A stretch of DNA of 63,994 nt, filler included, from Asterionella formosa (GCA_002256025.1; 4 parts of 4 records of this genome joined end to end with filler, not necessarily neighbours in it); one strand, 5' to 3'; positions 1 to 63,994 are shown, counted from the whole stretch's first letter. Notes: a model not told the origin generated them from the letters alone. Numbers and translations: made by a program.

Positions 1-1438
1 TAAGGGAAATCTCACCCTCTTCCTGGACCCTTTTTAAGTAAAATCAGTCAGGGCAATACACTGAATTCTACGGTAATTACATCAGAAGTGCTCCATATGA
101 TATATTTGGGAAATACACGAATGCATACACCGGCATTGATATACCGGTAGTACATTTATTTAGAATTCTTTAGCTAAACACTGAGCATCCTAGTGGTGCA
201 GAAACTATCATGGAGACGCAACTGGTCAAATAAAATCTTCAAGCCTTCGAAGTTAGCAGCACTTTTTGGAGTGGCGCAGATGCACACACTTTTTTACCTA
301 CACCTGCCAATGAATCAAAAATTCTTCCTGCAGAGGAATCGCTGCCACCACTGCCAGAACCTCAACCATCGCATCATCTAAGATCCACTTCCAGCTCTGC
401 TGATTACCGATTATGCTCGATTTGTCACCTTCATATTGTTGGGCTTACCACAGTAGTATGCGTCTGCAACAATATTTTTCTTCTGTGGCCTGATGCAAAG
501 ATAATTCCTGTTTGTTATGCAGACGATAGTTCTGCAAAAATTATTTGGTTCCCTAACCTCAATTTTTATCATGATCCAACTTTATAACCTTAACAAAAAA
601 TTAGAATAAGTCACAAAAGTGTAAACACTCCAGGAATTACTATTGAAACCTTGACGAAATCCAGGCGTGCCAGTGCAACAAAAGTGGAAAATCAATTGAT
701 CATAGAAAACATATCAATCTAAACCAGTACTTCTTTTAATGTTTTTATTAATGCTTTAGTAAATGGAGGAAGCGGCGGTGAAATTAATTTGCTCATAATG
801 GTTGTTGGACTTCTAAGTAAAATCAATTGTGGCTGTGTATAGGAGGGTACACAACGCCGGGTTAATGGAAGTTTATTTTTAAACGTACATAGCTAGCGAT
901 ACATGGTGGTATGTAGATCATTCATGGCTATTGAATAAATTCTGTTTCCATAATTAAATAGTGATCATCTAAATAAATTAATCGAAACCAATTAAAATAC
1001 TTACATACTTTGCGTATGTGTGCAAATCACCAATTGCTGGTTCACATCGGCCGGCCGGTTTAATACTTTTGCGGAAGAACGAATAAATATGTCGCTATGA
1101 TAATTATTAACGCAACAGTATATACAAATACGGCTGTTATATGTACCATTCCGCCAGTTATTTAACAGTTCCGAGCAACAAAAGCGAGCATACTGCTGTT
1201 CCCTTCCTTCCCATTATCGCCACTTTCGTAGTTGTGCAATCCATAATCGAAAGCAAGTTGCTTTTGTTCTACTGTTATATCCCTCCTCGTATTTATGTTG
1301 AAAATAGATGGTTAGGGTTAGGGAAAATCTGTACACACTCGAGGAATTACTGGCAAAGCCATGATGAAATTTGTGTTTGCCGGAGCACCAAAAAGGAAAT
1401 TCTATTAGTCATAGAAACCATTGCTTTTCCCTAAACAA

Positions 1439-2290
1439 TATCACATGCAACCTCCTCCATAGTCAAACATTTGCACAAGCGGGGTTGGTTTAGCCTGTTT
1501 TTCCTTTGGTTGAAACTTCTCTTTCCTGTTTCAACCGAAATTTCAGTGGAGCCTTTCAACAACACTTATAATGCCTTCTTACTTCTAGCTTATTTTGGAA
1601 AAACTGGCCATTGCGATTCGTCTGGAACACAATAAAGCACAAGAAAATCACTAACAATCTTAAATCAATCAACTGATCGACAATGGTGGTGCTGTTGGTA
1701 GTTTTGGTAACCTAATGTTTAATGATAAGAAATTATATGAATTCATGATTAGAAACTATAATATGTTTTGGGGCACTTTGTCAATTTGGTGGATCTGTGG
1801 ACTTTTTGTTCAATGAATTGCATGCAATTGCATTCCAAATATTGATCTCCCATCAATCCATCTGAGAATCGTATTTTGCCACTCCTCCATTGCTACATCT
1901 TTCCATAGAAGTACCTTATTGTTGCTTCCCTTGTCCCTGCTGATCTGTTGATTGTATCATTGCTTGAAACCTTTACCAATTGGTTCCTTGTCTGGTTGCT
2001 GATGTCCAGCAGGTCAACTTGAAGGATATTTCTTTGACCTCTGCAAGAAAGAGGAGGTATGAAAGCAGACAACTGGCTGAGTGAGATTCTGGTGGACACG
2101 GATGAGCTACAATATTGGCCTGAGGAAGGAGCGGCTGCTCATGTGATTGTTAACAGGTATCTCTGGTTGTTTGCCACATGAGGGATCCTCTTCTCCAGCA
2201 AGTGGCTACTACCTAACAAACTCTACAATCAACCTGTGTGATGCTGTGAGACACCAATCAAGACAAAGGGTGCATGACAAGGGTGACAAG
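1439..2290 (+). repeat. Old interspersed repeat 'A', copy 1 (uninterrupted)
   Basis: Aligns by eye to the reverse complement of ~36490-37348 plus 41288-41310. Shared blocks include TATGTTTTGGGGCACTTTG, CAATCCATCTGAGAATCG, TGCTGATCTGTTGATTGT and TTTTGGAAAAA. The right boundary is approximate. Confidence 0.8.
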
Positions 2291-2663
2291 GAAGACAATG
2301 ACAACAATACAGGTAATACTCATGGTCCACTTGCATGTTACTTCTGGTAAAACAATTTAAAAATGGCTGAGGTAGGAGTGCGCGCAATTTTCGGAAAATT
2401 ATAGGGTGCCCTTCATTTAGTCCGGATTTATCTACATACAACATGCATTATAGCAGCAGTTTAGTCTTATACGTCACCTTTTCCTTTAAAAGGCGGTTAG
2501 TACCTCGCGAAAATTAAGCTAAAGATCTCAATTTCCCGGCCTTCGCTCCGGGAAATGAGATCGAAACAAAACGTACAATACTGGTAAGCCTGCAATGCGA
2601 TGTTTGCCAACTGTCGTTGCCTCCGGTTATCCAAAAAGTGAATAAAGAAACTCTTCCAACGAC

Positions 2664-3635
2664 ATGATGCTAACTTGGTCAGGCCTATTTCTACTAGCCC
2701 TGCTGGTGGCAAGGAACCATGGCCTCTCGATTCCCATCGAGACGCCAATGAGGTTTGGCGAAAAGACCTCATCTGTCTTTTCCATAAAGGAAATGACGCG
2801 CCAATCCCGACGAGCCTTTCTTTTTCATTCTGCCGTTATCTCTGGAGCGACCATTCTATCGCCAATGCCATCCAGCGCTGGTGATCAAGACGGCCTCCTT
2901 TCGACGTCGGATGTCGCAGACCTGCTTCGCGTTGTTCCTACGTTTACCTTGGTCGACCCAAAAGGTGTTCCTTTCATGGTCGTTGGCGAAGATGCAAAGG
3001 TCACGGGCTATTTCTTCACTGAATTCGACGAAGCGAAACGAATTTTGGATCTTGCCAGAACGAGTGCTGATAGGGCGCTGAAGGAACAAAAGTCGGAGCT
3101 GAGACAGCAACGGAAACGGAAGAATTTACCGACCATGACAAAACAACAAGAGGACGACGAGATTGGAATTAATCCATGGACCACGGCTCGAATTTCCACT
3201 ATCACTTTAGATGTGGCAGTCACATTGGTGATCAAATCTGTTTCGTCAAGAAATTATTTTCAGGTCGCACCGTCTAATGATGATGTTGAAGACGCGTTAG
3301 CTTTGACGAACCAAACAGATCTGCCAGAAGGGAAAGTCCCGCTCTTTTATATGGCGAATTTTACCATGAACGATAAAAGCCCTTTGTACTTTCGCAAATC
3401 GGAGCTAGTAGCGGCTTTCAAGCGACTAAACCCCCAAAGTATACTGCCTGAAATCAAAGTTTCGGAACTTTTTTCCGTTCTCACGGAAATGGTGAAACCA
3501 GGAGGCACGGACGAGGAACTTAAATCATTGGTCTTTGTGGCACCACGAGAAAGCAATGTACATGCGAAGGAATGTGCAAAGGCATCCAAAGGAGAGACAC
3601 CGTTTCAACTTGGACAAAGAATAATTGTGCTATAG
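2664..3635 (+). CDS. Tic22-like plastid protein
   Basis: 323-aa ORF. Signal peptide followed by Tic22-type motifs LRVVPTFTLVDPKGVP, GYFFTEFDEA and VPLF. Confidence 0.75.
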   Translation: MMLTWSGLFLLALLVARNHGLSIPIETPMRFGEKTSSVFSIKEMTRQSRRAFLFHSAVISGATILSPMPSSAGDQDGLLSTSDVADLLRVVPTFTLVDPKGVPFMVVGEDAKVTGYFFTEFDEAKRILDLARTSADRALKEQKSELRQQRKRKNLPTMTKQQEDDEIGINPWTTARISTITLDVAVTLVIKSVSSRNYFQVAPSNDDVEDALALTNQTDLPEGKVPLFYMANFTMNDKSPLYFRKSELVAAFKRLNPQSILPEIKVSELFSVLTEMVKPGGTDEELKSLVFVAPRESNVHAKECAKASKGETPFQLGQRIIVL

Positions 3636-4683
3636 GTGTCAAACTTGCCTGCTGATATCTTCGACTGACAATACACCTCATTTCTGTCTCATGGACGAGA
3701 TGGTGCTTTTTATTCCTACAGGTTACAGGGAGTAACTTACACGCTGTTCTAGTGCTTTGTTTAAATGCATACATTTAAGTCAGTTTTGCTGTTGCTACAC
3801 CGAATACTAGCCTTCAGCATGAGTTTGCACAGCAACTAAGTACTCTGGTGTTTTCCTTAGCTACAATGATGTGGGTGTATGTCACTTTTGAAGGATCTAG
3901 ATATACTGTTGCAATGAGTTTTTGCTTGTCAATCAATGCGAAGGGGTTATTTAGGCAGTCATCATGTGGGACAGCAAGGCGAAACTAGGGAGTATCTGGA
4001 TTACCGTATACCACCAGGGGCTACTATATTGTCCGAATGCGACCTAGCACTCGGAGTACCCAGTATATAGTAAGTATATAGTAGAACCAGGGTACCAGGT
4101 ATACTGGTACCGGTCTACTGGTAAACTCGTCATTTTTCATGGTCTAGCCTTCTTCTTCAGCCACCAAAATACATTATCATTTCATGACTCCTATCATTTG
4201 GCGCTCTGCATAATTAGGTGAGTGAACATGCAGGACGCCTGTGTGTCTAATTGTTACTAGCAGTACCTGGTACCTGGTGGTAGGGGTGATCGGGATACTC
4301 ACAGCCCTTCACGAAGGAGGAGCGAGACCGTTCTTCTCGTTTTACGTGATGATTAATGATGGACATGTTGATGACATTACATACGGGTAAGGTCGTCCAC
4401 GTGTACGGTATATATAGCATAAAGAATTATTCCGTATGAATAAATACGGAATTATACCCTGTAATTCCGTAGCTATATTTATTCTATCATTTCGCTCAGC
4501 AGCCTTTGTTTAGACGAGCCCCAAGAATGGGAAGCAAATCGATGACTATGCAAAACAACAGTACAGAAGTCATAGAAGGGTGACTGTCTAAAACATAAAT
4601 CACTTTCACATTACATGTACTGTATTGTGGAATCTAAGCCATACGTATTGTCCCACCCACAAACTACAAAGCAATAGAGCGCA

Positions 4684-5913
4684 ATGAATGTAGCGAATGG
4701 CGATTCGAAAAAACTTGCGGTCTCTGGCATTTCTCCGGGCTACGGTAGCTACGACGATCACAATGGGTATGGTGCTTCCAAAAGTCTCATCGTAGACAAG
4801 GCCGTCGAACATCATGAAAACAGCCGTCCTACGAATCAATACGTATTGGTGAGTCAATTGCAGGAGATATAACGTGAATGTATATATACACAACAAACAC
4901 AAATGTGAACATGCAAGCTACTAGACTAAATCCATCCATCCACCAAACCATTTCAACCAACAATTACGGCACAGGGAGTCGCGTTCTTTTCATTTCTTGG
5001 CTTTACAATCCTTCAAACAGGCTTTGCCATTACGGCCAAATCGCAGGCCATGCTAGCCGACAGTGAAGCCATGTTCGTCGACGCTGGCACCTATCTCTTC
5101 AACATGGTAGCCGAACGGTTGAAGCATCGGGCCTTTAGTGAGAAGGAGTTAGCCATGACGCCAGAAGAACGGCAATTCACAAGACGATTACATCGACTCT
5201 ATTTAGAATTAATTCCTCCATTTATATCCGTGACCACATTATTGGCCGTCACGGTAACTACACTGCGCGATTCCATCTCAACGCTATTGTCAACTACCCC
5301 GCATTCAACTGACGACGATCCGGATTTAGCAATCATGCTTCTCTTTTCTATTTTGAATTTAATTTTGGACATGGTCAATGTGACTTGCTTTGCGCGAGTG
5401 GATCAGGCCGTCCTGACGCCTTTGAATTTTAAGGAATTGGAAAACCACCACGAGGTTTCTCCATTACTAGTGCAGGACCAGGCCGAAACAGAATCGGAAA
5501 CAAATACAATTCCTGAAAGTGACGAAGTTAGTGAGGACAGTTCATTGATTAATTTGAACATGTGTTCGGCATGGACGGTGAGTCAATTCATACATGTGCC
5601 TCTGCATGCGTTTTTCCCTTCTCTAATCAGCTATTTATTGAATTGACATGATGTTACCCTGGGTTTCACAAAACAGCATGTCTTCGCCGACACGCTCCGC
5701 TCTGTAGCCGTCTTGATTGCGGCTGGCATTGCATCTGTAAGCGATATTATTTCACCTGAAGCGGCCGACTCAATTGCCGCAGTCATTGTTTCATTCATCA
5801 TCTTGCTGTCCTGTCTGCCTCTCACCAAGGGTTTGATACACACAGCCATTGAAATTCGGCACATGCATGTACATGGGACTGTGGAATTGCATGAGATTAT
5901 CATCTCAGCATAA
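4684..5913 (+). CDS. Cation diffusion facilitator (CDF/cation efflux) transporter, 3 exons (4684-4848, 4975-5577, 5677-5913)
   Basis: GTGAGT donors at 4849 and 5578 and CAG acceptors ending at 4974 and 5676 give an in-frame splice. Motifs AMLADSEAMFVD and NMCSAWT|HVFADTLRS, with several hydrophobic helices. Confidence 0.85.
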
Positions 5914-7680
5914 CTAATGTTTCTTGCTATCATTGATTTTATTCGAACCCTGGTTAGAATGAAGGATTCTTTCACACATGTAACTATATAGGCAAATTGC
6001 TATAGCTTAATGCATATAGACTGCACATGCACAAAAAATGAATGAGAATACATGAGCTTGCTTGGTATTGAACTGAGCTTGCTTTCCAGGCCAACGTACT
6101 CAGACCAGTCTCCAGTTTTAATCAGGAATGGTTTCGGAGTCAGCAAGTTTGACAAAAAGACAGTGGTGAGTTTACTGGTATTTGGGGTTATGTTATAATA
6201 TCTGGGACTGCTCCATCGATCATGATCTAGGACCAAGAATTTCACAAATGGTGTTTTGGGGTGGTGTGGGTATTTTAATGTTTTGGCTACTGTACTCATC
6301 TGCACAAATCAAATGATAATAAAAATATTACAATCAAGCCAATACTCACTGCTCTAGAAACTAACTCATGACTAGAAAATTTTCCTGTGTCATTTTGGTC
6401 CTGTTACATTAAAGAGTTCCTTTTTCTCCACCCAATACATTGTCAAGGCTGACAAGTGCATTGACAGAACATCTACAGGTAGAAGCATAAGGCACCCATA
6501 TTCAAGACTTGGTGCATTTTTCAGAAGAAGATTCCAGGAACCCTGCTATGAGAATTTTGATGGTATCATCTGCAGGGATTATTCCAGTGAAGCTGATAAC
6601 AGGGAACAATGTGACACTAAGGGAAGGAGTAATATGATTGTTGTATACTTGTCTTAGCAACAATGTGAGCTCTAGCAAGGGATATACCTTTTTTCACTTG
6701 AGGAGCTCTGGAATGAGCAGAGAAAAAATCGGTTTTCCTTTCATGGATTTGTTGAGTGGATGAGCTTGAAACAGAACAAATGGATTGTATTCCCTGAATT
6801 TGCTGATTCTGTCATGTATGGGGCGGTGCTCCAGAATGTAAATAAATCAGGAATAGAAAGAGAGGATCCAAAGGGTTGGTTGTTGACAAAACAACATCAT
6901 CATCAACTGAAACATCAATGGAAGGTTAAAGCAGCAGTATAGTAATATCAAGCAATTTTCATCATTGCCGGTCCACCCACCTGATGGAATTCCTGATGGC
7001 AAGGAGCGTTGTTTTCTGAAAAACTTCTGACAACAAGCACCAAAATGGAATTCTGGGTTTGAATTCCTCGGAAATCAAAAAAATTTGTAAACAAGCAGGC
7101 ACCTCCTGAATGCGAATTTCTGACCGGGGGCCTTTCATCAGTGCACGTTGACACACATCATCTGTATTCAAATGTACTTAGACATGAAAACCCCAAGCTC
7201 CAATGTCTTCAATGCCCTCCTTGCCCATCCCATCCTACATCCCACAATGATGATTGTCGTCCACCATGATGGCACAGCAATATACGTTGCGCTTGACTGC
7301 TCCATGCCATGACCTCTTACTGACCCAAGAGGGCAACGAGGTTCAAAAAGTAGAGAAGAAGCGTCCAAAGGTCGACCTGGAAGGCAGAACAAGTCGGCGA
7401 TCCACACGGCGAGGTTCTTGCACAGCCTATGCACTGTCGTCTCTACCGCGTCGCCATCATCATCATAATCATCAGTCGCACTGGTTCATATCCATGCATT
7501 CGAATTGCTGGGAATAAGCAGCACTGTTAAGATCATCGAAGCTTTCACAGAATTGTACAGCAGAGTCAGCCTCCGAAATAACTCTATTTTGTCTGAGGGG
7601 AGCTGTGAAATCTGGCGACAAAATAGAGAGGATTTACTCGTTGAAGACTTACAAAATATATCGACATTGGAGCCAACACC

Positions 7681-8763
7681 TTGCAAGACGAGTCAAACTT
7701 TCCACTTGATTTAGTCGTATCACGTCCTGATTACAGCCCTGGCATTGACAAAATATCACCAGCGCGAACGACGCGACAAGCAAAGCTAAGACTCGCAGAG
7801 AATATCGTCATTGTTATTGACGACAGCGATGATGATTTTAAAGCGGCAAATTCCAGGGAAAAAGCATGTACCGTCGCGACTCCCACTCACGCCCAGCCTG
7901 ACCCGACTCCTTCGATGTTGCGCCATGACCTGGTCATGACATGTATGGGACCAGGCAAGGTTCTCTCGTCGCGAATCGACCGATACTCGTCTCATTCGAA
8001 TCAGCCAATCATCACCTTTCGAGTCCAACTGGAATTCGGGCTCTTGTATTCATGTCGCGTGGAGCCCCTGGAATGTTCAATACGGGGACAAGTGATTGTT
8101 CTTCAACGCGACAAAGTCAACATTCACATCTCTGTTATGATGCGACTGTGGCCAGGTGTGTATTTGAATGATTCATTGATTCAATTTTATCTAAATCATC
8201 TTCAACGTCAGCGTTCACATTGCTACTTCTTTGGAACTTACTTTTACACGAAACTATGTGAACTGCCTACAAAATCGATGGCAGCAATGATCCGACACAC
8301 CCTTGCTGGTTGGAACAAGTCAGTCGGTGATTTTTTGGATAAGGATATTTGGCTCGTACCCATTCATTTGCACTTACATTGGTCTGCGGTGGCAATTGTA
8401 CATCCAAGATCACTCGTAGATTCTACAGTTAATGGAACTATGATGTTCCACTTGGATTCTGGTAAGCGCTTTCGATTGCATCAGACCAAGAGTATTTGTA
8501 CCAGAATCAATCGATATCTTTGTTCCATGGCACATACAATGAACCCAACTCCAGCCACTATCTCCAAACCTCCTGTACCAGCACAAGCCAATGAGTCTGA
8601 CTGTGGTGTGCATATGCTAGAACTACTGGAACGAGTGGCACAAGAATCGTCACATACACTTTTGACGAAGGCACCATTTTCTAAAACATGGTTTGGGCAA
8701 CATGTGATTGATGACAAGAGAGTTGCAATAAAGAAAGTGATTTTGGATGCTGCTAGGAATTAA
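7681..8763 (+). CDS. Ulp1/SENP-family SUMO protease (peptidase C48); 5' end uncertain
   Basis: YLNDSLIQFYL, FFGTYFYTKL, HWS, HLDS and QANESDCG (His-Asp-Cys triad plus oxyanion Gln). The first in-frame ATG is at 7915. Confidence 0.85.
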   Translation: MQDESNFPLDLVVSRPDYSPGIDKISPARTTRQAKLRLAENIVIVIDDSDDDFKAANSREKACTVATPTHAQPDPTPSMLRHDLVMTCMGPGKVLSSRIDRYSSHSNQPIITFRVQLEFGLLYSCRVEPLECSIRGQVIVLQRDKVNIHISVMMRLWPGVYLNDSLIQFYLNHLQRQRSHCYFFGTYFYTKLCELPTKSMAAMIRHTLAGWNKSVGDFLDKDIWLVPIHLHLHWSAVAIVHPRSLVDSTVNGTMMFHLDSGKRFRLHQTKSICTRINRYLCSMAHTMNPTPATISKPPVPAQANESDCGVHMLELLERVAQESSHTLLTKAPFSKTWFGQHVIDDKRVAIKKVILDAARN

Positions 8764-9184
8764 GTGGATCGATTTTCAAAGGACTCTAGTTAGTGCACAT
8801 TGGTTGCATATTATATTTTATCTTTTCTTGAATACCAATACCGGTAGGCGATTTTCAAACTGGTTTGTTGAAAGATTAACAAGTATGGATGATTGATAGG
8901 GGATAGATAATATGCAACCCTCTGCAATCACGTACTTTGGCCATCAGTACTGTAAGGCTGATGTGAGAAATAGAACAGCTTCATATCAAAACAAGGTCGA
9001 CCTAAACAAGCAATTTTCTATGGAGCCTGACAGACTGCTGCCACGTGGAAGTAGTAAATGACCAAAAAACCAACTACCCGGTAAAAATATTTTTGTTATG
9101 CACAGGATTATCTTACGATCGATGATGGATGATGCTTTTGTTCGCACCATGATATGCAAACGCCATCGCCATCCCTGCAGTACA

Positions 9185-11377
9185 ATGACCGCTGCTCTGT
9201 TCCTACCGTTCTTAATAATTTTTGCTTCACATGCGTTTGCCTTTCAATCGCAATATGCCACAAAACCAGCACCTCAAGTGGTTCACAACTCGTGGCTCTT
9301 CTCGGCTGACAGCGACGATTGGAACGTACCGGCCGACGAAGAAGACTTGAATATCAAACCAGAACGATCACAAATCCCCGACTACATTGCTGCCTATCTT
9401 CGTAGAGAAAGCACCTCCCAAGGATTTTCGCCGACACACATGGTGGGAATACCGATGGACTCCTGTCATGAACTCCTGATTGAGTTAGAGTCGGTCCAAC
9501 GGGCCATTTTGTATCACTGCCCCGTCTTGGTGCACTCGTGCATCGTTGCCAGTATGACAAGGTTGCCTCTCCTTTATGTAGATGCATCCTTCCAACCATC
9601 GGGACGTGTCACGCGGGAGCTTCAGGAATTGACGGAACGGATTGTCAAAACGCACTGTTACACCGAACGAGCCGAATCGGACGAAACGGATTTGAGTGGA
9701 GCTGGTGCTGACGGATACCTGCCACTAACGTTGAATTTTCACAAGCTGGAAATAGACGGAGAAAAGCATGACGTCTTGCATACAAAGGCAGTAGAAGGAG
9801 AAGAAGGAACTATGAAACTGATTGCCATGGTGCAAGAGTTAAAGGACGCAATTCAGTCCAAGGGCTGGACAGTACAGTATCCATCAAATCCGCATCAAAC
9901 AGACTTTGTTCCTCGAATTCCATTTATGCGTATTCCAAAAGACTTTTCACGGCATCTTGAGGACATTCCAGAAAACGACTTTCATACTGCCGAACAAGTA
10001 AGTAAAGTCCCGCACAGAAGGAACATGTATCTTGCTTAGCTCTCATTCAATGCTTGTTCGCTTATTTTCTTCGTTTACATTTCACAGGGAGGAAATGGTA
10101 TTTCTCCAATATTTTGGTGCAAATGGTGGGATGACTACATGGGCCGCTCTATACGATTGCGAGAGGTAGGTATATATCCCAAACGACCGGGATACGATGA
10201 CATGGACGAATCAACTTTTTATCTTCCACATGAAACGATCGCATTGCCTAACGCAAATGAAAGGTTAAGCAAGATTGAACAAAAGCATGCAAAATACAAT
10301 GAAGAACGCATGGCAAAAGCCGAGAAATTTTTGGATCAAGATGATGCAGATGCGAAAGATACAATGGTGGATCAGTCGTTGGAAGCAAATCGTAAACTAT
10401 TGGAATCATTGTATGGCGCGGATAATATCCTTACTGATGGATTAGTAGTCGTTGGGGAGGAACCCTTTGTGAACTCAAACCAACAAGATAAGACAAAGTT
10501 GAAGCAATCTCCAGTTGACGATGACCGACTGAAGCAAGAAATTGAAGGTGAACATGTTGTTGTCAATACTGGACCCGTGGATGTAGAGGAAGGGAAGGAT
10601 GACAAGCCACTTCCTATTTCGTCTGTTTCTACAGAAAGCCCATCTCGGAAACCATTGAGCGATTGGATGGAGGACCGCATTCGAAAAATTGTTGAATCCC
10701 GAGGAAGTGCTCTGCAAAGGGAACAAGTGGGTATCAAACGGGAAAATCTCCCTTCGATCGAGGACAATCCAGTTTTGAATGCCTTCAAGGCAGGCACCCT
10801 GGTGAGCAAATCGGCTCAAACTTCTACGGAGGCAAATGCAATAATTGAACTCCCGCCATATCCTTCTAGACAGTGGTTTATCGGATTTTGGAGAATTGTT
10901 CAATCTCCGACGGGTATTGACGAGGATACTGGGGATGAGACTCAGACAGACAACCTTGTACTTCGAGCGGACGGGACCACATCGGGTGGACCAATTTTGA
11001 ACCAAGAATACCGACAAAGAGCAGCAGGGGGGACTTGGAAGTTCATTGAAGAAGCTAATGGAAGTGTCTTGTTGAGAATTAGACTCGTTATGCCCCCGAA
11101 GAAGGAGCGAATCTTAGTCATGGAAGGCTCAGTGACGCGAGGGAGCAATATCATTGACTCGTCTGCAAGTCTCTTGTCATCAACCGTCTTTGGAATAACA
11201 AGGGATAGCACGGACGATCAATCACTGCAGTGTCGAGGAGATGTGTGGCTAGAAGATGCCGTAACCAAGACGAACCGTAAGGGAATCGGGACTTTCTTCA
11301 TCGAAAAGCTTGAGACGTCCAAAAATCCTCGAGACTATACGATCACAATACCGAAACCAACTCGAAATCAAGACTAG
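9185..11377 (+). CDS. Plastid-targeted protein with an N-terminal AKAP7/2H-phosphoesterase-like region, 2 exons (9185-9997, 10088-11377)
   Basis: GTAAGT donor at 9998 and CAG acceptor ending at 10087 join ORFs 9098..10039 and 10139..11377 in frame. Presequence MTAALFLPFLIIFASHAFAF. PTHMVGIPM resembles the AKAP7 PTHF.SIP start. The domain call is tentative. Confidence 0.7.
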
Positions 11378-11720
11378 AACTACGCAAACGGTTTGCCCAA
11401 TTCTCGTGTGAAAGCAATGTTTCGCTTAGAGGGAGGTAGCTAAAACTTATAGTCACTCACTATGGAATGCCATTTTGATGGAGTAAATCTCATCACAAGT
11501 AATAATCGTTTTAGAATATCAATCACCACTTCCCGACGGAGCACTTTCTGAAATGTTCAAATTTCGGTCGCATTTTAAGAGTTAAACAAACACGACTTCG
11601 AACATGTTTCACTGTGCCTCTTCAATTGAGTAGTAATGTCAATCTCTAGTATGGGGTCTTGTTCAGGTTCAACCTTAGAAGTCATTTCTCCATGAAAGCA
11701 ATTTCACATTTTATTGTTCA

Positions 11721-11954
11721 TCACCTGCTGTCTCGAAGCACCACGACCAAAAGCATCGAAAGCGCCAGGAGAATTGATGGGCTGAACACGACCAGCACCC
11801 CCAGAATTTGTTGACTTAGATCCAATTCCTCCTCGTCTTTGCAAACGACATGTTGTTCCAGAGTACTTTCGTCGATTTCATCTCCTCGAAGCGATTCCAC
11901 ATCAGTTGTAACGGTATCGCTGTCCATTCCTTCCATGGCAGTGTGGGGATTCAT
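11721..11954 (-). CDS. Small acidic protein with a C-terminal transmembrane segment (hypothetical)
   Basis: ORF from MNPHTAMEG with an acidic body and hydrophobic tail ILGVLVVFSPSILLALSMLLVVVL. No homology recognised. Confidence 0.4.
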   Translation of the reverse strand: MNPHTAMEGMDSDTVTTDVESLRGDEIDESTLEQHVVCKDEEELDLSQQILGVLVVFSPSILLALSMLLVVVLRDSR

Positions 11955-12840
11955 GGCTGGCTTTAAAAGTACTGCTACTCTGGATGAGTAAGTACTGTTC
12001 AATTTTGTCAAGTTGCTTCCATCGACGGAATGAAAAATTGTGAAAGTTTTGAATAATATAGACTGCTGCTATTATCTATAAATATACGGCAAGCTACTTT
12101 TGAAACTGAAAAGTTTTCGCCTATGCTACCTCCATTGAATATGAGGTTCTTTCAAATGTGTGCACTGTTCCTTAGTGTGCAGTATCTCACTTGGATACCG
12201 GTATTCTACACTATGTACCGGTAGCAAGGAAAAAGTGAGGGCGCACAACTAACCGGTAGTATGCATAATATTTATACATACCTGCCCGGTAAGTTCCTTC
12301 ACAACAAGATGTATCACCACGCGAATTGCATTCACGATTCAAATTGATACCCATCGCTCAGCAATATAATACCAACCACAACGGAGGTTCCGTACATCAT
12401 GAAATTTACGTTGACATTATAAATAGGAAAAAGGAGCGAGAACTTCATTTGCTGGGTTTGTAATCACAACAACTTCAAATCATGTCCAACAATATCATTC
12501 GGAGTCCAGAGTGAACTTTATCGTCCACCCTCGTATATTTCATTGGGTCAATGATGATCCATCTTGTATGGGTACAGTGAGTGTCTAGAAATTAATATTT
12601 GGGTAAAAATGATGAAAAGCAGTTATGATTTCTACAATCGGCAAGAACCAACTAATCATGCCTGTTAGCTAATTCGATATTTTCTTCGTCGTCTTGCATT
12701 TGTAAAAATCAAACTGTCTCAACTAGATCATTTCAAGGAAACATGCAAGAATTTCGTTCTGCTTCGTAATCTCGAGCAAGGAGGTGAGTTGAAAGGCTTA
12801 GGTACGTATTGCAGATCATGAAGACCATTAAAATAAAGTT

Positions 12841-13758
12841 TCATTCTATTTTGGACACATTGGTGCATACGTCGTCTTGTGTAGGTCGAGTTCGATAAAA
12901 CCGGCCATGCGTTCCACCAAGTTCGTCCACCATTTCTAGCAACAATCTTGGTTCGTGAATCACTGCATCGCCCCACAAGTCCTGTTCACCTCTCAAGACA
13001 TCTCTTAATTCGGGTGGCACAGGAGCCACACAGGATATACTTTCCATCTCCACGGATAGCGCATGCAATGCCAATCGGTGCAGTCCTTTGTTTTGTCGCC
13101 ACCAGCGATTCACCGTGTGGTCTCCATGCTGCGTGTCCCCTAGAATTGGTTGACCCAAGTGGCTAAAGGCATGCCGCCTTATTTGATGAGTCCTGCCCGT
13201 CAACGGTTCGCACAAGACTAAGGACGCCGCCATAGTGTTGGTGTTGGTGTCACTTTGCTGAGTGGCAAGGAGAGTGAACTTTGTCACCGCGGCTTTGCTG
13301 ACACCGTTGTCCATGAGTAATGGTTTATCAACAATGACTTGCGTGGTGTCGTGCCACCATTCGCCTCTAAGGAGTGCGATGTATTGCTTTGATGTCGCTT
13401 CCTCCGTCAATTGAGCATGCAACTGCCCACACGTTTCACTGTCAAAGGCGAAGAGAATAACACCCGACGTTCGATGATCCAGTCGATGAACGGGAAAGAC
13501 TTTGCGTGCGAGTTGCCTTCGAAGGCGGGATTTCAATGTGGGCGCGTTCCTTCTACTTCCTGCATGGGTCGAAAGGCCGGCCGGCTTATTGACGGCGACC
13601 CAGTTGTCGTGATATTGGAGAACAGGTATTCTTGGCTTGACCTCTGCCGATGGAAGCACTGAAAGCGAATGCACGAATCTCAGTCTGGTTGTTGTAACGC
13701 ACGAGACCAGTAGGGCATGCGCGATATGTGCTGTCTTCATGGCAGTCGGGGTGTACAT
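12841..13758 (-). CDS. RluA/TruC-family RNA pseudouridine synthase, probably organellar
   Basis: VNKPAGL, VHRLDHRTSG (catalytic Asp), TGRTHQIRRH, PILGD and LALHA motifs. Confidence 0.92.
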   Translation of the reverse strand: MYTPTAMKTAHIAHALLVSCVTTTRLRFVHSLSVLPSAEVKPRIPVLQYHDNWVAVNKPAGLSTHAGSRRNAPTLKSRLRRQLARKVFPVHRLDHRTSGVILFAFDSETCGQLHAQLTEEATSKQYIALLRGEWWHDTTQVIVDKPLLMDNGVSKAAVTKFTLLATQQSDTNTNTMAASLVLCEPLTGRTHQIRRHAFSHLGQPILGDTQHGDHTVNRWWRQNKGLHRLALHALSVEMESISCVAPVPPELRDVLRGEQDLWGDAVIHEPRLLLEMVDELGGTHGRFYRTRPTQDDVCTNVSKIE

Positions 13759-14205
13759 TCAAACTCGGGAATGGAACAAAAACAACGGAGAAGATGTGGA
13801 ATGATGATAAAAGTAATACCGGTAATCATCATGATGAACTGGCGGGGGTCGTTGAAAGGACAAAGGTGACGGGGCTACCAGTAATCTCAGACGTCTATTT
13901 GTTCCTTATAATATAGCTACACGCATAAATTTTAATATACCATTATATTCGACTATATTATATCTATAATTACCGGAATCAGAGAAGCTACCGGGACCTG
14001 AAGTTGCTTACAAGTAAGAGGAAACCATTTTATATGTAAAAAGGTAAAAAAAGTATTCCACAAATTTTTCATGAAATAAGTTTCAGACTGGAAGTGATTA
14101 AATTGTGCAATGCATAAGTCATCAGGACTTAACTACTACTCTGAATTCGTGCAACTGGTGTAGCCTCAATAGAATGGGGCTTGCTTGGTGGATTAGGTTG
14201 TCAAC

Positions 14206-15351
14206 TCATTTTCCAACCCCCCTCTTGGTGGCTTTTGTTGTTCCAAACCCTTTTGGTTGGGCCAACCTGGTTTTGGCATGGTCATATCCAATCTCCTTCC
14301 AATAGTTGAGATCATGCACAGCACCAGTTTTAACTGCCATTTCCAGGTCATCATCATCATATCCCCAGGGTGCCAACTCTAGCTCTACAACAGTGAAACG
14401 GTCCTTCACTGCAAAGAGTGTGGCAATGGCATCGCGTTCCTTGTATGTCAGGGATGGGTGGTAACATTCCGACATGAGACAGAACCGATCTTGCTCCATA
14501 TCATGGTTGTAGACATAGTGCAGGAAAGTATTGTCAAGAATTACTGGATCTGTGGCTAGCTTGGCATCAGTACCATCCACCACAATTCCACAACCAGGTG
14601 GGCACTTGACAGGAGTCAGGGTCGACAACATGTAATTTCGACCATCAGAATGCAGCACACCAGTACAGTTGTGCTTTTGACGAGCGAGACCCACAAACCT
14701 ATGAGCTGGTCCAAGCGTCCCCATGGCATTCTTGAGAGCTATCGTAGTCTTGGGCATCCAACGCTTCGCTCCTCGCAAGGAAAGAAATTGCCACCCATAC
14801 CAAGCAGCTCGCTGCCATGTGTCGCCATCGTTGTTATCCACATCTTTGGCAGTTTCATCATCGTGAACCAATGGTTTCGCTCCCAGCAAGCTATCAAGTT
14901 CAAGCTTAGCGAGAGGCTGAACATCTTTACTGAGACGTTTCTGTAGTTGTGTCAACTCAGCAAATGACTCTGCAGGGTAAGCTTGACGACTTGTGCTAAT
15001 CTCGTCAATACCTGGGAAAACATACTGGGCCAGTAACTGTTGACCATTAGGTGTCACAATTTCCTTGCCGGGCTTTTCTGTCCGCAAGTTGTCACAAAAA
15101 CCTCGAAAGCGACCATACTCTTTAGATGTCTGCCATGAAGGGATGCACTTGTCTAGATCGGCCCAAAACTTAGGTGACTCATAAGCAGCCTGGTCCAGTT
15201 GCTGTCCTGCAGTGTATTGATTCCAGTACACGGTATCGCTGTAGTGTGGTGTATTAGAAGTACTAGCTGTGGTAGTACCGGTACTGAGACAGACGACATT
15301 GAATGGTAACAGGCAAATATTTGTCACCAACACTTTTGTCAAAAAAGCCAT
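14206..15351 (-). CDS. Aspartyl/asparaginyl beta-hydroxylase-like 2OG-Fe(II) oxygenase
   Basis: 381-aa ORF. HSD (HxD), DNTFLHYVYN, DRFCL..ECYHPSLT motifs and an N-terminal signal-like segment. Confidence 0.75.
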   Translation of the reverse strand: MAFLTKVLVTNICLLPFNVVCLSTGTTTASTSNTPHYSDTVYWNQYTAGQQLDQAAYESPKFWADLDKCIPSWQTSKEYGRFRGFCDNLRTEKPGKEIVTPNGQQLLAQYVFPGIDEISTSRQAYPAESFAELTQLQKRLSKDVQPLAKLELDSLLGAKPLVHDDETAKDVDNNDGDTWQRAAWYGWQFLSLRGAKRWMPKTTIALKNAMGTLGPAHRFVGLARQKHNCTGVLHSDGRNYMLSTLTPVKCPPGCGIVVDGTDAKLATDPVILDNTFLHYVYNHDMEQDRFCLMSECYHPSLTYKERDAIATLFAVKDRFTVVELELAPWGYDDDDLEMAVKTGAVHDLNYWKEIGYDHAKTRLAQPKGFGTTKATKRGVGK

Positions 15352-16146
15352 GAAAAAACTAGATTCCGAAATGCGTCGTAATTTGCTGGCTACAGGTGCT
15401 TGACGGTTGGCGCAATTATTTGTTTGAAGGAGAAATCAGCAGAATGAATTTAAAACGCAATGATGACGATGTTCAATGGAAATTGATAAACGTGAGTAAG
15501 TCGACGGGAACCAAGAAGTTGCAACAAAATCATCGCTGTTATGCTCAAGCAAGCAGCCGTCCCACGAAAATACACTCCCTAGTACGACTACTGTATACCT
15601 GTCATGTGCATGCGTGGCGCTCGCTGTCTTTGAGATGGTAGCAGGTACTAGTACCAGCTATTGCGGTGGTAGAGCAAACGACATACCACAAAGCACATGC
15701 ACTATCGTCACCATGTGCGTCATCCATGACTACCAGTTTACTAAAATAATCAAACCACACCACAATCATTGGCTGTTGCTGAAAGAAGCCAGCGCGCCGC
15801 CCGTCCTTAATACCAGTAGCGGTAATCAACATCATGCGGAGGAGCAGCTATACGTACACTACATTTGCGTCGTCTGCAAATATGCAAACCTAAGAAACTT
15901 TGCATCCTCTGCAAAAGGAACACGACGAACAGGTTCTGAAAGTGTGATGAATGGAATTGAAACTAACTTTTTAGAGTGAGCGTATTAATTTGAGAAACAG
16001 TGAGAATTGAAAGAGAAAAGTTAATAGCGAAAGCTAGCAAGAAGGCTAGCAACAATAGGTATATAAGTACTAGTACTAGCTACAACAGCTAAGTTCTATA
16101 TGAGGAGATACCCGCATGTAGGAAGAAGTAGCAAAAAGCCTTTGAC

Positions 16147-16342
16147 AAACCGTATCATAGCCTACATAAAATAAGCCTTCATTTAAGCCTCTGATATTTT
16201 TCTCCACACTGAGAAAACAAAATGATGTTTGTGAGTTTGTGTGGCAGCTGACACACCAGTGTCATCCAGCCAACTGAGATTCATGTGGCGAAAATTGTCA
16301 GAGGAGGTTTATATAAAAGCAATGTAGGCTACGATAGGGTTT
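16147..16342. repeat. Inverted repeat pair (foldback/MITE-like)
   Basis: AAACCGTATCATAGCCTACAT (16147-16167) vs ATGTAGGCTACGATAGGGTTT (16322-16342): 19/21 complementary. Confidence 0.6.
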
Positions 16343-17940
16343 AAAGGGAAGGTTTAAAAGAGACACAAAATGTTATAAAATGTTTCTTGGCCCAAATTTT
16401 TGTATCTCACACATCTGGGTGGCACATTTTTTGTTGCTCTGAAATGCGTATCTGTGTGTAATCGCTGCACTTATAGTGTTAAGCAACACTAATTTTATAG
16501 ATGATGAATTCAAACTTGCTGGGAGGCGACATGTGAAGGGTTTTACTGCTCAAAGAAAATGGTTCTATCTTTCACAATGGCGCACGGAAGGAAGATGAGC
16601 CAGTCAATTTGCACTTCCTGTAAATGAGGCAATGCAAGTTCCAAGTGGACTTGGAAACAGAACTAGTAGGATGATTGTGTATAGTACATACACACACATT
16701 TGTAATGTGAAGGAAGGAAATTATTTATTTTATACTTTTCACATTGACTATAAATTATCAAGATTCATATGCATTTTTGTAGTAATTTATTTTGGCAGAC
16801 TTTATCCTTTCAATTGCGGGTTTGAGAGGTCAATAGTTTTACAACAAGAAGTAGTCGTTGATTGAACTGTTATCACCACCACAGGCTTCTGAGACTAAAA
16901 AAACACCAGGTATTTTCCCATCTCTTGATTGTTGATGTGAAATTGGATTGTGGGCACTAGTATCATGTGGATGTTAGTATGAAGTCTTTCCTGGACAGCT
17001 TGTGGAGGTTGTGGTTAGAATCCAGGATAAAATGATGTGGTGTTTTTGAATCATTTTACAAACATTTTTCAATGAAGTGATTGGATATGATTTAGTATGT
17101 ATTTATTTACACATTTTCATTTATCTGTGTATGAATGAAACCCTCAATGGGTAACAAAACCCATGGGACTAATCAAATTTTCTAATGTCGTACACATCCG
17201 GTACCAGGTACCACTCATGTCGTACAAGCAGGGAAGCGAGAAGATTCGAATCCATGTGCCAGGTGGAGTACAAGACTTGCCCACAACATTTTAATTAACT
17301 ACCGGTGTACAGCATCGGCAACGGTTATATTGTTTTGTATAGCACCTGTTCAAGTTACGGTCATTTGGCTTAAATAAGCAATTGAATATAGGATAAAAAC
17401 AGCTAAACTTTTAGTGCACTGTGAGCAGAATTAACGCATCTTGCTCTGGTACCTGGTATTATTCTGGTCTACATACAAGTCCAAAACCAGGTACTGGTTC
17501 TGGTACCAGGTATAACTGGAAGCAGGTACCGGTAGGCACCTGGCTATCAGTTACATGGTGCCACTCCGCCTCTCCTTTTTTACACCGATAAGTGGATTAT
17601 TGCTATAATCCCAATATGAACACAATTGTGGTTTGCAATCGGTCACCGACCCTCACTGACAATTCCAATAAATATTCAGGCACCATTATGTAAGTATTCC
17701 GATACCGGTAGTCTAACTGTCGTGAACCTATTTACATACATAGACGAAATAGAAACATCAGGCAAACGATTGAAAAATGGCAAACGCACTCTTGACGGCT
17801 TGATGACATGTGTACATGTACTATAACTATTCGTAGCAAATTTAACGCATTGTTGTTGGTGAATACAGATATTTGGTACATTCACTTTCGAGGGCACTCA
17901 GACAGGATCAAAGAACATCGAACCAACCTTCGTCCTCGTC

Positions 17941-19536
17941 ATGAGCTCCGTGCTGTCGCATATGCAGCCTATCGCAGTAACGAATACGAATGTCAGCGCA
18001 ACGAATGAATCGTCAAGCGTGGCTCCAATCAGCCCGGATCGCTCTGAAACTGCACCTTCCGCGTGCAGTGACGACGCAACCATCCAACACCTCCGAACGC
18101 AATTGGAAATGGAGAAACGAAGACACCAAGACACCCTTCAATCTCTGCGTAACCTTTCGGAAGGAGTCCGCCTCGTTACCAAGCAGATGAAGCACAACGA
18201 CGGCTCCTCGGCCGCCGACGAGGAGGGTCTGCACAACAAGGTCAGATCGCGCACATGGTCCAGGACCTCCAGCATACATTCGTACACATGCGAGGACGAC
18301 CGACGCCTGACTGAATTGTCGTCCTCGAATGACTTTGGTGCCGATTTGTTGGGCTTGTCCCTGGCTGCGAGCATGGTAGGCGAACATGCACGATTGTCCT
18401 GGGAGGAAGCGTCGGTGCTAACGACCGATGTCACGGAACTGCACTCCACCACACTCCAAGCATCGCAGCGAGCCATCAAAGCGGAGAAAATGCTGCACAA
18501 ACTATACAGAGTGACGCACAACTTCAAGCAGCAGTTGGATGTCATTAAGCTTGAAAAGAAACTCTTGGTCAAGGAAGTGAAGCAGTTGAGAAACTCCCAA
18601 GCGGTGTACGAAGCAGCGCAACGTGAGGGAAACAGGAACAGTTTGATCTCGGCCTTGGAATCGTATGTTGCAGGGGCCCTGAAACTTCATGAAACAACGC
18701 TGAAACAAGCTGTGCATACCACCAGGGCGGAACAGGATCGGTTAAATCTTGTCTTGGCGAGTATCACATCGAATGAGGAGGAAGATGCCCCTGTACTGGA
18801 AGTAGCGACAAATACACAAGGTACTCAGACCGACCCAGACGACGTAGTAGTAAAGCCTGTTGCAGCCAAGCCTGATGTATGCTCTTCGACAACGCCTAGG
18901 TCTGTTGGTTTTGGAACGTTCAGTGGAGGGGCACTTGGATTCGGTAGCATGAAGAGATTTCAAAATGCTCATTTGAATACCAGCACGATTCGGCCGTCAT
19001 TGAAGGAATCATCCTCACTATCAGACCAAGCAGATGACTCAAGGAAAACTCAAATACCAGTCCAGTCTGACACTTTGGAAACGAATGCAGATTCCCAGCT
19101 ACCGGTAATATCCAAACCAGATTCGTCGGAAAAAGAAAATATCAACCGCCCTTACACCCCTCTTAAGCTATCGTGCGTCACCCCAATTCACATGTCTAAA
19201 TCATTCGTCTCGTACACTAATACCCCAAGAGAAAATGAGGAACCTACCACTCCTGCTCCGTCCAGAATCTCAAATATTGCTTTCTCTCCCTCAGTGCCCT
19301 CGAAGATTTCCTTGCTTCCACAGCATAGAAATCAATTCATGTCACCCATGGCACCTTCACCGGTCGCTCATACAGGTCAACAAGTCGATTTGGAGATCGT
19401 CGACAGCATTGTGTTGCGATCTCTGTCTCTACCCGAGGAAATGAGCACGGGTGGAGTAGCTCTTACTGATAGTTCGTACTCCGAATCTGAGATAGGTCAA
19501 CTATATGATGCCATTGACTCACTTTACGAAATTTGA
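17941..19536 (+). CDS. Hypothetical coiled-coil protein with Ser/Pro-rich C-terminus
   Basis: 531-aa ATG-initiated ORF with heptad-like segments. No family recognised. Confidence 0.8.
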   Translation: MSSVLSHMQPIAVTNTNVSATNESSSVAPISPDRSETAPSACSDDATIQHLRTQLEMEKRRHQDTLQSLRNLSEGVRLVTKQMKHNDGSSAADEEGLHNKVRSRTWSRTSSIHSYTCEDDRRLTELSSSNDFGADLLGLSLAASMVGEHARLSWEEASVLTTDVTELHSTTLQASQRAIKAEKMLHKLYRVTHNFKQQLDVIKLEKKLLVKEVKQLRNSQAVYEAAQREGNRNSLISALESYVAGALKLHETTLKQAVHTTRAEQDRLNLVLASITSNEEEDAPVLEVATNTQGTQTDPDDVVVKPVAAKPDVCSSTTPRSVGFGTFSGGALGFGSMKRFQNAHLNTSTIRPSLKESSSLSDQADDSRKTQIPVQSDTLETNADSQLPVISKPDSSEKENINRPYTPLKLSCVTPIHMSKSFVSYTNTPRENEEPTTPAPSRISNIAFSPSVPSKISLLPQHRNQFMSPMAPSPVAHTGQQVDLEIVDSIVLRSLSLPEEMSTGGVALTDSSYSESEIGQLYDAIDSLYEI

Positions 19537-19647
19537 TTAATCATGGAATCATAAGCAGTAATAATATGCTACATAGTTTTTACCATTACGGTAGTTTGAG
19601 CAACATGTGCTACTAACTCGTAAAGTAATTTACTTTCAAGATTACCG

Positions 19648-21126
19648 TCATTTTTGATAGCAACAAAACAATGAGTCTGTCATTCCCACTCCCTGCTGCA
19701 TTGCTTCCACCACATCCCACGCCTGTTTGGCTGCCTCAGCATGCTGCCTTGCCTTGTGCAAACATAAGCACAATCGAGCATCCAACTGCGCACTCCTTCT
19801 AGCTTCCCCATCCGGAGCAGCTCTTGCCAGCGCCAACCAAATAGGAATATGAACTTTGCTTCCGTAGCCCTGGCCTTTGGTACATTCGTCCATCTTGAGG
19901 CGGATCAATTCTTCATTGCATTTCGACGCCAGTAAGAAATTCCTGGCCTTGGTGCGACTTGACGTGTATTCAAATTCGCGCTGCTTGATTCTACGTAATA
20001 TTTCTCGGACTCGGTAGTGAAAGAGGGAAGGAACAAAAATGTCCATATCGAATTGGAGGAGGGAGGGGAGGGTGCCTTCTGCTGGTTTCGGCGAGGTGGC
20101 AGTTTCCTTGGTCATACAGTAGACCAAAATAACGGGATCATCGTTGGCTAGTTTCACCAATTGCTTCGTAATAAGCAAGTGATGCAAATCGTCAAAATTG
20201 AAACGCTCAACCTCCAGTAAACCTTGTAATAATTTATCACAGACAATGATACTGTCGTCCACCAACAATCGCTTGAAGTTGACGTAGTGGAAGAATGTTT
20301 CAATAACTTCTGGCATTGTCAGAAGGGAGGGGCAGAACACGTCGTTTTCATTGATCAGGGATCGTCGTTCATTGACATGCTGTGGAAATAGTGCTGTTGC
20401 TAAAAATTTTGATGGCTTGTACATGTCCTGGTCTCCCATCTTGGGGACCAACGTCACCTCAGCGACTACGCTGTGGAAGTGATAGCCCGGGGGTGGTTGC
20501 TGGACAGGTGTGTACCCGACGGAAAATCCGTGGGCATCGGTAGCTGTTCCAGCCTCCTCCGAAAGCTGTGTTCGTTCCCACCTCAAAGTCAACGTCGTGG
20601 GATCCGGCAGGAGTTTCGATTCGTCGTGGTCCATGGTTCGTTTCTGCGATTTCCGCCCTCCCTTTGTCTTGACAGCAGACGCAGCCAGCTGTATCGGAGC
20701 GTACTTAGTAGTGAAGGTGAATGTGGCAGCCTCGAAGAAATGCGTAAAATGGATAGGAACAACCTTCTCGTCTGCTTCTCTTTCACTCATTCCTCCTCGG
20801 TATTGATTGCGATCGTTGGGGTCCACTTCCACGCAGGGAGGGAAGCTCTGATCTAGCTCGTTGGCAGACGCGTGATCTAAATGTCCAATCAAGAGCTTTC
20901 CCTCAAGCAGAAGCTTGAATGTTCCGTCGGAGTCCACACAGGAGTGTGTCAAGAAGATACGAAGGTGGGACTTGCGAAAGGCAGGGAGTTCCGTCAGGAG
21001 AGCCGTGGCCCGTCGCCGTTTGGCACGGACGCCTTCTTCTACTTTGCTTTCCAATTCTTCGATTCGATTCATTTTACTTTTGTGATTCTTCCAAATGAAA
21101 TCTAGAGACGAAGAGATCGTGGCCAT
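19648..21126 (-). CDS. SWI/SNF subunit BAF60/SNF12 (SMARCD)-like SWIB-domain protein
   Basis: LRIFLTHS...LLLEGKLL...FTHFF N-terminal motif and SWIB-like EVIETFFHYVNFKRL...IVCDKLLQGLL. Likely start is MATISSSLD at 21126. Confidence 0.8.
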   Translation of the reverse strand: MATISSSLDFIWKNHKSKMNRIEELESKVEEGVRAKRRRATALLTELPAFRKSHLRIFLTHSCVDSDGTFKLLLEGKLLIGHLDHASANELDQSFPPCVEVDPNDRNQYRGGMSEREADEKVVPIHFTHFFEAATFTFTTKYAPIQLAASAVKTKGGRKSQKRTMDHDESKLLPDPTTLTLRWERTQLSEEAGTATDAHGFSVGYTPVQQPPPGYHFHSVVAEVTLVPKMGDQDMYKPSKFLATALFPQHVNERRSLINENDVFCPSLLTMPEVIETFFHYVNFKRLLVDDSIIVCDKLLQGLLEVERFNFDDLHHLLITKQLVKLANDDPVILVYCMTKETATSPKPAEGTLPSLLQFDMDIFVPSLFHYRVREILRRIKQREFEYTSSRTKARNFLLASKCNEELIRLKMDECTKGQGYGSKVHIPIWLALARAAPDGEARRSAQLDARLCLCLHKARQHAEAAKQAWDVVEAMQQGVGMTDSLFCCYQK

Positions 21127-21446
21127 GCTGATGAGATGTAGTGCTGAAGTGAGGAGTGTAGAGTGTTTGTGGAGCGAAGTAACGACAAAGAGAAGAATAC
21201 TGAAAACTCTAGGAGGGAGGACGTCGAACACTACCTGGCTATAAGCCCACCTGGTACCGAGTCGACGTACGTACCTCAGGTATACCAGTACCGGTACCGG
21301 GGTAGTCAAGAATATATTTGCGGATTGGTGCACGTCGAGATGTATTTCTATGTATATTCTACTCGCCTACTGATACTTTTATGCCGCAAACAAATCAGCT
21401 ACCTCTAGTTCAAGTCTCCGAATACACATAGCAGTACTAAAACCCT

Positions 21447-22300
21447 TTACTGACTCGCCATGGCACTTTTGTGGAGCATACTCGCAATGGCAGTGAAGCT
21501 AACTCCTTCTTGAAAGACTTGACCCCGCTTGGTATTATTGGACGTGGCGTGAAAAGTCACCGTTGTGGCAGTGACTTGTTCTACAACATCTTGGTCCACC
21601 GCTATCTCTGTCGTATTCAGGGCAGCCGTGACTACCTCCAATGGAGCCGTTCGGTAAGTTAGCGCCAACACGGAAGCAATGGCTGAACGCAGCTGGTCAG
21701 TCGAACCACTGGTAATGGCATCAAAGTCTGGAGTGGATTCCAAGGTTTTGAATTCGGTCCAAAACTGTGAAAACTGACACGCGTCCAGGTGATCCGCACA
21801 CCTATAGATTTGTTGTGTTGGCATGTGTTGGTGGAACGGAAAGTGCCGTGGATGAGATGACGTCGTTCAACAAATCCTACTGCGTAATAGCAATAGGCCG
21901 CAAGGATTGAAATATCATGCTACCTGGTACCGGTACTTCACCCTATAGTCATGTCGAGCACCAGTAGCTAGGTTGAACTGAACTGATCCGGGAGCTGCAC
22001 GGGAACGTACCTCACAATAGTCGCTACGGGCTCAACTGTATGATCGGGAACCATGCTGGCCAGAGAAGAATGATCCGTCGATGGATACTGCATCAACCCC
22101 AAAAGCAACACTTTGGCGTAGAGGTGCTGGTCAGCGACATGGGGATGGAATTGATAGACCTTGAGTAGTCGTCGGCACGCTTCGAACGAGTACTCCTGAT
22201 TGGACGAAATGTATGCAACGAGCGGAGCTGCCGCTTCTTCGGTGAAGCCAGAAGCGTCGAGCAGTTTGGCGAGTTCAGCAGGAGTTGGAGTGGTTGTCAT
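21447..22300 (-). CDS. EIF3K: Eukaryotic translation initiation factor 3 subunit K, 2 exons (22300-22011, 21801-21447)
   Basis: GTACGT donor and TAG acceptor give the in-frame join IVR|CADHLDACQFSQFW. Motifs YSFEACRRLLKVYQFHP and LRSAIASVLALTY. Confidence 0.85.
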
Positions 22301-22408
22301 GCTGTTGGAATGTGATGTATCGTAAGTGGTACTGGTTCCCAACTACGGTAATAATAATTTTGCCAATACATAAAAGTTAAAACGGAATGACTGTAGATAG
22401 AAGTGGTA

Positions 22409-22620
22409 ACTGGTACCTGGTACCAGGTACCCTCGTACCAGGTTCTTTATTGAATGGACGGATGCTGACTTGACCTGCATACCGGTACCGGCGTAATGTG
22501 TACATAGAGAAATATGCAGATCCACTGGTCGCACCAGGTACCTGGTACCTGTTACCAGGTACATACCCCACTGCGGTCCCCTGGCAGTACTGTACCTGGT
22601 ACCCTGGTACCAGGTACATA
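22409..22620. repeat. Dense array of TACC(A/T)GG / TACCGG / TACTGG units upstream of EIF3K
   Basis: For example CTGGTACCTGGTACCAGGTACC, CCAGGTACCTGGTACCTGTTACCAGGTAC and GTACCTGGTACCCTGGTACCAGGTAC. Confidence 0.9.
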
Positions 22621-25006
22621 CCCCCTTGAGGTTGCTAGCCTCCCCGGTAAATATATTTTGAGGTGGCACCAAACAAACAATAATTTTCTACACAAAAACA
22701 AAGTACAGTATGTACTAATTAAAAACTGTAAGCCACCGTTACTTCTTTACTCCATCTTTCGACTAAAAAATATTCACAAGTACGAACTCTATATTACACG
22801 ATGCACTCTATTCTACGAATTAGTAATCAGTTTCCATTCAGTGTATTAAGCCATAAAGATCTAATTTTTTTTACGTCATTAATTGTTGCATAGCGGTGGC
22901 TTACACTGCATATTTTTCTATCCTTACATGAGTTTATTTTCCCCCCAAACCGTGATTATTTTTACTCCGTTAAAACTAAAGAAATTATTTTCGTATTACT
23001 TTACCTTTTTTGCGCGATCTTCTGATGCATAATGTATTCGAAAGCACAATGACGCCATACACATATTTAATAATACTAAATTAATTCTATTGGAAGAATT
23101 TCAATATTTTTGTCCATAGACATGTGCACGTGTAGAAAAGACGATGCCAGCTCAATCGAGTGAGTAAGCATGAAATTTTCCATTTTTCGCAATTTCGCAT
23201 CGACAGCAACCTTTGGGCCGTAATAAGTAGTTAACAACTTACACAATGAATGAAGTCTCGTTTTTCTTGCGAGGTGAAGAACTCTCTCATTTTTCACCAG
23301 ATGGAAATAGCTGTCCTATTAATACATTTTAGAAAAGTGTGTGCCAGCATCATGTAGAACCGATAAAATTTACGTAGGTATATTATAAATGAAATCTCTT
23401 TATTGTCCTGCCTTCCCCCCCTAAGTAAAATCAGTCAAATTCAGTCAAAGCAGTGTACATGGGGCGGGGACAGGAAAATGAATTATATGGTACACTGGCT
23501 GTCATGTGTTGGAGCGTTCTTTTCCTGACAAATAACTAACTGCCTGCAGTGTCCACGAGTAGTTAATAGGCGTATAACCCAGAGAATCATTTTTATAAAC
23601 AATTGTATCAAACAAAATTCGAACAGAGAGATGCATGCAGTGTACATGACATACCTTCTCTAATCACAAACAACAAACTGGTACTTGGTTACTTCAAAGA
23701 CACATGGTAAAGGAATGTGTGATGAATGCCAAGCACATCACCACCCAGCCAAGGGGAACTTTCAGATGAAGTTCACTCCCTTACCTCTAAGTGGACTAGT
23801 CTAGCATCTTGCTGCCACCAGAGGACAGTTGTGATTTACTTTACAAATCAGTCAGGTATGTCCAATAAGTCAAGGAATGGTCAAGAAAAAACTACATATG
23901 ATCTACTAGGAGTGTTGGATCTATTTTGGAAGTAGCTAACCTTCAGTCTAGGAGACCATAACAGTGAATGAGGTCAAGGTGCTAGATAAAACAGTAGTTA
24001 GGAAGTCTGAACCCCCATCCCCCCCCAATTGTAGCAAGTTTTTGGGAAAATGATTTTCAGAAATCATTCAACTTGATTTTGATAAAGAAGTTGAATGTCA
24101 ATGTCATATTCTGTGGTATACTTTCATTCATATCCAACTCCAAGTGCATGACAAAAATTTAATGCTTCCACCAGGCAACAGGACAAAAATATTGTTTCAT
24201 TATCATAACCATACTAATCAAGAGCCATTTGATGATCTTCAATGGACAAATCCCTCCTCCTTTGCTTGTTGAGAACAGCTGGTGGCAACAAAAAGGGGCC
24301 TCCTGCATCTCCATCCAAAACCAAAAATCGAAAATGCCTCAACAATTTTTGAAATCTAGTTTCCATTTTTAAATGAGGAGAGAAGTGTGAGTCAATTAAT
24401 GCCTGACATGCTCAATAGGAGTTTGGAAGGGGGTATGTTAAAAGAGTGATTACTGTATAATTTTTTGTCCTGCCCCCCCAATTCAGGTACCCTAGGACAC
24501 TGCCTGAATTTGAAAAAAGAGATTTCCGACCAGCATCCATACCGGTACCGGTATGTTTTCACCCTAGATACCGGTATCAACTACACGGTTTACACAGGTA
24601 GGACCACTTCACACTCACTGATGAGTATATGAGTTAAAATATTCAAGTTGTAATTGCGCGCCATGATCATGGCACAGTAATGGGGCACAGTAATCATTGT
24701 TCCATACTTCTTGGCTACTTATACAAAAGGACTCCTGGTTTTGTCTTCTCATTTGAAGAACATCATACACTATCGAAAACTGCAAGTTTCTTCATTTGTT
24801 TGTTCGAGGAAATAAATTCAGAAGTTGATGAGAGAACACGACAGCGTTTCATTTCTTTTTCTATTCTTCGCCTTCCTTGTCCTCCTACGCACTGCCCTCA
24901 TCCTGACTGAGACGTATTGTATCGTTCCTGTCGAAATTCAAGATTGCACGTCATTTACCCATACAATTCGAAACGCTACAAGCTCGTTTTTGGAAGATTT
25001 TCCACA

Positions 25007-27565
25007 ATGAAGCGAGCTTCCACCAAGTCAGACGATTCTTCCATGGTCGCCAAAACATTTGATGTTCTCTTTCACAAACGAAAGCACAATAAGGTGCACA
25101 AGAGTAAAGGGGTGTCCAAAATGGATGGACGATTGATTGTCATGCCGCCTCCAATTTGCTTAGTCAAATTGGAATTGGTCGATGCTGAACCACAAATGGA
25201 AGGATTGGAGGAGGCGGAAAACGATGCAATAAAAAAGTCAAATAACGCTTGCTTGTATTCTGCTACTAATAAAGATCTGGCGAAAAGAGTATTTGGGGAG
25301 TTAGGCTTACATCTGGATGACTTTGTCGTTTTATCTCAATTTGAATGTCAAATTACTGGAATTCCGCCTGAAACAGGTGCAGATCAAGCGACTAAGAAGT
25401 ACAAGACTTTGACGCGGGGTCGGTTTGTCCCCCTGCACTCACAACGCCCTCTCGTTCGCAAACTCGGAATCGTTGTGCAATCTAATTTGATTCCAAGCGT
25501 CGAGTCATTAGAGCGACCTCGTGCATCGCCAGGACAAAACCAAGCGTTGCTAGACTCAGAGACCGAACACAACGAAAATGTCGCCCCAATGCCGCGATTA
25601 GTGAAGAAACGTCCTGTTCATCCTCTGCTCGCAAAGAAACGAGCACTGGATCCTTCCAAAACTCCTACTGGTACATCAACAATCATTACAACAACGTTCC
25701 CAGACGCCAGTGGTATGATCAACATTCCCAACTCCATCCTCAAAGTTCTTCGCCCCCATCAGGTTTCTGGTGTTACCTTCCTATGGAATGTATTGACGGG
25801 CGCATCATCCGAACTACAAGCTGCTGCTTCGAGCGCCCATGTTGACAATGTCCGCGGATGCATCCTTGCCGATGAACCCGGAATAGGAAAGACGCTACAA
25901 TCCATTGCGGTCCTTTGTGCATTTCATCGGCGCAACAAGGACGACAGATTCATTGTGGTCTGTCCATCTTCTCTGGTCGTCAATTGGGCAATGGAATTCG
26001 ACAAGTGGATTGGCCGGGCGAGTTCCCCAAAACGAGTCGTGGTGAAGAAGGGTGGCGACGAAGGCGTGCAACAATTGAGGGCATTCTTGACCATAAAACC
26101 AAATCGGAGTGAAGTCCTCATCATCAGTTTTGACTTGTTTCGCGTGAATGCCAGCTTGTTGCAAAGCGCGAAACAAATTGGACTTCTGGTTGTAGACGAA
26201 GGCCACCGACTCAAGAATTCAGCTGGCTCACAGACTTTGTCGGCTCTAACATCACTTGCCTGTGATGCCCGCCTCCTCATTACCGGCACACCAATTCAGA
26301 ATCGACTTTCTGAATTTCATGCCGTTGCTTCATTCGTTTGCCCGGGCTTGTTGGGGGATTTGGCATCGTTTCGCAAAGTCTACGAACGTCCTATCAACGC
26401 AGCTAATACCAAGTCGGCGTCTTGGGAGCAGAAAAACAAGGGGAGAGCGCAGAGCCAAGCATTGGATAGCATTACAAAGACATTTATGCTGCGGCGATTG
26501 CAAAAGGATGTACTCATGAGCATGTTGCCTCCTCGTATGGAATTCCTCTTGTTTTGCAAGCCGTCGTCGTTGCAGTGTGACATGTACAAAGTGATGACCA
26601 ATAATGCCTCATTGGGTCGACTGTCGCAGGATGCGCTCGTGATACTGACCAATTTGAGAAAACTGTGCTCTCATCCCGGACTGCTAGATGAAGCGGCTTC
26701 GACTCATACATTCCTCTCGGGTAAACTCATGGTGCTTGACTCGCTCCTCAATGCAATTCGTAATGACAGCCCCGAGGATAAAATTGTCATTGTCTCCAAT
26801 TTCACGTCAGCACTCACCATCATTCACGATTCCATTTTAAAACCCCGCAAATTCTCCTTTAAGCGCCTTGATGGCACCGTCCCTCTTCCTGACCGTCAAC
26901 CCCTAGTTGATTCCTTCAACCGCTCCACTCCTGACCAGTGTTTCGCCTTTCTCTTGAGTAGCAAAGCAGGTGGCTGTGGCTTGAACCTTATTGGGGCCAA
27001 CCGCCTCGTCATGTTTGATGCTGACTTCAACCCAGCCACTGACCATCAAGCCATGGCGCGTATTTACCGTCCTGGACAGAAGAAGTCGTGTTACGTGTAC
27101 CGATTGTTTACAGCTGGGACGGTTGAAGAAGTGATCTACCAACGACAGCAGCAGAAGGGAAATCTTGCGACCATAACCGTAAATGGAGCATCATGTACCC
27201 AGCAGTCTGCAGGCTTTACCAAGGAAGAATTGAAAGATTGTTTTACCTTAAAGGAGGGCTGCGATTGTGAGACCAAAATCAAGATTGGAAATCGTTGGCC
27301 AAGCTACACTGGGGCCGCAGCACTTGAGGAGCAGGGTTGCGTGGATCAATCCTTACTGACAATTGCGCATAATGAATCTGAGACACTTCGTCATGTGCAC
27401 ATCGTCACTGATACGCCCGCGTTTGACATGGCTAAGGAAGATAATCTAGCCGCAATATCTTTTGATACCGAGAGCGATCAGGGGGGTGAATTCAATGATG
27501 GTGACAACGAACCAGATGAATGGCCACTTTGTGCATCAGAGGAAGAATTTGAGTTTGATGACTGA
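25007..27565 (+). CDS. RAD54/RAD54B(Rdh54)-like SNF2-family DNA translocase
   Basis: LRPHQ, CILADEPGIGKT, VVDEGHRLKN, TGTPIQN, SGKL, LLSSKAGGCGLNLIGANRL and QAMARIYRPGQ. The N-terminal KRKHNKVHKSKG..DGRL segment resembles Rad54B/Rdh54. Confidence 0.93.
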   Translation: MKRASTKSDDSSMVAKTFDVLFHKRKHNKVHKSKGVSKMDGRLIVMPPPICLVKLELVDAEPQMEGLEEAENDAIKKSNNACLYSATNKDLAKRVFGELGLHLDDFVVLSQFECQITGIPPETGADQATKKYKTLTRGRFVPLHSQRPLVRKLGIVVQSNLIPSVESLERPRASPGQNQALLDSETEHNENVAPMPRLVKKRPVHPLLAKKRALDPSKTPTGTSTIITTTFPDASGMINIPNSILKVLRPHQVSGVTFLWNVLTGASSELQAAASSAHVDNVRGCILADEPGIGKTLQSIAVLCAFHRRNKDDRFIVVCPSSLVVNWAMEFDKWIGRASSPKRVVVKKGGDEGVQQLRAFLTIKPNRSEVLIISFDLFRVNASLLQSAKQIGLLVVDEGHRLKNSAGSQTLSALTSLACDARLLITGTPIQNRLSEFHAVASFVCPGLLGDLASFRKVYERPINAANTKSASWEQKNKGRAQSQALDSITKTFMLRRLQKDVLMSMLPPRMEFLLFCKPSSLQCDMYKVMTNNASLGRLSQDALVILTNLRKLCSHPGLLDEAASTHTFLSGKLMVLDSLLNAIRNDSPEDKIVIVSNFTSALTIIHDSILKPRKFSFKRLDGTVPLPDRQPLVDSFNRSTPDQCFAFLLSSKAGGCGLNLIGANRLVMFDADFNPATDHQAMARIYRPGQKKSCYVYRLFTAGTVEEVIYQRQQQKGNLATITVNGASCTQQSAGFTKEELKDCFTLKEGCDCETKIKIGNRWPSYTGAAALEEQGCVDQSLLTIAHNESETLRHVHIVTDTPAFDMAKEDNLAAISFDTESDQGGEFNDGDNEPDEWPLCASEEEFEFDD

Positions 27566-27567
27566 AT

Positions 27568-28980
27568 CTACAAGTCTTGATTATCTTCCTCAATAATTGC
27601 AGAAGCTCGCTTGTCATGTGCTTTGCGAAACTCCTCAATTTTCTTTGTCCAGTTAGGAACTGGAGAAATCTGGACTTCGTTAGGCCACTCAATGTAAGGC
27701 AACTCACTTGTGTTGGACACGGGGAGAAGGCGAACTAAATTGGGATCCACGTGTACGCTAGTCTTTCGAACATAAAGAGCACCACTATCAATAATATCGG
27801 CCAGATCGTAGACTCCTAAAAAGTAGGGACCCCAGGGCTTAGGCTGGTCGGCCAACGACGATTCAGGAACTTCATATCGTTGTTGGGTGGGATAGTATCC
27901 AAAGGCTGTTGGGACATGCTCATCCATGCGTTCGTATCGTATCGCTTTAAGTTGTTCAAATCCTGCCAAACCGTTTCCGTTTCTACCATTTGATTTTGGA
28001 ATAGTTTCATTAAAGGGCATGACGTGCATGAGTAGGGTTGGAATGAACGTTTCATCCGTCATGAGGCGTCCTGTCCGTACCAAATAGTCTTTGAATCGAG
28101 TGGGGAGGCTGTCAGGTCGTTGTAGAGAGTCAACCAAGTATTTACAAAAGTCTGGCTGCAGAGCCATCCACTGACTCCCAAAGTAAATGGTCAGCGTCAT
28201 AGATTGATGATTGCCATCATCGTCCACGAATTCGATGACAGGATCCCCAGCTGGATTGTTCGTATAGTGTGACCGCTTGTGCCAATGGGCGGGAAAGTGA
28301 TAGACACTGGTGGGTACAAGTCCAGTCTCGCAAATGGACGAGGTAACAAAGTTGTACCCGTTGAGAGCCTGAGAAAAGAGTCTCCCGGTGACTGTTGCCG
28401 TATGCACTGGCAAAGTATCGCCGCTGAGGTTCACAAAGACGTCCCATGCGTACCTGGAGGACACTGCCATTTGCATTCCCCAAAAGGTGGGTTCGTTCAT
28501 CGACCATGCGCTCCATTGGGCGTTGTGGAGTGAATCGAATAGAACAATCGCTCCGCAAGGACACGTCGTGACCACGTCGTGAAGGGGAGATGAGAGGAAC
28601 AAGTCCCAGTCGAGTTTTCGGTCGACGTGAATGAAAATGAGATTATGGTTTGATCGAATTGCACGGAACAGAGGAACTGCGTCATGCGCTGTCCGCTCGT
28701 TGTGAATGGTGATGAGATAGGCGATTTTAGCAATAGCGGGGGCTTGTGCTGATGGTTGTTGCGAATCGCATTGGCAGTCCAACGGTGCCGACACGAACTC
28801 TGTCTCTTCCGAAAAAACGTATGGGAGGAGCGGAAGCATTGAGCACCATATCATCGCCACCAAGCAACGTGCCATAGAAAAGCATTTTGCTTTGCAGCGA
28901 GAGCTCCTTGATTGATGCAGCGTGGACAAGGACATGGGCGGATGTAATGTGACCATTTGTGATGGTAAGGTTGCGTCCAC
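27568..28980 (-). CDS. GT14 (core-2/I-branching, xylosyltransferase-like) glycosyltransferase; start uncertain
   Basis: KIAYLITIH, FIHVD, WDVFVNLSGDTLP, GSQWMAL and DETFIPT, plus an N-terminal signal anchor. Confidence 0.88.
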   Translation of the reverse strand: MDATLPSQMVTLHPPMSLSTLHQSRSSRCKAKCFSMARCLVAMIWCSMLPLLPYVFSEETEFVSAPLDCQCDSQQPSAQAPAIAKIAYLITIHNERTAHDAVPLFRAIRSNHNLIFIHVDRKLDWDLFLSSPLHDVVTTCPCGAIVLFDSLHNAQWSAWSMNEPTFWGMQMAVSSRYAWDVFVNLSGDTLPVHTATVTGRLFSQALNGYNFVTSSICETGLVPTSVYHFPAHWHKRSHYTNNPAGDPVIEFVDDDGNHQSMTLTIYFGSQWMALQPDFCKYLVDSLQRPDSLPTRFKDYLVRTGRLMTDETFIPTLLMHVMPFNETIPKSNGRNGNGLAGFEQLKAIRYERMDEHVPTAFGYYPTQQRYEVPESSLADQPKPWGPYFLGVYDLADIIDSGALYVRKTSVHVDPNLVRLLPVSNTSELPYIEWPNEVQISPVPNWTKKIEEFRKAHDKRASAIIEEDNQDL

Positions 28981-29104
28981 GGCTTAACCCTATTTTGGAG
29001 TAAACATCACGAGGGTTATAAAAAAGCGTGGAACGGGGAGTTAGTTTCCTACTACATATGAATTCCCATGATTCGAGTCTCAATTTGAATACCGGTATTT
29101 GAAA

Positions 29105-29771
29105 GGTTGCGGCCCCGCAGTTACACATCGCGAGGTCTGTTTTCTTCCAAAATAATTTTATTTTGTACTTTAATCTACACAGTACGTACAACAAAATAAA
29201 ATAGTTAAAGGTAAAATTAGCTTTCTCCAATACGACCACTTTGCATATGCTTAGATACAGTCATTCCTCGACTTAGGGGTATGATCTATATTCAGATATG
29301 GTAAGGACCTCATTTCTGGAGAGAAGTGGCAGTTATCCCTATTGGAATCGTAACTATCCAAAAAAAGTCAAAAAAGGGGGCCATCAACCTTTTAAAAAAA
29401 TCTACGAGGGATAACTGGTGCCACTTCTCTGCAGAAGTTAAATCCTGACGTTATAGGGTACATGGCTATCTATTTCATTCTTCATGAAACCCCGTAGATG
29501 TAGAGCAATCCTCCTCCAAAAAGTCGACCTGATCGGCTTTTTCAATAGTTGCCAAAATATTGGAATCAGAATTTGTACGTGTGAAGGGGTTCTTGTAGAC
29601 ATAGGAGTCCTGCGTAGGTATAATTGCCTCCATAATTCTCTGTACGAAAAGACTCCATGGTAAGTTCCCGTGTCACTACACATATTCTGATTTGTTGAAT
29701 TGAGTTTACTCACCTGCTCCAGACTGGCCGGAGTATCCCAATCTTGTAAAATTACGCCAGCCATACTTGAA
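29105..29771 (+). mobile_element. Kolobok-like terminal region type B, copy 1
   Basis: Near-collinear with the reverse complement of 58840-59496 (GGTTGC.GCCCCGCAGTTACACAT ... CCAGCCA.ACTTGAA) and with 55198-55736. Confidence 0.85.
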
Positions 29772-29774
29772 TAT

Positions 29775-29995
29775 CATCTAAGACGCGAAATACGCCACTT
29801 TTCGAAATTTCGTCTACGTATGAGTGTTAATTATGTGGTACTTCACATGCATTAATGCCACTCTTCACGTAAAAAAGATTACTTTTAACTGTTTCATGTG
29901 AAGTTTTAACTGTTTCATGTGAAGTTTTCACAATGAATTTTGAACGCGAGACTGAATTAGTTGATGTTTCAAATAATTCATTTGACTTTTCGAAA
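29775..29995 (+). mobile_element. Left end of TIR element 'C', copy 1 (runs into an assembly gap)
   Basis: CATCTAAGACGCGAAATACGCCACTTTTCGAAA... matches 51941-52130. Carries a private 21-bp tandem duplication TTTTAACTGTTTCATGTGAAG. Confidence 0.85.
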
Positions 29996-30095
29996 NNNNN
30001 NNNNNNNNNNNNNNNNNNNNNNNNNNNNNNNNNNNNNNNTTAATTAATTAANNNNNNNNNNNNNNNNNNNNNNNNNNNNNNNNNNNNNNNNNNNN
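29996..30095. other. Assembly gap with artificial TTAATTAATTAA linker
   Basis: 100-nt block of N with a central TTAATTAATTAA. Identical blocks at 60088-60187 and 62070-62169. Confidence 0.97.
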
Positions 30096-30737
30096 GTCGC
30101 TGACTATACAAGAAGATGAAGTAACTAACCTAAGCCCATCTCGTTAGGATATTTGTTGTGCTGTGGAACACAAATAAATTATTTTGCCTTCTGTAAGGCA
30201 TCTAATTCCTTTTCATCTTAAAACTTTATGAAGCATCGCAAAAGTAAAGCCCGATACCAGCAAAATATTGCATCCATCAATCATCTAGCGGCAACACAGC
30301 AAGCACCAAGGGTGTTGAAATTGCATCCCGAAGCCCTCTATTGCTTCCTTGTATCCTGTAAGGACACATCAGGGACCAAATAGGTTGTAGATATAACCAA
30401 CGATATGTCTGAAATCGATTGAAATCATTCTTAAGAGTTTAATAGAACTATGGGTATTACTGGCGATGTAGATTGTTTTCAATAATTCTTAGTTTTCTCT
30501 GGGACCACATCCTTTTGATTCATTCGATTCAACAAGTAGTAGTTGAAATTCATACCGGGATTTTTCTTTCCTACAATAATTTCTCAAAACAAAGGGTACC
30601 CACACGTCCGTGTCGTTCCTTTCCTCCTCGTTCCCTTCCTCGTACGCCGTCATCAGCATCCTCCAAGCCCACATATGTCAGCAGAAAATCTTTGGTAGCG
30701 ACAGATCGCGACTTTGTAAGCATCGGAGGCAACGGCG

Positions 30738-31838
30738 ATGGTTACGATTTGCAATCTCCTATTAGCCTTACTCCTTGCTTCATTTTCAACAACACATGGA
30801 TGGTACATCAACCAGGATGGCAAAGCACGCTCAAAATCAAGCCAATATTCAGCTCATGTCATCTTTGGAATGCCTTGGGTTGAAAGTTATGGCCATCAAC
30901 GACTGAGGTTGCTCTGGGAGAGCAAGCCTTTTGAGCTTGTGAGCGAAATCATGGAAGCTGTCATTGTAAAAAAGGCACCGAGACCTCTGCTCCATTTCGG
31001 GGGTTGTTCCGAAATGGTATTTGATACAATGTTTGCGCCGCTTTTTTCTTCAGAGCCACACACACTTGATATTCCGCCGCCAGAAAGGCAACAGACGAAA
31101 ACTTCCTTCGCTCTCAAAGTGGCGTATCGAGGTACCGATTTTTGTGGTTGGCAGACCCAACTAAACAATGATATTCTTCCGTCGGTCCAAAAGAGCCTTG
31201 AGGACCACCTTGCCCTTTTGGAAGGATCACGTGTTGACGTTCGAGTATCAGGCCGTACCGATGCTGGTGTATCCGCAATTGGCCAAGTCTGTAGATTTCG
31301 AAGTAGGAACATCATTTCAAAGGACGCGTTGATGGATCACATGGAGTCCTTTCCCATGTCTCGTAGCTTGCGATGCCTAGAAGCAAAAAGCGTGTCGGAA
31401 AGCTTTCATCCAACCTTTGGGACAAAATTTCGAGCCTATGTATATATGATTGATGACATGTCCATACCGGATTTGGAAATTGAGAGACTAGATAACATGC
31501 TTCGGCTTTTAGAAAGTGAGACTCTCGATTACGTGGGCGTTTCATATGGAAAGGTGACAACATCATCAACCTACTGCACCCTAAGATGTGCTCGAGCCTT
31601 CCCTGTAAAATCTTCGGAAAGACGATCTATCTGTATTCAGCTTATAGGTGACCGATTCTTAAGGCGCATGGTAAGGCTGCTAGTTGCCACGGCGCTGAGT
31701 CTGAGCTTGGAAAGAAAGGACTGTAGTGCACTGCTGGACTTAGTGAGACAACAAGACCGAACCCTTGCCAGTAAGGCTGCTCCTCCTGATGGATTGATTT
31801 TTATCGGAGCTGACTTTGATTCCACAGTCCGTCAGTAG
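30738..31838 (+). CDS. TruA-family tRNA pseudouridine synthase with signal peptide
   Basis: LKVAYRGTDFCGWQ, SGRTDAGVSAIGQV, GDRFLRRMVR and APPDGLIF. Confidence 0.92.
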   Translation: MVTICNLLLALLLASFSTTHGWYINQDGKARSKSSQYSAHVIFGMPWVESYGHQRLRLLWESKPFELVSEIMEAVIVKKAPRPLLHFGGCSEMVFDTMFAPLFSSEPHTLDIPPPERQQTKTSFALKVAYRGTDFCGWQTQLNNDILPSVQKSLEDHLALLEGSRVDVRVSGRTDAGVSAIGQVCRFRSRNIISKDALMDHMESFPMSRSLRCLEAKSVSESFHPTFGTKFRAYVYMIDDMSIPDLEIERLDNMLRLLESETLDYVGVSYGKVTTSSTYCTLRCARAFPVKSSERRSICIQLIGDRFLRRMVRLLVATALSLSLERKDCSALLDLVRQQDRTLASKAAPPDGLIFIGADFDSTVRQ

Positions 31839-32123
31839 CGCAACATTTTAGGCCTGCCTCATGACTGACTCAGACAAGCTTGATTTCTACTTCACTCCTG
31901 AATTCATGTTCAATATATCTGAGTAAAGTAATATTTTCTACTATGAGCAAAGCAAATTCAAGTGATATGTGATTTCCTAATTTGCTGTTGCCTTACAATG
32001 CGTAGAGTAAGTCTCGTTCCCTTCAATGCACAAATCCAAAGAATTGTGTGTGGAAATCGGTGCTACTTCATCTCAATTTTTACGTGTGTCTATCTGGGTA
32101 ACATTGTGCAAGTTTCGGTTCTA

Positions 32124-33668
32124 TTATTCAATTGGTTTTTTGAAAGACAACGTCTTGGTGCTTGAAGATACAAACTTTTCGGAGCACTCTAATCCTTGGA
32201 ACAATTCAGGCAAATTGCATTTCACGTAGTTCTCATAATATGGCTCGTTCAAATTGGAAAAAGCAGTCAAAGAACTATCCATTGGAGGCCTGTCTCCCAA
32301 TTGAACTGAATCCGTCAATACGACTATGCCACCGGGCCTGACAATTCTCACCATTTCAGTGGCAGCCCTTGCTCTAGCTTCACTTGGTAATTCGTGGAAC
32401 AGGTATACACAAATGACTGCGTCAAAGGAATTGTCAGGAATGGGCAAAGATTCGCAGTTTGCTTGGAGGAAAGAGGCGGGTCGTGGCTCACCCGACAATC
32501 CAACCTCTTTCATTGCAGCTTTACCTCGATATGATCGCCAATATTCATCATTTTTTCTTGCCTTTTCCAGATAAAAGGGGGATAAGTCAGTGAGCATGAT
32601 ATCAGTTGTCGGATAATTATCTCTTGTAAACGTAGCAAGACGCCCTGTCCCACAAGCGATCTCTAGAATATTCTTCGGGACTTTTTCGACAAAATGATTC
32701 TTCAACGGAATTAATGTTTGCCTTTGCATTGCATCTTGGCGTCCCAAGAATAGAGTCTCAGTTAAAGTTTCATAGCGATTGGCAGACTCGGTCGAGAACC
32801 AACCATCAGTCTGATAGTGAAAATCGTTCAAATAATAAGAAGGATACAATCCTGTGGCTCCGATTGGGTCATCATTTTTATTGACCCATATCTCACTGGG
32901 TTTTCCCATTAGCTTGTAACGTCGGCTGAGAGTACCTATTGATTCCAAAATAGTTCTACCAGTCGCGCTCGCTACGAAAAAAGGGTTGGCCTGTTGATGA
33001 TCCCACTGTAAATTTACACTTTCTCCTTTGGATTGAACTATCGCATCCCATGGAAATTTGATCAAACCCTTGTCGACAGCTTCCCAATCTTGTTCAAACG
33101 TCTTCGAAGCTTCCAGCAAAAGTCGAGTAGGGATCTCCGAATTCAGGATGCGAGAAGACATTCCTCCATTTTGGGCCGACAGAACTGGACTTGTATGGAC
33201 AGAAACAGATTCCGCTGGCTCGGAATTTTTGTTTCTACCGCCAATGAATCTTTCGTGGATGTCACTGGCCATGGATCCAAGAGCTGCATTGAAAGTAAAG
33301 TATCCAGTTCGCAAGACTTGAGAAGACCAATACGCGCGGCTCTTAGTGGAGCCGTTCACAAATTTGGCAGACAAAATTTCCCACATTCTGCGTAAATTCC
33401 CATCGTTGCCTTGCGAATCAAAGGCTCTCCAAAAAGCCACCGATTCATCGCATTTGAAGAGGAGATTCTCAGCCGATCCAGGCTTGACAACCCCTTGGGT
33501 TTGTTTATCAAAGAGACTTGGTTGTGTAATAATCGAGTCTGTGCTCGATTTCTCTGACCCTAGATGCTTCGAAAAAGGGGAACAGTTCCCTTGACATTTA
33601 TTGGGAGGGGCGATGAAGCCATTGGCCGTCCAGCATAAAAAGGCTGCAACGACGAAAAGATTTAACAT
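32124..33668 (-). CDS. Plastid-targeted class I SAM-dependent methyltransferase
   Basis: Presequence MLNLFVVAAFLCWTANG-FIAP. Motifs YPSYYLNDFHYQTDG, LEIACGTG, DLSPFYL and YLFHELP..RIVRPGG. Confidence 0.9.
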   Translation of the reverse strand: MLNLFVVAAFLCWTANGFIAPPNKCQGNCSPFSKHLGSEKSSTDSIITQPSLFDKQTQGVVKPGSAENLLFKCDESVAFWRAFDSQGNDGNLRRMWEILSAKFVNGSTKSRAYWSSQVLRTGYFTFNAALGSMASDIHERFIGGRNKNSEPAESVSVHTSPVLSAQNGGMSSRILNSEIPTRLLLEASKTFEQDWEAVDKGLIKFPWDAIVQSKGESVNLQWDHQQANPFFVASATGRTILESIGTLSRRYKLMGKPSEIWVNKNDDPIGATGLYPSYYLNDFHYQTDGWFSTESANRYETLTETLFLGRQDAMQRQTLIPLKNHFVEKVPKNILEIACGTGRLATFTRDNYPTTDIMLTDLSPFYLEKARKNDEYWRSYRGKAAMKEVGLSGEPRPASFLQANCESLPIPDNSFDAVICVYLFHELPSEARARAATEMVRIVRPGGIVVLTDSVQLGDRPPMDSSLTAFSNLNEPYYENYVKCNLPELFQGLECSEKFVSSSTKTLSFKKPIE

Positions 33669-34016
33669 GGTTGATCTACCAGTATACATACTATTCGATG
33701 TGTCCTTCTCTTTTTGTGTCATCAACAATTGTAAATACGGAAGTCCAATTTAGCTTCATAATACCGCTGGTATCACCGAGGTACCAGTACCACAATTATG
33801 CATTTGTCCTATGTACCTGTATATTTATGTGTTTCCATGCCGGTATGAATGAAATATAATAACGATAGTAGTTATATTTCACCTGGTATCTCGTGTGGTA
33901 TTGTGTGCTGAGAAGAATGGCTGAAATTTAAATACCGGGTATATCATGTGATACTGTGTTTTTGTTGTATAGAACTGACCCGGTACCTGGTACATAAGAA
34001 AATAGTTATCTGCTAC

Positions 34017-34994
34017 TAGGGCCGCACTTGTCATTTTTCATCGGGTGTCACTTGCTTCATTTGAAATTTTTTGAAAGAAATGTATCAGCAATGGTAAAAC
34101 TCGACTTGAACTGAATTTCCTCCATTCTTCTCCACATAAAATTGTATGACCAATTTGTATCACATAGTATCATGGTCGATCCTTTTAATAGTGACAGGCC
34201 AGCAACGAACATCTAAATATTCGCACCAAGAATATACATACCGGTATACGAAACAGCCGGAAATAGAAAAAGAAATGTATCATCATGTGACAAAGAAGAC
34301 TGCATATACATGCTAGCTATAGTCTACTTGGAGACTCGTCAACATTTTGACATCTATGCATTGACCACCATGTTGGCTGGCTGATAACTGACGATTTCTC
34401 AATTAAAATGACAAACGAGACACTGCACCTTTGAGTTCTTATATATCATTGTATGAATGATGCGATAGAAAAATCAATGTAGATTTACCTTTTAAATTGC
34501 ATAAGAAATTACGAATCTACAATGGACAGGGATGAGTATGCATTCATCAATTTATAGAAATGCAAATAGAGCTATGACTGCAATTAATATGACTACAACG
34601 ATACTATCATATGACATTAGGGCTTGCAAAAGTGGTGTATAGACGCAATTCAATTGCAGTAGGGGTTTTTCATGTTGGGCTGTGATGCTGATGTTGATTT
34701 TCAACCACCCACAAAAGACGAAATATTTTAGTTTGATGCTGGCGTGTTTACAGTTATTTGATCAGTGACAATTAACATGATACACACCAGTAATCAACAG
34801 CTGGCTGTATCACTGATACAGAATTGGTCAGGGGTGCAAAAACTGTATTAGTGATGCACCCATGATACACCAGTGATTGGACCTAAAATCCCATTTGTGA
34901 TACAAAAATATGATAAAAAACGCCATATTTAAAACAAAACCCGGAGATGATACACCAATGGCGACCGATGACAAAATGATAAGAGCAGCTCTTA
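34017..34994. mobile_element. Non-autonomous TIR element (possibly hAT-like)
   Basis: Left end TAGGGCCGCACTTGTCATTTTTCATCGG vs reverse complement of the right end TAAGAGCTGCTCTTATCATTTTGTCATCGG. TGTATCA motifs cluster near the left end and TGATACA motifs near the right end. No clean TSD. Confidence 0.6.
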
Positions 34995-36489
34995 GCACTA
35001 GGTACAACATGGGGTTTAATGTAGCTAGAAGCATCAGTTGTTTGCAAAAAATTAATTTAGAGTATTGCTTATTAGTACAGGAGTCTACATAGCACCAGGG
35101 TACCTGAAAGTTGCTGTAAAAGAGGAAATTAGCTGTATTTTTCTCATAGTAAAACCGTCTTTTACCACAACTCCCTCTGGTACTCTGATCATATCATACC
35201 ACATACATATGTATAAGTATAATTTTTTTAATGTATGCTCCAGTATGTACTATGTACCGATGATACATAGGTTGGTGATATAATACTACAGTAATACTAG
35301 GGGATATTTTTTTGAGAATGACAGTATACTGGTATACCATACTTGATTGCCAAACAGTCAAGTAATCTAATATGGAAATGACAGGAGTATACAATTATAC
35401 TAACGATACTGCTACCAAATCAGTATTCTTATTCTGACTATCTCGCAATTTGTTTTGCCAAACCGAAGGATGCAGCAGGCAATCATGGAAAGAGCACTTG
35501 GTAGAATACTAACTATTTTAGTTTTTTGGTTCTATCATATGAATCTAAATTATTGTCCATCTCTCAGTGCCATGTTTCTTTGATTGTATCTTGGGAGAGT
35601 TGAAACCATGATAAGGTTGTGCACTTTTAGTATTCGTGGTAATTTTAGTGATGTAATGATGTGATGCTGATTTTTATTTACTTGTTTTGGTTTTCCTAGC
35701 CTATGGTCACACGAAAAGGAATTTTGCACTTGTATTTTTGAAAATGAATTGACAGAATATTGCATCCAAGAGCCTATTGACTATTGCGACTGACTTGACT
35801 AATTAGATTCGGAGTTTGGAACTTGAGGCTTTGGGCTTCTTATTTGGACTAAGCATTGAAGAGTATCTGGCTTCTTGAATTGAGGCTTCTCAAGCTGAAG
35901 CTTCTTGAATTGAGGTTCAACTCTGGGTTTACGAACTAGCTTGGTAATCTCATAATTTCTGTTTAACAAGTATTTGTAGACTGTATTACCTTTGGGTTAT
36001 GCACTGCCAGTTGTGGCCATTTCCCTTAAAAAACCCATCTAATATCTGATAGAGATAGCAAAATATTTTGCTTCAGCACAATTAACACAACTTGGTGCTG
36101 GTAAAATGAACATGCAACCTTTTGTGGTTCAAACATTCGTTGATAAAATGGGCAATGGAAAGTCATTGTAAAAAATCCTAATTAGTCTGGTGTTTTTAGC
36201 TAAATAAAAATTGTTTTCATGATGCCGATCGATTGAAGCGAAATGAGGGGTTGATTGCTGCATTTCGATTTCAACTTCTTCTCTTTGCGAATCTTGGCAG
36301 CATTCCAGACTTAAGCTTTCTAAAAAATAGCAAATCGCTGCGATTTGATAATTTTTGAGATTCATCATTCAGATTTGTAGAAACCTTCGTAGGCTTGTTT
36401 GTTCTCCCTGTGATCACAAGACGGCAAAGCTAGCACAGTGAACAATCCAACTTCACCACAAATATTACATTGTCAAACATCTCCAGAAT

Positions 36490-37348
36490 CGTTATCCTTG
36501 TCCTAAATTTATCTTGATTGCCTCGTTTCCTTGTGGCCTGGAGGCTGAGCGAATTGTGCACAGTGTCCCCGATGTGACAATCAAGCAGAGTAACTTTCCA
36601 ACAGTAAGTGACGAGCAACATACCAGATATTATTGCACAACTTTGTCTGCCAGAATCTCACTCAATTGTTCCTTTTCATTCCTCTTCATTCATGTAGAAG
36701 CAGCGATAACGAGGATATGAGGAATGGGTTGATTTGAATGATAGTTGTGCAATGGAAGTCGAAATATCCTTCAAGCCGGACATAGGCAACCACACAAGGA
36801 ATCGATCGATGAAGGTTTTACGCAACAAAACAATCAACAGATCAGCAAGGACAAGGGACAAGGAAAGCAACAAAACAGGTCCTTCTATCTACACCTGTAG
36901 CAATGGAGGAGCGGCAAATGCGATTCTCAGATGGATTGTTCAGAGATATTCTTTCTATTCGTCAATTGGATGCAAATTACTAGCAAATGAGAAATGGATC
37001 CATCTGATTGTCAAAGTGCCCCAAAACATAAAAGAATAGCTAATCATTATTTCGTACAGTTTGCTATCATTATACCCTGTTTGTTAGGTCACTGACACTA
37101 CCAAAAGTACCACCATTGTCAATCAATTGATTGATTAAACATTTGCTAGTGGTTTCTTTGTTGTGGTTAATTGTGCTCGAGGGGTATGTCAATGGCCGAT
37201 TTTTCCAAAATAGTAAGCAAGGAGTAACTTAAAGTTCTCTCGGCATTTGTTGAGAGATTCCACTAAAATTTCGGTGAAACTCGAAAAAGAAGTTTTATCT
37301 ATGGGAAAAACATACTAAAACATCCCGGATAATACAAACGATTGACTA
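36490..37348 (-). repeat. Old interspersed repeat 'A', copy 2 (interrupted by a pogo-like element; remainder at 41288-41310)
   Basis: Reverse-complement similarity to 1439-2290. Confidence 0.8.
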
Positions 37349-40300
37349 GAGTTGACCTGACCTGTTCGACACACTCTTGGGGCAAAAATTCGTGTGCCCC
37401 CCATTTTCTTTACAACGGCAATTTAAAGTGCAAAATTGTTAGCTGACCCTTCGAACTATCTAAAACTTTTTTCCATTTCAAAAAAGATTGCATATTTATA
37501 AAGTTATGGTTGTTTCTGCAAAAACGTCCATTTTCGAGAATCCAAGAATCCTTACCAATTCGCCAAGTACCAGTTGTACTAGCTAAATATTTAACACGGT
37601 AGAATCACATGCAAATATGTAGTCTAGTGTGCTTCAACTCCTCTCGACTCTAGTTTAGTTGTTAAACTGATGCTATGGGGTTGACAGTAGCCCTCTCCTC
37701 TCTACAGACACGAACGGATGCTCTAACAGCATTTCTCAATCCCTCTTCGTCCAATTTTATGACATTCACTGGTCGAGGGTAAGTGAAATACCTGAAAATG
37801 TCCTGGAGCTGCTTGTTTGTCCACATAGCAATCGTATCCTCATTATGTATGGCTGCATCAATCAGTGGAGTTATATGTGGCAAAATTGAAAGCTTCTTCT
37901 GCTCCAATGATGCTATTGCTGTCACCTTCTTTCTCTCCTTTTCCTGGGTCTCAACTTTATTTGCAATTGACCTTGCTTCCTTTGCCCTGTCATTTTCTCC
38001 ACGAATTTCGCCAACAATAGACATGACTTCATTCATCTCTTTAATTCTTTCCATTTGGCTTGCTGAATTCAATAACCTTGAGTAGCTGGCCACATTGCCC
38101 TCCAAAATATTGATTCTCCTCTTTGCAATCTTCTTCTTTGCTCCAACACCAATTGCATCAGAAATTATAGAACCGTGCAATACATCTTTCATTGCAGGTT
38201 GTAGCAGTGAAAAATGGTTCCTTCTGATAGATATATCAAGGAATGCTGATGGCTCCAGAATCCTGTCTAGATTAGTATTCAAGTGTTGCCGGCTGACAAA
38301 ATTTTTCATGTGATCAAACCAGACTTTCTGCAGTACATTGCAGTTTCGGTCTTCAGTATACTTTTTCATCATCTTTTCGGAGTTCCAAGAAGCCCATTCA
38401 AATGAATCTAAGCAGGTTAGGTTGTTTGCAGCTTGCCGTAATTCTGTTTGTGGTACTGGTACTCCAGGTGGGCCTGTTTGTTTTTGGTCAGCAACAAAGA
38501 CACTGGGATCATGTTTTGATACCATATAGGAAGCACGCATTTTGTGCACATCCTCCCGTGATCCAAATTTAAGAGGAGAACGCACATTTGCCTTGTTCCA
38601 TATTGGAGATCCAGGGTCGACATTGGCTGGAAATCGGTCAATCCTATTTACCAGGATATGTCGATCTTCGCAGCTGAGATTCTTCCACAATGCAGGCATA
38701 GCATCAAAAAGGCACCTTGCTTGTTGTGATTTGCGCACTACCATGTTCTTTTACAAAGAATCGTTCACCGCATTGACGAGATCCATCAATTCTCTTAAGC
38801 CACTCAACAAAATCTACCCTGTAGTCTGGGTGAAGAAGGTTGACCCTTTTGAAGAAGGAGATCCATGCATCTTTGCCTACTTTCTTCAATGCAAAAATAT
38901 CCCAATAAGATCCCACTGGTCTATGACTCCAAGATTGAATCGGATTTGGTCAAGAAAGTCACGTATGCTTGCCTTGTCTGCCTTAGCAACAGATTCGTCA
39001 TAGGGCTGATTGACTGCACTTGTGTCTCCTTCCTCCTTGACCACAAAGATTTTATGTTCATGAAAGACTTTTTGTGCTTCAGTGACATTAACATGACTAC
39101 CGAAGCCATCAAGAGTGAGAACTACCCACCAGTTGGTGTGCTCACAAATGATAGGCATTTTCCGAATACCTTTTGAAAGGAAAGGAACAACTGTCATCCA
39201 GGTCTCATCAGTCATGTATGCTGATGGGGACATTATGACTTTGGAACCACTGGATGCTCCAAAATTAGCCTCGAGATTTTGAAGAGGTTTAACTGTCATT
39301 CTCTTGCCAGATGCAAGAAATATCCATGGACCACTGGAACCTGTTGCATTGCCGATTCTAACAATTGAAATTGAGTCCCAACAATCATCAGTATTCTTTC
39401 TTGTTTTCTCTTTGACAAGTCTCCCATCACTTTTATTGACACAAGGTTTGCCATTACGCCAGTCTCATCGACATTGCACATAAAATGGGCTTTCAGAGGA
39501 CTGAACTCCTCATTTGGATGGTTCAGTTGGAGTTGCTCTTGCCAAACAGATTCTATGTTGCCGTGCCAGCGAAGCTGTTGCTCAATTGTTATCTGGGAAC
39601 GCTTTGTAGTTTTCTGCTGTGCAGAAACTGTTCAACCTCCACGCTTCAAATTAGGAAACTTGCCAGCACGGATCAGAAAGTCCAAGTGATTCTCAGCTTG
39701 CTTCCATTTACAACATCCAGTAAAATCCATAACTAAAAGAATCATCTCCTTCCTCGTCATCCCATTGTTGTTTTTATCCCTGAAGCAAGCTTGACCTTGA
39801 AGCTAATCTCTTTCCGACAACGTTGCTAAGGATTTGGGTGAAGGACAAGTTGGGTGAAGCATATCTATGGCTGCAATTCCGACCAAATTCTTATTGTTGG
39901 GATTGGCAACCTGCAATCATTTCCTTGCATCATACAATGTTAATCTCAGAACTCTATGAGTGTGCACAATATTTGCCTCATTCCCCCCTCCCATGATGTT
40001 CAATTATTCCAACAGTACTTTGATCTTACCAGGCAAGTTCCAGTTCTTGTATCAACCGCGATGATTCTTCTTCGAAACCAGAGATTGACTCACTAAATTT
40101 TCAAACATCATTCATTTCTTCTGTAATCACTGAATGGCTGCTCTTCTTGGCCTTGGTTGCTGCTACCTTCATCGTTGCAGTTATTGATTTTGCTATTACT
40201 GTCACTGGTTTCTGATGAGACAAATCAGACTGATCCTTCGGAGGTCGTCCGCGCCGTAAAGGAATCCATCTGCTGACAGAACAAGTAAACAAGAAAATGA

Positions 40301-41285
40301 TCACATTGCAATAACTCTGGACATCCATTATTACAGGCATTGTTACTCACCCTCGCATGTCACCAGACCCTTTCAGCCTTGCCTGTTCTTGGCTAGTCTT
40401 TGGCTTCCCAGACATGGTTTGATTGTTGCAATTGAATGTGCAGTGAGCGCAACGAGTAAGTTACGCAGATTAATGAAGATGATAAACATTCATCCACCAG
40501 CGCGCAAAAATACTGAGTTTGCGATGTACATAAAAATTGTTGCACTGCTATTGCATACCTTTTTACGACGGATTCGTGTAGCGCGCGCCAGCAGCATTCG
40601 AAATCATTTATAATAATGAAAAAATATCCATAATTGAATGAACTAAAAAGAATACAAGATCCTACGGAAATTCTACGGGGGCTGTAGCTACCACAAGGTC
40701 AAATCCAAAATTGGCAAAGTTACTTCGACTTAATTACCGACTTGTTCGACTGCCTTTTCCTGCAAATATTTCTCTTGCTTCTCCTCGATAGTTAATCATT
40801 AGACGCATAGTTGGGGTTTTTGATTTCGGTTCTATATGGTATGATTCATTTTCCCCCTCCGGGTCCCCATAGCTTCAGTCAAGTTTGCACTTTAGCAGTG
40901 GGTGGGACGTAGGGAGGGTGAATTTTATCTATTGACTACAAATTTTGCACGGCTTGGATTCAACGATGTTGCTTTGCTGAAAGCTGATTCGAAGAATTGT
41001 GAGCTTTCTGCCTTGAAACCCTTACATGGTTGTTCGTTGACTGATTGACTCTTCCATGACCTTCTCTTACGTGGTTTACTGTCATTCACTAGCCATCGAA
41101 CCTCATCTTCATTTTTTGGCTAGACAGAATTAGCTCCTGTGGTTGCTAACTCGGCCTCTACCTCAAATTTCGCTTGCTCCTAGTTTGTTTGTCGTTCCCT
41201 TGGTTTCAATGCGCGCTTCGTGCACATCCCCTTGTTTCCCTCGTCTATAATACTAATCAGGGTGCCGGTTTGGTCAGGTCAACTC
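37349..41285 (-). mobile_element. pogo-like (Tc1/mariner superfamily) DNA transposon, ~3.9 kb
   Basis: Perfect 14-bp TIRs GAGTTGACCTGACC (37349-37362) and GGTCAGGTCAACTC (41272-41285). TA on both sides (37347-48, 41286-87). Encloses a DDE transposase. Confidence 0.92.
37662..40415 (-). pseudogene. Frameshifted pogo/DDE_1 transposase
   Basis: CNVDETG, then LTLDGFGSH and NQPYD (36 residues between the last two Asp), spread over broken frames. A putative intron at 40273-40350 joins MSGKPK... to an RRGRPPK AT-hook-like exon. Confidence 0.88.
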
Positions 41286-41945
41286 TACTGCAAAGGTTCC
41301 CTGTGTGATACCAGTACTTTGTGGACCAGTCTGCTCCAGGGGCAGTAATACCAGTAGTATCCAATACTGCAGTACCGGTATACTGTTTTGCAGTAATGGT
41401 ATTCTGGTAGTAAATTCCCGGCGGTATATACCGGTAATACGTAGACTAATTCTGTAGAGGTAGTCTACAAAATTTCGCGTACGTCGTCAGATTTTCAAAA
41501 CGGCCGATGCAAGAAGGGGACAGAAAACGCCAAGAATATAACCTGGTATTGTTTCTACGTTTGCCTTGATGTGGGAGGCATGGAACAGCAATGCCAAAAG
41601 GTAAGTGAGTATCAGTATTTATTATACAGTACGAATATAACTTCAAATAAATACAGAAATATGTTCGGCATATTGTATAGTCTACTGCACGAGCACAATA
41701 CTACCGAGGTAATAAATCCGGAATGGTTGATGGATACCGGTATATCGGTTGCTGACCCCGGCAATTGATCGATCTCCATTACTTTGGGACACACTACCTG
41801 GTAATCTGAATTCATCGACATTGCAGTCTCCCGACACAGAGGTATAACTTGTCGCCCCTTTATCTGAAAGGGAGGATCACTCTTGATAGATTCCTGAGGA
41901 AATCAGATAGTACGCAGACCTTCCTTTACATTCCCTCGAGCAGAA

Positions 41946-43517
41946 ATGACCTCCAACAGCAACTACAAGCGAGCAACGCCGGTCAAAGGGTCTCCTCTCA
42001 AATCACCCAGAAAGGATCCAATAGTGGACGACCAGGTGATTCAAGAATTTTGCACTATTATCGAAAATACGCCCTCCGACGAGTGGTTGAAACGGTCAAG
42101 CGCTCTCGAGGCATTGGTCAATAGCATCCCTCCAGATCCGGCAGCGCACTCATCCCAATGGTTCAATAGTGCCAAAACACTGCGTTATCTTGCCTTGCCT
42201 GTCAGTTCGCTCTTGAAAGACGCGAGATCCACAGTTATCAAGCGAACTTGTGAGAGTATGACTCTCCTCTTCGCCAAGTGCGGGGGTGAAGCCAGATATC
42301 TACTAAAAGATCTGATGATCACTATAATTGGAGTTCATGCTCAGACAGTCCAGGTTATTAGAACATATGTTCAAGCCATGGTTATCGACGCCCTACAAAA
42401 AGTCCCTTGTAAGGCTGCTATGCCTCTTTGGTTGGAAAAACTCAAAACTGACAAAAGAAAAACAGTGCGCGAAGCATGTGCACTATATCTTACTACTGGA
42501 TTGGAATGTTGGCAAGATGATCCCACATATCTGTCTCATGATATATGGATGCAAGTTGGTACCTTGCTGATTAGAACCTTGCGGGATCCTAGCCCAAGCG
42601 TTAGAGATATTGTTAAACAAGGGCTAGAAATGATCCGCTCATCTCAACCGGAGATTTGGCAGAAGCTTGTGCACGACCCAGATTGCCCAGCGGCACGGGA
42701 TGCTAAGCTTCAGAAGTATCTCTTGAACTTGGGATCAGAAATTGAGTTGACAGACGATGTATCGGTGGCATCAATAAGATCCATGGCGAGTAATGCGTCG
42801 AAAGGGTCCAGTAGGGCCACCCCATCGAATGCTTCAACCACCCAAAACCAGCAGCAGCACAAGGCCAAACGAGGAGGTCTTGGACCACCAATGCGTGTAA
42901 CACCTCTTCCATTTGTTGCTGTCATTGAGTCTCCACCTGGTAAATCTGCAAATCGACAATCACCTAGTCAACGACCGCTGTCTCCAAAAAGCATGTTCCC
43001 GAATGGAACATATCTTCCTCCTCGATCGCGCGATTTCACCTTTGAAGATGAAGGCCCATTCATTGCTGGTGTGGAAGCCCTCAAGAAAAAAGCGAAACGT
43101 CGTAGTCGGAGATCATCGCTCATGCAAGAACGTTGGAGAACATCAATCACACTAGAATCAAAATCACCCAATAGTTCGGTGAGAAAATCCAATACCTCTC
43201 TTGTGGATGTAGAAGTGACAGTACCGGTAACTTACCAAGGCACCGCAGATTCACGGCCGAATGAACACTTAAGCCTTGCCATAACACTGCTTGAGGCACA
43301 TCGGGAGCATGTCGACAAAATAATGGAAACTCTCCGGTTGGAAATGGACACATTGAAGGAATTTGAAGAACTCTTAATGAGCCAAGATCCATCAAAACCT
43401 AGTGAAGAGGATGTCTTGGACTATTTTGAAAGTGTGGGCCTTTGTCTTGACCAACGGACTGCAAGTGGGAATGAACTTCAAATCGCCATGGACAGAATCA
43501 GCCAGGGGGCAGACTGA
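41946..43517 (+). CDS. CLASP N-terminal (TOG/HEAT) domain protein with a kinesin-13-like C-terminal helical tail
   Basis: EWLKRSSALEAL, LKDARSTVIKRTC, VREACALYL and LRDPSPSVR, then a Ser/Pro/Arg linker and C-terminal AHREHVDKIMETLRLEM. Confidence 0.8.
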   Translation: MTSNSNYKRATPVKGSPLKSPRKDPIVDDQVIQEFCTIIENTPSDEWLKRSSALEALVNSIPPDPAAHSSQWFNSAKTLRYLALPVSSLLKDARSTVIKRTCESMTLLFAKCGGEARYLLKDLMITIIGVHAQTVQVIRTYVQAMVIDALQKVPCKAAMPLWLEKLKTDKRKTVREACALYLTTGLECWQDDPTYLSHDIWMQVGTLLIRTLRDPSPSVRDIVKQGLEMIRSSQPEIWQKLVHDPDCPAARDAKLQKYLLNLGSEIELTDDVSVASIRSMASNASKGSSRATPSNASTTQNQQQHKAKRGGLGPPMRVTPLPFVAVIESPPGKSANRQSPSQRPLSPKSMFPNGTYLPPRSRDFTFEDEGPFIAGVEALKKKAKRRSRRSSLMQERWRTSITLESKSPNSSVRKSNTSLVDVEVTVPVTYQGTADSRPNEHLSLAITLLEAHREHVDKIMETLRLEMDTLKEFEELLMSQDPSKPSEEDVLDYFESVGLCLDQRTASGNELQIAMDRISQGAD

Positions 43518-43774
43518 TTGTGGCTTTAAAGATCAAGGTATTATAGCTACAACATCTAAGAAAATTAAAAAAAGTTACACTGAGTGTTTGAAATGCGGTC
43601 TACCTATTCATTTCCAAGTTCACGCCGCTACAAAGAAAATGACAATCACCCTCATTTTCTTGCGATTCAACATTCACGTACCAATTTCAAAAACTCCAAC
43701 AGAAATCATACCTGCTAAAGTATTCAGAGTTCCCCACGACAAGATAACACGCTGAACAACTAATAAGGCTTGGC

Positions 43775-44953
43775 CTAATATCCATACTGACGTGGAGGCT
43801 GGGCAAAAGATGGTGCCGACCCATAACTGACGGCTGACTGAGGACTCGTAAATCCAGGTTGGGCAGCACTTGATTGAGGCGGCTGAGCAAAGCCCATCCC
43901 TGGATCCATGACAGGAGGAGCGTGTTGCTGATATGGCGCAGGCTGGTTAAAGCCGTAAGCAGCAGGTTGCTGAAACCCATAAGCTGGAGGGTTAACAGCG
44001 TATTGCGGGGTAGGAGCTTGTGACTGTTGTCCATATGTTGGAACGCTAGCAGCGTACTGTGGAGTAGGAGCTGGTGGCAATTGATAGTTGCTGTACGCAG
44101 CAGGAACTGGAGGAGGAGCGAAAGATTGGACAGGAGGCAGTTGATAGTTGCTGTACGAGGCAGGTGTTTTCTGCTGTGGAGGAGGTCCACCATATCCGTG
44201 AGAACCAAAACTTCCATTTCGAGTAAAGGCAGGATCCATTGTCATACTCGACATTTGTTGTGGATTGTTCCTAGGTGGCAAGGGAGGGTCATCAAAGCTA
44301 ATCAAGCTCTCTTCTCTCTGGGGAACATAAGCAGGAGCAGATGCGTAACTCCTTTGTGCTTCATCTTGCGATCGAGACTGACGAATGTCACGCATGGATT
44401 CCAACTTGGCCCTAGCGATCAATTCACGTTCTTCGGGAGACGCATAAGCTTCATCGTCGGGACTGCGGTAACTGGCACCTCCACTACCACTAGGGGCAGG
44501 GCGCACAATCATAGCAGATGTTCCTAGCTGAAAGATCTTGCTGAAGTCAAAGTAGGAGATTCCACCGATGCGAAGATCACATGGACGATTTCCTCCTGGA
44601 AGATTAGGGTCAGAAGGCATGGTTACCAAATGGCAACGAATTACTCCAAAGCCCGGAGATTGAAGGCCGAAATGATGCTGAAAGGTACGATCTCCTGTCC
44701 ATCCATTCTGTCCAGAGTCAGAGAAGTGCACCTCTTTGTTGTCTGCAATAATTTGACGCTTCCCAGATTTCAAGGACCAAATGAAAGTGATCTCGTGTTC
44801 GGATCCACGACAATTAGATCCTGTTAGGCCCTGCTGGATGGCTTGGTTGTTCGCGATTCCAAACTTGAAGATAAATTTCTTTTTGGAGAAACCGAGCGAT
44901 TTAGCTTTGTTTTCGACCTTGTAGTCGACTTGATAAGGGACATAAGCAGCCAT
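43775..44953 (-). CDS. Hypothetical protein: beta-rich N-terminal domain, UIM-like motif, Pro/Gln/Tyr-rich tail
   Basis: Long ORF from MAAYVPYQVDY. EERELIARAKLESM, LISFD and repeated YSNYQLPP. Confidence 0.8.
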   Translation of the reverse strand: MAAYVPYQVDYKVENKAKSLGFSKKKFIFKFGIANNQAIQQGLTGSNCRGSEHEITFIWSLKSGKRQIIADNKEVHFSDSGQNGWTGDRTFQHHFGLQSPGFGVIRCHLVTMPSDPNLPGGNRPCDLRIGGISYFDFSKIFQLGTSAMIVRPAPSGSGGASYRSPDDEAYASPEERELIARAKLESMRDIRQSRSQDEAQRSYASAPAYVPQREESLISFDDPPLPPRNNPQQMSSMTMDPAFTRNGSFGSHGYGGPPPQQKTPASYSNYQLPPVQSFAPPPVPAAYSNYQLPPAPTPQYAASVPTYGQQSQAPTPQYAVNPPAYGFQQPAAYGFNQPAPYQQHAPPVMDPGMGFAQPPQSSAAQPGFTSPQSAVSYGSAPSFAQPPRQYGY

Positions 44954-46447
44954 GATTGTTGATTCTTGGTGTAATCGTGTTTGTTCAAAAAGGCTTCGAT
45001 TCAAGAATTGCGAGCGTTTCCCTTCCTTTTGCTTTCGATATTCTTTCGTCGAATTATAAATTGACTATTACTTGACAAGCGGGTGTTAGGCGGCGAATGT
45101 CGGAATGACTAGGATGTGAAGCGGTGAAACAAGAGATGCAATGGAACGAATTGGAGAAGTGGCTTCTCGTAGTCGAAAATCCAAAACAACGTTCACGGTT
45201 GTCTCCTTTCATTGAGCTGCGTATTACGTTCTACATATGTGGCGTGAATAAAAGTCATATCGGTAGTAGCTGGTACCTGGTACCAGTACCTAATTTCAAA
45301 CTTCTTTCTTCGACAAGTTCTCATAGCTGGTACCTGGTACTGTTAAGACGCCGTTGAATGATCATGTGATATCATGCCGGTATATTTATTCCGTACATGA
45401 AATGTACGTATCTTGTGGTCACCGCCATGTCCTGGTACTTACTAACAGTTCCAGCCCCTGGTGATGTACCAGCAAAGTGTACATCGAACACGAATTGTGC
45501 ATCACATCGATACGACATTTTGCCACAAGTCCTGTACCGGTATTGCAAGTTGCGTTCATTTCGTCAAAACTGAAATTTAGCGCTGGCAGGCACTCGAAGT
45601 CGACTCCTCCGGTAAGTGCGTTTCAATTCAACATTCAAAATTTCTAACGGTTTCGCGCTGGCCCTTTATGTCAATTTTATCAAAATATTTAATTATTTTC
45701 TGGAAAAACTGCTACCGGGTACTACGATTCTGAGTGTCAAAATTCCTTATTCCAGAAATCTCCTCATTCTTTACCTCTACCGGTACATGAATTTCAAATC
45801 AGTCTACCCTGGTACCTGGTACATAAACCAAGGTACCTGGTACGACCGGTCGTTTGAATATAGTACCTGGTACCAGGTTGTGCAAAAGTGCAAACGGCTC
45901 ACATGGAGCACTGCTGCCTTCAAATGTGCAAACTTGAACAAGGTGCCGGGGCACTTGCAACACAGCTTGGCTGTTAGACTGTAGATTTATATGCTAATCA
46001 CCTAGATGCTCTCCAAATTTTGAGATGTCATTACGAGAAATTGGGGGTTCTCGTTTCGGTACCTTGATTATTGGTATGTAACTTCTTGAAAAGAATAGAA
46101 TTTCTGGCAAGCATTTCTTGAGCAGAGGTACCAGTTTTAAATGGCTTTGAGCCATGTTATTTTATCATTTTCCAACTAATTCTTGAAGTATGCCAAAAGC
46201 CATCCCCACTATCACCTATTGGCATGATATTAGCTAGTTCATTAAGCTAGCTACTTGAGAATTAGATCATTTCTTTACTTGAACATATATTAACTGAGAT
46301 CTACTATCCATTTTAAAAGTGACAAAAAAGGTCAAAGTGTCTCAAAGCCATTGATTAAAATTTTACCATACATGTAGTTATTTTTATAGGCAACGGTTAG
46401 AAAATATTATATCGTCTGCATGCTTTTTCGCAGTTGTTGTATCATTT

Positions 46448-46960
46448 TTAGACTGATGGTGTTCTTGTTGGTTCTGTCTCCTTGTATTTTTTCGCAGTAG
46501 TTGTTGCATCATTCTTAGATTTGTGGTCCTCCCATCCTATCTTGTTATGTAATAGGAGAACCAAAGAACAAGGGTGCTGAGGAGGAAGTGGTGCCATTAC
46601 AGCAGTTGCAACGGGTACTGCAGCATCCTTGCCAGGCATCATGGTGTCATGGAATCTGGTAAGTAGTAGTTGTTTTGTTGTTGGTAATGGAAGATCACTT
46701 GCTTGCTTGTACCATATTGCCGTTGTTTTCGTTTGTGCTACTGTCCACTCAGCTGGATGTGTGTTCAGCGATCTGATTGCATAAACCTTGTTTGCAAGCG
46801 CCATGTGTGCATCTTTTTTATTATTCTCTCGCTCACGCTGCACTTCTTCCGCATGCCTCTCCCTTTTTAGCTGGCCATTGATCACTTCAGGACCCAACAA
46901 GTACCTGCCTGCAGCGACATGAATAACGACTGTGTATCGTTTATTGCTTGCAATCGCCCT
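46448..46960 (-). pseudogene. C-terminal fragment of a pogo-like transposase
   Basis: AIASNKRYTVVIHVAAGRYLLGP...KVYAIR...WYKQASDLPLPTTKQLLLTRF is homologous to the C-terminus of ORF 60231..61034 (AIDTHKRMTAGLHFAVGNTCLGP...KVQAIR...WYKRNGDAPLPITRQNLLARY). Confidence 0.8.
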
Positions 46961-46961
46961 T

Positions 46962-47138
46962 GGGGAATTGATTAGTTGGTTAGCTCACCTTCCAAGGTGG
47001 CGGGTTCGACTCCCGCATTCTCCACCTGCTTTGTTTATGTATTCCCTTGGGTTCCGGGTGGTGAGGCAGACAACAAGCAGGTATAAGGCCCTCTGGTATA
47101 TTTCCGGGAGATGCCGGCTCAATGGTATAATATTTTTT
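46962..47138 (+). ncRNA. tRNA-Ala-like structured RNA / candidate tRNA-derived SINE
   Basis: Acceptor stem GGGGAAT/ATTCTCC-A with G3.U, perfect T-arm GCGGG-TTCGACT-CCCGC (B box GGTTCGACTCC) and an A-box-like TGATTAGTTGG. Two downstream hairpins and a T6 tract ending at ~47138. Confidence 0.65.
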
Positions 47139-48003
47139 GCCACTTTTGGGCCGATCGCTATTTTCCGACGCATTTATCTGATTATCTAAAACACAAGACC
47201 TAATCGACAACTAGATATGTTGTATCCGGCCCAAAATCAGGATCAACTTTGTCGTAGTAAAAATTTTCATAACTGGAAAATTAGAAAACATTTATGTATA
47301 CATTGTGAATATTATATCATTAAGAGGCTCAAAGCCATTTCGAACTGGTGCCACCTAAAAACTGAGAGTCATCCTTATTTTACCCTATGTTACGACTCAA
47401 ATTATTTTTTCCGATTACCTGGTAATGTTGAAGCAAGTTCGAAGGTTATTGTAGCTCGTCCTCTCGGGTACTAGCTACTACATCTAATTATAACTATGGT
47501 GAACTCAATCTTTCTTGAGATATAAAATTTTCTAATGTCATTGTTTTGCCTCGCAACGATGGCTCTCAGTATATATGAGGAGTTTTTAATCTTCCATTTC
47601 TTCCCCGATTACCTTTGTTGCCACAAAATTATTTGTCCGTTACAGATTACTACCCATTATATATGGTCCCTTTCGATGTTGTCTTCCCATAATAAGAATA
47701 GTCGGTTTCGACAAAACTCTACTATTAATATTTGGTTTCGGGCCTAATGCAACAACTTGAGTTATTTATTTTATTGACGGTTTCAGTAATATTTAATTAA
47801 GTCTATCGCGTGACAGCGTACCACTTGTTTTTTGAAAATCCTCATACACAAAATATGTAGGCCATACAATAACTGCTGGCGATGAAGCTGTGTACCAGGG
47901 TACCTGGTACTGGTACCATGATTGGGAACTGTATTCTGCATTGTACTACAGAGTGTGATATTATAACACGCACTTTAGTAGCTAAGTCACTCCTGTAATG
48001 TAC

Positions 48004-48476
48004 ACAAGTCGACAGTGCACATACACACACGCTAATCAGGTTCGAGGCAATGGACAGTGGTTCCAACGAGCAAATGACTATACCACGACGGGTTCCAATT
48101 TTTCCAGCGGCAAACCGCAATGATGAAGGACACTTGTCCCTCAATTGATGAGGATGACACAGACACCGTTTTTTCCAGGAGCAAAGAGCAATGAAGAGAC
48201 CCACTTGTCGCTCTATTGATGGTAATAAAGATGTGAACGAGTTCAACAGTGCATACAAGAATAACATACCAATGAAAACAAGTCGACAGTGTGTGTACGC
48301 ACAGCACGCCAAGCAAGTTTGAGGCAACGGACCATTCCAACAAGCAAATGACGATACAGATATCAAATTTTCCTACAAGCAAACAACAATGAAGAGAGCC
48401 ACTTACTTTCGCTCTCTTGATGGTATCAAAGATGCGGACAAGTTCAATAGTAAATACAAGTACAGCATGCCAAATG
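48004..48476 (+). repeat. Diverged tandem duplication (unit ~276 bp)
   Basis: ACAAGTCGACAGTG...GAGGCAA.GGAC...AGCAAATGAC.ATAC and CAATGAAGAGA.CCACTT...TTGATGGTA..AAAGATG each occur twice (48004/48280 and ~48188/~48385). Confidence 0.8.
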
Positions 48477-50014
48477 CAGAAACGAGCGAGCGATATGAAA
48501 ATGAAATACATTCTAATCAGAATCTTTCTATAACTATAGCTATGTGGACAGTAGTCTGTTACGCACATTTTCGTATCTCCTTCTATGCTGAATCTCAATA
48601 GTAGATGTAGTATCATGTGAGAATTTAAATGTCAACGAGAACAAGTAGAATGTGTTTGTTTACGGGTTGATTGGCGAGATTGTAATGCTGGTGGTCGATG
48701 AAACGGATTTACTATGTGCGCTGTGTGCGGAACCATTACGAGTTTGAATGATTTCTTCTCTGTAAACTCTTAATTGAATGATTATGAACAAAGGTTCACT
48801 GCATTTGACGATTACTCAAAGATATAATGATCACTTGACCAATAATTGAAGACGTTATCGCAAACAATCATTCCACTTGTCATCGCTAGAATTTCGTTGT
48901 TACTGCAAAAATCAGAGTGATGACGGATGGAAATGACGAGCCAAAATACATGACTTTAGCTGGTACATTATCCTACCAGGAAATTCGAAAACAGGAATCT
49001 AATAGAATCAATAAATATAATAATAAAATATATGTAGTCAAAAGGGTTACTATTTAAATTACAAGGGCATTTATCAAAATTATTAGATGATATAACGAAA
49101 AATTATGATCAGAGGTTCACAATCCTATGATGCATCATGGAAATATGATAATTTTTAATTTGCTGACGTTTATAATTATTGTGAGATCTATAAACTATTA
49201 TTGCTGATCAGGCAGCCATCGTTCAACAATTCCACAAAGCAAAACGGCCATCGCCAATACAATCCAACGCATAAACAGAACTTACAAATAACCACAATGA
49301 ATGCGAGAATTGAGTCGAAAAATCCATCCAACTGCAAATCTCCCTCTTGAATGCAACAAAGATGAACATTGCCCAGGTCCGTAGTATGAAGATACCACAT
49401 AATATACTTTGAAATAAGATGGTGGCGTTGCAACAGATCAGTAAGTATCCGACCCAACCTAATTAAAAACGCACACAGCCGAAAGAAATGAATTCAAATC
49501 AAATAATGAACCGATGACTGTCAAAACACAGATCAATCGGAACCCGGAGAATACCGCCGACCATATACCTACAAATATTGATGGTCCACATATTATTCAC
49601 ATATATATATACCATATACTTACCAATAAGTGTAGACTAAATAAATACATGCCATTAGGGTACAGTTTCACACAAAGAGGCTGACTACCCGGTAAAATCT
49701 AGAGTATTATTAGTGAGTTTTCTGCTCAAAGGATTGATGATTTGCAGCACTAAGTTCTTCGCCTGGTCTGATGGGCGACACTTCTAATTGGCTCCCAAAT
49801 AATGTTAGCACATAGTAGAAGATATCACATAATATCCAAAGGACATTGGGTTTTGCCAATATGGTTCAACACGCCATCCACCTTTTACTGCAGTGCAATA
49901 GCATCGTCCAATAGCATCCCACATTGATAATGGAAAAACTAGAACATAAAACGGCTTCTCATACAGACTATCTAACGTCTGATTTTACTGTTCGTTTTTA
50001 TGTGTGAGGGGCGT

Positions 50015-51010
50015 CTACATGATGTACTTTTTCAGCTCATTGACGAGCTCACCAACCTCAGGATCATTCTGATATTTCAGAAAGGCAGCAGGGTTGGACA
50101 TGCATTCTTGAAGGGCTGCCATGATTTTGGGATTCGATTGAGCCTTGGCCATGATCTCGCGAACCTTTGGATTTTTTAGCATTTCTTGTGCCTTGCCCAT
50201 TACATCACCGCCACCACCCATGCCTCCGAATGGATTTGCTCCACCGCCCATGCCGCCAAAGGGATTTGATCCACTACCCATTCCCATATTCTTCAGCATA
50301 TCAGCTATACCTGCCATACCACCCATATCTGGCATTCCGCCACCCCCAAAGGGACTTTGTTGTTTTACTTCTGGCTGTTCTGATTGCCGTTTTCGTGGAC
50401 CTGAGCTATCGTCCGTCAAAACCTCCACGTTGGCATATTCGGCATAACCTTCTCCTCCACTACTGCTACTACTGCTATTTCCAGAAGAATTCTTCTTTGG
50501 AATGCCATCAACCCGAGCAATGGCGAGCGCCTTCACGAATTCAGATTTTTCGAAAAATGACTTGGTGGAGATGCCCATATTTTCCAACTCTTTCTTGATT
50601 TCACCTGCCTTCATGGCGTTGCATGCCTCCATTTCTTGGGCTAATCTGTTATCTCGTGAAGAGTTACTGCTGCTTGGGGGAGGACTGGCACTTCCATCAG
50701 TTGACGGACTGCTCGAAGTGGAAGTTGTCGTCGAACTTGCTTCTGGTGCTTTGGGTGTTCGTCCTTCTGATCGAGCTTGCCTGAGTGCGTCTATAAGTTC
50801 TTTCTTTTCCAAAAAGCTTTTTGTGGATATACCATACGATTCCAATTCCTTTTTAATATCACCTGCTCGCATCTCTTCGACATTTTGGCTGGTGGTGGAC
50901 CAGAGTCTAGCGTTGCGGCCAAATCGTGGAACGGATCCAACAGTAAAGGCGGAAGATCGCGAGACTAGTAGAGCCAAAACAGCGAGACGCTTGGATGAAG
51001 CAATAATCAT
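50015..51010 (-). CDS. Plastid-targeted STI1-domain co-chaperone-like protein
   Basis: Presequence MIIASSKRLAVLALLVSRSSA-FTV. Two M.AG.IKKELE..GISTKSF.EK.E...AL repeats, a GGM-rich linker and C-terminal STI1/DP-like NPKIMAALQECMSNPAAFLKYQNDPEV. Confidence 0.85.
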   Translation of the reverse strand: MIIASSKRLAVLALLVSRSSAFTVGSVPRFGRNARLWSTTSQNVEEMRAGDIKKELESYGISTKSFLEKKELIDALRQARSEGRTPKAPEASSTTTSTSSSPSTDGSASPPPSSSNSSRDNRLAQEMEACNAMKAGEIKKELENMGISTKSFFEKSEFVKALAIARVDGIPKKNSSGNSSSSSSGGEGYAEYANVEVLTDDSSGPRKRQSEQPEVKQQSPFGGGGMPDMGGMAGIADMLKNMGMGSGSNPFGGMGGGANPFGGMGGGGDVMGKAQEMLKNPKVREIMAKAQSNPKIMAALQECMSNPAAFLKYQNDPEVGELVNELKKYIM

Positions 51011-51608
51011 AGCTATTGCACTGATTTTAAATGGAATGCAATAATGTTTGATGTAACAATGGAAGGCGATATTATAAGAATGAATCATCATCCCTGCATA
51101 CGGACTTGCAAAAAAGAGGAGTATGTACTGTATGAATGTACAGATACCACGGTCCTGCTTTGTTTTGTGTACCTGGTAGCAGGTAGCAGGTATCTTCACC
51201 TGCAAGTGGTTGCGTTAATTTTGCTGAAACCATAACTTTAGCTATCTTTATCCCATATTAAATCCCGGTACCGGTAGTTTATATGAGCAAAATGACCGCA
51301 ACTCGTTGGGTACAAACGGTGTTGACACACCGGTAGCAGCAAGTTGCGGTCATTTTGCTGACATTGATAACGTGACGCAGGATGCGCGTTTAATGACATA
51401 GAAAACGTCATAAATTCAATCTTTGAAATCGTCAGTAGCACAAGCACGTTTTCCGTTTATCCTGGGTACCGCAATAGTACCGGCATGTATTTGCAATATC
51501 ATACATATATCACATGTCAAATATTTACTTACTGTGTATGGCTATCGTACATAGCTAAAATGCTGGTACAAATTTTCAGGGTAATCGATCGAGGTAGCCA
51601 TTGTTTAA

Positions 51609-54600
51609 GGTTCCTGCATTTCAACCCTAGTTTAGAGGTAGGGTTTAAAAAATAATACTGAGTCAGAGTACTCAAACACAGACTTCTTAGGAGTAAAACA
51701 TAAATGTGTATCGCTAAACGGAGCTTACACCAATATACACTCTTTCCATATAGGGGTACAGGTCAATGCTATATATCGTCAGGATATAGGATCTGGCGAG
51801 AAACTGCAGAAAAGAAATTCGGCTTTATAACTATGCAATAAAGACAAGAAATTTCGGGGGAAATCACTTTATTTGGCACCATAGTAAAAAAACCGAGTTC
51901 CTTTCTGCAGTTTCTTGCCAGAAGTTATATACTGATGCTACATCTAAGCCGCGAAATACGCCACTTTTCGAAATTTTTTCTACGTAGGAGTGTTAATTAT
52001 GTGGTACTTCACGTGAATTAATGCCACTCTTCCCGGAGAAAAGGTTACTTTTAACGGTTTCATGTGAAGATTTCACAAAAAACTATGAACTCGAGACTGA
52101 ATTAGTTGATGTTTCAAATAATTCATTTCAAAGTTCAACTAAGACCCTGCTCTCGTGGCTAATTCATTTACGACATGCATCTTCCTTTGTGAAATAGTAA
52201 GGATATTTGTGGTGTCTTAATTCATGCTACCAGGTACAGTTTATGGTTGTGCACTTCACGTAAATAATATTTACTGTTTTGCTGAACAAGATGACTCATC
52301 GTGGTTTCATGTGATGGCTGGTTCACAATCATACAGTTATTTCCATGGCAGGACTAGTTGATGTTACAACAAAACATTTTAAAAGTTCAAGATAAATTTT
52401 TTAAAGGATAAATCATTGCAAAAGATGACTTCACTACAAATTGTTTGATTGCAATCTGCCCTGAATTGATTGAGAAAAACGGAACGAAATGGATCTCGAG
52501 AAATATCGCGACATGATTCGTGATGTAAGCAACAACTAACCCTAATGAGGACAAAACAGGTACGGAACGAAACATTTAATATTGAATTTGAAATGCTTAA
52601 CTAAATATCTATTCGAATTAGAGTGTGTTATCGACTGCAAATCTTCGGAGTGCTATTGGGCATGAATTGATGGAGAAAATCGAAGCGATGTGGTTGTCGG
52701 CAAGTGGGTGCATGAAGCATATCAACAATCATCCTTACCATCGATATTGTCAGCATCCAATATGAATTCTCTTATTCTTTTACATAAACTATATTTCGTA
52801 TGAATTCTGAAGATACAAAACATATGGATAACATACCTGGTGTATTGTACATATGTCTGGAATGGCACCGTGATGCCGAGTGTGTTGACCTCAGCTAATG
52901 AATAGTAGGTATGGTACCTGGGACCAGGTACTGGTATACAAGGCCTACTCAGGGCTACTATGATACATACTACCAGGGCTAGTACCAGGGGAGTACCTGT
53001 TACCTGGTACCTTGTACCTTGGGTCTTTTGACGTTGCACTCAGATATACTAACAAATTGCTATACTGTATGGTACCACCAGGTACTCCTGGCTGGTAGGT
53101 ACCAGGTCATCGTTACAAGTGTGAGACTGTAGGTTTGCCCTTCCGGTATTTCCGTCTTTCCCTTCTTGTTACAATAGGAATTATTTCGTTCGTACTCAGA
53201 AACTGTACTCATTTCTACGTGCATACTGTGGAACTGCAGGTTTGCACTACCAGCATTGCTTCCCGTATTCCCCTTATTACAATAGAATATGGCGTTGGTA
53301 CTGTGAATATATTTAAGAGTAACCACTGGATGTGTCCTCTCCTTCTTGCCATACCGATATTTTGTTTAAGGTCACACTTGTAGCATCAAAAATTTTCCCG
53401 ACGAAGTAGGACTGCGCCAGGTTTTTTCATGTAGATTGTAGGTTCTGTTGGTACAAAGATGAAGTCATGGCTGCGCCAGGATTTTTGACCCTCTGAATTC
53501 ATAAAGACAACATTTAACCACCACTGTGCACCATATATGTTTTCAACATGGGGACGACCCTTAAAAGCAGCATCCTCTTCTAGCTTTTCAGCGCCTCACC
53601 ATTAACAAATCCTACATCAGCCAAGAACTCACATATTGTTTGTTGAAACAATAGAAGGTGAAATGACACAACATTGAGATCGTAAGCAATCGATGCTTTT
53701 AAGGTAAGATTTATTTGCTTGCTATTTTTGCTATTATATCACCAAGCGAGGGATAACTCATGATATGTCATGCTTTTGTTTTCAACATTCATTTGACATT
53801 TGAACAGGCCTTTTCAGAAAAGCAGTGTTCTTTGGAAAGTAGGAGTGATAGCAGATGAAATGACACAATATGGAGACCCGCAATGGAGGCCTTCAAGGTG
53901 AGCTTAATCTTCAGTTTTCATAATTGTAACAGCAAAGCGAGCGAAAAATCACGTGGTTCTGTTATTGTTCTCTACATTTATTTTACATTTTAGCCGTCCA
54001 TTTCACAACAGGAGCATTCTCTTGAATGCATCAGTGAGTTGCGGTGCTGCCTGGTGGCTGGCTAATGCCTGTGTTCTGCTGTCAATTTGACTGCTCCGTG
54101 AAACAGTTGAATAGCACATGTGTGTGTTGCTTTCTGCTGTTGCTAGTTCTATTAAATGAATTACTGACACACTGTTCTTTTGTAAATCTTTGTAGGTCAA
54201 TGAAGAAGTCATTTCAAGGACAAGGAGGAAGCCAGTGTGATACATTCCTGTTGCGATTTCGCACCATGATGCCTTTTCAAGAATGAATAATTTTTTCATT
54301 CAGAATGAACGGTTTCTGTTTGTCTTGCATTGTCCTTACAGACATCTCATGATGCCTGCCTTCTCAAGACTGAAGATGCCATTCTGAAAAAAAATCCTTT
54401 GTTTGATTGCATATCGAGATTTGTTTCCCATGTAATGTGAAATACCGGCAGTTGAATTAGAAATCAACATATTTGATTGTACTTTTAAATTACGTAAACA
54501 AATTTAATACATTACATGAACAAAATTATTATAAGGCAAAAAATGTGAACTAAATTACAGAATTAAGTGAAGTATTTCAAATAATTACGTGAAGTATTTC

Positions 54601-54980
54601 AAAAAATTATGTGAAGGTGATCACGTAATATAGTGATGATCAGGAATGCATGCATGATACTCTGATCAAATAATTAACGTGATGTATTCAGATAATATAT
54701 AGATATATTCAAGTAAGCATTTTGATGTATTCAACTAATTCATGTGATCAATTCAAAATCAACTAGGCTTATTTACGTGATGGTCACTTCACATAGTAAT
54801 ACGCGGCTTAGATGTATTTGAAGGTTACCTACTATGTATCTAAATCGGCCTCAGACCCAGCCAACGTTGAGCTGTTGTTGTCCAAAAATTCGACAAAATC
54901 GGCCTTTTCTACGGTCTCCGAAAGATCGGAAGCAGAACCACTTAGCACCGAAACGTCATCATTTGAATGGTAGTCTTGCG
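51609..54980 (+). mobile_element. Kolobok-like terminal region type D, copy 1 (51609-51940 + 54817-54980), split by element C
   Basis: Begins TTAA|GGTTCCTGC. The two halves are collinear with 55736-56228. Confidence 0.8.
51941..54814. mobile_element. Non-autonomous TIR element 'C' (2.9 kb) with TA TSD
   Basis: 13-bp perfect TIR CATCTAAGCCGCG / CGCGGCTTAGATG, TA on both sides, and the empty site visible at ~56066. CACGTG/CATGTG-like subterminal motifs. No transposase recognised. Confidence 0.9.
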
Positions 54981-55197
54981 ATGATTATATATGTACTGAT
55001 TGGCTATGGCGAAATACTCGACTCCGTTTGATTGTGGTGAGAGGAATTGCAAACCCACACCGGCCACATTGGATACACATGTAACATTTCTTTGGGTGTA
55101 CCGGTAGGCCGGTACTATATCCAGTTCGGGTACCAGTAGATTATCATCATTTGACATCATACGTGTGGTACCTGGTACCACTCGTTGATTGCACTTT

Positions 55198-55736
55198 TGC
55201 GAGGTCCGTTTTTTCCCAAAATATTTTTATGATGTACCTCAATCCACACATCACGTACAAGTAAATATAATAGTAAAAGGTTAAATTAGCTTTCACCATT
55301 ATGACCACTTTGCATATGCTTAGATAATGTCATTTCGCGACTTAGGGGTTATGATCTATATACAGATATGCTAAGGACCCCATTTCTGGAGAGAAGTGGC
55401 AGTTACATATCATAGATTCGTAGTAACTAGTGCTACTGTAAAAATAGTCAAAAAAGGGGCTATGAAGCTTTTCAAAAACTCTACGATACATAACTGCCAC
55501 TTCTCACTTGAAGTTAACTCCTGACGTTATAGGGTACCGGTACACGGCTATCTATTTTAATCGTCATGAATCCCCGTAGATGTAGAGCAATCCTCTTCCA
55601 AAAAGTCGACCCGATCGGCTTTTCCAACAGTTGCCAAAATATTGGAATCGGAATTTGTATGTGCTAAAATGTTCTCGTACACTTAGAGTCTTGCGTAGGT
55701 ATGTTTTGTTGCATAATTCACAGTCTTAAAAGACTC
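55198..55736 (+). mobile_element. Kolobok-like terminal region type B, copy 2 (truncated at both ends)
   Basis: Collinear with 29127-29660. Internal 15-bp perfect IR GAGAAGTGGCAGTTA (55391) / TAACTGCCACTTCTC (55491). Confidence 0.85.
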
Positions 55737-56229
55737 TAGCTCGAGGTAGGGTTAATAAAATAATATTGAGTCAGACTATCAAACACATCGTACTTTTCAC
55801 GGATAAATTTAATATGTTTAACGCTCAACAGAGCTTTCACCAATACACACCCTTTCCATACCCTTACATACAGTCTTCGGACAAAGTAGGGGTGTAGGTC
55901 CACTCTATATATTGTCAGTATAGTATAGGATCTGGTCAGAAAGGAACTTCGGTTTTTTAACTAGGCTAATAAGACTCGAAAATTCGGGGGAAAACTGTTT
56001 ACTTGGTATAGTAAAAAACCGAAGTTCCTTTCAGCAGTTTCTCGCCAGATGTTATATACTGTTGCTATTTCAAAGTTTCCTATGTATCTAAATCGCCTTC
56101 AGAACCAGCCAACGTTGAGCTATCATCGTCCAAAAATTCGACAAATTGGCCTTTTCTACGGTTGCCAAAATATCGGAATCAGAATTACTATGAGCCAAAA
56201 CGTCATCATCAGAATAGTAGTCGTGTGCC

Positions 56230-57930
56230 GAAATTTTTCATCTGTGTATCCAATGGATGATACAATGAAAGGAGCTTTCTCCTTCGATTTTTTTTGCCAA
56301 ATTTTTCATTAACCATTTGTATAATTTCGTTTCCTTTTCCTTATGATATTTTCCGTTACTAACACTTTTTCCAGACTTTACAGGACACCATGACTCAGAG
56401 TAGTAGTCGTGGCAACCAAACAAGTAGTTGATTGGTGCTTTGGAGGACACGGTGAATTCGGTTAGAGAGAGGTTCTGGTTTTTTCAATCCATGCTCCATA
56501 ATATATCTTTAGCAGGAGACAATCTGCTTTGAAAGGTCGCTCTACACAGGCTGGGCCATTGGATTTCAGAAAAGCAGGGCGGAGAAGAATGCGTATCCTG
56601 TGCGGTGGATTGGAAAGAAACCTTGGTTCTGGAATGTGTAGTGGAAGGCATCCTTTGTCAGGTTTTTTAACCATTTAATGTCCTTGGCCATTGAAAGTCA
56701 GACTGTAGATTTGATGATTCCTTATAGGACCATTTGGAGACAGCTCAAATTGTAGAATCATCATCACAGATGATTGTTGAGTAGATAACATTGTATTTAG
56801 TAATGGCATCAACAATCATTTCCACACCCACATCTGGTTCCATTGCCTTTGAACTTCCAGTTACATGATTCTTGGAGCAAACATAATGTTTAATAGGTTT
56901 CTTGTGCCGTATAGCCCTGTCGCACACATAACAGACCTTTGATGTTACTCGTGTAGCCACCAATACAGAATGCATGTCCACTTACGGAGTTGCATTTATT
57001 CCCACTGGATCGCTGCTGCCATCCCATATCATAAGTAACGGTGAGTTGCGGCATATTGAGTACAGACATGCGTTCTGTAACAGGTAGACTATTCCACCAC
57101 TGGAAATCTCGTCCTTTGTCAGCCCAATCGCCGCGTTCACGCACATTCAGTGTTTGATATATTTCCTCCCGACAAGCCTCTTCCATAGCAAGAGCTGTGG
57201 TTGCCACTTCCACCTCACCAAGTTTCTCTTCTACCGCAGTGAAATTACCTTGGGTTGACCAAAATCCAACTGCAAGAGGTAAGTTCATTGCGGAACAAAC
57301 AATGTCGGCGTTACCAGGTCCCAAGAATCCAGCTTCGTGACAACCAAGAATAAACTGCTGGTTGATTGCAAACTTTTTTGCTTCTTTTTCTTTATCTCAC
57401 CATGGTCTTCATCTTCGTTGTTGCAGCTTCTTGCAGATTCGAGTTTAGCAACCTGTTTTTGGCAGGTCAAACATGTTATTTTGATGGCACTTGCCAACCC
57501 GTAGGTCTCCGATGACACGACAATCAATGGTTGCATTACTGATTTTTCTTACAAGGCTTGTTCCAAGAAAGAGTCACATTTCTCTGCCATTGTAATGTGG
57601 TAGGCACTATTGTTTTGAAGATAAGTTACAAAGGCACGACAGTTTGTTTACTATATTCGTCAACAAATGTACTAACACATGTTCTGCAAAACACATTTTC
57701 CTGCAGCAATGTCGACAACGAAGGATAATCGATGACTTGATTCCTGCTTTGCTGAAAAGCTGGTTGAATGGTAGATGTGATTGTTGCAGGAGGAGGTTAT
57801 TTGATTGTAGGACACCACCAATTCTGATTTTCGTCGTTGACTATATTCTGACGTCCATGACCACCAACTCCAATTTCTGCTAAAAGACGGCCACCACTGG
57901 AGCGCGGTATGTTGCTTTAGTTGTCTATGT
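56230..57930 (-). pseudogene. Kolobok-type (often annotated 'Mutator-like') DDE transposase, disrupted
   Basis: Broken frames contain ETYGLASAIKITCLTC, VTYDMGWQQRSSG..NSVSGH, SKVCYVC, CSKNHVTGSSKAME, IICDDDST, FLSNPPHR and LFGCHDYYSESWC. Confidence 0.85.
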
Positions 57931-58114
57931 TGTTTGTTGTTATTACTGATGTGTTAAATTAATAAATTATAAAACAATGTTGACAAAATAATATAGAAAA
58001 CAAGAAGAGTACATGCCACCTCATTTCTAGATGATGAGTTTGAAACAACATACCTACTAAGAGGTGCATTGATGTAAAATATTCTATTGAAGTGAATGAA
58101 AATAATAAAGTAAA

Positions 58115-58591
58115 CTAATCACTACTACTAGATTTTGAACGTTTAGAAACAGGTTTGAAGCCAATGTACTCTTCGTTTCGGTCCTTGCTTTTCAATAGGG
58201 ATCAAACCTCCTTCAAACAACAGTCAGGAAGTTCCATGCGAACACGTTTTCCAAATGGTCCACAGTAAACTCTGATTAAAAACTTGTAGAGAAGATTGCG
58301 GGCTCTTGACGCCGTAATCTCTTCATCCTTCAGTTTGCTGAGAATGTTATCATCTTGTTCCAAGAAATTTTCCACCAACTCTTCGACTTCATCCCATTGG
58401 CACTGACATTCAGGGCATCCAAAATCACAGCATTCGCGGAAGATGCAACTCTCACATCCCTCCACATCTGACTCTACAATCAACCGGTCTTGACATGTTG
58501 GACAGGTATCATGACTGTAGTTGAATGGTTCAAACAAACAAAAATGATTTTTTAACGTTTATACTATATCTACATTGCTGAATGTAGACAT
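58115..58591 (-). pseudogene. KolX-like Cys-rich accessory protein (P2X7 ballast-like domain), two premature stops
   Basis: Cys cluster followed by RNLLYKFLIRVYCGPFGKRVRMELPDCCLKEV*SLLKSKDRNEEYIGF. This matches the R..Y.....G.LG...R..LP.C....IR.......Y.GF pattern. ATG at 58591 and final TAG at 58115 are in frame. Confidence 0.75.
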
Positions 58592-60187
58592 GATTTTGCT
58601 CAATGCCAAAACACATTATAAATCAGGAGTATGCCAACATGTACCATGCTCATGGTTCGTGTTTATGCGTTATATTGAATCTACGCTGATGTATGTTGGT
58701 TTCATAAAGATCAGCGCAGTTCCAGCAGAGTACCGGTAGTACATATTCTCGGTTCATGACGATGGAAGACTGGATGAAACTAGTACCGGTGTACCGGTAC
58801 TGATTTTACCTCCTGGTATGGTACATGTAATACGTGTGGTTCAAGTGTGGCTGGTGTGATTTTACAAGACCGGAATACTTCAGCCAATCTGGAGCAGGTA
58901 AGTAAATTCAATTCAACCAATCAGAATATGTGTAGTGATGCGGCAAAGTACCCTGGAGTCTTTTCGGACTGAGAGTAACATACCTACGCAAGACTCTAAG
59001 TCTGCGAGAACGTTTTGCACATACAAATTCCGATTCCAATATTTCGGCGACTGTTGAAAAAGCCGATCGGGTCGACTTTTTAGAGGAGGATTGCTCTACA
59101 TCTGCGGGGTTTCATCAAAATAAAAGTAGATAGCCGTGTACCCTATAACGTCAGGAGTTCAATTCTGGAGAGAAACTGCAGTTATGTATTGTAGATTTTT
59201 AGAAAAGCTTCATAGCCCCTTTTTTTTGTGACTATTTTTGCGATAGTTACGAATCTACGATACATAGTAACTGCAGTTTCTTTCCAGAAATGAGGTCCTT
59301 ACCATATCCGAAGATAGAACATACCCCTAAGTCGACCCATGACTGTATCTAAGCATGTGCAAAGTGGTCGTATTGGTGAAAGCTAATTTTACCTTTAACT
59401 ACAATATTTACTTGTACGTAATGTGTGGATTAAGGTACATCATATAATTATTTTGGGAAAAAGGACCTCGCAATGTGTAACTGCGGGGCTGCAACCTTAA
59501 GCTAGTAAGTATAAATTATTTAGCTCAAATGTTGCGATTTCTTTCTGTAAAAAAAACGCTAGAGTTCTTGTGCGCGGCTGCAGAATCCTGCATCATCATG
59601 CTGTCTCCGCCTTGTTGACCATCAGCCATACTAACTACTAGGTACCGGTATCGAAAATAACGAATTTCTCCATGGAAAATGAAAACGACGCTAGTATACC
59701 GGTAGTAGCTTTGGTACCGGTATGCTAGATGATAACTATAGTTGAAACACATAGAGATTCCTGATTCCTGATCAGGTTATGAGTGTCAATATATTTTCGC
59801 CTCCAGTGACCTGATTAGGAACATGTACCACAATCCACTAGATGATTGATTCAAGATTACATGGTTAAATATCGCGTGTAAAATGCCACAGTTGAGAGAG
59901 GAACTTTCCGGAGAAGTTCTCTCTAACCTGTTAATTGGACTCTAGAAGACGATCAGACCTACCTAGAAGCCAAATCAATAAATGATTGACTAGACAATTA
60001 CAGATATGTCCGCAACATCAAGGAACATTAAAGAAGCAAACTAGATATGATCTAGTTATGATTAACAGGATCATTCTGTAAGCAGTCNNNNNNNNNNNNN
60101 NNNNNNNNNNNNNNNNNNNNNNNNNNNNNNNTTAATTAATTAANNNNNNNNNNNNNNNNNNNNNNNNNNNNNNNNNNNNNNNNNNNN

Positions 60188-61034
60188 GCACCTCACACAA
60201 GCAAAGAGAGACTTACTCACCAAGAAGGCTTTGTACCATCTTCCATTTGCAATTGAGAAGACAGATGTAGTTGGAATTGTTGCACATGCTTGGGAAAAAA
60301 GTTTTGCGAGATTACGCACAAACAAAAAAGCGGTAGCAGAGCGAGGCTGGGGACCTTTGAACTATAATTGTTTGTTGAATCCTGAAATACAGCTGACAAA
60401 ATTTGGTGTTGTCCCATTGAATAGAATCTCACACAGCAACAGAACCTCTATTACACCTGACCAGCTCAACCTGCGAGAAGGACTTTCAGGAACTCTTACA
60501 AATCAAATCGTTGAATACATAAACAGAGAAGATGTGCGAAATGGTAATGATGCAGCAGAACATGCCAGGAAAAGAAAACAAACAGCACAAGCAGCAATCG
60601 ACACACACAAACGAATGACCGCAGGACTGCACTTTGCTGTTGGAAACACTTGTCTAGGACCACCGCTTTTTGAGCATATGCTGGAAATCAAACGCCGGCA
60701 TGAAATCCAGGAACAAAACAAGGAGCAGAAATTGAATCAACGGTTTTTTGAATTGTCACAGAAGGTACAGGCCATCAGAGAGACTGGAAAGGAAGCTGGA
60801 AGCTACAACGTAGCTGAACTGAAAACAATGGTGACATGGTACAAGCGCAATGGCGATGCGCCGCTTCCAATAACCAGACAGAACTTGTTGGCAAGATACT
60901 TGGAGACTTGTTGCCGTGGAGAAAAGCATTCTCCATATCCAATTTGGCCTCTTGATGTTGTGCTTGTGGGAGGGCAGGAGCTTAGTAGGGATGAGGGCGA
61001 TATTGCAGTGGTGTTGATAGGCACAAGCATTTAA
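60188..61034 (+). pseudogene. C-terminal half of a pogo-like transposase (5' part lost in the gap; may be intact)
   Basis: Open frame from the gap. IVAHAWEKSF...KAVAERGWGPLN resembles the post-DDE segment of pogo transposases. Homologous to 46448-46960. Confidence 0.7.
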
Positions 61035-61178
61035 TGTGGCTCAATGCATTTGTGTGTGATCGTGATATAAATATTGGATGCGAAAATTCTTATAAATAAT
61101 TTTGCGAAAACCAAACAGGGTAATCCGTGATCATAATGGTATATAAAATTATATACAATTATAGATAAAAATTTAAGT

Positions 61179-61383
61179 ACTGCTGTGACCCATTACCAGC
61201 AAATTTTGTCCACATAAAATGGTTCGTATCTCAGTACCTCGACCTTCAATGAGAATACCGACTGATCCGCAACCTGCTGACTCCTTTGGTTAACAAGACC
61301 TGGAAGTTTGATTCTCGCAAGGCATGGAATAGGTTTAGTCGAACTAATCAAACGAATAGGAGAACTCAGTGGGTCACAGCAGT
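61179..61383. repeat. 14-bp perfect inverted repeat pair (MITE or transposon 3' end)
   Basis: ACTGCTGTGACCCA (61179-61192) / TGGGTCACAGCAGT (61370-61383). Confidence 0.7.
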
Positions 61384-62599
61384 TCTTTACTGGTACCAGA
61401 TACCTTCAGGCAGTACTTCCATGAGTGTTTGTACAGCTGCCTGTGGTATGGGGTTGATGAGACAGCAACTCCATCTTGACCATGACGAAATTATGGGTTT
61501 GAATATCTTCACGAATATTGACAATGAACAATTCCTATTTCGCACGTGTATGCAGACTAAAATAGACGAGATTATCGTTCAATAATAAAACTTTTTGCAC
61601 TAGTATTGACAACAAAAAGTTAAAATCGGCGCTGGAAGTTGTTTCTGGTCGTCATTTGCTCAGTTTTGAAGATATGACCAAAAAAGCGACGGTGTTGAGC
61701 CCACGGTGATTCGCTTGATAACTTTGACTGGATAAGGTTTTCTATGTTTTGTAGAAATAGATGAGAAAACTTGAGCGGTAGTATTCTCGGAGAGGGTACA
61801 ACATTTTCAAGATGCAAGAAAATACTCTACGTCAATTTTGTATTGAGTTTCGTGTAGGCACTAATTGTCATGGTACATATTTCCATGGAATCTTGAATAG
61901 GGGGTTAAAAATAGTCATAAATGCGATATCTACTGTGTTTACATGGTACATAATGCAATAGTTTATCATGTACACGAATACTGCTATATACCGGTAGTAG
62001 AGTACATGATGATCATGAGTGCCTCCCAGGGGGGGCCCCGCGGGGGGGGGGGGGGGGGTGGGGCGGGGGNNNNNNNNNNNNNNNNNNNNNNNNNNNNNNN
62101 NNNNNNNNNNNNNTTAATTAATTAANNNNNNNNNNNNNNNNNNNNNNNNNNNNNNNNNNNNNNNNNNNNACAATGGAAACAGCACCAGGCGCAACCCCAT
62201 CTTCAAGACTTTTGATTTTTGCTATTTCTATTGCTGAATTCGCAATGCTCTTTACGTAGTTGGCCCCCTTCGGTAAATCAGGATGAACCAATTGAGACAA
62301 GGGTGCATCCTTACTCCGTGATACATGCCTATTTTTCTAGGGACACCTGGACCATTTGATGATGAAGCAGAGAGCGAATTGAACTTTAACAGGAAGGGAT
62401 GGTGAATGGATCTTGGTTGGAGGCGATGTACTAGGCAACATCCTTGTATCCGGAATCATTCCTTCGAAATCAATCCCTGTTCAAATACCCTCAGTTATAT
62501 TCATATGTACTACTTTACTCATCTTCTTCTGTTGGTTTTCTGTATGTATTGAATCACTTGCAAAAACAGTTTTTCGTGCCAAGGCAAACTGCCTTGTTT

Positions 62600-63994
62600 C
62601 ATATGACCTTGTTAAAATGTCATGCTTAAATCGATGGAATTGTCCATTGACACACTTACTGGGTCACTCATTTCAATTTGTCTTTCAAAACAGACTCCAA
62701 ATATCCACCAAGAAAATTAAGAGGCGATCCGAACTTCCTAATCAGATGAGGGTAATGTTTCATTCCATGAAATTTTGCCATTCGTAAGCCAATTTGAGAT
62801 ATTATTTCTAGTTGGGGACCAATCATAATCTTAGTAACTGACATAAATCTCTTAACCCTTTCCCCTAAACTATCAATACACCATGTTGATGTATACTGCG
62901 CTATGAATAAATTGTCATTGATAGATATACATAACCATAACATCAATGTGAAATCCTTTTCTAGGTGCATGTTCTCTGAACCCATCGTTCTACCCATTGA
63001 AAAAATAGCTAGTTAACAGACCTAATCCGGGAATTTCTTGCCCTGACATTTTTGACAAAGCTGTCATGCCAGCAGATCTGCATGACAATTTTGGAATATC
63101 ACAATCTCTTTGCCTTTCCAAATGATACTGATATATCTAGCACTTTGTTCGAAGTATAGTGTAGTTTCGAAAATACGTTTCTGCTGCTGTTACAAAAAGT
63201 GTTGGGTCTTGATTTTTGCCAGTGTAGATATTTTTGGTAACTGGTACGTGTGTCCTTTTTGTTCTTTGCCCGTTTCTTCGGTTGCTCTTGATCAAGAAAA
63301 GCAGTGTCTGTTGTTTCAGTGATACGTTTATGATCAGAGATGTTCTCTGGAATATCTGGTGATTTTCTTTCTTAAAAAAAACATGTCCATTCTTCAGGGA
63401 TAGTCCGATAATTGTACAATGATTCCAAAATGTACTTAAATATTCCAAGTAGTAATTGATGAAAAACCTCAAATGGAGTTGCACCAAATAATCCTTCTAA
63501 GTCACCACCAAAAAAATGATTTTTTAGTGCAGGCATAATAGGATTATGCGATATAACACGGCAGCACTCGTTTGCTGTTGCGTATTTGCCATTAGATTGT
63601 GAGACATTGGGAAACACAATACTCAGGTGGGATACATGGTAGTTTTCCATCGGGATGTGCATTTTTGTCAAGAAATTTGTTTAAAAACTTTTTAACATCT
63701 GACACTTTATGACGTTCACATCCAACATCGGGATTATCAGCATCTTCAGTTAAAACCAGGCAATCACGACAAACATATCGTCGATATAATCCATTACCAC
63801 CCCTGAAACCACAAATTTTGTTGTGCTCTTCTGTATCACCAATGATCATTCCAATCTGGAAAAAAACTTTGTCATACCAAGACCATGAACCCAAATATCG
63901 TATGACTTGATTGGATCTTCGAAAGGCGACAATAGAAATCCTGTAACAGAATGGTATAATTTGAGTCGACATAAGGACAAGTTGTCACCAGATA
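62600..63994 (-). pseudogene. Plavaka-like (CMC/EnSpm-related) transposase relic, continuing beyond the window
   Basis: IIGDTEEHNKICG...CRDC...ADNPDVGC, GLFGATPFEVFHQLLLG and KFHGMKHYPHLIRKFGSPLNF.GG..ES in broken frames. Confidence 0.75.

Follow-up and report, generated by a model that had tools for sequence, protein, structure and literature searches.

A probable tRNA(Ala-like)-derived SINE fragment inside a putative DNA-transposon remnant of the diatom Asterionella formosa

SINEs with a tRNA-related head are known, for example, from oomycetes and plants. A different kind of tRNA-like element, the mascRNA/MALAT1 type, is represented by single conserved loci that lie behind an A-rich triple-helix element. 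In the available full text of the literature, SINEs of diatoms and other unicellular algae were found only as automated "putative SINE" calls (PMC5859163, PMC7466962), namely 13 copies with 1,454 bp in Phaeodactylum tricornutum (PMC5859163) and SINEs newly seen, also by automated calls, in Cyclotella cryptica v2 (PMC7466962). The locus described here lies in a stretch of Asterionella formosa DNA of 63,994 nt (GCA_002256025.1), which is referred to as the window. An earlier note had interpreted 46962-47138 as one miniature tRNA-Ala-like RNA with a structured tail inside a transposon, probably a young SINE that is transcribed by Pol III and possibly alanylated. For its relatives, contigs of four public runs, of which X1, X2, and X5 are DNA and X20 is RNA (metatranscriptome), were aligned to 45800-47700 at 80% likeness, and the family data are summaries of these short contigs, apart from L001, a single metagenome contig that was found with the hallmark pattern CACCT-N4-AGGTGGCGGGTTCGA and is the only relative compared as DNA. 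According to our best reading, the segment from 46962 to about 47082 (~121 nt) is probably the 5' portion of a single copy of a highly repeated, tRNA(Ala-like)-derived retroposon of the SINE type, located at a deletion junction in a remnant bounded by terminal inverted repeats (TIRs). On this reading the unit at 46962-47082 is a rearranged relic and not a gene.

The tRNA-like head and the hairpin behind it

The 63-nt unit of the earlier note, with a G3.U acceptor stem, a discriminator A, a T arm, and CACCT-TCCA-AGGTG, is readily read from the sequence, and it is followed by a long hairpin and a distal tail:

46962 to 47024, plus strand: tRNA-like head of 63 nt, from sequence reading and the Rfam tRNA match, starting at the repeat boundary 46961/46962 and common to L001
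46962 to 46968 (GGGGAAT) with 47017 to 47023 (ATTCTCC), plus strand: acceptor stem of 7 bp with G3.U70
46968 to 46980, plus strand: degraded A-box region, part of the head
46986 to 46990 (CACCT), TCCA, 46995 to 46999 (AGGTG), plus strand: mini-hairpin of 5 bp with a 4-nt loop, abutting the T stem
47000 to 47004 (GCGGG), loop TTCGACT, 47012 to 47016 (CCCGC), plus strand: T arm, from sequence reading
47003 to 47013, plus strand: B box GGTTCGACTCC, within the T arm
47024, plus strand: discriminator A, from sequence reading
47024 to 47082, plus strand: long irregular hairpin of the repeat body with the closing helix ACCTGCTT (47024-47031) / AAGCAGGT (47075-47082), from the minimum free energy (MFE) fold, z -2.04
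47083 to 47138, plus strand: distal tail with the second hairpin of the earlier note and T6 (47133-47138), probably outside the tRNA-headed unit, fold z +0.73

Directly after the acceptor strand GGGGAAT, TG and then a D-loop-like stretch, ATTAGTTGGTTAGCT, can be read. When 46700-47400 was searched with permissive thresholds, the Rfam tRNA model (RF00005, gathering score 29) aligned end to end (model positions 1-71) with exactly 46962-47024, giving 25.4 bits and an E-value of 0.0064 (701 nt searched). Deleted in this alignment are most of the anticodon arm and, of the D arm, the 3' half, and AGG.G of the mini-hairpin falls in the variable region. The 19-mer AGGTGGCGGGTTCGAYTCC is present in five loci of viral contigs (six matches), all of them inside phage tRNAs called by ARAGORN (Ala, Thr, or Val), in which it covers positions 43/45 to 61/63, that is the variable loop and the T stem and loop; these are ordinary phage tRNAs and served only for the tRNA numbering of the motif. 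Since both the Rfam alignment and the phage tRNA numbering put AGGTG in the variable loop, the head can be assumed to be a tRNA minus about 8 nt between D arm and variable loop, of which the leftover CACCT happens to pair with AGGTG. The AGGTG strand of the mini-hairpin thus appears to be the former variable loop, which does not agree with the earlier view that the unit has none.

The head shares with canonical tRNAs the 7-bp acceptor stem, the 5-bp T stem, and the TTCGANN-type T loop, and has a 5-bp stem with a 4-nt loop instead of a 7-nt anticodon loop. The checks with ARAGORN and Rfam that had been proposed earlier yielded no tRNA gene: ARAGORN called no tRNA or tmRNA in the 63,994-nt window, and Rfam at gathering thresholds gave no match in it. 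With the score of 25.4 bits below the required 29, a canonical tRNA gene at 46962-47024 is ruled out. Matches to tmRNA models were insignificant (12.6 bits at E 3; 11.9 bits at E 0.14, in the searches of the window and L001), and so were matches to plastid UTR families, which were found on the opposite strand only. The head is nevertheless more than a chance likeness: besides the end-to-end Rfam alignment, the 18-mer of the T arm occurs once in the window at up to three mismatches (0.01 expected). No second copy of the unit was found in the 63,994 nt.

The Pol III consensus is TRGCNNAGTGG for the A box and GGTTCGANNCC for the B box. Scored against this consensus, the B box is perfect in the window (47003-47013) as well as in L001. 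The A box agrees at six of the nine specified positions in the window, or at seven if one inserted base is allowed, at eight of nine in L001, and at all nine in one contig insert of the DNA run X2. Downstream of 46962, the first run of at least four T in the window is T6 at 47133, and Pol III, if initiating in the window copy, would stop there; this T run most likely lies in an unrelated module.

Folded alone, the long hairpin (z -2.04) was equalled by 7 of 200 shuffles. The same number equalled the 63-nt head (z -1.81), whose MFE structure keeps the acceptor stem and lacks the T arm, and the whole 179-nt unit had a z of -0.65 (47/200 shuffles equal). For the distal tail, taken as 47083-47140, the z was +0.73 and 151 of 200 shuffles were equal; the pairing CTGGTAT/ATGCCGG is absent from its MFE structure. 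Because the distal tail folds no better than shuffles and without this pairing, the structured tail is real only as far as 47082. In the sequence itself, every element listed in the earlier note can be read at the positions given there, among them the long hairpin (47024-47031/47075-47082) and the T6 at 47133-47138. The long hairpin is supported as a conserved part of the element and as the start of a tRNA-unrelated body: its closing helix is retained in both MFE folds, as ACCTGCTT/AAGCAGGT in the window and as ACCTGTC/GACAGGT in L001. Pairs 6 and 7 are changed on both strands between window and L001 (C-G to T-A and T-A to C-G). Loose ends of contigs at 47028 (24 contigs in X1, 14 in X2) start with T, as L001 does, and therefore the helix version of the window is the derived one. 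The two compensatory changes may be seen as the best hint of a constraint on the RNA, in a comparison of two sequences, which are too few for statistics. The invariance of the mini-hairpin stem is uninformative either way, and in L001 this stem was fixed by the search pattern.

The putative transposon remnant around the unit

The unit is surrounded by the following features:

46127 to 46172, plus strand: left TIR, arm of a 46-nt inverted repeat, 76% complementary, with a depth jump at 46120
46448 to 46960, minus strand: C-terminal remnant of a transposase-like gene, within ORF 46448-46984, homology from residue 9
47307 to 47352, minus strand: right TIR, partner arm of the 46-nt inverted repeat

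In the window, the 27-nt core of the inverted repeat is present only at the two arms (0 expected). Contig depth shows the host element to be multi-copy, with an abrupt left edge near 46120, and no clear target-site duplication is readable at its ends. For the minus-strand ORF 46448-46984, 107 homologues were found at E<=1e-3, 36 of them at E<=1e-10, and the protein-family match starts at residue 9, which corresponds to nt 46960. In the alignment all homologues continue N-terminally (..ARNGVN..RRKR..TA..), whereas the ORF of the window matches from SPRAIASNKR onward. Using tblastn, 19 of 20 homologues of at least 200 aa matched 46400-46984, and 17 of these 19 start at or below 46960; the exceptions, P0039 and P0086, align up to 46984 and 46978, respectively. 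The earlier observation that the unit starts where the transposase homology breaks off is thereby confirmed. As the 46-nt inverted repeat bounds 46127-47352 and the ORF starts in the middle of its homology, the unit appears to sit inside a TIR-bounded remnant of about 1.2 kb that retains only the C-terminal part of the transposase-like gene.

The designation "transposase" for this ORF family is a lead: Pfam gave no match above cutoff for any of 14 longer homologues or for the ORF itself, and P0086 had no match when the limit was relaxed to E<=10. An upstream region LLLDGHGSRF ... GVPYGTSYWQVGD is present in the longest homologues, P0086, P0033, and P0082, and we take it to resemble catalytic blocks two and three of pogo/Tc1-type DDE transposases. 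In the Atlas, P0086 adjoins an unnamed cluster labelled Bacillariophyta at 0.97, with DDE_1 clusters reaching only 0.82-0.86, which is likewise a lead.

Two other explanations of the boundary were rejected. A simple insertion with an intact far side was not found, as the 15-nt continuation motif had three matches in the window at up to three mismatches (3.3 expected), none near 47000-47400. An intron boundary does not apply either, since neither the paralogue at 60189-61034 nor the homologues are interrupted here and contigs continue in frame. This second, diverged transposase-like paralogue (60189-61034, plus strand) is matched by 18 of 20 homologues in tblastn (60192-61007), from about residue 249 of P0086 to the C-terminus; on the 5' side it is truncated by N runs (60089-60187) that hold the TTAATTAATTAA linker, and it has no DNA similarity with the copy at 46448-46960. 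A weak tblastn match of P0086 at 48294-48013 (E 0.57), located among tandem repeats, was set aside as chance. In that area, the direct repeats at 47997-48404 (families D3 and D8) are diverged and spaced by 71, 198, and 274 nt; long, spurious minus-strand ORFs overlap them, and they possibly form a satellite-like array.

Further repeats are present in and around the host element. The transposase-like ORF has a 22-nt direct repeat (46424-46445 and 46488-46509, 86% identical, 64 nt apart) at its 3' end and shortly beyond it. The TIR of the host element begins with GGTACCAG, and motifs of the GGTACCTGGTACC type recur at 45260-45880, 47885-47910, and 52987-53116 in direct and inverted arrangement (families D1, D2, I4, and I7). 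To the right of the right TIR, 47352-47530 is multi-copy in X1 and X2, with a summed depth of 23,000-132,000 in X1, and 12 contigs of X2 start matching at 47351 with unrelated letters upstream; the host element may lie in or beside another repeat. Elsewhere in the window, the minus strand carries an ORF fragment at 56893-57396 with a Mutator-like transposase domain (Pfam, E 3.2e-10), a DNA-transposon remnant, and an ORF at 50018-51214 in which an STI1/HOP DP domain passes the Pfam cutoff and a SAP domain narrowly misses it (23.0 vs. 23.9 bits). The N-terminus of the latter ORF (..LLVSRSSAF/TVG) resembles the ASAF-type plastid-targeting motif in signal peptides of algae with secondary plastids, and together with a Tic22 match at 2646-3632 this ORF fits a plastid-bearing host. 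For the SNF2 ORF the Atlas label goes no further than Eukaryota; judged from the sequence, a diatom host is a lead given by the Bacillariophyta label of one Atlas cluster and by the Tic22 match.

An interspersed repeat family and its relative L001

To the region 45800-47700, 6,573 contig pieces of X1 were aligned. Their summed depth was 3,100-11,500 over 45800-46119 vs. 30,000-536,000 over 46120-47460, with a jump to 169,000 at 46120-46183, a peak of 349,000-536,000 over 46952-47079, and values below 50,000 beyond 47400; since summed contig depth does not equal copy number, the family size is given only as "on the order of hundreds." One flank contig of X1 with a perfect match had a depth of 957. 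Position 47010 in the T loop is covered by at least 115 contigs in X1, at least 87 in X2, at least 8 in X5, and at least 59 in X20. The window has a C at this position, which is T-loop position 59 and not a conserved tRNA position, and about 98% of the X1 depth reads T, so that the C is a private base of the window copy.

The contigs also reveal the boundaries of the family. Those with a match starting at 46962 have unrelated letters upstream (13 contigs in X1, 14 in X2, and 8 in X20, agreement 0.44-0.48), whereas those matching to 46961 continue consistently (19 in X1, 13 in X2, and 10 in X20, agreement 0.67-0.73); two contigs of X5 likewise continue, with the end placed at 46958 (agreement 0.93). 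Translated by hand on the minus strand, the continuation past 46961 reads ..RQQKETAL directly before RAIASNK, which resembles ..NETALRAIARNK in P0015 and ..KETALKVIASKNK in P0012. Because of the consistent run-on to the left and the unrelated flanks that begin at 46962, 46961/46962 is a true junction between the transposase-like gene of the host repeat and the first base of a separately interspersed repeat. The family thus begins, at its 5' end, with the first G of the tRNA-like head. As is typical for tRNA-derived SINEs, many interspersed copies with unrelated contexts and a common 5' end at the head are found in the contigs and L001. Loose ends at 46995 (23 contigs in X1, 15 in X2, and 8 in X20) represent a commoner subfamily with the D region ..TTGGTTAGCA and the mini-hairpin CACCT-CATG-AGGTG, in which the stem is that of the window and the loop is different.

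On the right side, 28 contigs of X1 with loose ends at 47099 enter from a different upstream sequence (agreement 0.83). As the stretch from about 47099 rightwards is thus joined elsewhere to another conserved upstream sequence, it is a different repeat module, which would most simply be the other end of the host transposon, and it is most likely that the second hairpin and T6 belong to another repeat module. Altogether at least three different sequences are found downstream of the shared module: that of the window, that of L001, and that of loose ends at 47087.

L001 matches the window in BLASTN from 46945 to 47082 (L001 500-640, 107/142 identical, E 3e-22). From 46962 on, the identity per 40 nt is 0.75, 0.81, 0.62, 0.28, 0.47, 0.42, and 0.33, and beyond 47082 it is 0.38 vs. 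0.30 +/- 0.08 in shuffles, 37 of 200 of which were equal. A 252-nt element (46962-47213) homologous to L001 throughout was therefore rejected, as its 3' half is at shuffle level. L001 has the same anticodon-arm deletion and hairpin as the unit of the window, as well as the same 3' acceptor strand and discriminator; its first base is unpaired. It has a 3-bp D stem GCT/AGC, the loop AAAG, and a T stem with one G.U pair. ARAGORN called no tRNA gene in L001, and the Rfam tRNA model is absent among the L001 matches listed at E<=1, from which two lower-scoring matches of the same clan had been left out. No TIR motif was found in L001, nor any transposase similarity (lowest E-value for the 107 proteins, 0.019).

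In L001 the tRNA-like unit is immediately preceded by four tandem units of about 52 nt (329-517). The 12-nt 5' flank AATTTCCTGTCT recurs as the 11-nt AATTTCTGTCT at 770-780, about 251 nt downstream and after an A/T-rich end; a direct repeat as good as this was found in 14 of 5000 shuffles. It contains an indel, and its 5' copy lies inside the last unit of the 52-nt tandem array. Judged by this sequence, the direct repeat seems to delimit a stretch of about 251 nt that bears the marks of an element inserted by target-primed reverse transcription. For the window copy, a target-site duplication was not found within three edits in 47025-47400 using its 12-nt 5' flank, and it has no A-rich tail. 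Further searches outside the genome added no relative: the hallmark pattern had no match in viral contigs and two in contigs of prokaryote genomes, both GC-rich bacterial sequence unrelated to the family, a stricter 28-nt pattern of T arm and acceptor had no match in the metagenome scan, and the spurious plus-strand ORF across the unit (46923-47189), compared with the protein collection in search of other copies, had no match there.

Of the earlier interpretation as a SINE, the tRNA origin, the multi-copy and interspersed nature (at least 115 contigs of X1 at 47010, unrelated flanks at 46962, and L001 in another context), and the 5' end at the head stand. The extent of 46962-47138 as one unit had to be given up, as similarity to L001 ends at 47082 and the 28 contigs of X1 join 47099 onward to another sequence. 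The attribute "young" is not supported, because the window copy is without a target-site duplication and has a degraded A box and a private base at 47010.

The proposed Pol III transcript fared no better. In the metatranscriptome X20 the depth over the unit is 777-957 vs. 2-7 in the left flank, and the ratio of depth between unit and transposase part is similar to that in the DNA run X1. The contigs of the RNA run thus mirror the DNA copy-number profile, and they read through both boundaries of the unit. The signal, which could be DNA carry-over or read-through transcription, does not speak for a discrete Pol III RNA. For the 46962-47138 unit, transcription by Pol III, youth, and alanylation are unsupported, and there is no sign of a functional RNA gene at this locus.

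Origin of the locus, competing readings and known systems

A retroposon origin would account for the locus in the following way. The head would descend from a tRNA with alanine-type acceptor features (G3.U70 and A73) that lost about 8 nt of the anticodon arm, so that CACCT now pairs with AGGTG, and that kept the T arm with the B box; better copies of the family would also keep the full A box. Master copies would be transcribed by Pol III from the internal A and B boxes, and a LINE enzyme would reverse-transcribe the transcripts into new sites. Among the 28 ORFs of the window scanned against Pfam, no LINE or reverse transcriptase was found, and the mobile-element matches were the Mutator-like fragment at 56893-57396 and the second transposase-like paralogue. 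One copy may have landed in, or been joined to, the transposase-like gene at 46961/46962, in antisense orientation. An internal deletion of the interrupted-gap-repair type would later have cut out the upstream part of the gene along with the 3' section of the repeat and joined the remainder to the other end of the transposon near 47083-47099. The product would be the non-autonomous element of about 1.2 kb at 46127-47352, itself possibly copied.

Alternatively, the module could be a cassette of DNA-transposon-derived repeats, MITE-like or mosaic, which is spread by a transposase or by recombination and gap repair. This is unlikely. It would explain why the window copy lies inside a TIR-bounded multi-copy element and has neither a target-site duplication nor an A-tail, and also why the module is joined to several different downstream sequences, as in mosaic repeats. 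However, in three runs (13, 14, and 8 contigs) the match begins exactly with the first base of the head and is preceded by unrelated sequence, and L001 contains neither a TIR motif nor a transposase. Target duplications of cut-and-paste transposons are usually 2-9 nt long, and the 11/12-nt direct repeat of L001 exceeds this usual length.

The idea that the locus is a gene copy of a functional family of tRNA-like small RNAs, either with a mascRNA-like RNase P/RNase Z signal or as an alanine-accepting mini-tRNA, is very unlikely. The acceptor stem with G3.U70 and A73 is intact, the stem of the mini-hairpin is the same in the window, L001, and the loose-end consensus of X1 and X2 with the loops TCCA, AAAG, and CATG, respectively, and the long hairpin contains the compensatory changes, all of which would be expected for such a family. 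But the conservation of the mini-hairpin stem in L001 is not independent, being fixed by the search pattern, and the first base of L001 is unpaired. Moreover, the X20 depth follows the copy-number profile of the DNA with contigs reading through both boundaries, the A-rich tract that lies upstream of mascRNA loci is missing, and a mobile element would readily account for hundreds of diverged copies with unrelated surroundings. A single decayed tRNA-Ala pseudogene with hairpins beside it by chance would agree with the one copy in the window, the Rfam score below the tRNA threshold, and the folding of the distal tail at chance level, but is almost certainly wrong, as it is contradicted by the at least 115 contigs of X1 that carry the unit and by L001, which shares the anticodon-arm deletion and the hairpin.

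Returning to the SINE-type retroposon, it can be imagined that the 121-nt module, retained across subfamilies and species through selection on its RNA structure, is the conserved core of an undescribed diatom SINE superfamily, with transcripts that are cut by RNase P and RNase Z, CCA-tailed, and possibly charged by AlaRS via G3.U70. We regard this as distinctly unlikely; if true, these algae would contain an abundant tRNA-mimic small RNA. As a tRNA-headed family with copies on the order of hundreds, whose head is defined and whose hairpin is conserved, it would provide a concrete and characterisable example of an algal SINE, and in freshwater algae it could serve as a marker system for typing strains and following genome evolution. 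For annotation, the lesson is to mask the locus as a repeat and to call it neither a tRNA nor a novel ncRNA gene.

Compared with described systems, the family resembles the diatom "putative SINE" calls as a short non-LTR-type repeat in a diatom genome (PMC5859163, PMC7466962); in the available text of these papers the calls are described without structure or sequence, so that the likeness is by description only. With the tRNA-like domain of tmRNA the head has in common an alanine-type acceptor stem (G3.U70), a T arm, and the lack of a normal anticodon arm, but ARAGORN found no tmRNA, the Rfam matches were insignificant, and the setting is a eukaryotic nuclear repeat. The likeness to mascRNA/MALAT1-type elements concerns the length of about 60 nt, the presence of acceptor and T arms, and an anticodon-arm hairpin that is shortened and directly adjoins the T arm. 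In contrast to those, the unit described here is multi-copy with unrelated upstream flanks, and by sequence reading no A-rich tract is present in 46900-46961; the multi-copy distribution and the missing upstream tract argue against membership in the mascRNA family. The nearest known kind is the tRNA-derived SINE (SINE2/tRNA). The family differs from such SINEs in its head, a 63-nt mini-tRNA without most of the anticodon arm, and in that the window copy is 3'-rearranged inside a DNA transposon, the family being known here from DNA copies and from the one relative L001. It agrees with them in having a tRNA-related 5' head with A- and B-box-like motifs, a tRNA-unrelated body, a high copy number, a 5' end at the first base of the head, and, around the one complete-looking relative in L001, flanking direct repeats.
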